Source: Adineta vaga (lineage: Eukaryota > Animalia > Rotifera). Taken from it: DNA of 64,000 nt. Under the pieces are notes generated by a model. It was given only the letters and a program-made list of their open reading frames with translations. It searched no databases and was not told the origin of the DNA. The stretch is taken from assembly GCA_021613535.1 (NCBI GenBank), contig CP075494.1, positions 15,748,001 through 15,812,000 of the forward strand. Direction: 5' to 3'. The number at the start of each line of letters is the position of its first letter. The first letter of the stretch is position 1. Below, piece after piece: positions 1-64,000 of the stretch. A program made the translations under genes and the position numbers.

Positions 1-756
1 ACAAGATTGAAATCTACTGTAATATTAATATGTCAGACAATTTAATTAAAAACACATATCATAATTCTATATCTATTATCATGGGTTAATAATACAGTAT
101 ATCAATTGCTCTGACATGTTCTAGAGTTCAATCTCATTGATTTGCAATAAGAGCTTTTCAATATTTGAATAATTTATTCATTGATCAAGTATGAAACAAC
201 AATGATGAGTGAATAATTAATAAAGATGAACAAGTATTGTTCAAATGAGACTTGTCAATCAAATTTGATCGCTATGAAATGTAAGATCCTTCTACATCCT
301 AAAAAAATTATCGAAAATAAGTGTGGAAACCTCGAATTTTAATTAGAATTTATGGTCTATACCTCATATGGTGAAATTAATTGATATCAGATCGCTTTTT
401 CTAACTATCCAGAAATTGGATTTGACTATAAAATTGAAGAATTCTTAAGAATATGTCGTGTTTAATTCATGAGTATTGCTCGTTTCCCCTTTGACGAAGT
501 CAATGGAACCGAAGTTATGATAGTTACCTGAGCTTAAGATTCCGTATTAGATATTAATTAAGACATTTCAACAATGCTTCTTCAACCTATTTTTTGGTCA
601 TGAACAGCTCTCATAGTCTCTAGAGTATCCTGAAAGTTTTACTCAAAAACTACGTTTCTTCCTTGCGATATAAAAAAAGAAACAAGTACGAACCTATATC
701 AAAATTTCATGTGTGTGAATTAGATAGATGATATAAATGTATGCCCTTGTTTTCTG

Positions 757-828
757 TCCGCGGTAGTATAGTGGTGAGTATCCCCGCCTGTCACGCGGGA
801 AACCGGGGTTCGATTCCCCGCCGCGGAG
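757..828 (+). tRNA. tRNA-Asp(GTC)
   Basis: 72-nt cloverleaf: acceptor stem TCCGCGG/CCGCGGA, A-box TAGTATAGTGGT, anticodon loop CTGTCAC (GTC at 790-792), T-loop GGTTCGATTCC, then a T-run Pol III terminator. Confidence 0.97.
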
Positions 829-955
829 TATTTCTTTTTTTCTTTCTCATTCTTATCAATGGTTCGCGAAATAATCTAACAGTCTGACAACATTTTTTAA
901 TAAGTGTAACAAAGACACGAATGAAATTTAATCTAAAAGGAGAAGAGATTGTATG

Positions 956-1027
956 TCCGCGGTAGTATAGTGGTGAGTATCCCCGCCTGTCACGCGGGAA
1001 ACCGGGGTTCGATTCCCCGCCGCGGAG
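956..1027 (+). tRNA. tRNA-Asp(GTC), identical copy 2
   Basis: Same 72 nt as 757-828; shared 3' flank TATTTCTTTTTTT. Confidence 0.97.
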
Positions 1028-1628
1028 TATTTCTTTTTTTCTTTCTCGTTCTTTTAAATGTTCATAAAACGATCAATGCAATCTCATAGTCTCTTCGTTA
1101 GTTTCTATTTGAAGAGAAATGAATACAAAAAGAAGAATTAGCCAAATAGCATATGTATCAATTATAATAGCAAAATCAGTCCAGAATACATTTGAATTGA
1201 ACTAATGGACTAAAAGCTATTTTTTGTGCTTGAAAAATCCATATCTGACCAACGATTAACCATACAATGGAGAAAAATGAATAAAATCAATTGTCGTCCT
1301 ACCAGACTACTAACAATTAAACTTTTAGCATTATGTGAAACATTGCTTGATCTTGTCATATATTTAGCAGTAATAAAAATTATCAAAAGTAAAATTCCAA
1401 CATACATGAACAATTAAGAAAATATTAACGAATGGTTGAATAGGACACTGATTTCTATAGTTAATCGTAGATGTAACTCAATAATAAAAGAAGGAATTAA
1501 TATGATACTTTGAAAAAGAATCTTGGGTGAGACAAATTGACTAAATTCAATCTTCATTGAAAAAGAAACAAAAATATTTTCATTTAATTTCGAATGATAA
1601 TAAATCATTCAGTTAAAAAAAAGAAATA

Positions 1629-1700
1629 CTCCGCGGCGGGGAATCGAACCCCGGTTTCCCGCGTGACAGGCGGGGATACTCACCACTATACTACCGCGGA
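1629..1700 (-). tRNA. tRNA-Asp(GTC), identical copy 3 (inverted)
   Basis: Exact reverse complement of 757-828, with an A-run (T-run on minus) at ~1615-1622. Confidence 0.97.
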
Positions 1701-1971
1701 CATACTCTTTTCAATTAAAAATAATTCCACTAAATTGACCCAATGAATTTTCATCAAATTATTTGTTTTAGAAAAATCTGTATTTACATTGAAAGCTGAT
1801 GTGAAGAATTGAAGTTCGATCGTTAACAGAATCTAGACATTCTCGACCTCTATCGAGTAAAATTTGTTGGTTTGTATTGTTATCCACTAGAAAAAAGAAC
1901 AAAACGATTGATTGAAAAGCACTTGAAGTTTTCTCATGTAAATAAACTAATCGTTAAATTTTTTCTACAAC

Positions 1972-3066
1972 ATGGCAACAGCAAGATCTAAAGACGATCC
2001 ATCTGTTTTGAAAGCTCGAGTTGTTGAGGTAAAGAAAAATGATTCTATTCTTCGATTTATTGTTCTATCTAGCTTGAACGACAAGTTATTGATTATAAAG
2101 TAAAACTTGATGAATTACGTCGTGCGAAAGCTACAACAGTCGTTAAATTAGAAAAGGAATATGTTAATACAAGTATACCTGGGTTTGTTTAATGTTTCCG
2201 ATTTGTTTTTCTTTTCAAAAAATTGAACATTTTTCTTTGCAGAATAAATCGTCCGGAAAGAACAAAACCATGTGAAAAATGTGAAGAATATGAAAAACTT
2301 TTAGAAAATGAAAGAAAATCGAATACACAATTAAAAAAATTACTCGAACAAAAAGATAAACAATCAACAAACAATTCTGGTCCGTGTACAAAATGTAATG
2401 ATTTAAAAAAATTATTAGATATTGAAAAACATAATAATGAACAATTAATTGAACAATTAAAATTAGAAAAAAGACAAACAGAAGAAGAACGAACTGCTAA
2501 AGAGGTCTTTTTTTATTTTCGTTCTATAGAAACGTATTTTCATTCTTTCTTTTTTAGGTACTCGATCAAGCATTAGATATAACACAAAATGATTTAGCTG
2601 AAGCTAAAAATTATTGCGAAGCATTACGAGTTGAAAATGAAGATTATAAAGTAAATTCTTTTTGTTTTATAAGAAACAAAAAAACGAGAAGATTATTCAA
2701 TTTATAGAAAATGTATGAACGAATGAGAAAAGAACATTCAGAAAAAATGGCTGATTTAGCTCAACGAGAAGAAGAAGCAAAGAAACAGGTAAAAGATTTT
2801 AAAATTATATCATTTTGATTTTCATATCCATGGGTAAAGGTTGCAACTTGGGAACAAATGTATCGAGAATGGATGGCAACAATGGAACGTCGAGTTAATA
2901 ATTTACAAGTCACGAATGAAGAACTTCAAGTAGAACAAAAAAAACTTTCAAATCTTTTTCTTTTCAATCAATGAATATTTAGACATGGTTACATGATGAC
3001 AACGAAAGAAGTCCTTATCGTCCAGTCGGTGGTGGCGGTAATAATACTGAAAATCAACGACGATAA
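1972..3066 (+). CDS. Multi-exon coiled-coil protein with two CxxC motifs, function unknown
   Basis: Splicing at GT-AG joins MATARSKDDPSVLKARVVE/LERQVIDYKVKLDELRR.../PCEKCEEY...PCTKCNDL.../VATWEQMYREWMATMERRVNNLQ/TWLHDD...NQRR*; heptad-rich. Confidence 0.75.
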
Positions 3067-3256
3067 ATCAATAAATATTCTTCCTTAATCGTGCTGATAA
3101 ACATTCCTTTTATTTTTTTAACAATCAGTGTGTTGTTTGTGTTTTGTAACAAAATCTCATGATAATCATTTTCACCGTCCATTTATTTTGCCTTATTTTT
3201 ATCACTTTTAATATTTTCAGATGTAACAGTATCATTCATATCAAATCTCTTCCATT

Positions 3257-5338
3257 ATGAGTAAATCAATCAATCAATCTTTCGTTTCCATTGATTTTAT
3301 TTCTTGTTTTTCTCTTCTGTTAAGTTTCATATCCATTACGAGAATATATATCGTCAAAAAAAGATGATGATTATCATCGATCTTATTCAACAATTCGAAG
3401 AAAAACTTCTCCAGAAGTAATTTATTTCTTATGAAATCTCTATTTTATTTATTTATTTAAGGAATCATCTTCATATCGATTTATTTATATAATTATTTTC
3501 ATTATTCTCTTGGTAATTCTTTCAATATTTTATTCATTTTATACTTACATCGATCCAACTTGTTTCAACCAAGAATGTACAGATTTTGTGGTAAATTTTG
3601 CTCTTTAAATAAATCGAATTCTATCGTTTCTCTTTTGTTTTCAAGTGTCAAGCGTATTCAGAAGGTTTAATTGGTGGTCATTTATGTCCAGATTTATGTA
3701 CAACGAAAAAGATTCAATTACAGAATTGTTTAGGTGAACATAAACATTTTCGATCGAGAGTAAGAGGGGAAACATTTGATTGAATTTTAGAAAGTAAGAT
3801 TGCTTTTTTTCTTCTCACAGTTGTTTGAAGATAATGATAATCATCAAGTTATTCGTTGTTATTTAAGACATCCATTGAGTAAATCGAAACCATCGGGTGA
3901 TGTTAAAGAATATTTTAAATTTCCTTCGGATGACTCAACATTAGATGTGCTCTATAATGCACTTCAAGAACATATTCAAGTTTGTTTGTTTTAGTTATTC
4001 ACTTGATAATCGAATGAAAAAAAAATGTTTTGTTTAGAAAACAATAACATTAGAAAATTCTGATGTTTTACTTGAAGAATTGATGAAATTTGCTGATTTT
4101 AATAAAGATGGAAAAGTAAATTAAAAAGAAAAGGAAAGATTTTTGATTCTCTAAATGAATATTTATTGATTAGATAAGTTTATCGGAAGCACGTAGTATT
4201 TGGTCCTTAGTACAAATTGATGAATTTATTTATACATTATTATTATCAGATAAATTTTATATACCAAAAATTCATGGAACATGTGGACATATTTTTGCTG
4301 TTGAACAAGTTCTGAATGGAAAATTACCATTTAATGATCAACAAGGTTCGAGAAAATAATCATTTCAAGATAAAATAATTTCATTATCATTTTTTTTCTA
4401 GAATTACTTTCTGGATCGGAACGACCAAATTGGTATCAAAGAGTACGATTAGCTGTTGGAATTGTTGAATATTTTAGTGATACATGGCATTATCAAGATT
4501 CAGATCAACATTTACATTTATGTCAACCATTAATTAATTCATTTGGTTTTGATAAAGATTTTGAATCAAAAGTAAGTTTTTCTTTCGAAAAACTTCAATC
4601 AGATTAATTATAGAACACGAGAATTATATTCTCTCCACTCAAAGGTCAAAAAAACATTTACTCGAGGCGTAAAACTAAGAAAGAAGTTGAGAATTAAGCG
4701 CAACGAGTGTTATAAAATCCTTTTTCATTTTGTAGAAACTATCACTATGCAGTACAAATAGGTAAATGATATCCAGATAGATTAATCTGAAATACTTATT
4801 ACACGATTGTTGTTAAATTAACTAAGCACTTTCTAATCAATGCAAATTTTCATCTTCTTACTAATCCTTAATATAAATTTTCCTTATTTAGATGTTAAAA
4901 TCGAATCATATAATTTCGTCGAAATCAATTCTCTCACGTCTTCCAAATCAATGTCATGCCAATAAAGATTGTTCATATGATTCATATTGTCATGGAACAT
5001 GTAATATGACAACAAATACTTGTCAAATGAAAGAATTTAATAAAGATTCTTTACATGAATTATGTTCATTATTATCATCATTGATTCTACCAGATGCAAA
5101 TGTCACATTTCAAATAAATTTTGATTTATTCATGCGACAATGTCAAGAAATAGTGACCGATGGAAGTATTTACAATAGTGATTTTATGGATTTAACTGCA
5201 TTACAAATTCGACAAACACTTCTTTTACAGAATTTAAAAAATCTTTTTTGGGCAAATATTGAATATCAAATGAGTAAAATTACAAAGAAATCAACCAAAA
5301 AACCAGCTGGAGCTCCTCCAATACATTCAATTAAATGA
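3257..5338 (+). CDS. DIPK1: FAM69/DIPK1-family divergent kinase-like type II membrane protein
   Basis: N-terminal TM (FIYIIIFIILLVILSIFY), CQAYSEGLIGGHLCPDLC, EF-hand DFNKDGK/ISLSEARSIWSL, PKIHGTCG, PNWYQRVRLAVGIVE, Cys-rich C-terminus CHANKDCSYDSYCHGTC. Confidence 0.85.
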
Positions 5339-5498
5339 AATGTTATTTCTAAATATAGAAATATATATATCTTCACGTTTTCTTTTTGTTTCTCTTGTTA
5401 TTCATTATTTATCTGTGTGTTTTATTCAAAGAAATATATTCAAATATCTATCTTTGTTCGAAGAAACAATTCATGTTCATAAAGAAAATTTCAGATCG

Positions 5499-6560
5499 AT
5501 GAATATTGATGAATTTCTACAATGGTTTAATTCTCTTGGAATTAATACAGAAAATGTAAAAGTTTCGTATTCAGATCATCATGGTTTTGGTCTCTATTCT
5601 CATCAATCATTGATTGAAAAAGATTCAATTATTCTTTCAATACCTGAACATGTTTTTATAAAACCATCCTATGAAATTGATGATTTAACAGGTTTTGAAC
5701 ATTTAATTATTCATTTATTAGAAGAAAAATCAAATCCATATATTGAATTTCTTCGATCTATTCAATGTATTCCATCATGGAGATATTATTTAAATGATCA
5801 ATATCCACGACAATTGAAAGTTCCTATGAGCAAACATCAAACGAAATATGATCAATCAAGAAAGAAATTTCCACAATATAATGATGAAGAATTTCTCTGG
5901 GCTTATTATGCAATTAATACACGATGTGTTCATTTTAATATGGAAAGAGAATCGAAAGATCAAGATGATAATCTTTGTCTTATTCCATATTTAGATTTTG
6001 TTAATCATTCAATTCAACCAAATACAATTTCAAAATTTAATCAAATAACACGTTCCTATGAAATTCGTGCTATGAAATCCATTGAATTTAATGAACAAAT
6101 TACATTTCTTTATAATCCTCATTCAAATATTGATTTATTTATTGAATATGGTTTTGTTCTTCCATCGAATCCTCATAATCAATTAAATATTGAATATGAA
6201 TTAGAAGAAATCCTTTCAAATGAACAAATTCAATTATTTAAATCATTTAATTATTGGAATTCATTAGAATTTTATTCAGGAGATAATAATGATCTTTCAT
6301 GGACGGTGATTAAAGCTATGGAACTAAGTATCAATCAAACGGACTGGTCACCATATGATGATCCATCATCAAACAATAAAGAAAAATTAAAAAATCAAAT
6401 CAAAGAATTTTTGATATTAGTTCAACAAAATATTGAAAATGACTTTCGACAATGGATCACCGAACGTTTTCTCAATGAAAAGACGATTCTCTATAAAGAT
6501 TTTTTAAATATTCTCCATGATACATCTATTGTTATTAATAAATCGATTGTTATTACTTAA
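5499..6560 (+). CDS. SET-domain lysine methyltransferase, SETD4-like
   Basis: GFGLYS, WAYYAINTRCVHF, LIPYLDFVNHS, YNPHSNIDLFIEYGFV motifs; likely start MNIDEFLQWF at 5499. Confidence 0.85.
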   Translation: MNIDEFLQWFNSLGINTENVKVSYSDHHGFGLYSHQSLIEKDSIILSIPEHVFIKPSYEIDDLTGFEHLIIHLLEEKSNPYIEFLRSIQCIPSWRYYLNDQYPRQLKVPMSKHQTKYDQSRKKFPQYNDEEFLWAYYAINTRCVHFNMERESKDQDDNLCLIPYLDFVNHSIQPNTISKFNQITRSYEIRAMKSIEFNEQITFLYNPHSNIDLFIEYGFVLPSNPHNQLNIEYELEEILSNEQIQLFKSFNYWNSLEFYSGDNNDLSWTVIKAMELSINQTDWSPYDDPSSNNKEKLKNQIKEFLILVQQNIENDFRQWITERFLNEKTILYKDFLNILHDTSIVINKSIVIT

Positions 6561-6681
6561 AATTTCATTTAAGGATATATTAAAGGGTGTGGATATGAAT
6601 ATGGATTCAAATGAATAAGGTATACTCACCCGCACCCATCCCTCATCTCAATGTGTCAGCACATCGATCGTATCTCGTAAT

Positions 6682-7060
6682 GTGTTTCAATCTCAAATAC
6701 AATCGCTAATCGATCAATTCCGATTGTCGATAATGAATACATGTTCGTCCTCTTTTTCAATCATCCAAGAAACAACTCAAAGCAACAGTTTACTTTCAAA
6801 CTTATTTATAGGTTATGCATTGGATATATACAACAGTGTTCTATTCACAATTTTTAACGATTTTGGTAACGATTTCTGTACAACTTCAAGTACATCTGTT
6901 ATGTGTAATCTTTTATTTACGACTACGAGAATCAACTACTGAATTTTAAAGGTCAAATTTTTCTACAGATTTGTTATATAATCGAAGCAGTGAGTCAATC
7001 AACACTTGAATGTTTTTATGACCAAAACTGTATCAACACGTTACAGTCTTTTATGTGATA
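6682..7060 (+). pseudogene. Fragment of a bdelloid-expanded Cys-containing membrane protein family
   Basis: Disrupted frames; one reads CYIIEAVSQSTLECFYDQNCINTLQ, a motif I recall from an abundant bdelloid hypothetical-protein family. Confidence 0.45.
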
Positions 7061-7541
7061 TTCGACACCACATACGGTGATCGCACAATTGAATTCGTTC
7101 ATCATGTATTTATAGTTACGTGACGAGACACCATCTTATAAACGTAATTGCAATATTGAATGAATTAGTTGATAGTTTAGTTCGACTTTTAAAACTTATT
7201 GTAACACTAGTAGTTAAATTGCTTGCATATTATACTCGAAAATGGAAAATAAAAATAATAAATAATAGACTATTTGAATATTTATGTGTATTGTCTCATT
7301 TATCGATTTTCGACAATAGAAATTCGAAATCCATTCATCTAAAAACACGGTAAACAGAAAGCATACGATTGTTTTTCATCATTATTATTGTTTACAAATA
7401 TCAATAGACATAATACTAAAACAAAAATATACTTTTACCTTCTATGTTCTACGTTTCGCTTCATGCACACACCAAATATTTTCTTTGCTGACATATTCTA
7501 CCTAATTCAAGAAACAAAAGCATTTTCTGTCTTTAGTCAAA

Positions 7542-8493
7542 ATGGAAGTACGCTTAGGAGTTCAATTTCCAGATTTTAAAATAAAAACCACTGTCGGTGA
7601 CTATCAATTACATCAATGGCTTGGAGATCAGTTAGTATAGCGTTGTTTCTTTTTCAATATATCAATATTTCACGGTAATATCTAATTCTAGATGGGGTAT
7701 TTTGTTTTCTCATCCTGCTGATTACACACCCGTATGTACAACTGAATTAGCACGCGCAGCGCAATTAGCACCTGAATTTGCTAAACGACATACAAAAATG
7801 ATTGGTTTATCATGTGATTCAATTGATCAACATTATGGATGGATTAAAGTAATTTGCTTGTAGTTTTTTTCTCGTTTCTAAAAATAGAAAAGATTCAGTT
7901 TCTTTAGGATATTCATGCATATAGTGGTATTGAAACAGAATGTCCTACTCAATTTCCTTTTCCAATTATTGATGACAGTGATCGACGTTTAGCTACACAA
8001 TTGGGTATGATTGATCCAGTTGAACAAGATTCTGAAGGTTTACCACTCACTGCTCGTGCTGTATGTTATTTAATAAATATTCTTTCAATTATATGTTTCT
8101 TTTATAACATAAGGTTTTTTATATTGGTCCTGATAAACGACTGAAAGCTTATCTCCTCTATCCATCGACTATGGACGAAATTTCGAGTACAATCCACCCA
8201 AAGAAATGTTCTGAACTTATTTCTTCCGTTTTTTAGTGAAATTCTTCGTCTACTTGATTCTCTTCAATTATCTGCAAAATATCCAATTGCGACACCAGTT
8301 GACTGGAAGGTATTCTATGAAAATTCATTTCTTTCGATTATTCCATTCTATTCTTTTATTTTAGAATGGTGACAAAGTCATGGTACCACCAAGCGTTAGT
8401 GATGAAGTTATCAAAGAGACACTTCCACAACCTGTTGAAGTTAACATAAATCTACCAAGTGGAAAGAAATACATTCGTATGACACAACTCTAA
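7542..8493 (+). CDS. PRDX6: 1-Cys peroxiredoxin (peroxiredoxin-6), with an apparent 1-nt frameshift at ~8171
   Basis: [19 protein letters not shown] active site, [56 protein letters not shown]. Confidence 0.92.
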
Positions 8494-11087
8494 AAGAGAC
8501 ATACATTTTTTCCGAAAAAAAATAAATATTCGTCGATTATAAGCACATTTAATGACTGTCGCAATCTGCTCCCGCCTTTTATATTTAATAAATATATATA
8601 AATTCCAAGGCGAGGCTAGATGAACAGTTTTTCTCTGTGCTTGTATGAACATCGTGTAGAATCAATGAGAAAAAAGCAATTAGACTGTTTGCACAACCCA
8701 GCGGAACTTTATTGAAATAGAATCTCGGCGCGAGGTGTGTGAACAGTGTAATCGCCATTTTCATATTCATTCGAATATAAGATTTGATAAAATATGAAAG
8801 CATATAAAATCTTATCGGAGGGTACTGATCGACAAACTTCGCTTCATTGATTATCATCGAGCGAGGCAAGACGAACAGTGTCTACCGTATAAGAAGAAAT
8901 GCATCGACTTACTGCTTGTTTGAACATTGCTGAATTGTGTAACTTATTCATTGAGATACATGTCAATTTATATAAGGAAGATGACAATTATTCGTTTATC
9001 ATTGGTTTATATGAAGGTCATTGTCGTCGATTGGTTGGGTGGAAGAAATGACCCTATACTCGGTCACTCTCTTCTTCTCTCTCTCTTTGTTATGCTGTTC
9101 TTTTGTCAAGGATATTCAATGAATAAGAAATTGTCTGACCGTTCATGACCGACGTGCTATGAAACAATAGGAGAAGGACACGAGAATATTCTTTTTCTCA
9201 CGTCAAACATGAAATAATTGCCATCATTTCTCTCGAAACTATTTTATAGAACTTATGAAATCCTCGATCAAAAAACTAAAGTTTCCTATGTCGATAGTTT
9301 TTCATAGTTCATGTTTGTATATACGTGAAGTTTGGCTGAAAAGTTAAACGTTGTTTTCAAATGAAAATATGAGATGGTTTAGTCAATATTGACATCTGAA
9401 ACCAATGTCATTGATCGTACATGTGAACGAAAAAGAACATCTTTTAAGTAAATATATTTATAGAAGATTTAAATCGTCTAAACATGGATATGAAGAAATT
9501 TATTTTCATCTTTGATGCATTGAAATAGATTACAGAGGAAAAAATAAGAAGATGTTTGCTATGTATTTTGAAATATATTAATTTTTAATTCATTCACAAT
9601 AAAATTCAAGTGTGTATTATCTAAATGCGAATGCGCAACTTATTGGCGTCAATATGTTATTATCAACAATAGCTCTTCACATGTCAAGTGTTTTTGAATT
9701 TCTTCGGAAGATAATCATTTATTATTCTATATTCTGTTAAATATTTGAACAATCTATAATGAAACATTCCGCGAAAAACATATGTTATTCATGTTTGTCT
9801 ATATTTTTCGTTGCACAGTAGGAGATCTTCATCTTTTATTTTCACACTTTTAATTTAACACATGTTGTTAGACGAAGAGAAGAATGATTATGATCATGTA
9901 TTCATACGACGAAAGACATGCGTTCAATGCGTGATGATGAATATCAAACAATCGATTCCGGAGGGAAATAAGATTATTATTCTCTCATGATTTGATTACA
10001 AATAAATTCTTTTCTTTTTTTTCTAACTTTGAACATGAAATTTTCGATCAAATGAACACATCTAAATAAGCTTGAAATGTTATTACAACTGGATTTGTTT
10101 TGTAGTAAAATCGGTTTGTTATATTGAACTATTGACTTGAATTTTGTCCGAGATCAGTACGATGTTCTTTTAAAATAAAAATTAACAATAGGAAAACATT
10201 GTCGATAACGAAAGAAATATTATCCATGAGAATATATGAAAAGCATATTTAATACTTCTATGATGTCGCGCTTTATACGGAACACGTTCAACTAACGGTC
10301 AAGACTTATCTAGATTAATATCTAAAAATGAAAAACAAGGCGTTTGATTCGACCTGATATCCTGTCATTCCGACTCTGATTCGATAAGAGTCAACTATTC
10401 TATGAATCTCGAAAATGCCAAAGATATTGTATTCGTTCTGTCGTCTTCAAAGAAAACTATGTTATCATATGATGTTCAATAAAATTATAACACGTGAATT
10501 CTTGTATACCGTATAGCAACTCCTTGGTGTTTGTTATGTCTTGATAAATCATGTTGGATTCAAATACAGCCGATTGAACAAAAGTCCATATCAACTCGAT
10601 CAAATGAAAAAGGTAACGAGAAAATATGGCATACAGTTTTACTAACATCAACATATTTCACAATTCTATTCGCATATTCTTCTCTTATGTATTATACGAC
10701 AGATGTCACTACTATACAATCAGTAAATTTAAACTATGTATTAACACGAGGGATTTAAATTCATAAGAATTTTCAATATTGAAAATAAAATATTTCAGTA
10801 AAAGAAATTAATTTCAAGAGAAATTCACAATAAATAATTACGAAGAAATGACTCATCTAGTGAATATATTTATTATTATTATTTTATTTCGTTGTTATGA
10901 TTGGTAAATCGATCATAATAATAATATTTTTTTCATAAAAGAAAAAGAAAATGTCACGTGAATACAATTGATCAAACTACTAACGAACCTTGATGTTATT
11001 TTCTACATTTTTCTTACACACATATACAAAAATAAAATCATATTCCTCGTCGTTTTTTCTTTCTAGAAGATATAGAAAAACAAAATC

Positions 11088-12054
11088 ATGGTTGAAGTGA
11101 AATTATGTATTATAAAATTAGATGGTACCAGTGAATATCGTCGAATTGGTATTCCATTACTCACCGCTTCCACAGATGTTTTATCAATATTACGTGAAAA
11201 ACTTGCACAATTCTTTCCGGAATCGATGTCTCCTACTAGTGGAATTCATTTGGAATTTCAATATGAAGGTAAACAAAACGAGAAGAATTCGACGTATCTT
11301 TGTGTTAAATTCCCATTAAATCGTTTCTAGATGATATTCGTGGTCTTGTATTAGCAACAAAATCTGATGGAATCAATGAAGCTGCACGTGATCAAGCATC
11401 ACGTCAACAACTTCTACGAGTTTTTGTTAAATTTATCAAAGATGATGTTCCTTCGGTGAAATTCCTTCCACCAAAACATGTTGGTGTTATTTGTGATGGT
11501 TTGTTTTTTGTTTCTATTTTTAAAAAATTTCTTTCTTAATTATCGATTTAAATAGCATGTAATCGTTCGCCAATCATTGGTGTTCGTTATAAATGTCTCG
11601 AATGTTTTGATTATGATCTATGTGAATCATGTGCTGATCGACAATTAATTCATACTCATCATGTCATGGCAAAAATACGAACACCACATCAAGTATGTTT
11701 TTCGAAAATAAAGAAAAGAATTTATCCAATAATAGTTTTTTTATGTTAAAATAGATCGATGTTGTTCGTAAAATTTGTTCATTAACTCGACCCGATACAA
11801 ATAATTTACCGGAATTAATTGTTAATCAACCAACTGATATTCCTAAAGAGAAATATTATAATTCAAATGCAACACAAACATCAATCATCGAAGATATTGC
11901 TGATGATATGGAAATAATTCCATCTAATGTTATTCAAGATGATTTTGTTCAATTAGATATGAGTGAATGTAACGAACAACAACCAACAAAGGTTATTTTC
12001 ATCGATTTAAATCCTATTTATTTCTTTTTTCTTTTCTAGGTTATCGAACAGTGA
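11088..12054 (+). CDS. PB1-like + ZZ zinc finger protein (SQSTM1/p62-like, no UBA)
   Basis: VEVK...YRR N-terminus and FQYE/DD (PB1-like); HVGVICD/ACNRSPIIGVRYKCLECFDYDLCESC ZZ finger; acidic tail with DDFVQL. Confidence 0.8.
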
Positions 12055-12924
12055 ATTCAGAATAAAATCAACAGTGCCAATGGACAGTTTTCCTCTATTT
12101 ATTTAGTCGCGATCTCTATATTTATCTTTTTGTAGTTTATTTTCCGAGTGACTTATTTGTTTTAATCAAGAGATGATATATCGTTAATCGTTTTTTCTTC
12201 TTCTTCTTCTTCTTCTTCTTCTATGTATATAACGTGTTTTCTTCTATTTACCGAAGTGCACATATATATCTGTAAATATTTTTCGATGTTCGATTGCACT
12301 GTTCGTGTCGAAATGTCATTCATACAAATAAATAAAGACTATATGACGAAATTCTATTCGTTACTGAATGAACTCAAAGGAAGAAACAACAAATTTCGAA
12401 AAGACAAAAAGAAGAGGTCATGTTTCTTGTCATGAACAACTTGAATATCTCCTATGAAAAAGGAAACTTATAGAAGTTAATTTGGATTATTCATCTCGGA
12501 AACAAAACAAATCCGGTCAAAGTGAATTCATTCTCTAAGTTTCCAACTCTATTTGTACTTATAATAAATATATAGAAGAGTAACGGTGAGGAATTAATTC
12601 TTCAGAAATTAAATATTACAAATAGACTTTTGTGTCTGAGAATGTCATAATCGACGATCAACATATGATGAAGAAATAACTAGTTTTTCTAATCAGATAA
12701 TGCTTGGAGGAGTCTACTTAGGACAATCTTTTACATTTCGTTGGAGAGAAAACAAAAAGTAAAATTGATTAGTCGTTTAGAATATAATATTTTTCTCATG
12801 ACAATTTAGACGCTGTGAAGTGTATGGAATATGTCAGGAATGTTATTTACAATAAATAATAGAACTGAGTAAGAAGAGGAAGTTCATATTTTCAAAAATC
12901 TGTTTCAGATTTTTTTTTTCTATA

Positions 12925-14073
12925 ATGGTAACACACAATCAACGTATGTCAATTATTCTTCAAAATATCGACATTTACAGTCAACGAGTACAATTTACCG
13001 ATGGTTTATGTTATCTATTGATTATTCTTGGATTTATTGGAAATATCTTTGGACTTTTGATATTTTCTTCATCTCGACAAACATGGCGTCAATCATCAAC
13101 TTATGTTTATTTGGCAAATTCAAGTTCGATTATTAATCTATTTTGTGCAACACGATATGCACTTATTTTACATTCAAGAACACGAATTTTTATCAATGAA
13201 TTAGTTCAATATCAATGGTTTGCTTGTAAATTGTATGAAATTTCCTTTTGTTTTCGTGTTATTTCTTCTTGGATAACACTTTTCTGGATGTTTGAACGAT
13301 TAACATGTATTTCTGAAAGCTTACGAACATTTTGTAATCGATGGAAAACAAGTCAATTGAAATTTCTTATTCCATGTATAATTCTTACTTTAATTCTAGT
13401 TTGTGTTCTCGGTCCTTCGGTTTATATGTATCAACCACAAATAATTGAGTATAGATTCTTTTCTATTTCATTACAAAATCAATCAATCAATTCTACACGA
13501 GATAAAATATCTTATCATTGTGGAATTAGTTTAAATGAATCTTTAAGATGGCAAAAATATTTTAATGATATGAATCTTGGTTTTAATCATCATACAATAC
13601 GTTGTTTTTTCTCGGAATTATTTCCCGCTGGAATTATTATTCTTTTTAATAGTTTTATTCTTTATTATATTGTTCAAACATCACGTCGTTTAAGTCAATC
13701 GAAACAACGAAGAAATGTTACATCATGGATGAATATTGTTTTAATTCTTCATTCTTGTCTTTTTCTTTCATCACTTTTATCACATATTGTTGGACATTTT
13801 CTTTCGGTTGATGCACATGAAACATGGTGGGTGTTATTATCAGTTTTAATGAGTTGTTCATTGAATTTTTATGTTTATTGTTTATCGGGAAGAGATTTTC
13901 GATTGAAAATTCTTTATTTAATTCGATTATTCTTCATTCGAATTATTTATCAAATACAAATTCGAAAACTAAAATGGAAAGAACGACAAGAGAATTTGAA
14001 AGAGAAGGATTACACTTTTGAATGTGAACTTATGGTAAGAAACAGTCAATTGATAAATCATTTGTATCAATAA
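12925..14073 (+). CDS. Rhodopsin-like (class A) GPCR
   Basis: Seven hydrophobic segments, GFIGN in TM1, FERL (DRY equivalent), LNFYVYCLSGRDFR in TM7/H8; may contain a small in-frame intron near 13450. Confidence 0.85.
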   Translation: MVTHNQRMSIILQNIDIYSQRVQFTDGLCYLLIILGFIGNIFGLLIFSSSRQTWRQSSTYVYLANSSSIINLFCATRYALILHSRTRIFINELVQYQWFACKLYEISFCFRVISSWITLFWMFERLTCISESLRTFCNRWKTSQLKFLIPCIILTLILVCVLGPSVYMYQPQIIEYRFFSISLQNQSINSTRDKISYHCGISLNESLRWQKYFNDMNLGFNHHTIRCFFSELFPAGIIILFNSFILYYIVQTSRRLSQSKQRRNVTSWMNIVLILHSCLFLSSLLSHIVGHFLSVDAHETWWVLLSVLMSCSLNFYVYCLSGRDFRLKILYLIRLFFIRIIYQIQIRKLKWKERQENLKEKDYTFECELMVRNSQLINHLYQ

Positions 14074-14170
14074 ATTAAAAATTTGAATAAAATAAATGTT
14101 TATTGATAAAAGAACGCGTGAAAAAATATGTGTTAATTGAAAAATTAGGTCATATATGAATATTACAAGT

Positions 14171-15671
14171 TTAATCTTCATCTTCGTCATTTGGTGGAGG
14201 TATTAATTTCAATGGATGATCATGTCCTTTCTTTTCGCATTCTGCACATAAATCATAATTCTTACAAGTTTCACAATAATATCTTTGACCAATAACTGGA
14301 CATTTACTACATCCATCACAGGTAACATGTGACCATTCATATTCTTCAGGTGGTGGAGGAGGAACTTTTTCTCCTCGTGACCATGTTTTTAATGCTTCAA
14401 TACCTTTTGTTGAAACATCATCACGACCACGACGTGCCAATAAATTTCCATCTGCTGAGAGAATAATTAAGGATGGAATACCTTTAGAAGAACAAGAAAA
14501 CATATGAATGATATAGTTATAGGCGAAGAAAAACTAATTTACCAGAACATTGAAAATATGCTTTGAGTAATGCACCGGAATTTAATGGAACAGCAACCCA
14601 TGGCATTGTTTTTCGATATTCATTAAATGAATCTTCATCACGATCACTTGAAACAAAAACAATACGAAATGCTTTAGAATCTGTTTGTGCTTCTTTATAA
14701 AATTCGGCTAATTTCGGTGTAAAACTTCGACAAGGTGGACACCAATGAGCAGAAAAATAGAATCCTACACTTTTAACTCCATCTTCCCATAATGTTTTTG
14801 TTTCAACTTTCTCGTCATTATCTGGATTGAGTAAATATGGAACTGATTTACAAAGTTCTTCTAATGAATGATGTTTTTTCGGTATAAGATATTCAACAAG
14901 TGGATGTTCATGTTTATGATCAGTAAAACATGTTGAACATAGATCAATATCACATTCTCGATTCGGACATCCATGACGTGAACCAAGTAAAGGTTTCATA
15001 TAACATTGAGAACATGAAATATCTTTCCAAACATGTTCTCCTTCTTTTGCTTCACGTTTCCAATATAAACCTTTTCCTTTCGACCAATTAATTAAAGCAT
15101 TTTTCGATGCAGAACGTACTTCAGAAACTCCATCAGAAATGATCATTTCACCCGAGGGAGAAAGTACAACTAACGATGGAATACCTTCAACTTCAAATTT
15201 TTCTCCTAATGTTTGTGAACGATCTCGATCTAAATAAATTTGACATAGAAATTTTCTTTTCTTTCTAGAAAGCACTTCAATTTGAAGTGATTTCTTGATA
15301 GAAACAAAACATACCTGAGAATGGTAATGCTTTCCATGGCATTTCTTTAAAATATCCATCAAATGCTTCTTGATCTTCATCACATGAAACAAAAACAACA
15401 TCTAAATTATCTTTAATTTCATTATGAACTTCTCCGAAAAGTTTTGCTAATTCTGGTGTAAATTTTCGACATGGTGGACACCAATGAGCTCTATAGAATA
15501 GAAATCCTAGTTTAAATACCATTAGCTTCTCTTTTTGTCACCAACTTACGAGAAATACAAAGCAACATATTTGCCATTTAGTTTATCCGTTGAAATTTGA
15601 CTTGTTTCTTCACCTGATTCATTATGTTGAAGAAGATTTTCACCGAGTAATTCAGTAAAAGTTGTTGCCAT
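14171..15671 (-). CDS. Nucleoredoxin/tryparedoxin-like protein with (Trx-ZZ)x2 architecture
   Basis: Two YFSAHWCPPCR.FTP.L active sites, VFVS.D.D, MPW, GIPSL motifs; each Trx domain is followed by a CxxC...C..C..DLC..C...H.H ZZ-type finger; 4 exons. Confidence 0.88.
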
Positions 15672-16315
15672 TTTTTTATCAAATAATTATGTGAAGTAAA
15701 CATCGTTGCAATATACCTCGTTTTATACGGCAAAGAAAAATGGAAAAGGGGGTGCCATCGATTGCTACATCATTGTGAAAGAAACGTATGTAACCAAGTT
15801 GTGCTTGTTTTTTTGCTTTTTATGACTAATGGTTTATTCATTCGTTTCTTTTCTTTTCTCTTTATAGTCATATGGTATAAACATCGATGTTTTTCTCTTC
15901 TACAAATATTCATAAACTTATTACTGAATATGGGAAAAGAAATGTGTCATTGTTGAATCACTCGTGTGTATCGAGGGTTATTAATAAATATGAATAAGAT
16001 CGAGTAATGATAAAGAAAACAGATGAAAGAAACTTCGCGAAAGATATTTTATGATGAAATATTATTGTGTATTCATGTTTTTCGATAAGATTTCAATATA
16101 TTGGTATGAAATAATTATGCAATATTTAAACATATGATTAATCAAAACAAGAAGTGAAGATTAGTTTTATCAAACTAAATCGATGATATTTAATTTTGCC
16201 AATACTAATAATTTAATCTTTTGAAATCATATTAAATATTTTCTAAAAAACAGAGAACTTACCTTTGGTGCTAATGTATATATAAACTGAGAAATTTCTA
16301 TAAATTTGTAAAAGA

Positions 16316-19300
16316 ATGAATATATTTGTAAAAACCATTGTTATCTGTATATATATATATATATATATCGTAACTAATTCTGATGCAGTTTTATATAATT
16401 GTGATAAAGGAAATGACACATGTGGCTGTGGAGATGTTAATGTTGAATTAACTCCTTTGAATGAAGATGCAATTGAACATAGTTGGCCAATGATTGTTTT
16501 ACTTGATATTTTTTGATCAATATCAAGCTATCCGTGTATACGGGGTCAATTTTAAATAAGTATTTTATTTTAACATCTGCTTATTGTGTTCAATATTATC
16601 TTCCATCTTAAGTAGAAATCCTAGCTGGTATTCATTATCGAACAGATAAAAATATAACAACTCGTATTGGTAATCGAGTTTTTATTCATCCAAAATATCA
16701 AGATCATTCAAATGGATATGAAAATAATATTGCACTTTTAAAGTTACATGAACCATTGTCTTTTTTGTTGAATGATGGCAGAGGTAAATTAATTCTTCAT
16801 ATCAAGTTTCTATCCTTATCTTGTTTGTTTTTATTTAAATAGATCTATGTTATATAGTATGAAAAAGAAATCAAATGATTAATTTTACATTGAATTTTTC
16901 ATTATAGGTGATTTTGCTGGACCAATTTTACAATGGATCGATAATCGATGGGAACAGGTGATACTGTTGTAGAGATATAATAAAACGATTATACTTTTGT
17001 TAATATAGATTGGTATAACAAATTATCCGCGACAAGAATTATTGTTGGTGAAAATGCAATTAGCAATAGTTGGTCAATGATTGTATCGATTCGTCAAAGA
17101 TCATTCGAACATAATACTAATGGAATACATGGCTGTGATGGTACAATTCTTAATGAATGGTATGTTCTTACTACAGCTTATTGTCTGGATATGATTTCAT
17201 TCGAACTTTATAATCAATCGATATTAAATCATACGAGTCGAACAATTGATCGAATTATTATTCATCCATTATGGAAACAAGGAAAACAATTTTCGAACGA
17301 TACAGCACTTATTCGTCTATCTGAAGCACTAGATTTTCAAACAAATCCATACATTTCACGAACATGTCGTTCACCACAAATGAATTCAATCGAACAGATA
17401 TTTAATTATCCATTAAATGGTACACTTTTAATAGCTACTGGATGGGGTACAGCTAAGAATGGTACATCTGCGGAGATATTACAACAAGTTGGTATAACTT
17501 CTTATGCCACACCTTTTTGTGCTCTTCATGATTGGATAGAATCGATTATTAATCCAGATTATTCTTCTACATCATCAACAACAACACAGAAAATGACTAA
17601 ACAAACTTTGTCACCCATAACAATGAATAGCATGAGACCAAGTCTATGCGGATGTGGATATTTCATCGGATAGCGTTACTAGTACTGATGCAGATCTATC
17701 TAGTTGGACAACGATTGTCTCCATTCGTTTTAACGATATCATACAACATTCATGTGCTATGGTACCATTCTTTCTAATCGATATATTCTAACTGCTGCAA
17801 ATTGTATAGAAAATTAATCAATATGGAATATAACAGTTGTACTGGATGATTTTGTTCTATCGCCGATGCCGTTTGAAAGATTTTATATCGATCGAATTCA
17901 TTAACATCCACGATATCGAAAATATGGAAATTATTTTGAAAATGATATTGTACTTTTACATTTAACCAAATCGATGAATGTTAAAGAATTCTGATTTGAG
18001 AGGTTTCACTTGTATACCAAAGATGAATTCTCAAATGAATATATCACAATATCCATCAAGTAAATCAAAGTTAGCTATTGTTGGATGGGAAATTACAAAA
18101 GATAATCGAACTTATCTATCAAATATTTTTCAACAACTTGAAATCTCTATGATTGATATTAACGATTCTTTCTGTTCAAATTTCAATATAGATTCAAATA
18201 AACAATTCTGTGCTGGATTCAATCATCAAATTATTGGTATATATTTATTCTTTTTCCCTTTTACTTACAGATTCTTGTCGTCGTATGTAAAACGAAACTA
18301 ATCTCATAGTTAACACTTTATACGTATTGTATAGGTGGCGCTGGCGGATCAGTATTTCAATGGATGAATGGCTATTGGGATTAGGTAAAATATTCAAAAA
18401 TACGTATGTACAGTTTCAGCAAACCGTTCATACTATCACCTACATTCTCGTGCATTCCTTTTTGAAAAGAAATGAATCAATATTTAACCCTTCCTTTCAG
18501 AAAAGGGAATATTCGTCTTGCATATTATTATGATTGGATATACAATCTATACTTAATTATGATGATGAGAAAATAACAAGTTTAACAAGAATTGAACCAA
18601 CAAAAATTACATTCATTTATCAATGTAATCAAAAAAATATGAGCTGCGGTTGTGGTTATTCGAATGTTGAAGCGATCTCAATATTAGGTATGACTGAAAG
18701 TATCAATGCAATTGAAGGAAGTTGGCCAACGCTCGTTTCTCTTCGAATAATGAATAATAGTAAACATATTTGTAGTGGAACTTTATTATCAAATTCTTAT
18801 ATACTGATAGTTGCTCATTGTGTTCAAACATTTTCAAAAATAAATCCAGGTGATCTGACTACTGTTGCAGGAATTACAAATCAATCAGATCTAACTGCTG
18901 GCCATATACTTTATATTCGTCGAATTTATTTCTATTCAAATTATACAAATAGATTTCAAAATGATATTGCAATATTAGAAGTTGATTATCCATTATTAAT
19001 AGATTTTATTCCATTGTTAAGTCGAACATGTATTCCTCAGAATCATTCAATTCATCAATTGATGAGGATCGGATGGAAAACAGTTAAAAATGAACAATAT
19101 ATTGAATCGGAATTGTTACAGCAAACAAAAGTCTTTCTCATAGATAAACATCATCCCAATTGTTCGAATTTCATTTATGATTTTGACAAACAATTTTGTG
19201 CGTAAACACATCAAGTTCATGCAGGTCAGTTATTGAAATGTTGATACTTGAAGTTAAACTGAGATCTTTTCTTTTACGTTAGATTCTTGTCAAGGTAAAA

Positions 19301-19666
19301 AAACAAATTACCTTTATTTTATTGTCTCATATATAAAATATTCTTTTCAGGAGATTCTGGTAGTTCAATATTTCAATGGACTGGACAATATTGGAATCAA
19401 ATTGGTATCATTTCGAGTGCTTTTACTTGTAATAATATAGGTAGTACAAATGTTTATACTCGTTTATCATCTTATCGAACATGGATGGATGAAATTGTTA
19501 GTAAAATTGGTGAATATATTGAACCAGTATATCCGATGACATCAAAGATTAGTACTACTATGATTATTCCAATGAGTACAATAATATCAAGTAGTTCTGG
19601 ATGGATCAATAATATGAATATGAAAATATTTATTTTCATTATTCTTTTCACATTTTTTTGACATAA
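16316..19666 (+). pseudogene. Decayed multi-domain (about 4 tandem) trypsin-like serine protease gene
   Basis: Repeated CGCG...SWP...C.GT.L...Y.LT.A.C...NDIAL...GW...QFCAG...GDSG units; in-frame stops (16514, ~17815, 19203) and frameshifts; hydrophobic C-terminal tail. Confidence 0.8.
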
Positions 19667-20336
19667 TACGAAATTAAATCAAGATTTTTTTCAAGAACAA
19701 TCTCAATAAAATGAATAAAATATTTTCCCTTGATTCGATGGTTGCCGTATACATAATTTACTTATATATTAAAGTAAAGTATTTTCACACAGATTATGTC
19801 GTACGTCGTACGACATTCAATGATTCACTCCATCCATTCTTTTCCGATAAGAAATGGCGCATTTGCTTTTATCAAAATAGATTTAGACATTTGAGTTATA
19901 AAATATATGATATCGAATACATAAAGATAAGATGTACTCAGATTGATTTCTCGCTTTAATCTTAATAAAGTTTTCTATTGAGTTTAGTGACGTAATTATA
20001 GTTCATAAAAAGTAATCATACTACTTCAATTAGTTCTCCAATTTATTCTATTTCCAAGAGAATTCAAGTAAAAAGTCATCTTTATTTCTCGTATTACAGG
20101 GTATTCAACACAGTTCATCAAAAGCAAATCACAAATTAATTTTTTTCAGAAATAAAACAGATTTCCTGACACCTTTATTATTGTTGTAATATAGAGTACA
20201 AGAAATAATTACAAGACTACTCCCAAAACCATCTATCAAAGAAACTGTAAATTAACACTAATACATTTCTACGAAAAAATCCACAAGCATCATGAAGATG
20301 CTCTTATAAACATGAACTTGGGTGCACTTGTATCTT

Positions 20337-21419
20337 TTACCAAGCTGGACGAGTCAATGGATTGACATAGTCATCGAATTGATGTGGAAGAGCTGGGCGG
20401 GTCAATGGATTGATATATTCATCGTCATGTTCAGCAGGAGCTGGACGAGTCAATGGATTGATGTAGTCGTCGAATTGATGTGGAAGAGCTGGGCGGGTCA
20501 ATGGATTGATATATTCATCGTCATGTTCAGCAGGAGCTGGACGAGTCAATGGATTGATGTAGTCGTCGAATTGATGTGGAAGAGCTGGGCGGGTCAATGG
20601 ATTGATATATTCATCGTCATGTTCAGCAGGAGCTGGGCGGGTCAATGGATTGATATATTCATCGTCATGTTCAGCAGGAGCTGGACGAGTCAATGGATTG
20701 ATGTAGTCGTCGAATTGATGTGGAAGAGCTGGACGAGTCAATGGATTGATATATTCATCGTCATGTTCAGCAGGAGCTGGACGAGTCAATGGATTGATGT
20801 AGTCGTCGAATTGATGTGGAAGAGCTGGGCGGGTCAATGGATTGATATATTCATCGTCATGTTCAGCAGGAGCTGGGCGGGTCAATGGATTGATATATTC
20901 ATCGTCATGTTCAGCAGGAGCTGGACGAGTCAATGGATTGATGTAGTCGTCGAATTGATGTGGAAGAGCTGGGCGGGTCAATGGATTGATATATTCATCG
21001 TCATGTTCAGCAGGAGCTGGACGAGTCAATGGATTGATGTAGTCGTCGAATTGATGTGGAAGAGCTGGGCGGGTCAATGGATTGATATATTCATCGTCAT
21101 GTTCAGCAGGAGCTGGACGAGTCAATGGATTGATGTAGTCGTCGAATTGATGTGGAAGAGCTGGACGAGTCAATGGATTGATATATTCATCGTCATGTTC
21201 AGCAGGAGCTGGACGAGTCAATGGATTGATGTAGTCGTCGAATTGATGTGGAAGAGCTGGGCGGGTCAATGGATTGATATATTCATCGTCATGTTCAGCA
21301 GGAGCTGGACGGGTCAATGGATTGACGTAGTCTTCGAATTGGTGTGGAAGAGCTGGTCGAGTTAATGGATTGCCCAAAGCATAACCAACGACAAGAAGAA
21401 GTATAATCTTGGCTTTCAT
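20337..21419 (-). CDS. Secreted tandem-repeat protein / putative multi-copy peptide precursor (signal peptide + 21 x 16-aa units + NPLTRPAW)
   Basis: Intronless ORF; MKAKIILLLVVGYALG signal peptide; units NPLTRPALPHQFDDYI (10x) and NPLTRPAPAEHDDEYI (11x); TATATAAAA on the minus strand ~70 nt upstream. Confidence 0.85.
   Translation of the reverse strand: MKAKIILLLVVGYALGNPLTRPALPHQFEDYVNPLTRPAPAEHDDEYINPLTRPALPHQFDDYINPLTRPAPAEHDDEYINPLTRPALPHQFDDYINPLTRPAPAEHDDEYINPLTRPALPHQFDDYINPLTRPAPAEHDDEYINPLTRPALPHQFDDYINPLTRPAPAEHDDEYINPLTRPAPAEHDDEYINPLTRPALPHQFDDYINPLTRPAPAEHDDEYINPLTRPALPHQFDDYINPLTRPAPAEHDDEYINPLTRPAPAEHDDEYINPLTRPALPHQFDDYINPLTRPAPAEHDDEYINPLTRPALPHQFDDYINPLTRPAPAEHDDEYINPLTRPALPHQFDDYVNPLTRPAW
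20340..21371. repeat. 48-bp coding tandem repeat with two alternating unit types
   Basis: Directly visible; GC-richer than the flanks. Confidence 0.97.
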
Positions 21420-22560
21420 TGTTCTTCTAGATTATATGTTGTAATTGATGATCGGCGAAAATAAATGTTTAAAAATCATTGACGTGTTTTTATATATGAT
21501 CGTAATGAGAATCTGAGCAGATGTAAAACTATTATAGTCATGAGAAGATAGCAGATGCTGTACTAGGATCAAAGTCATTGTCTACACGGAATCGTATATT
21601 ATTCACCTTGTTTGTGATGAGTACTATGTGGAATTGACGAAAATTTCCGAGAAAACCGTTACTAGTCATTGGATCAATATTAATAGTCATGATAAACTTC
21701 AAAATATTTTATATCCAATTAATTAAATATTTGAAATTTCATTATTTATAATTTTAAGACTTATTAAAAATGTAAATATATATATATATATGATTCTAAT
21801 ATTATCGAAACAAAATTTGTTCTATTTCTTTACAATTTAATAATTTTCTCGAAAACTTCTTTTTCTTTATAATATCTTAACCTTGAGATAAAAATAAAGG
21901 ATTATTTTTGTTTTTCTTTCATCTTTTTGTAATGTCATCAGTCATAAATGATTGCCGTACAAAAAAGTCGGAAAATATTTGTTTTTTAATCTTTAATCCT
22001 TATCATCAAAACATTTTATTCTATTACGCATCGAGGTACAACAATCCAATATGCATCGTAATTATTGTTTTTTTATTAATTCTGATAAAGATAATGAAAA
22101 TATAATCACAAAAGGAACAAAAAAAGCTACTCTTGAATAATGCAAAATTATGGTTTCTCTTCGTCAATCAAATAAAATGGACAATATTAACAAGAGATTT
22201 TTCTGATTGGTTAACGTTTTTTGAAATCAAGTTTACTTTTTATTTTGATTTATAAGAATGAAATTGAAGATTAAAAAAAGGAAGTATTTAATTCGGAAAA
22301 CAAAGATATAATTGAAGTGTTACCTATCATGCGCATTTATCTTCCTATTCAGTAAACTAACTCTAACAGTCCTTGGTAATATTGTTCGTGCATTGGGTTT
22401 TAAAAAGTATCTTATGCAATTTGAAAAGATTTTGCTACTAACTGAAAAGAATTTTATTACTCAATCTGTGAAACAATGTTCTGTCGGTTTCATTTTTAGT
22501 TAAAGAAATCAATGACATCAAATCCAAAGAAAACAATTCGAATAAAAAACGCAATATAGT

Positions 22561-23130
22561 TCACTTGGGTGGTTTACAAGACTTTTCCGGAACGGGTAAT
22601 TTGAAAACACTCTTAGGTACAACAGCTGGTCCAATTGTATAATTTGTAAAGATTGATATAAGAATACTATTATCTAAGATTTCAATTGGTGTATTATCTT
22701 TAACAGAAGCTAGATAACTCCATGTGTAAGATTGATCAGTTTGATTCCACATATTACATTCAATTTTTGGGTTATAAACTGATCTTGTTTTACCAGCATA
22801 AGGTAATTTTTGCCAATCTGCTAACATATCTGCATCATTATGATTGATTTTTTCGCAGCGAGGTGGATTTTTGTCATAGTAAACATAATATCCTGTTTTA
22901 CTTTCTCCATAATAAAATGATTGTTCAGTAAGACGACCTAGATTAGTTACATCAATACGAAAAAGTTGTGCAAAACGATCAACATAATTTGTTGTCACTT
23001 CGATTTGTGATGAAGGACCACCGGGTTTACCAGCTCGTATTGTAAATTGATTTGGATTCGGTGGAGTTGGAATATCTCGAAGATGAATATTTTGAATTAA
23101 TGTAAATAATAAAAGAATTTTTATGATCAT
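22561..23130 (-). CDS. Secreted ependymin-related (EPDR/LolA-fold-like) protein
   Basis: Signal peptide, P..PNQF start, CEK, ECNMW, P(I)EI, FTNYTIG..VPKSVFKLP...C terminal pattern; intronless. Confidence 0.6.
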   Translation of the reverse strand: MIIKILLLFTLIQNIHLRDIPTPPNPNQFTIRAGKPGGPSSQIEVTTNYVDRFAQLFRIDVTNLGRLTEQSFYYGESKTGYYVYYDKNPPRCEKINHNDADMLADWQKLPYAGKTRSVYNPKIECNMWNQTDQSYTWSYLASVKDNTPIEILDNSILISIFTNYTIGPAVVPKSVFKLPVPEKSCKPPK

Positions 23131-23553
23131 TTTCGTTTTAAAGAACTTTTAAATGTTTTCAATTTAGATAAAACGCGATGTTATAATATACTGCACCTTG
23201 TTTTTATATTTGTCATTATTTTAAAGCAAAAGATTGTCATCATTGTGATAAAAAATACATTATCATTTCTTTCTTCTTATCAAATAATATTATCTAAGTG
23301 ATAGAACAACGATTTCTATGAATTGATGCATTGTTAATATTTGAAGCAAGTTAATATTCATAGAGAAGAACAAATAAGTTTTCATTTTTCACCTAACGAC
23401 AAAAAAGAACATTTTATCGATAAAATTCTCAACTTGTGTTCTATTGGATATATTTTTAATGAACTTTGTTTATCTCTTCTTATGGAAAGGTCATGTGACT
23501 GTATATATATAAATACAGGAGATGTTCATTCGATCACACAATAAACATTAACC

Positions 23554-23952
23554 ATGAAGTCAACATTGATATATTTATCTTTATGCTTGTTTTGCGTACA
23601 TTATCTTCAAGGTCATTTAATCAAACATAGTGTTGTTGATTTCGGAGATGAAAATTGGGCGCTTGGATGTGATTATGTAGGTCGTAATTATAAACAAATC
23701 TCTGTTCAACGTGATGAATGCCGTGAAAAATGTGATGAAGAATCTGAATGTACACATTACACTTGGCGATCATGGAATGATGGAACTTGCTGGTTGAAGA
23801 ATGGTTCAATTACTAAAGAAGAATTTGTCGTGTCTGATGATCCAAATATGTTGTGTGGAATTAAAGAAAGTACTAATGAGGCTGTTTCAGGAAAAATAGT
23901 TGAACCAGAAAGAGAAGATGGAGAAAAGATCGGAGAACTAATTTCAGATTAG
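23554..23952 (+). CDS. Secreted PAN/Apple-domain protein
   Basis: Signal peptide; WALGCDYVGRN...CREKC....CTHYTW....GTCWLK..CG Apple pattern; intronless; TATATAAA upstream. Confidence 0.8.
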   Translation: MKSTLIYLSLCLFCVHYLQGHLIKHSVVDFGDENWALGCDYVGRNYKQISVQRDECREKCDEESECTHYTWRSWNDGTCWLKNGSITKEEFVVSDDPNMLCGIKESTNEAVSGKIVEPEREDGEKIGELISD

Positions 23953-25103
23953 TTACTGGTTTTTTTTCATACATATGAAATCGATTGATGGTTAACAAAA
24001 TGAATTAAGATGTTATACTATCGTTTTACTCTCATATCTAATTGTACAATCATGTTTCATTCTGTTGAAAAATTAGAAATAATACTCAATGAATATGTAT
24101 TTCTTTGTATTGTATAATGAATGGATGAATGTGAATATTTGCATTGTTTTATTTATATTCTAGTTTCATATTTGAAACACATGAATTTTTAAACTGATAA
24201 TTTACTTATATTATGTGATATTGCTAGGGAGAGTAAAGGCTAGACGAAGGTGTGAGAAAGATAGAAACACATTCGAGAATTAATCCTGTCCATAATAAAA
24301 TTCTATATAAAAGTGGAGCTTTATTATTCATGTTTGACGAATATATGTTTTTTTTCATTACTTTAACTTTAGTTAAACTTTCATACTGAAAAAGACATTT
24401 TGATTGATTTTTAAATTCTATAGTTTTCGATGTAAAATAGAATAAAAACTGATCATTATTGTTAATATTGACTACATGAATGTCCTTTCATTCTGCTAAA
24501 ATATACGCACTATTTTCATCGTCCTTATCTTGATAAATATCTGAGTAATTTTATGAAAGATTGTTTATTTCAGTGCCAGAATTATGATTATTGTCGTAAA
24601 CTTGGTATTTTTCACTTATATTTAGTTGCTGTAGCATTGCAAAGATCAAGGTTTTGTTTCCAAGAGAAACCGCAATAAAGCGACAATGACTGTGCTCAAA
24701 AAGTCATGGCTGTTTGTGTTTGCTTGTTTATTTAGCATTTTGCTGGCTTGTATCATTCCAACCTTTTTTTATCCATGACTGAATTTCAATTGTATACATC
24801 ATACAGTTCAAGAAATTAAGGTGTTTTTTTATGAATATTCTAAGGATCTCAACAAATATTCACAAAGAAATCAGTGAAAAAAAACGAAACGATATTATAT
24901 GATGATAATGAGAGAGTGAGAAATCATGACATTATTAAGTAAAAGAACGATCAGACTACTCTTGTAATTTTTTGAGAAAAGGCTTCGAGAATGCAAAGAA
25001 TTAACGCTACTGATTGTCTATCGATTGATATGTAACAAGTATTGCATAGATTATGAAAGATTCATTTTCGAAACAAAAGCCTTTTCAACGAAAATAGTCA
25101 CGA

Positions 25104-25500
25104 ATGCACGATTCTTCACATGTTTATAATGTGCCTAAAATGCTTTATATTAAACGTTTTTCAATCGCATTGGATAATATTGTTTATTTGTATAATTTAT
25201 TTGAAATAATACCAAATCTTATAGAGTTTCGTTTGACATTATTTTATATCGGTGGTAGCATTAATGGTAAGTTCGGATCTCGTTATCGATTATGTACACC
25301 TCCTTCTCTTTCAAAACTAACTGTCAGATTTCACGCTACATCAGAAACTCATCATTTTGATCATGGAGAACTTTTTTTATGGATCAGTGTCTTTCTGAAT
25401 TCATTCAAACATAATTAAAAATCATTCACACTTACTGGGTTTTATACCGACAAAGAATTTGATAGCCGCGAGAAAATTCAACGTTTAATTCATGATATTT
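25104..25500 (+). pseudogene. Remnant of an F-box/LRR-like bdelloid family gene
   Basis: LYNLFEIIPNLIEFRLTL / PSLSKLTVRF resemble the LRR-like segments of the 56504 gene; interrupted by stops. Confidence 0.35.
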
Positions 25501-26403
25501 CTCAACTGGAAATATTTCAAGATCATTTCACCGATGATTTTCAAATTACTTTTTTTACCAAATTCTACACCAAAAGAATTATATATGTGTACTAAATTAG
25601 AAATTATTGATAAAGTGTTTAATCTTCAACATTTGTTGTTATTCTATGAATTGAAATCGAATTATAAACTTATAAATTTAAAGAAAATTAAATGTTCTCA
25701 TGATATAGACAAGAGACAACATCTATAAAAAAGAAAAGGTCATCTCAAAATTGATTACTTTATGAAATAAGTACATCTTAGAAGTTTTTTTTATACTACT
25801 TTTATTAATTGAATGATTAGGAAAAATAGGAATTATTCAATAAGATTTGTTTTCATCGTTTTTTTATACAAACAAAGATATTTTCCTAAACTAATGCTGA
25901 TGATGACAGATGTCAAAAAAATGCAATCTATAATTGTATTTTATTTATCATGTAGCTTCCGCTTTAAGTCATATGACGTAGAAATACTTCACTTCTCATT
26001 TTCATTGTCCATTAATCGTACAGAAATAAGCAAAGATCTATGCTATTTTTATTATCCGGTCGTTTGATTGTTCTATTCATGTTTTCCTTTTTCCCCCCAA
26101 ACTATTCAAATAACTGTTCATCAAGGCAAAGATCAAAAGAGATTTAGGCAGTTTATTAATAGATAATTGTGTACATAACATCCTTTATAATACCGATAAA
26201 AAAAAGGTAAATTAAAATTTAATCTCTGAGTAAATTTTCACAACATTCATATATTCAAATAACTATCTTCAGTTAGTATATAGATTCTAAATAAAATATT
26301 TTGATAAGTTTTTCTTTCAATATAATTATAGACAAAGTCATATTTTATTTTATTTCATCGTTCTATATACTTCAACAAATATAATCAGAATTATTTTTAT
26401 AGA

Positions 26404-27372
26404 ATGTCTTCACAATCATCATCTGATTACATCATCGGGTTAAAAATGATACAAACAAATTTATATAAAATAGGTGGTCCAATATTATTATGTTTTGGTG
26501 GTATAAGTTGTTTAATCAATATAATTATATTTAGTAAAAAACTTTTACGAAAAAATCCTTGTTCAATTTATCTTACTGCATTCAATATTGCTTCTTTTTT
26601 ATTTATTTATTCGTCATGTCTAAATGGAATATTATCAATTGGTTTTGATTTTGATCCAAGTTCATCAAATCTGATTTATTGTCGAACTCGAATTTATATT
26701 TCATTTGTAAGTGAATTTTTAACAAATTATTTCCTAGTTTTGGCATCAATTGATCATGTTCGAATAACATCATCAAATGCTTTGACAAGAAATAAAAGTA
26801 CTTGTCGTTTAGCTCTGATTTCTATTAGTATTGGAACATTAATTTGTATACCATTACAAGTTCATTCAATCATTTTTACACAAATGATACAATTCACACC
26901 TGTTCGAATTATTTGTTATTTTCAACAAGGTGCATATTTTGTATTTGTTAGTTATTATCTATCTGTCAAAGCTGTTTTAGTTCCACTATTATTAGCAACA
27001 CTTGGATCATGGACAATAAAGAATATTAATGCTTTACAAAAAGTTCGCAGTATTTCAACTTCATTACAACATCAGACTACGACAATCGCTTCAAGATCGC
27101 TTTCTCGTTCGAAAGATCGACAGTTTTTGTTATTACTGTTAGTTGATATTGCTGGATTTGTTTGTTTTAGTTCATTCAATGCATTTTTCTTAATGTATCA
27201 ACAAATAACACAATATAATACAAAAATTGTAGAACAAGTTCAATTGGAACAATTCATTCGATATTTATGTTTATTTATAAATTATATTCCATATTTTCTG
27301 AATTGTTATATACATTTATTTATATCAAAAACATTCCGATCAGAAGTCAAACAACTTCTTTTATTCAAATAA
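26404..27372 (+). CDS. Rhodopsin-like (class A) GPCR, intronless
   Basis: 7 TM; LRKNPCSIYL, CRTRIY, ASIDHV (DRY equivalent), KDRQF, SKTFRSE. Confidence 0.9.
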   Translation: MSSQSSSDYIIGLKMIQTNLYKIGGPILLCFGGISCLINIIIFSKKLLRKNPCSIYLTAFNIASFLFIYSSCLNGILSIGFDFDPSSSNLIYCRTRIYISFVSEFLTNYFLVLASIDHVRITSSNALTRNKSTCRLALISISIGTLICIPLQVHSIIFTQMIQFTPVRIICYFQQGAYFVFVSYYLSVKAVLVPLLLATLGSWTIKNINALQKVRSISTSLQHQTTTIASRSLSRSKDRQFLLLLLVDIAGFVCFSSFNAFFLMYQQITQYNTKIVEQVQLEQFIRYLCLFINYIPYFLNCYIHLFISKTFRSEVKQLLLFK

Positions 27373-28067
27373 AATGTATATTCTATTAGTTTTATTTGTT
27401 GTCTGTCAGTCATTTATTAGTTATTGTAATTCTGTTTACTCATATATCTATATCTATATATATATATATTTGGAAATCAATAAAAAGTGTATACATATTT
27501 TATTTTTTATGGCTTTACTGTCACTAAATATAAAAAAACGTTTTCAGCGCAATCTCTATATGATTAAAAATGTGAAATAGGATGATGCTAAGCGCCTCTT
27601 AAATTCGATATAAATAAATCTATAATTAACGGGCATTACTTGTCTATGACGATGTCTGGAGGAAAGGATCTGATAGCTCCAAATTTCTGTTCTTAAACAC
27701 TTCAACATTCTCTTTCAAATGGTGCTCTACAAAAATACGAAAAGCAAAATAATTCTGTTGAGGGTGTGGATATAGATATTTTAGCTATCCAACACCCATA
27801 TCCTCAAGATAGCAACTTAAAATCTATGAAGATAATCTTCCACCAAATCATCCTCATTTGGTTACTATTCGCAAAAACATCTATTCTCTGTATGACAAAA
27901 TTGATAGATATTCGTAAGCAATTACAGAATTATCCCAAATTCACTCTTTACCCATCTTTCAAATATTTAAACAAATTCTTATTGATTTTTTTTGTTTAAT
28001 TTTTACAAAATTAATGATTTTATTGAAGGTTAATCTAATTACATATTTAATAGAACAAATAGTGGAT

Positions 28068-31000
28068 CTATCGATTACAAGCAAATTGTTGAAGTTTATT
28101 TCTTTTATTTTTTCCATTTTCTTCACTTTCATCAACTTTTCGTTTTCCATTTATTGAATTGATTTCTTCATTTTCAATTGTTGTCTCTGTAATAACTTCA
28201 TTCACTTGAACAGTTGTCTTATTGGTTGATCCAAGACGTGATTTATTAATCGATGGTTTCCATTGACTAAATTCATCATTTGTCGTTGTTGTTGTATTAT
28301 TCATTGCAGCTTTCGTACGAAATGGATTAGTAAATGGACCTGTTGATAGTGTTACTTTTGGACGAACTTGATTGATTTCTTCGAAAGATATTGAATGAGA
28401 AACGATTGGTAAAGGTGGAGATGGAGATGAAGAATGTTGAATTTCTTTTTGTTTTTCTTCTTCTTCATCTTTCTTTTGTTCGATTAATTCATCAGTAATC
28501 TTTTGAGCTAAAGTAATTTTTCCTGATTTTGTTGCATATTTAATTGCTAATTGAAGAGCAACTGAATCCATTAATTGACAAATTTCAAATGCACGATATT
28601 CTCGATTGGATTTACAAGATAACTAAAAAGAAAAATTGATCTCGAGTTTTCGATCTTGATTTTTCTTACAGCAAACATTTTGATTAAACATTGTCGTTCA
28701 TTGTTGGAATAATCATCATCATCTGTTGAATGATTAAATAATTTCATTTTTAGATAATCACTCTAAGAAAGATTTCATTGAAAAAACATGAACTAAGAGA
28801 GAAGAAAAATAAACGAACTTCAAGTTGACTTTTTTCACTATCAATTTGATAAAGAGCAAGTGGAAGAGATATAATGGAAACCAATGGCCATGGGACAAGA
28901 TCAGGAAATGATTGACCACGTAATTCAATAACACGTAATTGAAATTTACCATCAAAATCATTGATTCCTAATAACCAATAATTCGTTGTACTATTCTTTT
29001 CTGCCTAAATCAATAATTCAGCATTTGATTTTGATCTGCAGAGAAAAAAATAACAAACTTCTTGTTTGAGATTTGAGATTAATAATGGTTCCAATTCTTT
29101 TCCTTTCGTATATCGAAGCATACTTAAATGTCCAGATTTTTCTAAATAATAACATTTTCCACTATCAGAAAATCTAAAAAAAACAACAAACAAATTTGAA
29201 GAAATTCAATCAAAACATCGAACAAACCCTATCCATGATAACTTCGTCTTTGGTGTTAAAGGTAATGGACCAGTAGAATAATGATCATTTTCAATATCTA
29301 ATAATACATAAGACATTGCTTGTTCTTTTGGAAGACCTTGTGTTGAATGATGAATAATCCACAAATGATTTTGATATGATGACATTGATACAATTGGTCC
29401 TTGAAGACGAATAATTCGTTGTTGAATTCCTGATAAACTCATCAATCGAATTAATCGTTGTGATGTTCCAACAGCAAGAAAATCTGCTCCTAAACTAACT
29501 AATTCAATTTTATCATTATTTTCTGTTGTTAATGTCCATTCTCTCATATTTGAATCCCATGATTGATATAAAATACAACATAATTTTCCTGTTGTCGATG
29601 AACCAAGTGCAATAGCAGATAAAGATAAATCAGCAACTGTATATTTATCTGTTTTATTATCAATTGTAATTGAATGATGAAATGAAACATCATGAAAGGA
29701 GATTTGTATTTGTTCACTATAACATGTTATTGCACCAATATTATTCCAAAGTAAGAAACGACTTTCAAGATATTTCGATGTGGATGTTGATTGAAATGAT
29801 TCTTGTAATTCAATGGGTTTAGTTTCAGTCATCATTGATGATGCACGTTCAAACCATTTAGGAATTATTTCTTTATCTTCACTTCGTATTTCAACATCAT
29901 TTGAAATTGATTCAGAATCATCATCATCAATTGTCATTTTATCATTTTCAATTTCGAAATCGAGTTTATCTGATGGTGTTGATGATGGTTTGGAAAGATA
30001 TTCTGATACATCGACATGAGCATATTCACCCTGAAAATGTATTAATTTCTTTTTATCAATGAAATAAATGAATTTAACTTACAGCCATTGTTGAACAAGT
30101 AAATCGATGTGATTCAATTGGATTCCAAACTAATGAACAAACTGCATCTTTTGATGAATAACTTTTAAAAAAAGAGAAATTCATTTTTAGTTTAACAAGA
30201 AGATTTTGATTGATTTACTTCATGCAAATATCGAATGTTGATCGATTTATAATTGACAGTTGACCATTAACATAAGCAACAATAAATAAAGTTCCACATG
30301 GTGAATAACGAATTAAATTTATTGCCTTGAAATAAAAACAAATAAGAAATTAATTTCAATAAAGAATAAACAAACTTCATCAATCGAATCATTTTCATAG
30401 GTTTTTTTTCTTGTCCATTTCTCTGATTCAAAAAATTGAACTGAATTCTTTACTGGAATGGCCAGCATCTAAAGAAAATCTTATTAATATTGTAACTAAA
30501 TTTTTGTCTTACATGATCTTTTTTATCCCAGTCAAGTTTAACTAACGAAACAGCAGTTCTAAATGAAATTTAATGAACAACTTTTAGGATTTATTAATCA
30601 AAATCTTACTCAATGTCATTCGATTTTTGAATAAGATTTAATTGTTTGATTAATGTTTGTTTATCAATATTGAATATTCGAATTGACCCATCACAACATG
30701 ATGTTGCCTTTTAGAATAACGAAAATCTTTTTTTTTATTGTTTTTAAAGAAAAGTTTCCATTTTTACCAGCCATCGTTTATCTTCATAAACATTTAATGA
30801 AAGAATTGGTGCTTGATGACCATCAAAATGTTTCATTTTATTTGAATCATCATTTAAATTCATCATAACAACTTTAAAGTCTCTTGTTCCAACAAATAAT
30901 AAAGAATTCGATAAACAAATTGATGAAATTGGTTGTGTAAAATGAACAAGACTTGGTAATGAATCACCATGTGGAAATGATCGAACTTCAAGTTCATTTC

Positions 31001-31303
31001 GATTTGTTCCAATAAAAACATGATATTCCTATAAAAGATTTGAAATAATTTCACATTTAACTATGAAATAATTTACATGAACAGCTAAACAATGACATTG
31101 ATCAGCACATCGAATATGTTCAACTTGATCAGATTTCGTTTCAAAGACATGAATATCACCATCTTGTCCACAAGTGAGAAAATGACTAAAATAAAATATT
31201 CTTTCAAGAAAATGAAAATCAATTTGAAAATAAACCTTCCATCTTTTGTATAACAAATATCTGTCAGACCAGCAATTGAATGAGCAGAGACAACAGATAA
31301 CAT
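28068..31303 (-). CDS. WDHD1: WD repeat and HMG-box DNA-binding protein 1 (AND-1/Ctf4); no HMG box seen
   Basis: N-terminal WD40 exons (HFLTCGQDGDIHVF), SepB domain FQSTST...RFLLWNNIGAI, ISFHD, LPLTPKTKLSWIGFSD, helical region LAIKYATK; many short introns. Confidence 0.9.
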
Positions 31304-33439
31304 TTTGATCGAAAAGATTTCAAAATGAACTCGATTGATTGTTTTTCTTAAAGAGACATCTATTGATTTAACAAAGAAAGACAGATAATTCTTTTCATTT
31401 AAATATTCGTTCTTTGTTTGTTACTTTTCTATTTTGAAGAATGAAACAACGTTTCGATATATCCAATCATATAATTCGATAGATCTCAGTCAAGTCAAGA
31501 TTTAGAATAAGAAAAAGACTGACTTTTAATTTTTGGTTATAATTTTGTCAAATCAAAAATTATAGTTTAACCTACGAAAGAACTTTTTTTCTCCTTTACT
31601 ATATCATTTCTAAATCTGTTGTGAAAGCATAACTTATCAAATCTATGACATTTAAAGGTTAGATTATATAACATTATCATTCATGGTTATCAAAACAGAG
31701 ATATGTGAGTAAGAATGAGGAACCTGATCACAATCCTATTGCTGAATGTTTAAAGGCCGCAGTCATATAGAGGCAATGTGCCTAATACGAACAAATGCAT
31801 TTCTCAAAATTATACTTCTAATTACTCAATTAATTATTGAGATAATTAGCTGATTTTTACATCACTCGATGGAAAAAAATGCGTCTCTACTCCGAAATGT
31901 AAAAATAATTTTTTTATGTTGAAAAATGGCTGAGAAAAATGCAAAACAATCAAGGATGTTGCAACACCTGTTCGTATGAAACACATTGCCTCTACCAGCA
32001 TTGATAAATAGATCATGATTATCCAGTATCATTAAACTAGGAATTGATTGTAAAGCTTTTTTCATTCTAATTGATAAGAATCCATTTCGGTGCGTGCTTA
32101 TGTTAATATTGATAACTAGAATCATTCGAAGTGAATCAATTTATTTTCTTTTTCCGTGTTTTTACTTTTTCTTATATGCTTTTCAGAAAGAAAGGGTTAT
32201 AGACTCCATGAATTTACTGAAACTTTTCATGTTTGCTTGTCCAAGTTACTCAATTGTTTTAGACAAAGAATCATTTTTTACAAAAGAAACATTTCTTCTA
32301 AGGGTTGGCCAAAGGATGATGGATGTTATGTTAATTATGATGTGGCATTCGTATGTTTTAAATAAAATTGTCTCAGATTCATAATTAGATATCATTCTTT
32401 CAGAAGAGGGTCAGCGAATTCCAAGCTTAAGTGTTACTTGTTTCGTATTGTTCACCCACATCCGGTAAAACTGTGCGACGTTAATAATGTATTGAGATAC
32501 AGTTGATACGATCGACACTTATTCATACATACGTTTTAATAAAGTTGAATTCAAACTTTCGATAAATTATGGAAAAGAAAAGTTCTGCACAATATCAACA
32601 TGAGCATACATATTAGTAATTACTGAATTGTCTTAACTATAGATGCCCAAGTCGAAGATTATAGTCACCAGATTCTTCAAGATACTGGAGGAAAAAAACG
32701 GAACAATCATCAGATATACCTGAAAGTGAAAGCAATATTTCAGTCGAAAACCTAGCTTAGATATTTCTACTTGGATGGTTTTTTTTATTACGTCTATTGA
32801 ATAAACGAAAAATACAACAACACTATAGTAAAACAATATTAATTTATCCACAGCAATCAACTACATTTGAACATTTCATACTACTTTTATTGCTGATGTT
32901 TCGTTATATGACTTGATCGAACATTATAGAGAGGATAAATCGATAACAATTTATCGAGATCCAGATTAAATTTTACAAAAAGAATTTCTTCTAAATGAAA
33001 ATGTACAAAAACAATGATGATCTAATTTTTTATTAAAAATAATTCTCTCAAGTGAATACGTATATTACCAACATGACAACAAGTATCGAATACGTGTTTG
33101 TCATTTGATAAACCTCAATAAACATCTCTTCGTCAGTAATGGTCGTAAATTGTAATTAAAATACAAAACAACATAGATAAAGCATCTATATTCACCTTTG
33201 TTATCCTACTCAAAAAGTTTCTTTAGGAAATTAGAAATTTTGATGAAATAATCTTCTTTTTAGATGACAGACGAGATGAAAAACTACTTTAATTATAACT
33301 GCAAAGATGTTCTCTTTAGTTGAAATGAAAAAAAAATGAATATATGATTTTATCAAAAACAAAACATCTCAAAATCCTGTCTGGTTTTCTTCTCACATTT
33401 TTCTTATCATCATTAGCAGACATAATTGTTATTTATTCA

Positions 33440-34083
33440 ATGTCGTCATTGAGTAGTACCTTGAGTTCAATTCAAGAAAAACCTTCTTTTACTCCTTCAG
33501 TATTTTATCTTACTTTTGGTACCATTGGTTGTTTTCTGAATATTTTATTATTTTCTCGTTGACAATTTCGTGGAATTTCATGCTGCACATGTAAGATATA
33601 TCTCGATAAATTTTCATCATAATCGTTTCTTTCTTTTTCAAGATTTTCAAGCAGCATCGGTTGCAATGTTTATTCAATTGATATCTTCTGTTATGACAAC
33701 AATGTATTCCTCATATCATCTTCATCCTATCCATTAATATGAATTCTTTTGTAAAAAATCTGGTTTTATTTACTTAATTTCACATCTGTTACATCCCGTT
33801 TTGATCGTTATGCACTTCCTTCAACCGATATTCATTTACGAAATTTTTCAATTGTTCAACAAAGCTCGTCGTTTAATAATTTTAATTGTATTCATGTGGA
33901 TTTTATTTTCCACTTTTATTTATTTATGGATTTCGATCAGGAAGATGTTTGATTATTTATGGTTACTCTGCATCTGTTTATAATACAATATGTTTATTTC
34001 GAAACGAACTTGTCAATATGTTACAATCAATTTATAAGAATAATCATCGTATTCGTCCAATAATAATAATAGCAGATGGTTGA
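33440..34083 (+). pseudogene. GPCR pseudogene, paralogue of 34830-35896
   Basis: Same exon 1 (FGTIGCFLNILLFSR*QFRGISCC; CGA>TGA at 33560), same intron position, further stops and a large internal deletion. Confidence 0.8.
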
Positions 34084-34174
34084 CAACTGCATTAACATTG
34101 TTTCTTTGTTATGAATGATTCAATGTGAATATAAAACGATTGTTTCTCTATAATGAATTCTATCTTCAATAATA

Positions 34175-34420
34175 ATGAACTTTTTCTTCACTCTCTTTCT
34201 ATTTTTCAGTACAATGATGATCTTCTGTTCATGTCGTGAATGTGATTTACTTGGTTATATTCATAAATTTCGATCAACTGAAGAAATCAAACAAATGACT
34301 GCAGATGATATTCGTAATACCATCATTACTGAAATAAACATTGCGACTAATCATCTTTATGCAAAATTTATTCAAGGCAAAACTAATTGTGAACTTCATC
34401 GAATGTTAGATGATCTTTAA
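34175..34420 (+). CDS. Small secreted protein (81 aa)
   Basis: Signal peptide MNFFFTLFLFFSTMMIFCSC, compact helical mature region FRSTEEIKQMTADDIRNTIITEI; intronless; TATAAA upstream. Confidence 0.65.
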   Translation: MNFFFTLFLFFSTMMIFCSCRECDLLGYIHKFRSTEEIKQMTADDIRNTIITEINIATNHLYAKFIQGKTNCELHRMLDDL

Positions 34421-34829
34421 TCACTATTGTTTCTTTTTGTTCTTCTCTTTAAAATGAACATCATCATTGAATTCTGTTGAGATATTCTAAATATAAAACT
34501 TATGTTTTGAACATAATCTTTATGGAAATAATAACTTTACCAATTACTTTATGTTGTTGATATGTTAATTAGATTTTAAATCTTATATAAAACATTTCAC
34601 TTGTTAGTCATGTCTTTCTTTTTCTTTATATAACAGAATGAAATTTATGGACTGACATTATTTCATGTAATTTTTTATAATTGGTTTCACACCGTCAACT
34701 TAAAAGCATCACGAGACTATATATATAGTCATATTTGCTCTATTTAAAAGCATCTTCTTCGAATTTAAAAAGCATTCACAGTATGAACAGTAGTAGCATA
34801 TAATATTTAGATTGAAATTCTATTTCATC

Positions 34830-35896
34830 ATGTCAGCATCTATTCCATCTTCGTTAAGTCGAACTTTAATGTCAATTCAATCTAAAGCTTCATTTGGTTT
34901 TGCTTTATTCTTTCTTATATTCGGTGTGACTGGTTGTTTTCTCAATATTTTACTCTTTTCTCGACGACAATTTCGTGGCGTTTCTTGTTGTATCTGTAAG
35001 TTATTCTTTAGTTGATAAAATTTTTTAATGTTTTTTTAATTAAAAATTTAGATTTCTTAGCAGCATCTGTAGCAATGTTAATTCAATTGAGTTTTTCTGC
35101 TGGAACAAATCTTTATTCATCATATTATGAAATACCAATAAATTATAATTCATTATATTGTAAATTTTGGTATTATATTCTTCAATCCACTTCAATTATG
35201 TCACGTTGGATGTTAAGTGCGGCATGTTTAGATCGTTATGCAATTTCTTCAACACATATTCGTTTAAGAAATTTAGCAAATGTTAAAAATGCTTATCGAA
35301 TTCTAATTCTAAATGTAATTATTTCATTAATATTTCCAATTCATATTTTAATTTTATACGAATCAAAATCACGTAATTGTAATATATTTAATAATTATAT
35401 TGGATCACTTTATAGTGTTATTATTTCAATAATTAATACAGGAATGATTCCATTTATCATTATGATTAGTTGTACTTTACTTATTCAAAAGAATCTTTTC
35501 GAAAAACGAAAACGTCGTTTAAACTTTGTACAACAACAAATTTTAAATGAAGAAGAACGTAAACGTGATCAACAAGCATTTCGAATGTTATTTGTACAAA
35601 ATATTGTCTTTATTATTATTATAACACCATGGTTAATTTATAATATTTATTTTGTAACAACTTTAAATCGTCCGAATAAACCGATTGATCAAATTATTTT
35701 CGAAGGTTTTCTTAGTTTTGTTACAGGTACATGTAGTCTTTTATTTGCATCAATTTCATTTTACTTATATACATTAACATCAAATCTATTTCGAAAAGAA
35801 TTATTTTTCATCTTACAATCATTTTTCTTTTGTCAATATTTTAAGAAAAACAATCAAGTTACTCCAATAACAACACAAAGAATATTAACGAAATAA
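34830..35896 (+). CDS. Rhodopsin-like (class A) GPCR, one intron
   Basis: GCFLN TM1, CKFWYY, ACLDRY, RDQQ, FYLYTLTSNLFRKEL. Confidence 0.9.
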
Positions 35897-36746
35897 CAAT
35901 TCTAATTGATTTGTTTTTCTCAATTTAATTCATTATCTAAATAAAACAAAGATTAAAATATTCGATGTAAAACCTCTTTTCTTTCATTAGAATCATAATT
36001 AGAACAATGAACGTGAAAGAATAGTCTTATAGACTGACGAAGCGATTTTTAAATCAAAATTCTAAAATCACACAGTATTTTTCTTAGGTAAAATTAATAT
36101 TTATAAAAAAACCGATCTAACAGTTGAATCTTATTAACGAAATGTCACATTCATAAACATTCCGATTGAATCAGGTGAAACTTGTGTAATAAATTAAGAG
36201 ATATATGTATGTTTTACTATACTATTATATGGAGAATATCATTCGTCTGCTCGTTTAAATTGCTTATTGTGTATCTTGATTTAGAATACAATCGTCAAGT
36301 GCCTTTTTGACTTCATCAAAACTCAATATAATATCTCCTGGCCAATCAGATCCTTGTGATAAAATTGATAATGATTCCTAAAAGGAGTACATATTAATCG
36401 TGTTTGTTTATTTAGAGTAAACAAAGCACAAACCTCTAATGCCTTATCATCGCAGACTAAAGAATTGATCAAATCAATATTGGTTAATTCGGACATATGA
36501 GTATCATTCTGAAAAGTAAATCACATGATTTTTTCTTAAGAAAATTTCATTTAGAAAAATGTCTGTTTACAATACAATTTATGAAATTTACAATTATCGT
36601 CATATGAATTCATAAATCAAACGTGTTTTTTTTTCTTCAAAAATAAACCAATGTTATATATGAAAACCAATACATCTTGTTATCAAATATCATTATTAAA
36701 GCAGAACAATCATAACTAACCGAGCTAATACAGATCGTAGCTTTTG

Positions 36747-36801
36747 ATTGAGGGTGGGTGTGGGTGGATCTCTTGTATTCATCCACACTCACACCCTCAA
36801 T
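36747..36801. repeat. Short hairpin element with telomere-like arms (TTGAGGGTG.../...CACACCCTCAA)
   Basis: Imperfect palindrome; related copies at ~6585, 27758, 37985, 48469 (same loop, opposite orientation) and 63155. Confidence 0.75.
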
Positions 36802-37014
36802 GTTGCTAAGTTAATTCTTGATTTATATCGAGTTAACAGATATTATTAGAAATTTATGACAATCTAAACGACTGCATACACACACTCTCGTCTTCTTTGT
36901 TTTATGTACAATGACATTTGTCTTTGCCTTCCTTCTTTTTGTTCCTCTTTATACCGATGTTTATCATCCCGGGAGACACTTACTAATCAAATATCATATT
37001 AATTCTTTCATAGC

Positions 37015-37759
37015 TGTCATAATGTCATTACACCGGGTATCCAGAACTGAACGTCTAAATACCCAACAGGGTAACCAAATACATACGGCCAGACAACCTC
37101 GTTACCCGATAACCAAACAATATCCTTCAGAACCTGAGGAATTTGAGTGAATTTGGTCGAATGATCTCGTTACCCGATAAGCAAACAATATCCTTCAGAA
37201 CCTGAGGAATTTGAGTGAATTTGGTCGAATGATCGTGTTACCCGATAACCAAACAATATCCTTGAGGGTGTGGGTGTGGGTGTGGGTGTGGGTCAGTAGG
37301 GAAAGCACAAAGTGAGGGTGTAGCGAAGGCCCGGTCAGTAGGCAATGCACAAAGTGAGGGGTAGCGAAGGCCCGGTCAGTAGGCAAAGCACAAAGGGAGG
37401 GTGTAGCGAAAACCTGTAATTGTTTAGAGAAGATGCTGTTCCATCTTCAGAACCCAGCTCGCCATGCAGCGATTAAGATCTCTTCATTTTCACACATACC
37501 TTGCTGGTCAAACGCAACGGCAAATATTCGTACAATAGATCTTTAGTATTTCGATAGCGAGAACTACTCTCCGCATCAGTATTGTTAAGCATCGACTATA
37601 ACCCAATTCATCCTAATTCCTCAACTTCTGAAAGATACATGTATCCATCTGAATCTCGTTACCCGTTGGGTAATGACCAAATTCACTCAAATTCCTCAGG
37701 TTTCAGAAGATACACTGCTCTATTTTAAGAAGGATACCCGGCGTAATGGTATTATGACA
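37015..37759. mobile_element. Non-autonomous TIR element (MITE-like) with internal tandem repeats
   Basis: 28-bp TIRs 37015-37042 / 37732-37759 (25/28 match, TGT...ACA ends); ~68-bp direct repeats at ~37098-37262 whose core reappears inverted at ~37675-37700; no clear TSD. Confidence 0.7.
37263..37292 (+). repeat. Interstitial telomere-like tract TGAGGG(TGTGGG)4
   Basis: Directly visible; TGTGGG and TGAGGG are the reported bdelloid telomeric repeats. Confidence 0.7.
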
Positions 37760-38146
37760 TCACTCGTTTATTTACATAAACTCCTCTTATGTTTTGGACT
37801 TAACCCACTATTCTTTTTAGATTCTTATTGATGAGAAACGAATTAACTGATGATACTCTAGAATAGAGTTTGATTATTTTATCAAAATTATCCAAAATGA
37901 AATATTGTCATCATATATTTGTTGTCGAAGAAAAATTTGATTTAAAATAATTTTATTCTTAGTTTAATTTCAATTGTAAAAAGCATCTTGAGGGTGGGCG
38001 TGGTTGATGATAGGATATACAACTCACACCCGTACCTATATAACCTCACGCACACCCACACCTTTTATTTTTCTTTGTTCTGTTTTTATGCATATGATTG
38101 AATAGAAAAAAAATTTAACGAATTAAATTGATCTGTTTGTACGATT

Positions 38147-38854
38147 TTAGCTGTTATTGTAGAATTCTTCCTTGTCATCGTCATCATCACCCCTGTAACC
38201 TCGCATTTCATCGATCATGAGGCATAGAATGATTGCAAGTTCGATTTCTTCCTCATTCGTTTGGTCAGTAATATCGACGGTAAATGTATAGGCATCAGGT
38301 ATGGGCAACTTTGAAGAAGTAGATGAAACTGCATTAACTTGTGCAATAAGACGTCTCATATTTTGCTCGATAGCAAAAATTGAAAACATAAATCGTTTCA
38401 TATTGAATCGCGTCGCCAATAAAATGGTAAAATTCGAGTGAGCATCTGACGAATTATGAGGAATTACGACTTCTAAATTGCCTGTACGATGAAACTCGCC
38501 ATCGTGAATGATAGCAATTGATCGATTATCTACTTCCATCGTGAAACAATTCGATAACATTCTTCTTACTATTTCAGGTACCTCGCAACTGCGTCTGAAT
38601 GTAAAATACGACTGATCTTCTTCCTGCAAGACACGAAATACGTCCCATCCAAGTTGACTATTTTTATTCAGGATATAAGATCTTCGATTGTACTGCTCCG
38701 ATATACTAATGTCTGACCATGTCCAGAAATAATCGGCCACCTAATATAAATTTAAAAAAAATATATTATTAGTATACTTTAAAACATGTATGCCAACCCT
38801 AAAATCATCTTTACCTCTTTTTTTTTTGTCTCTCGCTAAACTATACTTGTACAT
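38147..38854 (-). CDS. LURP-one/Tubby-C-terminal-like protein 1
   Basis: Beta-rich body ending DAYTFTVDI...ELAIILCLMIDEM; main exon 38147-38740 starts at an AG acceptor; the short upstream exon (ATG 38854) is off-frame by one A in an A10 run. Confidence 0.55.
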
Positions 38855-40044
38855 CAGAACAATTAACATATCCTCGCAATAAGATGATTTCAATTACTTT
38901 ACTATTTCTTGTGATGCTCTTCTTTCTTCTCAATACTTTTGAGAATAGTATTTCGATCCTTATAAAAAACGACAATTTCTCAACTTTTTTTCTATGAATG
39001 AATGACTTTAATACTTTATTAATATACTACCTTGTAGAGAGCATCATGTGGTATAGTATACCGATAACATATTGCAATTTGTATAGATATCATCATCGCG
39101 ATAAAAAATGTAGTTGATAATAAGTAACTCATTTTTACGATACTGTCTAAACACTATAACGATCGAACACTTTCTTTTCTCTTGATAGACACAAGTGTAT
39201 ATTAAAAAAAATCTAATCCTTACTGTAAGTGCAAATCAAACAATATCTTTATTCAGATGCATGTGTTATAACAGACGATTGTTCATTATCTGTGCATAAA
39301 ACGACCGATACAAAAATATAAAGCAGCATACATGCATACACTTGATACAATTCTTTCTATACAGTCTTAAATCAAATATATTGAGTATCTTGTCTTCTCA
39401 CGTACACATAGAACGAAAAAAAGAAAACAGCTTTACATACAAATACATTCTATTCTCTTTGGTATCGTATTTGGTTCAGTCATTTAAACAAATATATGTA
39501 CTGTGGACGATGTATCAATACATGATCCAAAGAATATTTTGGCTTACATGTGAGTATATGAATATATCAATGACAACATTTGATCAACAATCAGCGCAAG
39601 AAGTAATTCTTTGAGATTGTGTACAAAATGATTGTTATACAAACTTAAGAAGAAATCTCATATTTATAGTCAGAATCGGTATAGTTAATAACCTACAATC
39701 CGATAAGTTTTATATAAAAAGTGACTGATCAGTTGGTATCGTTACATCATGAATCATTGATTATTTTCTATGAAGTTTAATTGTCGTCAAAGAATTAAAG
39801 TACTTTGATCGTAGAAATGAATCAGTTTTGTATTCAAAATGCATAAGCAAAAAATATCGAAAAGAAAGATCCAGATACACTATCTTGTCGATGTTGTATT
39901 TGCCAGAATAAACTTGAAATGAAGTGAGCAAACATTATCCCTTCGTTTGAACCAGATAATAACATGTCGCTTCCAAAAGTAATTCTCAAATTGCCTCATT
40001 CGTCTTCTTCATTTGCATGGCTCTTTTTGTGATATTAAGAGTAT

Positions 40045-40782
40045 TTGAATAAATTCTTGTTTTCTATAGGCTTTCAATATGTAACTATATATATTCATGT
40101 TTGTTTTTTCATAGTATTTTACAATTACTACTGCACAGCTCATCGTTTTCAATTGCCTCGCCGTCTCTTTACACATGATTTTGGCGATCATTTGACTTTA
40201 TATGATAAATCCAATTCTACAAAGCCATTAACCTTGGATATTCGTTTACGTTATACATGGTGGGGTGAAGATCGACTAGTTATTATAAATCCGTTACAAC
40301 CTAAAAACGTTCTTTACAAAGTTATTTGTCAACCTAAGGACTATTGTCGCATCCTTGGCTGGACTATAGATCGAACAAATGTCACTACTCTGACTTCTAT
40401 TAATACGATATCATGGTATTTATATTCAACGCGTGATGATCCCAACTTTTACGACCAACAAAAGCATAATGAAACTGGTGATAGAATCAAACGGCAGAGA
40501 TTATTGAAACAATCTCTTTTAATTTCAACAGATTTATACGACAATATTTTCAATGTTACTTTCTATCCTAGAGAGAAAAAGTACACAATTGCTCATAGCA
40601 GAGGTCAAATTCTAGCTGAGATCAGTCATTTTGATCCTTGTATACGACAAACAGATCGTCATGATGATTATTCGTTGGATATATTGGAAGATATAATTCC
40701 AAAAGTTGATCCGGCATTTCTTATCAGTATCTCCATTATGATCGACTATATTGATTGGTCATATTTTTTACCGGGAATTTAA
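40045..40782 (+). CDS. LURP-one/Tubby-C-terminal-like protein 2 (5' end uncertain)
   Basis: KYTIAHSRGQILAEISH...DDYSLDI...VDPAFLISISIMIDYI C-terminal signature; hydrophobic N-terminal segment; the ORF start is TTG, so the true start is unresolved. Confidence 0.65.
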   Translation: MNKFLFSIGFQYVTIYIHVCFFIVFYNYYCTAHRFQLPRRLFTHDFGDHLTLYDKSNSTKPLTLDIRLRYTWWGEDRLVIINPLQPKNVLYKVICQPKDYCRILGWTIDRTNVTTLTSINTISWYLYSTRDDPNFYDQQKHNETGDRIKRQRLLKQSLLISTDLYDNIFNVTFYPREKKYTIAHSRGQILAEISHFDPCIRQTDRHDDYSLDILEDIIPKVDPAFLISISIMIDYIDWSYFLPGI

Positions 40783-41491
40783 TTTGACTATAAATGTAAT
40801 TTATAGACCTTCTCAAATATTTAATATTACTGTAATCTTATTTACTGAAATGCAAGACTAATATATTCGACGCAATTTATTCAATAAATAAAACTCTTGA
40901 AACTTCAGACAAATATATATAATGCAAAAATGTTAAAATACTGGAGAAAAACGTGTTTGAGAGTGTGAGGGTGTCATCTGTTAATGCACATCTCCACCAT
41001 CTATACTCTCGTAATTTCATATGTTTATCTTTTGTATCAATTTTTACATTCAGTGCTTACATTCTTGAAGATAAAACACTAGATTAGATATACTAGTGTT
41101 TTCAAGCACAACGTATTAAAAGTATATCGGCCTAGAGTTTTATGATCAATCATTGATGTAAACAAATATTTTCTTTTCATAATCCAGATAAAAGATTAAA
41201 CTATGTATGAAAAAACAGCATCTTTTTGTGGCACAGTTTTTATTCTTTTAATTTCGTTTATTATTTACAAGCAATATACCATAAAATACAACAAGCTCTG
41301 TGCTTTCTAACGATGTATTGATTATTGAAAAATGGGTGCACTAAAGAATTTAAAATTTAAAAATACATAAGGAGGCACCAATTGACGTTTACGATATTTA
41401 AAAGCTATGAAAAAAGTTACAATCAATGGTAGAGAGAAGAGAAAAAAATACCAGGGAACTACGTGTGGATCAATGTTCATTTTTGTTTGTA

Positions 41492-42124
41492 TCAATTGCA
41501 ATATTTACGTTTCTCCTTGATACTCTCTGGATACATATATTTGTCCATAGCAAGACTCAATGCGATTAAAAATACCCTGATATCCTTGTAACCACTATGT
41601 ACCTCCACTGTGAATGTATCATTGGCACTTTCATGACGTATACGTATATTGCGAATTCGAGCAACCACTTCACTACTATTCTTCAACAATATGTTGAATG
41701 CGAAGAGTAATGGGTCAACACATTCAATAATTAGTTGTTCTCGACGAGGCGAAATGAAAGTAAAAGGTCTTCCGTTAGATCCCATTGGATATTTGATAAC
41801 TTGAGTCTTGTTTGTTTTTCCTTCCACAAGAGTGACAGAAGTACCACCTTTTGGAGAAGCACCATAACACTCACTTTGTAACATATATAAAACGTGTGTT
41901 TTGAAGGTAATCGCAATAGTTGGCTTACGTTGAAGTCGGACAAGGTGTTTTCGAATTTCGTATATGGGTTTGTACGATCCATCTAATACTGGCTGATCAA
42001 TCCATGCACTAACTGCTCCGTGCGGAATATGGTAAAAGTCGAAGGTTGGACGACATGTTGAGGACTGAGCAGTAACAGGAACTGCAAGTACACTCATTGT
42101 GATTATATGGAGTAAAATATTCAT
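41492..42124 (-). CDS. LURP-one/Tubby-C-terminal-like protein 3, signal-peptide-like N-terminus
   Basis: FNILLKNSSEVVARIRN...DTFTVEVHSG.KDIRVFLIALSLAMDKY; N-terminus MNILLHIITMSVLAVPVTA. Confidence 0.65.
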   Translation of the reverse strand: MNILLHIITMSVLAVPVTAQSSTCRPTFDFYHIPHGAVSAWIDQPVLDGSYKPIYEIRKHLVRLQRKPTIAITFKTHVLYMLQSECYGASPKGGTSVTLVEGKTNKTQVIKYPMGSNGRPFTFISPRREQLIIECVDPLLFAFNILLKNSSEVVARIRNIRIRHESANDTFTVEVHSGYKDIRVFLIALSLAMDKYMYPESIKEKRKYCN

Positions 42125-42352
42125 AGTGTAAAATAGACAAAAAACTGTTACAAACTTGCCAAAAGTTAGTAGTAGAATTTAGTAAGAATACAGATACATC
42201 TGAAGTATTTAAATATGTTTCGTATGTATTCTCCTTATCTTCCCATCTAACTCATATCATGTTACTTATGAGAAGGTCGCCCAATATTTCTATTAATTAC
42301 GTCTAGCGAAAAGTAACAAAATGTTGAAAAAACAATATGTCAAACATTGAAA

Positions 42353-42393
42353 ATAAATAACGCTCGTCGAGGGGGCCTCACTTAACCCTCGAC
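42353..42393 (+). repeat. 41-bp repeat (left arm of an inverted pair with 49072-49112), internal GTCGAGG...CCTCGAC hairpin
   Basis: 36/41 identical to the reverse complement of 49072-49112. Confidence 0.85.
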
Positions 42394-44191
42394 CGATTTT
42401 AATATCATGTTACATCTATCAAAATCTATACGATGTTGTTCGTTCTGCGGTCGGTCGCCGGCGTCCCTACGATTCGCCACTCTCGGCTGCTCAAGTGAGG
42501 AAATCGCATGTATGACTGCATACAATTGTAAACAATTTCCTCTTTAACTACGCATCGACTATTTAAAGACAAGTAACATGTAAGTAACAGCTTATCGTAT
42601 TCCAGTAATGCGCGTTGAGAAAGGATAAGTCCGCATCCGCATCAGTTTCCAACACTATTTAGTCGCACTCAAATATTTCCACCTTCGACCGTAAACATAA
42701 CGAACAGTAAGATCGAACACAGAAGCGCGTAACTAGCTCGTACTGATGGGTAAAGCAATATTTTCTTATCCTACTCTTGATTTTTATTGTTTACGATCGT
42801 TTTGTAGAAAATGCTCTTTTATGACTTTTGACTCTCGACGCTAACACACACACATACATACAAACTATTTTTTATCATATGACTCTCTCTTCAGTCGAGG
42901 GAAAAAAAAATTGAATTACGATCAAATTATATTTGATACTAATAAGTATTGGATATAGATAAACGCAGTGAAAAGAAATGATGATTAGAACTGATTAAAT
43001 ATTGAATATTCTATAGTCAAAATCAAGATAGCAACATCCGATTTTTCAGCACCACAGTTGACACTATTATCGAATAGATCCGTTGTTTTGGAACATTATA
43101 ATTAGATTATAATTCATTAAATCGGATTCTAATCAAAAATAAATTCGGTTTTGGTGTACAAAAGTACGTAAGATATCCTAGGTCAGAATTCGAATATTTC
43201 TAGAATGGATTCGAGTCGTTAATAGTTTCAACTCAACTGACTAAGATTCTACTAATCACTTTTGAGATAGACTCTTTTCATACCCACCCACAGTAGTAGA
43301 TGCGCCGTCAAAAACGCTATAATTTACATAAAATCACTTCTTTCATTTTCCCTGCTTTTTGTTTTAAAAAGGAGAAAAATTCAGCCAATGACAAAAAATT
43401 GTTTAGCGATTTCAAAAGCTTTTCTTTCCAAAAACATTTCTAGGTGATAAAAACATTGGATTATAACAAGCAGCACTCATCCTTTGGACTAGCTGACCAT
43501 TTTCTGAAAGAATTATAACAGTTCCCAGAATATTTAGATACTTCGAATAACAAGAGGCCCGACGCAAACCTTGATAGACCTTTTTACTTTGTTTTACATC
43601 GTTGAATGAGTGAACATTAAATGCTTTTCATTGAACATTAAAATTGTTTTCTATGCAAATAAATGTTTCACTTATTCAAGATGATTTATCTCATAATACG
43701 TCAATCGTATTGGTTAATCCAGTTTTATCGTTAATTCATTTTTTCTGTCTGTTTGGGATCTTAGAGTTTATTTCCTGTTATTTATTTCGAATGTAATTAA
43801 CCAAAATGAACAGGAGTGAAAAAGAAGAAATGGCTAAAAGTAGATACATGTATACAGATAGGAAAGACAAAGCGATAGACGAGATGATATCATCTTTACA
43901 AAGACTAACCTTTAGAGAAAAAGAGACGGTAAGAAAAATGTAAGACATATTCCGTCACAGTCAAACTGAATGAACATGACTCGTGTGTCTAATGAATGAT
44001 TGATTACATCATCGTTCCATTTCAATTTTTTTCTCAATTATTTTCGGTCTTCAAGTGTGTATTTATTGTTATCTTTTCCACAGACAAATTCATAAAATAA
44101 CCCATTCAGTACTAAATAAGTTTTGTTTCATTTGTGTTTTTTAATAAAAACATTCTTTCATATCTATAGTCTATATCATTTATTTATTATC

Positions 44192-45244
44192 ATGTTTGCA
44201 TGGAGACGATTATTACTTCTCATCATTAGCTGCATCGTTTCATTGATTTATGCTCGTCCATTGCAGAATAATCGAACATTTGGTCCATTTAATCGTTCTC
44301 AATTTTCTCAGATCAATGATTTTGACATACAAGAAATCGATATTGGAAATTTACCTGAGATTTTACCCAATATTACACGAATTATTGAACATAATTTAGA
44401 ATTAATTGAATTACCAATTGGTACTGTTCTTCACAAATCTATGCAAGTTCCATCAACTGGTCTTCTAAATCAAACTGATGTTCAAAATATTTATGCGGCA
44501 AAAAATTCTTGGTTATCAAATTTAAGTGGAGCTCAACAATATGTTAATTGGGGATATGGAAATATAATTCATTTTGAAGTAATTAAAAAATTGAAATTAT
44601 TCGATATAACAAGTCATTCCAATTGGCAGTTTATTTGGTCTAAAATGAATGAACAATTAGTAACACTTCATAAACAAAAACTTTCTTTAAATACAACGAT
44701 TAAAGCACAAAAATATCTTCAACAAGAAATCAATCAATTGATATTTCAACAAAAAATTCTTCAATTAACTATAGGATATGAAATAATTTGGAAAGAACAA
44801 ATACAATTACTTCTTTATTATGGTGATATTATTACAAATGATTATTCTTATCATCCAGTAGATGAAATTAAAAAACGTTCTTGTCATCCGGATGATTGGT
44901 TTAGTATTAATAAACGACCAACGATATTAAAATCGAAAACAACAACATTTGGTGGAAGAAAACAGGATTTAAATCGAGTGAGTTTTACAACAGCATTAGA
45001 TAATATCATGGCAGATATAATTACACAATTTGTAAATGTTGATGGTTATTATAGTAGTGAATTTCCAAGTTTATTTCATAAAAATGGTTTGATGACTCCA
45101 GAAATTGCTATTCATGTTCCTCGAGATTCATTAAAAATTATTGAGAAAAAATGTCGAAAACAATTTTATCCATGTGGTTCACAATGTTATCGACGAAATG
45201 AATATGAATGTTATCCTGGTGGAATACTTTATTCTATTTATTAA
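44192..45244 (+). CDS. Secreted protein: putative ADP-ribosyltransferase/RES-like fold + C-terminal fungal-type Cys carbohydrate-binding (CBM52/Carb_bind-like) motif
   Basis: Signal peptide MFAWRRLLLLIISCIVSLIYA; LPIGTVLHKS, WLSNLSGAQQY, IHFEVIKKLKLFDI, VDGYY, FH....PEIAI; tail CGSQCYRRNEYECYPGGIL; intronless. Confidence 0.6.
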   Translation: MFAWRRLLLLIISCIVSLIYARPLQNNRTFGPFNRSQFSQINDFDIQEIDIGNLPEILPNITRIIEHNLELIELPIGTVLHKSMQVPSTGLLNQTDVQNIYAAKNSWLSNLSGAQQYVNWGYGNIIHFEVIKKLKLFDITSHSNWQFIWSKMNEQLVTLHKQKLSLNTTIKAQKYLQQEINQLIFQQKILQLTIGYEIIWKEQIQLLLYYGDIITNDYSYHPVDEIKKRSCHPDDWFSINKRPTILKSKTTTFGGRKQDLNRVSFTTALDNIMADIITQFVNVDGYYSSEFPSLFHKNGLMTPEIAIHVPRDSLKIIEKKCRKQFYPCGSQCYRRNEYECYPGGILYSIY

Positions 45245-45679
45245 AAATTGTAATTGTTTGTTCTAAAATACAAATATTTGGTAGAATAAGATTTGAATGT
45301 ATAGGCGAGAACGTGATTGTCGCTTTTCAACTAAATAGTTAACTGTGACTTTTCGATTTGCATCAATTGAAAATGAAAAGAAATGATTTGTAATGATCAA
45401 ATTCTAGAGAAGACTTTTAATCAATCAGTATACAGATATTCTCCAATAAATACAAATTTAGAATATGAAATAAATCATATAATTATCATTATGTCAATAA
45501 ACTTCACTTTTGCACTAAACCGTGTGTGAAGTTCATTTTTCTGATTTCTATATTTAATATTAACTCATAAAGATAACAGGTAGATATGATAAAGAACGGA
45601 TTTTTCTCTATATTATTATCATATATATGTTTTATAAACGTTAACACATTTTTTTTCTTACTTAGTTTGTTCTATTAGA

Positions 45680-47851
45680 ATGAATGTTATGTCCGATAAT
45701 ATCTATCATGAACCGTTGCCAAAAGTAAAAGATTGGATAACAAATAAAATAAATAATCCAAAGAAACAAATGAAAAATTATTTTCTTTCATTTTTTCCAT
45801 TTTTAACTTGGATTTATCGATATAATTTCGTATGGTTTACAAATGATATTATTGCTGGTCTTACAATTGGTGCTATTGTTATACCTCAAGGTATGGCTTA
45901 TGCTGGATTAGCTAAATTAGCACCACAATTCGGTCTATATAGTTCATTTGTTGGTGTTATGATCTATTGGCTTTTTGGGACAAGTAAAGTAATATTTTGA
46001 TATATAGAAATACTAAATGAACGTTCCTTTGAATAGGATATTACTATTGGACCTGTAGCTGTTATGTCAATATTAACAGGAAGTATTATCGATGATATTA
46101 ATAAAACTCATCCTGAATATCAATTACATGTAATTGCCTCTGCACTTGCTCTTCTTGTTGGATGTATTGTTTGTGCATTTGGAATATTTCGTCTTGGTTT
46201 TATAGTTAATTTTATTCCATTACCAGCCTTATCAGCATTTACAACAGGATCAGCATTGAATATTGCTATGGGACAAATTCCTACAATGATGGGAAATAAT
46301 AAATCATTCAGTACACAACAATCAACTTTTCTTATTTTTATTAATTTTTGGAAAAATATTAAATATTGTGATTTAAATGCTGCTCTTGGTTTATCAGCAT
46401 TAGTTCTGGTTTATTCTATTCGATTTTTTTGTACTTATGCTATTCGACGTTATCCACGTTATGAAAAAATCTTTTTCTTTATTAATACACTTCGTTCAGT
46501 ATTTGTTATCTTAATTTATTTATTTTGTTCATGGTTAATTAATCGAAATAATCCATCACAACCACGAACATCACTTCTTGGTACAATTCCACGTGGTTTT
46601 CAAAATATGGCTGTACCATATTTAGATCAAAAACTATTTTTACAATTAATAAAATATTTACCATCAGCTGCTATTGTTCTTGTTATTGAACATATTGCTA
46701 TTGCAAAATCTTTTGGTCGAATTAATAATTATGTTATAAATCCAAATCAAGAATTGATTGCAATTGGTATGACAAATATCTTTGGTTCATTTTTTGGTGC
46801 TTATCCAGCAACTGGTTCATTTTCTCGAACAGCAATTAAATCTAAAGCAGGTGTTCGAACACCATTAGGTGATGTTATGACTGGTATTATGATTATTTTA
46901 GCTATTTATGTTTTAACACCAGTTTTTTTCTGGATTTCAAAAGCAAGTCTTTCTGCTGTTATTGTTCATGCTGTTGGTGATTTAATTGTTGGACCAAATA
47001 CTTTAAAAAGATTTTGGCAAATTAATCCATTTGAATTTTTTATCTTTTGTATTAGTGTTATTGTAACGATATTTTCAAGTATTGAATATGGAATTTATGT
47101 TGGGATTTTGATGTCATTGATTCTTTTACTTTATCGTATTGCTAAACCACAAGGACAATTCCTTGGTCAAATTCAATTAATTTCAGAGAATTCAATGAAA
47201 CGAAATGTGTTTATTCCAGTGAATCATTCGGATGGAACAAATCCAATAATAAATCCAGTTTTATCGAATGATGGAATTATTATTTTTCGAATTCATGATG
47301 ACTTTCTTTATCCAAATGCTGCAAATTATATGGAACAATTAGTAAAACAAGTTTTTAAGAAAACTAAAAGTGGAAAATCTTCTCATTATAATAGTCTGAG
47401 TGAACAACCTTGGAATTTAATAACAAGTCGTCATCCAGAAAAAGAATATCAACTAAATGATACTCGTCCTCAATTACATGCAATTATTCTTGATTTTACT
47501 GGTGTTTCACATATTGATGTAACTGCTTTACAAAATCTTGTTGATATTCGTCGACAGTTAGATAATTATGCAAATTCAAAAGTCAATTGGCATTTTGTTG
47601 GTTTATCAAATCCATGGATTAAACGTGCACTTCTTTCACGTGGTTTTGGTTCGTCAGATTCGACTAAAACAAATATTTCAATGGTAAATATACAAAGAGA
47701 AAATGATTTAACAAGTAATCCTGTTCCAGTTCCAATCCTTGATATAGATCGTCCATTATTTCATATTGATATCGAGGAAGCTTATCGAGCAGCTATTACT
47801 AGTCTTTCAACACATCAAAATAGTGACAATTCAGTTATGACAGTATTTTAA
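45680..47851 (+). CDS. SulP/SLC26 sulfate permease with STAS domain, fungal SUL1/SUL2-type
   Basis: DIIAGLTIGAIVIPQGMAYA, FGTSK/DITIGPVAVMS, EHIAIAKSFGRINNY, TAIKSKAGVRTPL, AIILDFTGVSHIDVT, WHFVGLSNPWIKRAL, RPLFHIDI; single 48-nt intron 45989-46036. Confidence 0.93.
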
Positions 47852-49071
47852 TTTATATCAAACAATAAAATCATGCGTATCAAATATATCTGAAGTTAAG
47901 AGAAACGAAATTATAACGCATCACACTCTACCAGATAATATTTTCTATTAAAATTTGCATATCAATAGCTCTTGTAATTTTATGTTCTTCCTTTTTACAA
48001 CTGTGAATGTGATTAAACGATTAGAATAAATAAAATAGTTCTCTCATCACTCACATTGTATTTTCAAGATGTAATAATCAATACAACATCAAATGTTATT
48101 AAAAGTGCATTTTGTTTTTGGGAAAATGGATTCTGTATGCTAATTCACATTTATTTATATAAAAAAAAAAACAGTTTTCTTTTAATATTATTCTTATAGA
48201 TAATACAAATTGTATGTTTATTGATATTTTTGATCATCCTACGAAATGTGCAATGGTAACAACATTGAACGTTTCTGTCAAATATATACTCTTCGTCCAA
48301 TACTCTATACAATAATTTCGAGTTTATTTATCAATCATTTTTGTGATGAATTTCATATTTACTGTATATTTTCATATTTGGCAACTAATGTTTGCTACAA
48401 CTGGATGCGAATCAAATAAACTTCCATTGATTTCATCGAAATTTTATCGAATATGGTTAGGTATAACAGGGTGTGTGGGTGAATACAAGAGACCCACCAA
48501 CACCCACACCCTCAAGATGGCTACAGAAGCTATAAAAATATTTGAGACGTTTAAGTGTGAAGCCGTAGTTTATTTATAGGCATATATATTTATATATATA
48601 TATGTATTAATGTGTATTGTATGTATGTGCCTATTGGATTTTAGTTCAAATTTTGAAACAGTGTACTCTTAACGAGAAAGAAAGCCACATAGCATGTACG
48701 AATTTATGCTGGTGCCATCAAAATGCTATGGTAGGTGTATGAAGCCTATATTAACCTGCTTCTTTCATTCAGTATGGAATAGATTAGCAGTAAGCATGTG
48801 AATATATGATATTTTCATCAGTTTCTTCGACGCTCCAAACACATCTTCATTTGAAGAACAGAAAGTAATGCAGAAATTTGCTCCAACATTTGAAACAACA
48901 GCGAGCAGTGATTTGTCATATAAGATTTCAAAAGGATGCTGAAGTTTTTACAGTTTGTATGAAATACTCCTCACTGACAGTGTGACACATCTTTTCATGA
49001 GACTGCGCACAACGGCAGCTTTTAAAGCGCACTCACAGAAGACATAATGTAGGCTGATCAATGAGAATTCA

Positions 49072-49112
49072 GTCGAGGGTCAAGCGAGTCAGCCTCGACG
49101 AGCGTTATTTAT
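49072..49112 (-). repeat. 41-bp repeat (right arm of the inverted pair with 42353-42393)
   Basis: See 42353-42393. Confidence 0.85.
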
Positions 49113-49308
49113 GAAATTATAAGGCAGAAATTTTCGGACTAGTGCATATTTCCTTTTTTAAAGTCGATTTATCCGTCTCTGTATTTCTGCCTATATTTGA
49201 AAAATCTATTGATTAGTTCCTCTTGAAAATGACGTGAAGAATAACTACCCCAAGCGTTTATAAAATTTAAAAAAAGTTCGATCCAAAATATTCTTGTCTG
49301 TTGGAGCG

Positions 49309-49848
49309 CTAAGCAGCTTTCTTCTTCGGTGATTCGAATGCTTTGGACGCGTTCTTAGCAAGAACCTGAAGAATAATCAAAGCAAATAACAGCGCTGCAA
49401 TAATGGCATGACTGTAAGCAAGCTGTTGCAAATAGCCTTCTCTTGCAATTCTATCGGCCTTAGTGGTTTTGAACAACGATTCACGATAGACATTGATCCG
49501 AAAGATGAAAATACCCATCATGGCTAAGACAAGTGGTGCACTGATCATGTCGTAGATGCTGCGTTTAATGTTTTTGAGCATGATTAGAATGCCGATCGTA
49601 GTAGGGATCGTTGTCAGTAGCATCATGTACCACGGTTGCTCAGATACATTGCGATTGAACGCAGTACAAGTCTCGATTTGAGCCGACGTCATGGATGAAC
49701 TGACGAAAACATAGTGATCGCAGAACATGTCGATTGCAATAAGACCTAGATTTAAACATATACATACAGATATTTGCGGAATATGAAAGTGTCAGTCAGA
49801 AATCTTCCTACCTAGTGTAAACGAGAGTGTGCACAAGACAAATGTCAT
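49309..49848 (-). CDS. Shr3-like 4-TM ER membrane protein
   Basis: Exon 1 MTFVLCTLSFTL G/ joins GLIAIDMFCD; pattern SF.LG....D, D..S..L, RE..L..LA.S..II..LL....LQ; C-terminal KKAA dilysine ER-retrieval motif. Confidence 0.55.
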
Positions 49849-50581
49849 CTTTCCAGTTGAAAGAATTGAATATCTAGAAAAGAGCGATTCGAAGGATATT
49901 AGAAGAAAAGAGAAAAACGAAAAGGTGAATTATTTGTATGACACGTAGTACTTCTTGCTCGGATCTGATTCGACTTATACTTTCTATATTTCTTTCATAT
50001 TTCAGTCGATTTTCCAATTTTGATTACATGTTAACAGAGCCCTTGAAAGCTCTAAAAAAATACATAAATACTGACTAAAATATATGGAACGGATAGAAGA
50101 TATCAGAAAATATAGGATCAATCGGACCCTAGATTTCCTAACTAGTATTCGCTCTTTCAGATACACCAAGAATAACGAAGAAATCTGATATTCATCTAAC
50201 AGCCACGTCACCACAATACACTGATCTACAGTACAGGAAAGAAAAAATTTTTCAAGATTGTGAAATATGATGCTTTATGAATCGATAATTAGAAGATGTG
50301 GCTGAAACGAGATATGAGAAAATGTATTAATACGGAAAAGAACTGAATATGTCTACAGCGAAAAAGTCTATAATTACTACGATGAATAATTAGATTGCGA
50401 AGTGAAGAGAAAGAGCGAGGAAAGATGAACATCTTTGACCAGTTTCTTTTATAGAAGAGGATTTAAAGCGCATCAACTGACACATAAACAATTACATTTG
50501 ATTATATAAGCAGAAGCTGATGATTTTCTTTAAAGGAATTTTTGTTTCTACTACAAAAAAAAAGAAGTCGAATGATCGAAG

Positions 50582-51001
50582 TCAATTAAGATGTGTATAC
50601 AAAGCAATGGCGAAACCCGCCCCAAAGGTCCACAAGAGCCACGCAGCACCTTGTCGGCAATACCGAGCGGCGAGAGGGGATTTGATTTTGTTTAATGATG
50701 GATCCTCGTAGAAGTGAGGAGACCACATCATGGCTGCTCCATCGAGAAATAAAGCCGTGGTACTCATAGTCGTTGTTGCGACCAAACGTTGATCAGTGCG
50801 AATGCCAAGTAACATTTCTGACAAGACCAGTGTCGTGTAAATCATTGGAAATGATATAAAATAAGCCAATAATTGCCGATTCGGCGATGCAAAAAGAATC
50901 TGAGAACCATGCCGAATAATCATCACTCCTGTACCCCAAAGAAAACTCCCAATTCCAATCATGCCTACCCATTGACCTCCGCTGAAAGATGTTTCGTACA
51001 T
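50582..51001 (-). CDS. Small 4-TM membrane protein, DUF5367-like
   Basis: FLWGTGVMIIRHG, ALFLDGAAMMWSPHFY, GAAWLLWTFGAG; intronless and GC-richer than host-like genes. Confidence 0.6.
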   Translation of the reverse strand: MYETSFSGGQWVGMIGIGSFLWGTGVMIIRHGSQILFASPNRQLLAYFISFPMIYTTLVLSEMLLGIRTDQRLVATTTMSTTALFLDGAAMMWSPHFYEDPSLNKIKSPLAARYCRQGAAWLLWTFGAGFAIALYTHLN

Positions 51002-51187
51002 GGTTTCTTTATCAAAATAATATAGAATAAAAACAAGTCATCGTGTTCTTTGACGCCATGAGTACCTCCCGTCTCGAAAAAGATGACATGAAGAAAAAAG
51101 AAAAACAAAACTTTCATCCATAGATGTCATCAGTGCTAACAGAATCTAACGATGATCCACAGTGAGCGAGGAGAGCTACAGTGGAAA

Positions 51188-51476
51188 AAAAGGTGTTCGA
51201 CCAAACCTTTATGATTTTTTATGAATCTAAAGTATATCAAATGTTATCGTACAATTACACGAAATCCATAAAAAGCTTAGTATGATGAAAGGTGTTGCAT
51301 CAAACCTTTATAAGTTCTACATCCTAAAAAGGATTCCGTGCCAAACCATTGTCAATCTATTTGGAGCTCAAAATGGTTTCGTACATCACTTAGTACCAGT
51401 GATGAAATCAAAGAAAGTTTCGTACAAAACCCTCTATATCATTTGTATTTAAAAAGAATTTTCTGTGAAACTCTAA
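51188..51476. repeat. Degenerate array of ~22-bp palindromic units (AAAGGT..N..AAACCTTT) at ~42-50 bp spacing
   Basis: About 7 units, e.g. AAAGGTGTTCGACCAAACCTTT (~51189), AAAGGTGTTGCATCAAACCTTT (~51288), AAAGGATTCCGTGCCAAACCATT (~51328). Confidence 0.55.
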
Positions 51477-53447
51477 GTTAATAAGTGTTAAATAGGATAT
51501 CGATCAGATCTGTTCATGTTTTCTCTTAAAGGGAATTTCAATTTATTTTTGTGATAAAAATTCAATTTGATTGAATTAAAATGAACGACACTATTTTGAG
51601 CTCATATATGACTGGTTCAAGTAAAGATCAATAATATTATCGACCGACGCTATCTATACATAAATTGTTGATTGATTGGTTTTCTCTAAATCGCATTTCC
51701 ACTCCAGAATTCTACCAATTGACTGTCGGCGATAGGATGCATTCTCTCCAATCGATTTTATAGTTTCTTGAATAAAAGATGTGATCAATTATTTTTTAGA
51801 GATTCTTGCAAATCTTACGTTAGATAAAATATTTTATCTGTTAACTATTTTGTCTTTATCTTTAATTTAGTTTTCAAGAATCGTTCAGAAGTTGATCAAA
51901 AATCTTATTTTGTTCGAATAATGATCGGTCAGATAAGAGAAAACTGATGAATTCATACTAACTCTCATTCAATACGAAAGAAATGTTTTTCATATTGTCA
52001 TATATTGGTTTAGTTTTATATTCTAGTGCTTAGTTATTGCATTCTATCATATTTAATTACGTAATTATAAAGTTTAAGATTTATGAGTTTAATTAATTGG
52101 GTGATGGATCCTTAACAGTCGAGTTGTGGTGAAGTAATTCAATAGTTATCTTCTTTTATTAAGAATTAACATATTTCTGATGCTTTTACTCGTAATTGAT
52201 GATATTGTTTTGGAATAATTTCTATTAAAAAACAACAAACATCATCAAAATCAACTGATCGATCAGCTAATACTTCAAAAAAAAAAATTTTTTTCAGCAC
52301 GAAAACGTTCTACTAGTCCAGATGAATCGATTGCCCCACATTTCCCATATCACCTCTTTTTCAACGACTGCGATCGCAATTACGGCGCCGTCATTGACAC
52401 CCACCTACTTTTCTATGTTATGCGGTTAATTATAGATATTTTTATTGTATTCTTTTTCAAATGTTTAATGAATATGAGGGACTAAATTATAGCCACTCTT
52501 AATTTGAGCAGTTCTATAATCATAATCAATTATTACAGTAACAATGACTAGAATAGTGTCGAAATATGAATGCGCGACAATACGATCATTGCATCGCAAT
52601 CGTAAACATGGGTAGCATAATGAGTCACTCATATATTATGGAATTGTTTTTCTTTTAACTCTTTCCATCTTGAAAAAACTACGTGCGATGAATGAACTGA
52701 AATATAGAAAAGATTACATGTTAAGGTAACATCAAGGATTGAAAAAGTTAACGTGTTGATATGAGATAAAGTAATATTTTTATTCATTTCCTCAATATTT
52801 TCTTCTTGTCCTTTCATTTACCACATTGATACGAGGAATATAATCAATTTCAAAATAGTAAACGAGTCAAGGACACACTATACTTTCAGTAGTGCATCAT
52901 GAGAAGAATGAATTTACTCATTTGAACAAGCAGTCTAAATCTAAATGAATAGTAATCATTAAACACTCAGATTCAGAAGTCGTTTCACAGTTTTGACCAT
53001 AATGAAAGTGCCATCATATATTAAAAATAAAAGTAAACTATTATATAAGTATTAGTTTTGTGATTACTATTGTGTTCGAAAGGCAACAATAAAGTTCTTC
53101 TGTGTCGATCATCAATAGTCTTTTCATAGTATGCAATGTAATATTCTTATACTGTCTCTTTCTGTCTATGACAACACTTCGAAACAAATAGTCTATTGTG
53201 ATGATGATGAATCATACTAATCAATTATTGTAATACATGAGTAAAGGGAGAAAATATATTTGTATATAAAATTTCTATAATTGTACGGAGATCGAATCAG
53301 AGCATTCTAATATTTTTGATCATCGACATACGCTCATTAATAACTTAGTCATTCGATGGAAATATTGGTGTAATCATCTTGTTCTTTTAAGTACTCACTG
53401 TGATTTTCAGAACTAACCTAGACAAAATCGAAGAAAACAAATCTTTA

Positions 53448-55794
53448 TTAAAAATGATCATTACATGAACATTTCCCATCCGAGAAGTGGTGAATACGAT
53501 TCGCATCACGAACAATAATTTCACAACGACGAATTTTACTAATGAGTTTGATTGCACCATCTATTAAAGAAATTTTTTTCTATAATAATCTGGAAGAATG
53601 GCAAAAGAATAACTTACGACAGTCACCACAAATACGAAGATTCTTCACGATTTGAATTCGTGATGGAACTGGTCGTTGAATAAAATTGTATGCAAGTGCC
53701 AACCGTTCACTGTGACTATTGAGAACCGATTCAACAGTTTCACCAGCCATCAAAGGACGTGTTATCCAACTTGCATCAAACTTATGACCATGTTCGATAA
53801 GTTCTTTTTCCAGTCGATCAAGTTCATCATATAATTCAGATGTTCGAGAATGAGATTGATCTTGAACACGAAATTGCTAAAAAATTCAATCAACGATTTG
53901 AATCAAATAAAGCACAACTCCCTCCTCATTTACCACAAGTTCACCGTTAACTTCCGTCCAAGCCAAACCACATCGTAGCTTTGCGCGTGATTGACTCATA
54001 TTCCATCTAATTTGTGATGCTTCTTCTAGTTCTCCTGATGATGCTAAAGTATTAGTAAAGAGTATCGAAGCAGGTACCAACGATTCGTCACCATTATGAA
54101 ATAATTCTCGTATTCGTTGAACTGTTTGTCTTGCTAGAGATGCATCATGTCGATTACGAGCACCTGATAACAATGACACTAAAAACGAACCATTCTTCTC
54201 TACTTTCAAACTGGTTATTTAAAAATCAATGGTAAAACTTACTGTGCATAGGAAGATAAGGAGGTTGATCACGTTCAAATTCTTCAATCAATTGTTTTGC
54301 TTCATCAAAGAAAAATGATCGACTTAAACAATCAATCTAGATAAACAAATTTCTAGTTCGTTGTTTGACAATAAAAATTTGTTTCAAACCATGCTTGTAT
54401 AAATCCATTTATCTTTCATTCGAATTGTTGAGAAAATTGCACGAGCTTCATCAACAAGTCCAGAATGTGAACATGCATTTAAAATACAAGTATAAGTTTT
54501 GTCAACAATCATTTCTGATGGCATTCGATGATAAAGTTCAATTGCATCATGAACCATCCCGTTCAAACCATATGAATTAACTATTTTCATCAGTCAATAA
54601 AACGAAAAAGACAAAGTAAAATACGAACTTACTCATAGCAGTATATGTCACATGATCTGGTTGATCGATTTGTTTGAAGGTGTGTCTGGCTTCATTTACA
54701 CATCCTACTTTGCCCTTTGTTAGATATAAAAATAAATCAATAAAGATTAGTATATTTGTTTGAATATTACTTACCCACATATGGATAAGAGCATTTCGAA
54801 GTATCAAATCATTTAACATTGTCGATGGAATTTGTTTAACAATCGATCGACAACGTGATTCAATTCCAAGTTGACCACAAGCATCAATGAGAAGAAGAAA
54901 AGTGATTAATTGGGCTTGAATATGCTCATTATTCATTTTTTCATATAGATTGATAGTTTTCATAGGCATATTATGATCATTATAACATTTCATCATTTGT
55001 CCATAATCAATTACATTACGATTCTTTTTGGTAAATAAATTCTCTGCATTTACTATATCACCACATTTGATAAACATATCGAAAGCAGAACTGATAATGT
55101 ATTTATCTTTATGATGAATTGATGACATTTCTGACCAAATTTTTCGACCAAAATCTAATGCCTGTTTTGTTCGAACATGTGCACAACTGTTGAACAATAG
55201 ACATAGAAGAATTCCATCTGGATTCGATGTTTGTGAAAAGAGTTCAATTGCTTTTTCCGACATATTATTTCGTATCAAACCTAAATAAATAAGAAAAAAT
55301 TTCCAAATAGGATCAAACTTCTCAATCAATTTACCTTTCATCATTGAACCATAATGAATCAATGTTTTATTTTTGGATAAATCAAAAACACATTGAGCAT
55401 CGTTTATTCGACCACATTGCACTGGAATTATCGAAGAATATAATTTCAGTTTTCTCAAAAAAATTACAAACCTACTATAGAAATTAATAAGTGATGTTTG
55501 AATGTAACTATTGTTCAATAAGTTATTTGGAAGTTCCTTATGAATAATTTGACCACGTTCAATATATCCTAATTGGGTACAAGCTTTGAATGCTTGAACA
55601 AGAATTCTATCCGTTAGAATTGATTGATGTTTATGTTTATCAAATAGATCAAGTGCTTTCACAAATTCTTTTCTATCATTTAGTTTCTTCATTTCAATGT
55701 CAATATTTATCTGTTTTGAACTGATTATTGTGCGTAGTAGATTGACAGATTTCCATTTTGTTTGATGAGAGATAAGACTAAAGATGGAGAACAT
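53448..55794 (-). CDS. PLS-class pentatricopeptide repeat protein with C-terminal DYW cytidine-deaminase domain
   Basis: PPR motifs ([31 protein letters not shown]), E domain/PG-box equivalent [10 protein letters not shown], then HSERLALA...[46 protein letters not shown]; multiple short introns. Confidence 0.95.
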
Positions 55795-56503
55795 CTAAAA
55801 TAATAAATCAAATAACCTTTATATCGATTTTATCTGACTATGACACTATGAGCAATGATTATATCATTGAAGAAATTAAATATGATTTGTTCTTAACCAT
55901 TCAAAGTTATCTGAAGAAGAATACTATTCTATTATCGATAGATGTCAGAATTATATAAGTTCTTCATGGACAGTTAATGAAGAAAATAAACGAAGATTAG
56001 AATTTCTCTATTCTAAACTAATAGCAAAATGAAGGAATGTTCTTGCTTACTTTTTCATACATCAATGAAGGCGAGGACCATATTCAATTTCAAAACAGTG
56101 AATAATGAGCCAACGATAAAGCAAATGATAACTGCAATGAATTTTCTCGTTACTATAACTTTTTCTGCAACAACTATTGATAATAACTGTAACGATATGA
56201 CATTGATAGCGAGAATTATGAATTAAAATATCACAATTCCATCAGCTCAATCATTACTTTTTAAGGAACTTTTGTTGATAGATTATCGAAGATACATCGT
56301 AATTGAACAATTATTTTTAACCAACGGCAAATAACAATAAAAGTTATTGTTCAGTTTTGTATATCTTCTGACCCTTAAATAATGAGAATATATATGTTCT
56401 CGTCCGCCACAAATAACAGTGCTTATAAATGTGTAGTAATAAACTTCCGATTGAAGAAGAAAGTATAAGTCATTTAAAACTTTTCAGACGAAACAAAAAG
56501 AAA

Positions 56504-58054
56504 ATGAATCGATTAACAAGTTTTGATGATTTACCGGATGAAATTCTTCTTATAATTTGTCATTATTTAAATCCAACAGATGTTCTCAAAGCTTTCCTTA
56601 ATTATAATAAACGTCTCCTTTCCTGTATTTCTAAATATCATCAACATATTGATTTAACAAAATGTTCCTATACAGATTTGAAAAACAAATCAAACCATTC
56701 CAACTAATCGTTAGTAATGCAAAACTTCCAACACAAATTGCTACATTCGTTAATGTATGTCAATCAGAATTAGATTTTTCTTCTTCTGATACACGTCATT
56801 AAGCATTCTTTGATGAAAGACAAGATACTCTCTGTAGTTTAATTTACTGTATAAAAAAATTTCAATCTTTAGAATCCTTACGTATTATCCAATCAACATT
56901 GAATAACAGCACAGATTCAATTGATTATTATGATAATGAACGATTTCGTAATTTTATCTTTTCTGTTCCTTCTACAACGATAAATCAACTTGAATTAATG
57001 ACTAATCATCGAATTATTCTTGATAAAAAACTTCATCAAAATCTTTCTCTTAAATATTTAACTATTTCTTTGCAAACTATTGATGATCTTTATATTCTTC
57101 TCGATAATCTTGTACCAAATTTAACTTTTCTGAAGATAACAATATGTGAAAATACTGTTTATCAACAATCATCATTACCCGAGCCATGGCCACGTGAATT
57201 CATGTGTTATTTAAATGAATTTCAATTAATAACAAACGAACGTGTAACATTAACTTTTGATCAATTAAGTTCTCTTTTTATGCCAATGAATCAATTGAAA
57301 AAATTAACACTGAAAATATTATTTCATATTAAGTTTCTTTCACAACTTGAAAATTTCTATTGTTCAATTACGACAGAAACTAACATCAATATGCAGGTTA
57401 GTTATGCTTTTTCGAATTCGATTTGTAAAGAATCATTTATATACTATTTCTTGGTCTTTATCATCACTTCAAACATCGTTGTTATCAAGTAATGATAAAA
57501 CAAAGTATCTGTTTAAATGTTTGACATTTAAAAATTTATCAATCTTCTCTCATTTCATCATCACGTTTTCCAAATATTCATTCACTTACTGTTCTACAAG
57601 AATGTAATTTCTTGTTCGAGAATTCTCAAAGATTTCAAAAACTTTGTTGTTTAGTTACGGAACATATCAACATGGTTCCATCTTCATACAACGTGTTTAT
57701 ACTCTAGATTTATATGATACAGAACAATTACTAAATCATCCAAAAATTTATCCAAATATATGATATTTATCTCAAGGACAAAATTTATTTTGTTCTTTAA
57801 CAACTATCAGCAGTATTGAAAAACATTTTCCTAATCTTGACTCACTGGGATTTTCAATTGAATCAAATGATGATTATTATAATAATATGAATATGTTACT
57901 CAATAAGAAATATTTTCCAAATTTATTATTTTTAAGAACGACTTGAAATAATATTGATCTATGGATTGTAGCTAAAACATTATTAAAATGGAGATCAACA
58001 CCTTTTTATGCATATCATGATTTTGTTACAAATGACTTGATTATTTGTTTATAA
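56504..58054 (+). pseudogene. F-box/LRR-like gene, disrupted
   Basis: F-box FDDLPDEILLIICHYL..TDVLKAFLNYNKRL, LRR-like repeats; several frameshifts and stops. Confidence 0.75.
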
Positions 58055-58251
58055 TTCAATTTTTTTTATTCGATCATTTAATGAATCAGAAATATAAATT
58101 GAGTTTGTTTCATTTTTTTTCCTTTTCCTCTTATAATAATAGTTGCATTCTGTTGCCCGTCAGTTTGTTTTAAAAATAAAAATTAGAAGAAATCAAACTG
58201 CGTATGAAATGAAGATTTTGATTTATTTTTCAAAATAAAACATACAGAACA

Positions 58252-58874
58252 CTAATACTTAAATTTACCGGAGTCTTTCAGACGATAATCAGTTTCAGAA
58301 TCAAAGTCATCAAAGAGATCATCTGGTTGACTTGTCGTCGTTCGGAATCGTGGAATTCCTTCATCTCCTTTTCTTTCTGGCGTGCCTGACAATCCGTAAG
58401 AATCAGCATCTCCTTTTCCTCCGTAGAATCCCGGCATTCCTGGAAAACCACGATTCCCTTTTTCTCCTGGAAGTCCAGGAGGACCTCAGACACCAATCAC
58501 CATCAAAGTTTTCTGTATATCGTTGATACCTAATTTATAAAAGAACAAAGATTAAACATATGGTACCAGCATCATTCGAAAATCCATGATGAGAACTTTC
58601 TTACTTTGTTGAATTTGAGTTGTTATATTCACAAAGAGTTCATCAAGTTCTTCTCTTCCAACACAATGTTGTGTGCAATCATTCTAGAATTTATTTTATT
58701 TATATTTACAAATCAAACTTTATTATTTTCAATACTCACATTTACAGTTATGTTTCGTAGTTGTTCTTCAATTCGACCGATTCGATCAATGAATGATAAT
58801 TCTGATGTATTTTCATAATCAGATTGACCTTTTGTTTGATAAATAAGAAAGAAAACTATCTAACAGACATTCAT
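58252..58874 (-). pseudogene. Chimeric pseudogene: duplicated 5' exons of the NHL gene followed by a collagen Gly-X-Y segment
   Basis: 58600-58874 closely matches 60423-60696 (ATG AAT GTC TGT TAG premature stop); downstream GV*GPPGLPGEKGNRGFPGMPGFYGGKGDA. Confidence 0.7.
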
Positions 58875-59273
58875 CGATGATATATAAAAGATATTCTGTC
58901 TGATACATAAGTTTGATAAGATGGACATATCTCAAACGAATCGATGACAGAAATAATGTTGTCTGAATGTTAACAAGTTATTTTAAGAGAAAAAATAACT
59001 GTCACTTGATATATAATATAAAAATGAGAATACTGTCAGAATATCTCGAGTTTCATTTATGAGATATAATTTGTTGTTTTGAAGATACATATTTTCGATG
59101 CAACATTGCATAAAAATCGGAAAATGATTTGGTGTTTGAATTTGTTTATTTGTAAAAGAATTTTAAAAATTAGATCGGAAAACAAGAGATTGACACATAT
59201 TCCTTTGACTCGATAACAAAATTGTATAGTAGATAGAAAAGAGTGAATAATTACATAAACAAAATATTTTTAT

Positions 59274-60696
59274 TTAATTCTCATTGATTTCAAATTTTTG
59301 AACTCGATCATTTCCATTATCAACAACATAAAGATTTCTTTGTTGATCAAATATTAAACCAGTCGGATAGAACAATTGATCTTCTCTATTTCCTCGTCTA
59401 TTTCCACCAACAATAATTTCACCCTCTGAACAATTTTTACACCAACGCATAATTCGATGATTTCCACGATCTGCTATATATATATCACCGAAATTATCAA
59501 CAACAATTCCTTGCGGATTTGATAATTGATTAAGCTTTTCTCCATTACCATTTCCACCAGCAACAATAATTCCTTCTTTTGCATTTTTATTCCATTTCAT
59601 AATACGATGATTAAGTTCATCTGAAATATAAATTGATTTTTCAACATTGATAAACATAAAACCAGGAAGATGAAATTGATTGAGATGATTTCCACTTTCA
59701 TTTCCACCAGCAATTACAAAACCTTGTTTGTCTCCTTGTTTCCATCGTTTTATTTCATGTTTAACAGAATCGGAAACATAAATTGATTTATCTTTATCCA
59801 TTGTAATTCCATAACAATCAATATTTGTAATTAAAATTTTCGGATCTGTTACATTTTTCATTGACCATTGAACAATTCTTCGATTTTCTCGATCACAAAT
59901 GATTAAAGAATCAGTTTCTTGATTAACAACAATATTAGTTGGACATTTCAATTGATTTATTCGATATCCTTGACCATTTCCACCTGCAATAATTTGTCCC
60001 TTGATTTCATCAAATTTCCATTGAACAACTCGATCATTTAAACAATCCGCAATGAAAATTGTTTTCTTCGTATCAATAAACATTCCTAAAGGATAATCAA
60101 GTTGATTTCGTTCATTTCCCTTTCCATTTCCTCCAACAATCGTTATTCCATTTTGTTTCCATTGGAATTTTTCTAAAATAAATAAACATTTTTTAAAATT
60201 CTCATCACAAATTCTTTGAAATACGTGTTGGATTTTTGGTAGATTTTGCTGGTTTACATGAACAATCTTTATTCGTTTGTCGAGAATGATCATGTTCTTC
60301 CTTTTCTTTTTCAAAATCAGTAAGTCCAGAAGGATTTTGAATAACATGTACTTTCAAAATTTGTTTCAATTCATCCATATCTAATTAACTAATTGTAAAT
60401 CTTATAATAGTATTACTTTGTGCTTACTTTCTTGAATTTGAGTTGTTATATTCACAAAGAATTCATCAAATTCTTCTCTTCCAACACAATGTTGCGCACA
60501 ATCATTCTAGAATTTATTTAATTTATACTTAAAAATCAAAATTTATCATTTTTATACTCACATTAGCAGTTATGTTTCGTAGTTGTTCTTCAATCCGACC
60601 AATACGATCGATGAATGATAATTCTGATGTATTTTCATAATCAGATTGAGCTTTTGTTTGATAAATAAGAAAGAAAACTATCCAACAGAAATTCAT
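59274..60696 (-). CDS. Secreted NHL-repeat beta-propeller protein
   Basis: Exon 1 MNFCWIVFFLIYQTKA signal peptide + short coiled coil; final exon has six NHL repeats (AGGNGxGxxxNQLxxPxGxxxD...IYIADxxNHRI). Confidence 0.88.
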
Positions 60697-61405
60697 TGTT
60701 GATAAACAGATTAGATTCTACATAAAGGTAGATGAACGTGTTTATATATACATATATATGAGTATAGTAAGATGGGTTTGTTCCCAAAAATTCTACGACG
60801 GGAATTCATGATGATGTCATGTCAACAAAAGTATTCTGGGAGAATAATAATTTGTCGTATCTTATTATAATGAGATAAGAAGAAACTTGTTAATGTGTAT
60901 TTACTCATAGATCGAATATTTTCATTAGAATTCGTTTAATACATTCAAATATAAACTTTCAATCTAAATATATTATTCTTTAATAGATTGCGCCATACTT
61001 CACGGAGAAAGAATCAAATGATTATAAAAGTGTCATATGAAATGAAAGAGCTTTCAAAGGTGAGAAGAAATATTGTTTAAAATAGTCTCCGATCAAGTAT
61101 TGATATAGATAAAGGTATGATCAAAGAATCATTCAAGAAAAGTTCCATGGAAAAGATTGTTAAATCCGTTTTCAAGGAAATATCTCATTAAGTTGATCAA
61201 GTAATTTTCCTCGATCAATCAACATATATATTGTTATACATTTCTTTTTCTAACGATACTACAACAGTTAGTTGGAAAGATATCAATAATCCTTTGAGTA
61301 GAAAATTATAAGGGATTCAGTTCTATTCAAGCGTTTTTTGTAATGATTATTATTTGACAAGCTGAATTTCTTTGACAGGATCTCAAGTATTTATTTACGA
61401 AAAAT

Positions 61406-62302
61406 CTAATGGATTAAAGCAGAAAAAATAGTTAAAATAATTTGATTGAAAAATAAAATTGATGAAGCTTTTGACGTTGTTAATTCGAATTTTGATGTTG
61501 ATTTAAGTGTTGTTGTTGTTGATGATTCTGCGTTCGAAGAAGTCGTCATATCAATTGATGTTTCAAATAATTTTATCATTTGAAATCGAAACCACATTAG
61601 ATTAATGATTTCATTAGTATTTTCCTTGCTATTACATCTGTTCGTTTTGCATATATAAATGAGATTATGTGTGATAGAATTTTGCTGTTTATTCAGTTTG
61701 ACGAATGTAGTCAAACGAGATTGTGAAGGTATTTTTGTAGATATACAATCAAATGAATAATTGTTTGAGTTTAATTTAGTATAGCACGTTCCTTTGTAAC
61801 ACTCACCGAACTGATTGTAGTTATTGGCTTGAAGGCAATGGATAGGATTTGATCCAGCTATATGAGGATGTAACAACTTTATTAATAGTTTTTGAATAGA
61901 TGAGTAAGTTTTTCCTTCGAATAACATCCATCGACCAGCAGTTATAACTTGTTGTAAATCACACATATCTGTCAAACACATCCCTTTAATTGTAGTAACG
62001 ATTGGATTATTTGTAGTTATTTGCACCATAGTATCCACCAATCTTTCGTCAACATTGCTAATCTCCAAATTTCGAAATGTAACTTGAAGTTGATGTTCAA
62101 TATGCCAAAGACTCAGCTGAAAGGGACAAGTCGTCTTTTCCTGTATTTCATTCATCAGATGCAACGTCATATCTTCGAGTTGTTTATTCGGATCATCTTC
62201 ATTCCATTCTATTTTATTATCATTTATATTTGAAAGACATTTTATCTGATAACTAGTTTTGCTTGAAACAAGCAACAAAATCGACCATACTTGTACATGC
62301 AT
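61406..62302 (-). CDS. Cys-rich secreted, probably GPI-anchored surface protein
   Basis: Signal peptide, Cys pattern ending CLTDMCD and YICKTNRCN, Ser/Thr-rich stalk, hydrophobic C-terminus; intronless. Confidence 0.7.
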   Translation of the reverse strand: MHVQVWSILLLVSSKTSYQIKCLSNINDNKIEWNEDDPNKQLEDMTLHLMNEIQEKTTCPFQLSLWHIEHQLQVTFRNLEISNVDERLVDTMVQITTNNPIVTTIKGMCLTDMCDLQQVITAGRWMLFEGKTYSSIQKLLIKLLHPHIAGSNPIHCLQANNYNQFGECYKGTCYTKLNSNNYSFDCISTKIPSQSRLTTFVKLNKQQNSITHNLIYICKTNRCNSKENTNEIINLMWFRFQMIKLFETSIDMTTSSNAESSTTTTLKSTSKFELTTSKASSILFFNQIILTIFSALIH

Positions 62303-63359
62303 CGTTAAAAATTTCTAAACTGAATAAAAACATACGATTTTATTCTCAGGTGAATATATACACTATCATACATATATGTTAATTTGAATGCAAAGTGCCA
62401 GCAGTGACAAACTCTAAAATCTAACTCAGTTATTCCTCCTTAACATCCTTCCAAAAAGATTCGAACTGAATAGTCAAATACCTAAATAGTTGAGAGTCTG
62501 AGGATATAGATGCGGAAGAAAGACCGGTAGCAATCTACATTTCCATACTCTAACCTTCACATCTTGTTCTTATAGTCTTCTGTTATTTTTTAAGAATCTT
62601 TAATTATTCTTATCGTGAAGATAAAAAATCTATGAAGTTGGTGAGTATATAATTCAAGGTAAATGATAACAGAAATATTCACTATACCATCGTTATTTTT
62701 ATTCTCATACATTCGTATCAACATAATAATCCATATATAATCAATATTTATATATTTTTTTTCATCAGTTTGTCTCACTATAATATCGATCGAATATAAC
62801 TAAAATTGTTAAGAAAACATAAATATTAACTCATCTAATAAATACACTAAAGAAAACAAAGTAAAGTATATTAAATTTCAGTTAAGCTGAAATGATACGT
62901 CTTCTTGAAAAACAAAATTTTTACAACAAATGTTATTTCAATGATTTCTGAGTAAAATTTTGCCAAAAACCTTTGTCAAAAACATGTTGATCAATCCAAA
63001 TTTTAATCCAATTAATTTGAATTTTCTGATATTGACTTTGTAATTGATGTTTAGATAAAATAATATGAAATTTTTGTTTTGTTAACCAAAATGAAGTTTG
63101 AAATGATTGATTATATCGTAGATGAGAAAGATTTGTTTGAAGATTAATCTCATAGGGTGTGGGTATGGTTAGAAACGTGATTCTTTCCATCGAGACATAT
63201 ACACAAACACACCCTTAAGGTATAAAAGTTTCAAATGAACGAAATTTGATTTCTTTAGGAAGTTGGTTAAATAAGTCAAATGATGAAAATTTTTGTAAGA
63301 AGAATTTAATTTGACCAGATGTACCTCATTCTGAAATACGAAATGAAGAAATTGCAAAT

Positions 63360-64000
63360 CTATACTCCAAATAAACGAGCCAAATCTTTTCGATTTTCTT
63401 CAACAAAAATACGATCATCACCAGTAGGTGTAACAACTAAAGATTGGCATAAAAGTTTTAACAAATGTTGAGCTTTGTCTATTTGTGATGTTCGATAATA
63501 GAGACGAAGTAGTCCTATAATCCCTTGGTATAGAAAAGGTGATACTAGTCCAGTATTTGTTGATAAACCAAATTCATGTATTTCGAGAAGTTTCTTGTAA
63601 GATTTAAATGCATTCTCAGTGTCATTAGTGTCACCATACATTTTACCTGGAAAAAGTTGAAAGTAAACATTAAATTTTTATACAAACAATGTTCTATAAA
63701 GTACATGAGAAGAACAAAAGAGAAAACTAAATATTGCGTGAGATTGTCGAGCTTCTTCACCGAGTATTCAAAACTTTCTACAGCGTTTTTTTTAGATAAT
63801 TTTCATCATTCGCTTCATTGTTAAAGAAAACTGATATCACAAAGTCAAAGAGTTTTTGAAATAACGAACTGAGTTCTTCTCTCAACTTTAACTTACCTAA
63901 AGCCAATAACGGTTCAATTAATCCAAATCGATATCTTTCTCTTCCAGATTCCTTGTATGTATTTTCAATATCTGTCATCATTTTTAGCATTTCACCGATT
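63360..64000 (-). CDS. 3' end of a helical/TPR-like protein (runs off the window)
   Basis: Two exons; GDTNDTENAFKSYKKLLEI and LLRLYYRTSQIDKAQHLL resemble TPR helices. Confidence 0.5.

What the first reader, a model, noticed from the sequence alone, without database searches (positions are those of the whole stretch)
44192..45244. Secreted putative ART/RES-fold enzyme fused to a fungal-type glucan-binding motif: candidate antifungal effector
Seen: an intronless ORF with a signal peptide, an early strand LPIGTVLHKS, a W-x-S...A..Y motif, a K.LKL.D strand, and late DGY and H....E(IAI) motifs, then a short CG..CY....Y.C..G.L tail. Established: ART/RES folds use an early R/H strand, a middle S/Y motif and a late acidic strand. 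The tail matches the pattern of the fungal Carb_bind/CBM52 beta-1,3-glucan-binding module, and bdelloids upregulate horizontally acquired genes against fungal pathogens. Inference: an NAD-consuming toxin targeted to fungal walls. I do not recognise this domain combination from any described animal gene.
Basis: partly seen in the sequence, partly recalled or inferred. Interest (0 to 1): 0.8.

Follow-up and report, generated by a model that had tools for sequence, protein, structure and literature searches.

The report
Rotifer's borrowed secreted NAD-cleaving enzyme
A bdelloid rotifer carries an intron-free gene, shared with giant viruses and bacteria, for a likely secreted protein that is predicted to have the fold of NAD-using ADP-ribosylating enzymes and ends in a short tail resembling half of a fungal glucan-binding module, so it may act on the walls of fungi or algae, though nothing yet shows that it does.

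Summary
The 350-codon ORF and all motifs are real. Its core (aa 66-319) belongs to an unnamed family: 120 representatives at E<=0.001, in bdelloids, giant viruses and scattered bacteria, with no Pfam, NCBIfam or PHROG match. Two confident AlphaFold models (this protein and a distant relative) both rank ADP-ribosyltransferase (ART) superfamily structures first (15 of the top 16 rows; 18 of 19 domain-covering rows), but Z is only 5-7 and Foldseek finds nothing significant in the PDB. The conserved residues are K82, W107, Y117, R262, S264, D270, DGY and E304: a K-Y-E variant closest to the diphtheria-toxin/PARP type, not RES, and K82 rather than H81 is the conserved position. The tail matches only the second half of Pfam Carb_bind (CBM52), below the cut-off, and occurs only in the bdelloid-type clade. 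There is no translocation domain and no expression evidence, so 'antifungal toxin' is unproven; a surface-acting NAD+-cleaving enzyme is the likelier reading. In one sequenced sample the second allele carries two stops and a frameshift. Verdict: new variant of a known kind.

The parts
44192..45244 (+). Intronless ORF, 350 aa (P0001)
   Evidence: GC3 0.123, within the range of most neighbouring ORFs
44192..44254 (+). Likely signal peptide (aa 1-21)
   Evidence: hydropathy, helix 2-20, same feature in P0002-P0006; cleavage site inferred
44387..45148 (+). Family core, predicted ART-superfamily fold (aa 66-319)
   Evidence: profile search span; model pLDDT 91.6; fold searches
44435..44437 (+). K82, likely first catalytic position (strand 79-84)
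   Evidence: K in 66 of 78, R in 7; correspondence to the His/Arg position is inferred from motif order
44510..44542 (+). W107-x6-A114-x2-Y117: second strand and following helix, Y117 the likely second triad residue
   Evidence: W 74, A 69, Y 76 of 78; DSSP E106-109, H111-119
44609..45037 (+). Large helical insert (aa 140-282) with invariant R262, S264, D270, likely acceptor pocket
   Evidence: DSSP; R 77, S 74, D 78 of 78; role inferred
45041..45049 (+). DGY strand (284-286)
   Evidence: D 72, G 77, Y 76 of 78
45101..45103 (+). E304, likely catalytic glutamate (strand 304-307)
   Evidence: E in 76 of 78; role inferred from the ART superfamily (PMC8120803)
45152..45241 (+). Four-cysteine tail resembling the second half of Carb_bind/CBM52
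   Evidence: Pfam PF10645 16.7 bits, E 0.009, cut-off 25, profile positions 28-46 of 49; 9 of 139 stored proteins carry the pattern
44943..44965 (+). 23 bases missing in the other allele of one sequenced sample (frameshift), which also shows stops at codons 145 and 236
   Evidence: contigs of X2, X3, X5, one sample

Best explanation
This is a likely horizontally acquired, likely secreted enzyme predicted to have the ADP-ribosyltransferase fold, which would cleave NAD+ outside the cell while its half-CBM52-like tail likely holds it on the glucan walls of fungi, oomycetes or algae. Shown: the ORF, the family, its spread, the conserved residues, the tail's restriction to the bdelloid-type clade. 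Predicted: the fold (about 0.85). Inferred: NAD+ binds in the cleft between the strand carrying K82 and the W107/Y117 element, E304 stabilises the oxocarbenium state as nicotinamide leaves (about 0.7 that it is an active NAD+ enzyme), and the invariant R262/S264/D270 of the helical insert position a small, universally available acceptor (water, phosphate or a nucleotide) rather than one host protein, since they are kept from giant viruses to bacteria to rotifers. Inferred, weaker: the tail derives from CBM52 (about 0.6) and binds beta-1,3-glucan (about 0.4). With no translocation domain the enzyme would work at the surface or on contents leaking from damaged cells, in the gut or on the body wall, serving defence or digestion.
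For: Fold: (15 of the top 16 rows are ART-superfamily chains: diphtheria toxin A Z 5.3, rmsd 5.1, 133 aligned; MbcT 5.1; AcrIF11 4.9; ParT, PARPs, Rhs toxins) and on an independent relative (DT Z 7.2, rmsd 4.3, 124 aligned; 18 of the 19 rows with 100 or more aligned residues are ART-superfamily). Strand-helix order fits. Conserved K-Y-E and R/S/D. Context fits an NAD/ADP-ribose enzyme and an exported effector: Nudix-box-like RExxEE upstream in three giant-virus-type relatives, EEP, eCIS_core, FG-GAP, PATR and PGRS fusions, hydrophobic leaders in bacterial members. Horizontal origin: named animal hits are only bdelloids; relatives in giant viruses and bacteria; 23-row group with bacteria and giant-virus-like rows at 100/100; neighbours of non-animal type. 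Tail: Carb_bind best Pfam match in 4 of 8 tails and top Atlas structure row. Precedent for secreted, glycosylated ART-fold NADases: PMC7955114 (abstract).
Against: No Foldseek match at E<=0.001 in the PDB for either model; best Z 5.4 and 7.3 are under the tool's caution line of 8; no sequence-level link to any ART family. Lys at the first position fits none of the triads in PMC8120803's table. Residue-level superposition was not available, so the triad is inferred. The tail is below the Pfam cut-off, covers only about 20 of 49 positions, missed Carb_bind in 4 of 8 tails, and a galaxin-repeat cluster scores TM 0.60 against 0.63 (both under the Atlas's bar). The Nudix-like motif has no Pfam support. 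One allele is broken in the one sample examined, so the gene tolerates loss of a copy.
Confidence: 0.4

Rival explanations
1. The ART-fold core is a secreted NAD+-using enzyme, but the tail is a generic disulfide-knotted cap (galaxin-like or decayed CBM52) that does not bind glucan; the enzyme works untargeted in gut or mucus, for example salvaging NAD+ from lysed food.
For: Tail under cut-off and half-length; galaxin cluster nearly ties; the closest tail-less relatives P0009/P0016 keep the core; the characterised fungal enzyme has three whole CBM52 copies (PMC9609564).
Against: Carb_bind is the best Pfam family in 4 of 8 tails and was predicted beforehand; the four-Cys pattern is kept in 9 sequences at 55-69% overall identity.
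Confidence: 0.2
2. It is a transferase for a small molecule or nucleic acid (Arr- or scabin-like): it ADP-ribosylates and inactivates a microbial toxin or antibiotic, or modifies nucleic acid.
For: Invariant R262/S264/D270 in a large insert suggest a defined acceptor site; Arr and guanine-specific ARTs are precedents (PMC8120803); 5zj4 appears weakly.
Against: Arr is not among the listed fold matches; no acceptor evidence; extracellular NAD+ supply would limit transfer (general knowledge).
Confidence: 0.15
3. One reading: a true antifungal toxin that docks on the fungal wall, enters the hypha and depletes NAD+ or ADP-ribosylates a fungal protein.
For: Nearest folds are toxins; toxin-type fusion with eCIS_core in P0087; bdelloids upregulate foreign genes, including glucanases, against a fungus (PMC11258130).
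Against: No translocation or pore-forming domain in 350 aa; no shared immunity-like gene seen by eye beside 13 bacterial loci; one allele dead in one sample.
Confidence: 0.13
4. The resemblance to ARTs is a shared split beta-sheet only; the family does other chemistry or none, centred on the R262/S264/D270 insert.
For: Z under 8, rmsd 4-5 A, no significant Foldseek or profile match; non-canonical Lys.
Against: Many mutually unrelated ART families head both lists; aromatic-basic, W/Y and late Glu motifs come in ART order and are near-invariant.
Confidence: 0.12

Closest known systems
Diphtheria-toxin/PARP-type (H-Y-E) ART domains, including DT-A, SAIP, AcrIF11
   Same: Best fold matches (Z 5.3-7.3); Tyr after the second strand and a late Glu
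   Different: Lys, not His, at the first position; about 140-residue helical insert with invariant R/S/D; no translocation or receptor domain; 5-14% identity
RES-domain enzymes (MbcT, ParT, NatT, Xre-RES)
   Same: Next-best fold matches (Z 4-6); 'L-x-L-x-D' and 'DG-aromatic' strands (recalled as RES-like)
   Different: No PF08808 hit; profile score 13.0 within shuffled 7.7-13.3; Y117 and E304 do not fit ParT's R-Y-N triad or its helix Glu; secreted, no antitoxin neighbour
Fungal surface NADases (TNT domain; PMC7955114)
   Same: Secreted, glycosylated NAD+-cleaving enzymes acting outside the cell; six N-glycosylation sequons here
   Different: Only weak fold match (Z 2.3; E 3); different motifs
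CBM52 / Pfam Carb_bind (S. pombe Eng1)
   Same: CG-x2-CY-x5-6-C-x2-G-x-L pattern, E 0.004-0.02 in 4 of 8 tails
   Different: One half-module against three whole copies in Eng1; under the cut-off; attached to an ART-like core, not a glucanase
Pierisin/MTX-type ART plus lectin fusions
   Same: ART domain with a sugar-binding module; animal reuse of a borrowed microbial ART (PMC3417536; PMC9503650)
   Different: Those are R-S-E enzymes with ricin-type lectins; this is K-Y-E with a CBM52-like tail
Uncharacterised giant-virus proteins (Catovirus CTV1 A0A1V0S963, Klosneuvirus KNV1 A0A1V0SL41, ChoanoV1, TetV-1, CeV-01B)
   Same: Same fold family, Foldseek E 8e-20 to 9e-6
   Different: No function assigned; other N-terminal domains; no tail seen in the giant-virus-type sequences held here

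Membership tests
ART superfamily | Six-strand split beta-sheet core with NAD+ cleft | tested here: met
   Both models rank ART-superfamily chains first (15 of top 16; 18 of 19 domain-covering rows); moderate only, Z under 8 and no significant Foldseek hit
ART superfamily | Conserved acidic residue on the late strand | tested here: met
   E304 in 76 of 78, on strand 304-307; spatial equivalence inferred
ART superfamily | NAD+ binding and cleavage | not testable with these tools
   needs an assay
H-Y-E (DT/PARP) clade | His at the first triad position | tested here: not met
   column 82: K 66, R 7, H 1 of 78; column 81 is the aromatic position
H-Y-E (DT/PARP) clade | Tyr second and Glu third | tested here: met
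   Y117 76 of 78, E304 76 of 78; mapping inferred from motif order
R-S-E (cholera-toxin) clade | Arg, S-T-S motif, E-x-E | tested here: not met
   Arg in 7 of 78; second strand reads W-[FYL]-[SGT]; no conserved acidic residue two before E304
RES domain (PF08808) | Profile match | tested here: not met
   no Pfam hit in 68 relatives or in P0001; hhalign score 13.0 against 7.7-13.3 for 30 shuffles
ART-PolyVal (PF18760) | Profile match | tested here: inconclusive
   no Pfam hit; hhalign against only two members gave E 0.37
CBM52 / Carb_bind (PF10645) | Score over the curated cut-off (25 bits) | tested here: not met
   16.7 bits for the tail alone, 15.6-17.8 in three relatives, none in four
CBM52 / Carb_bind (PF10645) | Whole 49-position module | tested here: not met
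   only positions 27-48 matched
CBM52 / Carb_bind (PF10645) | Binds beta-1,3-glucan | not testable with these tools
   needs a pull-down
A-B type toxin | Translocation domain | tested here: not met
   350 aa accounted for by leader, core and 30-aa tail; the only strongly hydrophobic stretch is the leader

The most novel reading that the evidence does not exclude
An unrecognised K-Y-E clade of the ART superfamily, spread among giant viruses, bacteria and at least two eukaryote lines, from which bdelloids built a new antifungal immune effector by fusing a borrowed NAD+-destroying domain to a borrowed fungal wall-binding module: an animal weapon assembled from two foreign parts.
Probability: 0.2. 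Interest if true: 0.8.

Novelty: new variant of a known kind. Interest (0 to 1): 0.52.

Why it matters
It names a widespread, unannotated family (over a hundred 50%-identity clusters, many in giant viruses) as a likely ART clade with an unusual Lys in place of His/Arg, which is directly testable with a single NADase assay. If the tail does aim the enzyme at glucan walls, it is a case of an animal shuffling horizontally acquired domains into a new defence protein, bearing on how asexual bdelloids withstand fungal parasites. If not, it remains one more of the many ART-like genes of bdelloids (431 genes carry an arginine-ART GO term in one Adineta annotation).

Tried and rejected
No whole genome is held, so copy number and ohnologues were not checked. 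Pfam, NCBIfam, PHROGs and PDB-sequence searches gave nothing for the core. Phage records: one E 0.6 match, rejected. Viral contigs: 0 of 37 and 0 of 63 pattern stretches confirmed. Atlas on whole P0002: model pLDDT 0.33, uninformative. Search with the tail alone found only the query. Arr was not among the listed fold matches (not an exclusion). RNA: no RNA holder listed; one 167-nt contig of depth 2.8 in a run only guessed to be RNA; neither counts for or against expression. The infection RNA-seq tables of PMC11258130 could not be tied to this gene: identifiers carry no coordinates, Supplementary Data 1 was too large to read, one file is a scan, and term searches found nothing; likewise PMC12220480, whose file is cut. 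ART-PolyVal members were too few for a profile (3 of 201 and 1 of 401 genomes). A review recalled by id was not held. The first tree did not finish its careful search; a 36-row careful tree did but does not resolve the donor. The origin of P0009/P0016 could not be found. Earlier findings: nothing. Complex prediction was not used: no partner is claimed.

Full report
1. Observation. The ORF at 44192-45244 (+) is real: 350 codons from the first ATG after a stop. Residues 7-19 are strongly hydrophobic and are the only such stretch; there are six N-glycosylation sequons and four tail cysteines. Full-length relatives align end to end without intron-sized gaps. GC3 is 0.123, against 0.09-0.16 for six of eight other window ORFs tested (0.26 and 0.30 for the other two), so the gene is ameliorated and not a recent arrival or a contaminant; it lies on a 16.9-Mb contig.

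2. Relatives. The word-based search gave 10 proteins of 1159 candidates: the query, three named bdelloid proteins (Adineta ricciae 69% and a damaged 53% copy, Rotaria sordida 62%), four unnamed ones at 55-59% with the same leader and tail, and two more distant. A profile search of 1.84 billion representatives gave 120 at E<=0.001, 80 at 1e-10; the shared core is aa 66-319. None of 68 scanned relatives has a Pfam match on the core, nor 78 in NCBIfam or PHROGs. Foldseek against viral models gave 8 matches at E<=0.001, five named giant viruses (Catovirus E 8e-20, Klosneuvirus, ChoanoV1, Tetraselmis virus 1, CeV-01B) and three unnamed. Bacterial genomes gave 13 loci of 48 pattern stretches: a cyanobacterium, planctomycetes, a verrucomicrobium, mycobacteria and other actinomycetes, a myxobacterium. 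There the domain sits in proteins with hydrophobic leaders or with FG-GAP, PATR, pentapeptide or PGRS parts, and once behind eCIS_core; by eye no shared small partner gene follows it. In a careful tree of 36 chosen rows (103 of 139 stored proteins left out) the seven bdelloid-type rows and P0009/P0016 form one group (100/99), inside a 23-row group (100/100) with eight bacterial rows, four rows I label giant-virus-like (from a KY-x-KYK leader in one and low complexity; label recalled, not shown) and a eukaryote-like metagenome gene. Horizontal origin is well supported; the donor is unresolved.

3. Fold. The AlphaFold model from 71 sequences is confident (pLDDT 91.6, pTM 0.83; tail only 58-72): strands at 79-84, 106-109, helix 111-119, strands 124-130, 134-138, a helical insert 142-280, then strands 285-288, 304-307, 314-319. 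Foldseek found nothing at E<=0.001 in the PDB. The exhaustive aligner gave diphtheria toxin A (Z 5.3, rmsd 5.1, 133 aligned), MbcT 5.1, AcrIF11 4.9, SAIP 4.8, ParT, NatT, Xre-RES, PARP2, RhsP2, Rhs1-CT, tankyrase: 15 of the top 16 rows are ART-superfamily chains (the ART label is in the title or in PMC8120803 for most, recalled for MbcT, NatT, SAIP, RhsP2 and Rhs1-CT). To lessen the penalty of the insert I folded a distant relative with a shorter one (P0131): DT Z 7.2 (rmsd 4.3, 124 aligned), MbcT 6.1, AcrIF11 5.7; 18 of the 19 rows aligning 100 or more residues are ART-superfamily, the other 31 rows align only a short C-terminal helix pair; Foldseek again gave no significant hit. The tool warns that Z under 8 may be a common arrangement; the agreement of many unrelated ART families over the whole domain, twice, is why I put the fold at about 0.85.

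4. Active site. In 78 sequences: position 81 Y 55/F 11/H 7; K82 66 (R 7, H 1); W107 74; A114 69; Y117 76; G195 76; R262 77; S264 74; D270 78; D284 72; G285 77; Y286 76; E304 76. With Y117 and E304 this gives a K-Y-E set, nearest the H-Y-E clade; it fits neither H-Y-E, R-S-E nor ParT's R-Y-N as tabulated in PMC8120803 (passages). A profile comparison with 28 RES domains scored 13.0, inside the 7.7-13.3 range of 30 column shuffles: not RES. Three giant-virus-type relatives have a Nudix-box-like motif upstream (no Pfam support), which would suit an ADP-ribose-producing partner domain.

5. Tail. On the whole protein Carb_bind scores E 0.49. On tails alone it is the best family in 4 of 8 (E 0.004-0.02, 15.6-17.8 bits, cut-off 25), covering positions 27-48 of 49; two tails matched only other Cys-rich families and two nothing. 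The eight tails are related, so not independent. The Atlas structure search put a fungal cluster with Carb_bind first (TM 0.63, 30 residues) and a galaxin-repeat cluster second (0.60), both under its bar for naming a family. The pattern occurs in 9 of 139 stored proteins, eight of the bdelloid type and one fragment, so the fusion is specific to that clade. S. pombe Eng1 has three CBM52 copies (PMC9609564, passages); whether one half-module binds glucan is open. Glucan walls or stores also occur in oomycetes and algae (general knowledge), so binding would not by itself mean antifungal.

6. State of the gene. Contigs of runs X2, X3 and X5 (one sample) show a second version with stops at codons 145 and 236, a 23-base deletion at codons 251-258 and changes at conserved G211 and S264; 19 of 23 substitution sites change or end the protein, as expected without selection (three sites rest on depth under 5). 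The window's letters match the conserved residues at these places, and at 44741-44889 both versions are present at similar depth. The simplest reading is one working and one dead allele; phase is not proven because contigs merge alleles.

7. Mechanism. Most likely the protein is secreted, binds NAD+ in an ART cleft, uses E304 to release nicotinamide, and passes ADP-ribose to water or another small acceptor held by R262/S264/D270, while the tail keeps it on glucan-walled cells (0.4 for the whole chain). The constancy of the insert residues across viruses, bacteria and animals argues against one protein target. The absence of a translocation domain argues against a classical toxin (0.13). Fungal surface NADases are a precedent for extracellular NAD+ cleavage by a secreted ART-related fold (PMC7955114, abstract). 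Bdelloids do deploy foreign genes, glucanases among them, against a fungus (PMC11258130, abstract and one results section), but I could not tie this gene to those data; in that paper's tables 431 genes carry an arginine-ART term and six of them were down-regulated early, so an ART in a bdelloid is not in itself rare or tied to defence.

8. Novelty. Searches (listings only, except PMC3417536 passages) showed no paper on this family or fusion. PMC9503650 (abstract, passages, sections 3.7.1 and 3.9) names Alt/VIP2, PART and ecto-ART families in large eukaryotic DNA viruses and no Lys-type clade; its supplements, which I did not read, could list some members. The library lacks most subscription papers. 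Verdict: a new variant of a known kind, namely an unnamed, likely K-Y-E ART clade with a bdelloid-specific tail; works like an ART/NADase by prediction, is not a member of the RES, H-Y-E, R-S-E or CBM52 families by the tests above. Interest 0.52.

Noticed in passing
window 45680-47851 (+): Sulfate permease (SulP+STAS) with a short intron near 45988-46037; best solved relative is an 809-aa 'probable sulfate permease' at E 6e-140 against 8e-51 for the next; looks fungal in type (recalled).
   Followed up: partly
window 49309-49728 (-): SHR3_chaperone match over the Pfam cut-off (E 1e-7), a family I recall as fungal: with SulP it suggests a small island of foreign genes around the finding.
   Followed up: partly
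window 44192-45244, runs X2-X5 (one sample): Other allele looks like a decaying pseudogene: of 23 substitution sites 4 synonymous, 17 missense, 2 stops, plus a 23-base deletion; 3 of the sites rest on contigs of depth under 5; phase not proven.
   Followed up: yes
window 20337-21419 (-): Hydrophobic leader followed by about 21 near-identical 16-residue repeats of two types, like a peptide precursor; no credible Pfam match.
   Followed up: no
window 37269-37292; loose end at 44117: Four TGTGGG units in the window and similar CCCACA units in a loose contig end just upstream of the gene; recalled as the bdelloid telomere repeat.
   Followed up: no
L003 1544-2499: A eukaryote-like contig holds a family member; a 63-base GT..AG stretch (1819-1881) looks like an intron separating a hydrophobic-leader ORF from the domain, which would make a second secreted eukaryotic member (read by eye).
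   Followed up: partly
P0022 (L004), P0044, P0053; P0045: Giant-virus-type members carry an N-terminal Nudix-box-like GG..RExxEE motif without Pfam support, or an EEP domain.
   Followed up: partly
PDB 9k3a chain B 1418-1604: A cyanophage ejectosome protein region aligns with both models among the ART rows (Z 4.3-4.7); it may hold an unannotated ART-like domain.
   Followed up: no
P0009, P0013-P0020: A 316-aa, nine-member cluster from metagenomes, without leader or tail, groups with the bdelloid-type sequences (100/99) on a long branch; organism unknown.
   Followed up: partly
L009-L014: Environmental mycobacteria and other actinomycetes carry the domain at the C-terminus of secreted, partly PGRS-like proteins, one copy beside a resolvase-like and a DNA-methylase-like ORF (neighbours read by eye).
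   Followed up: no
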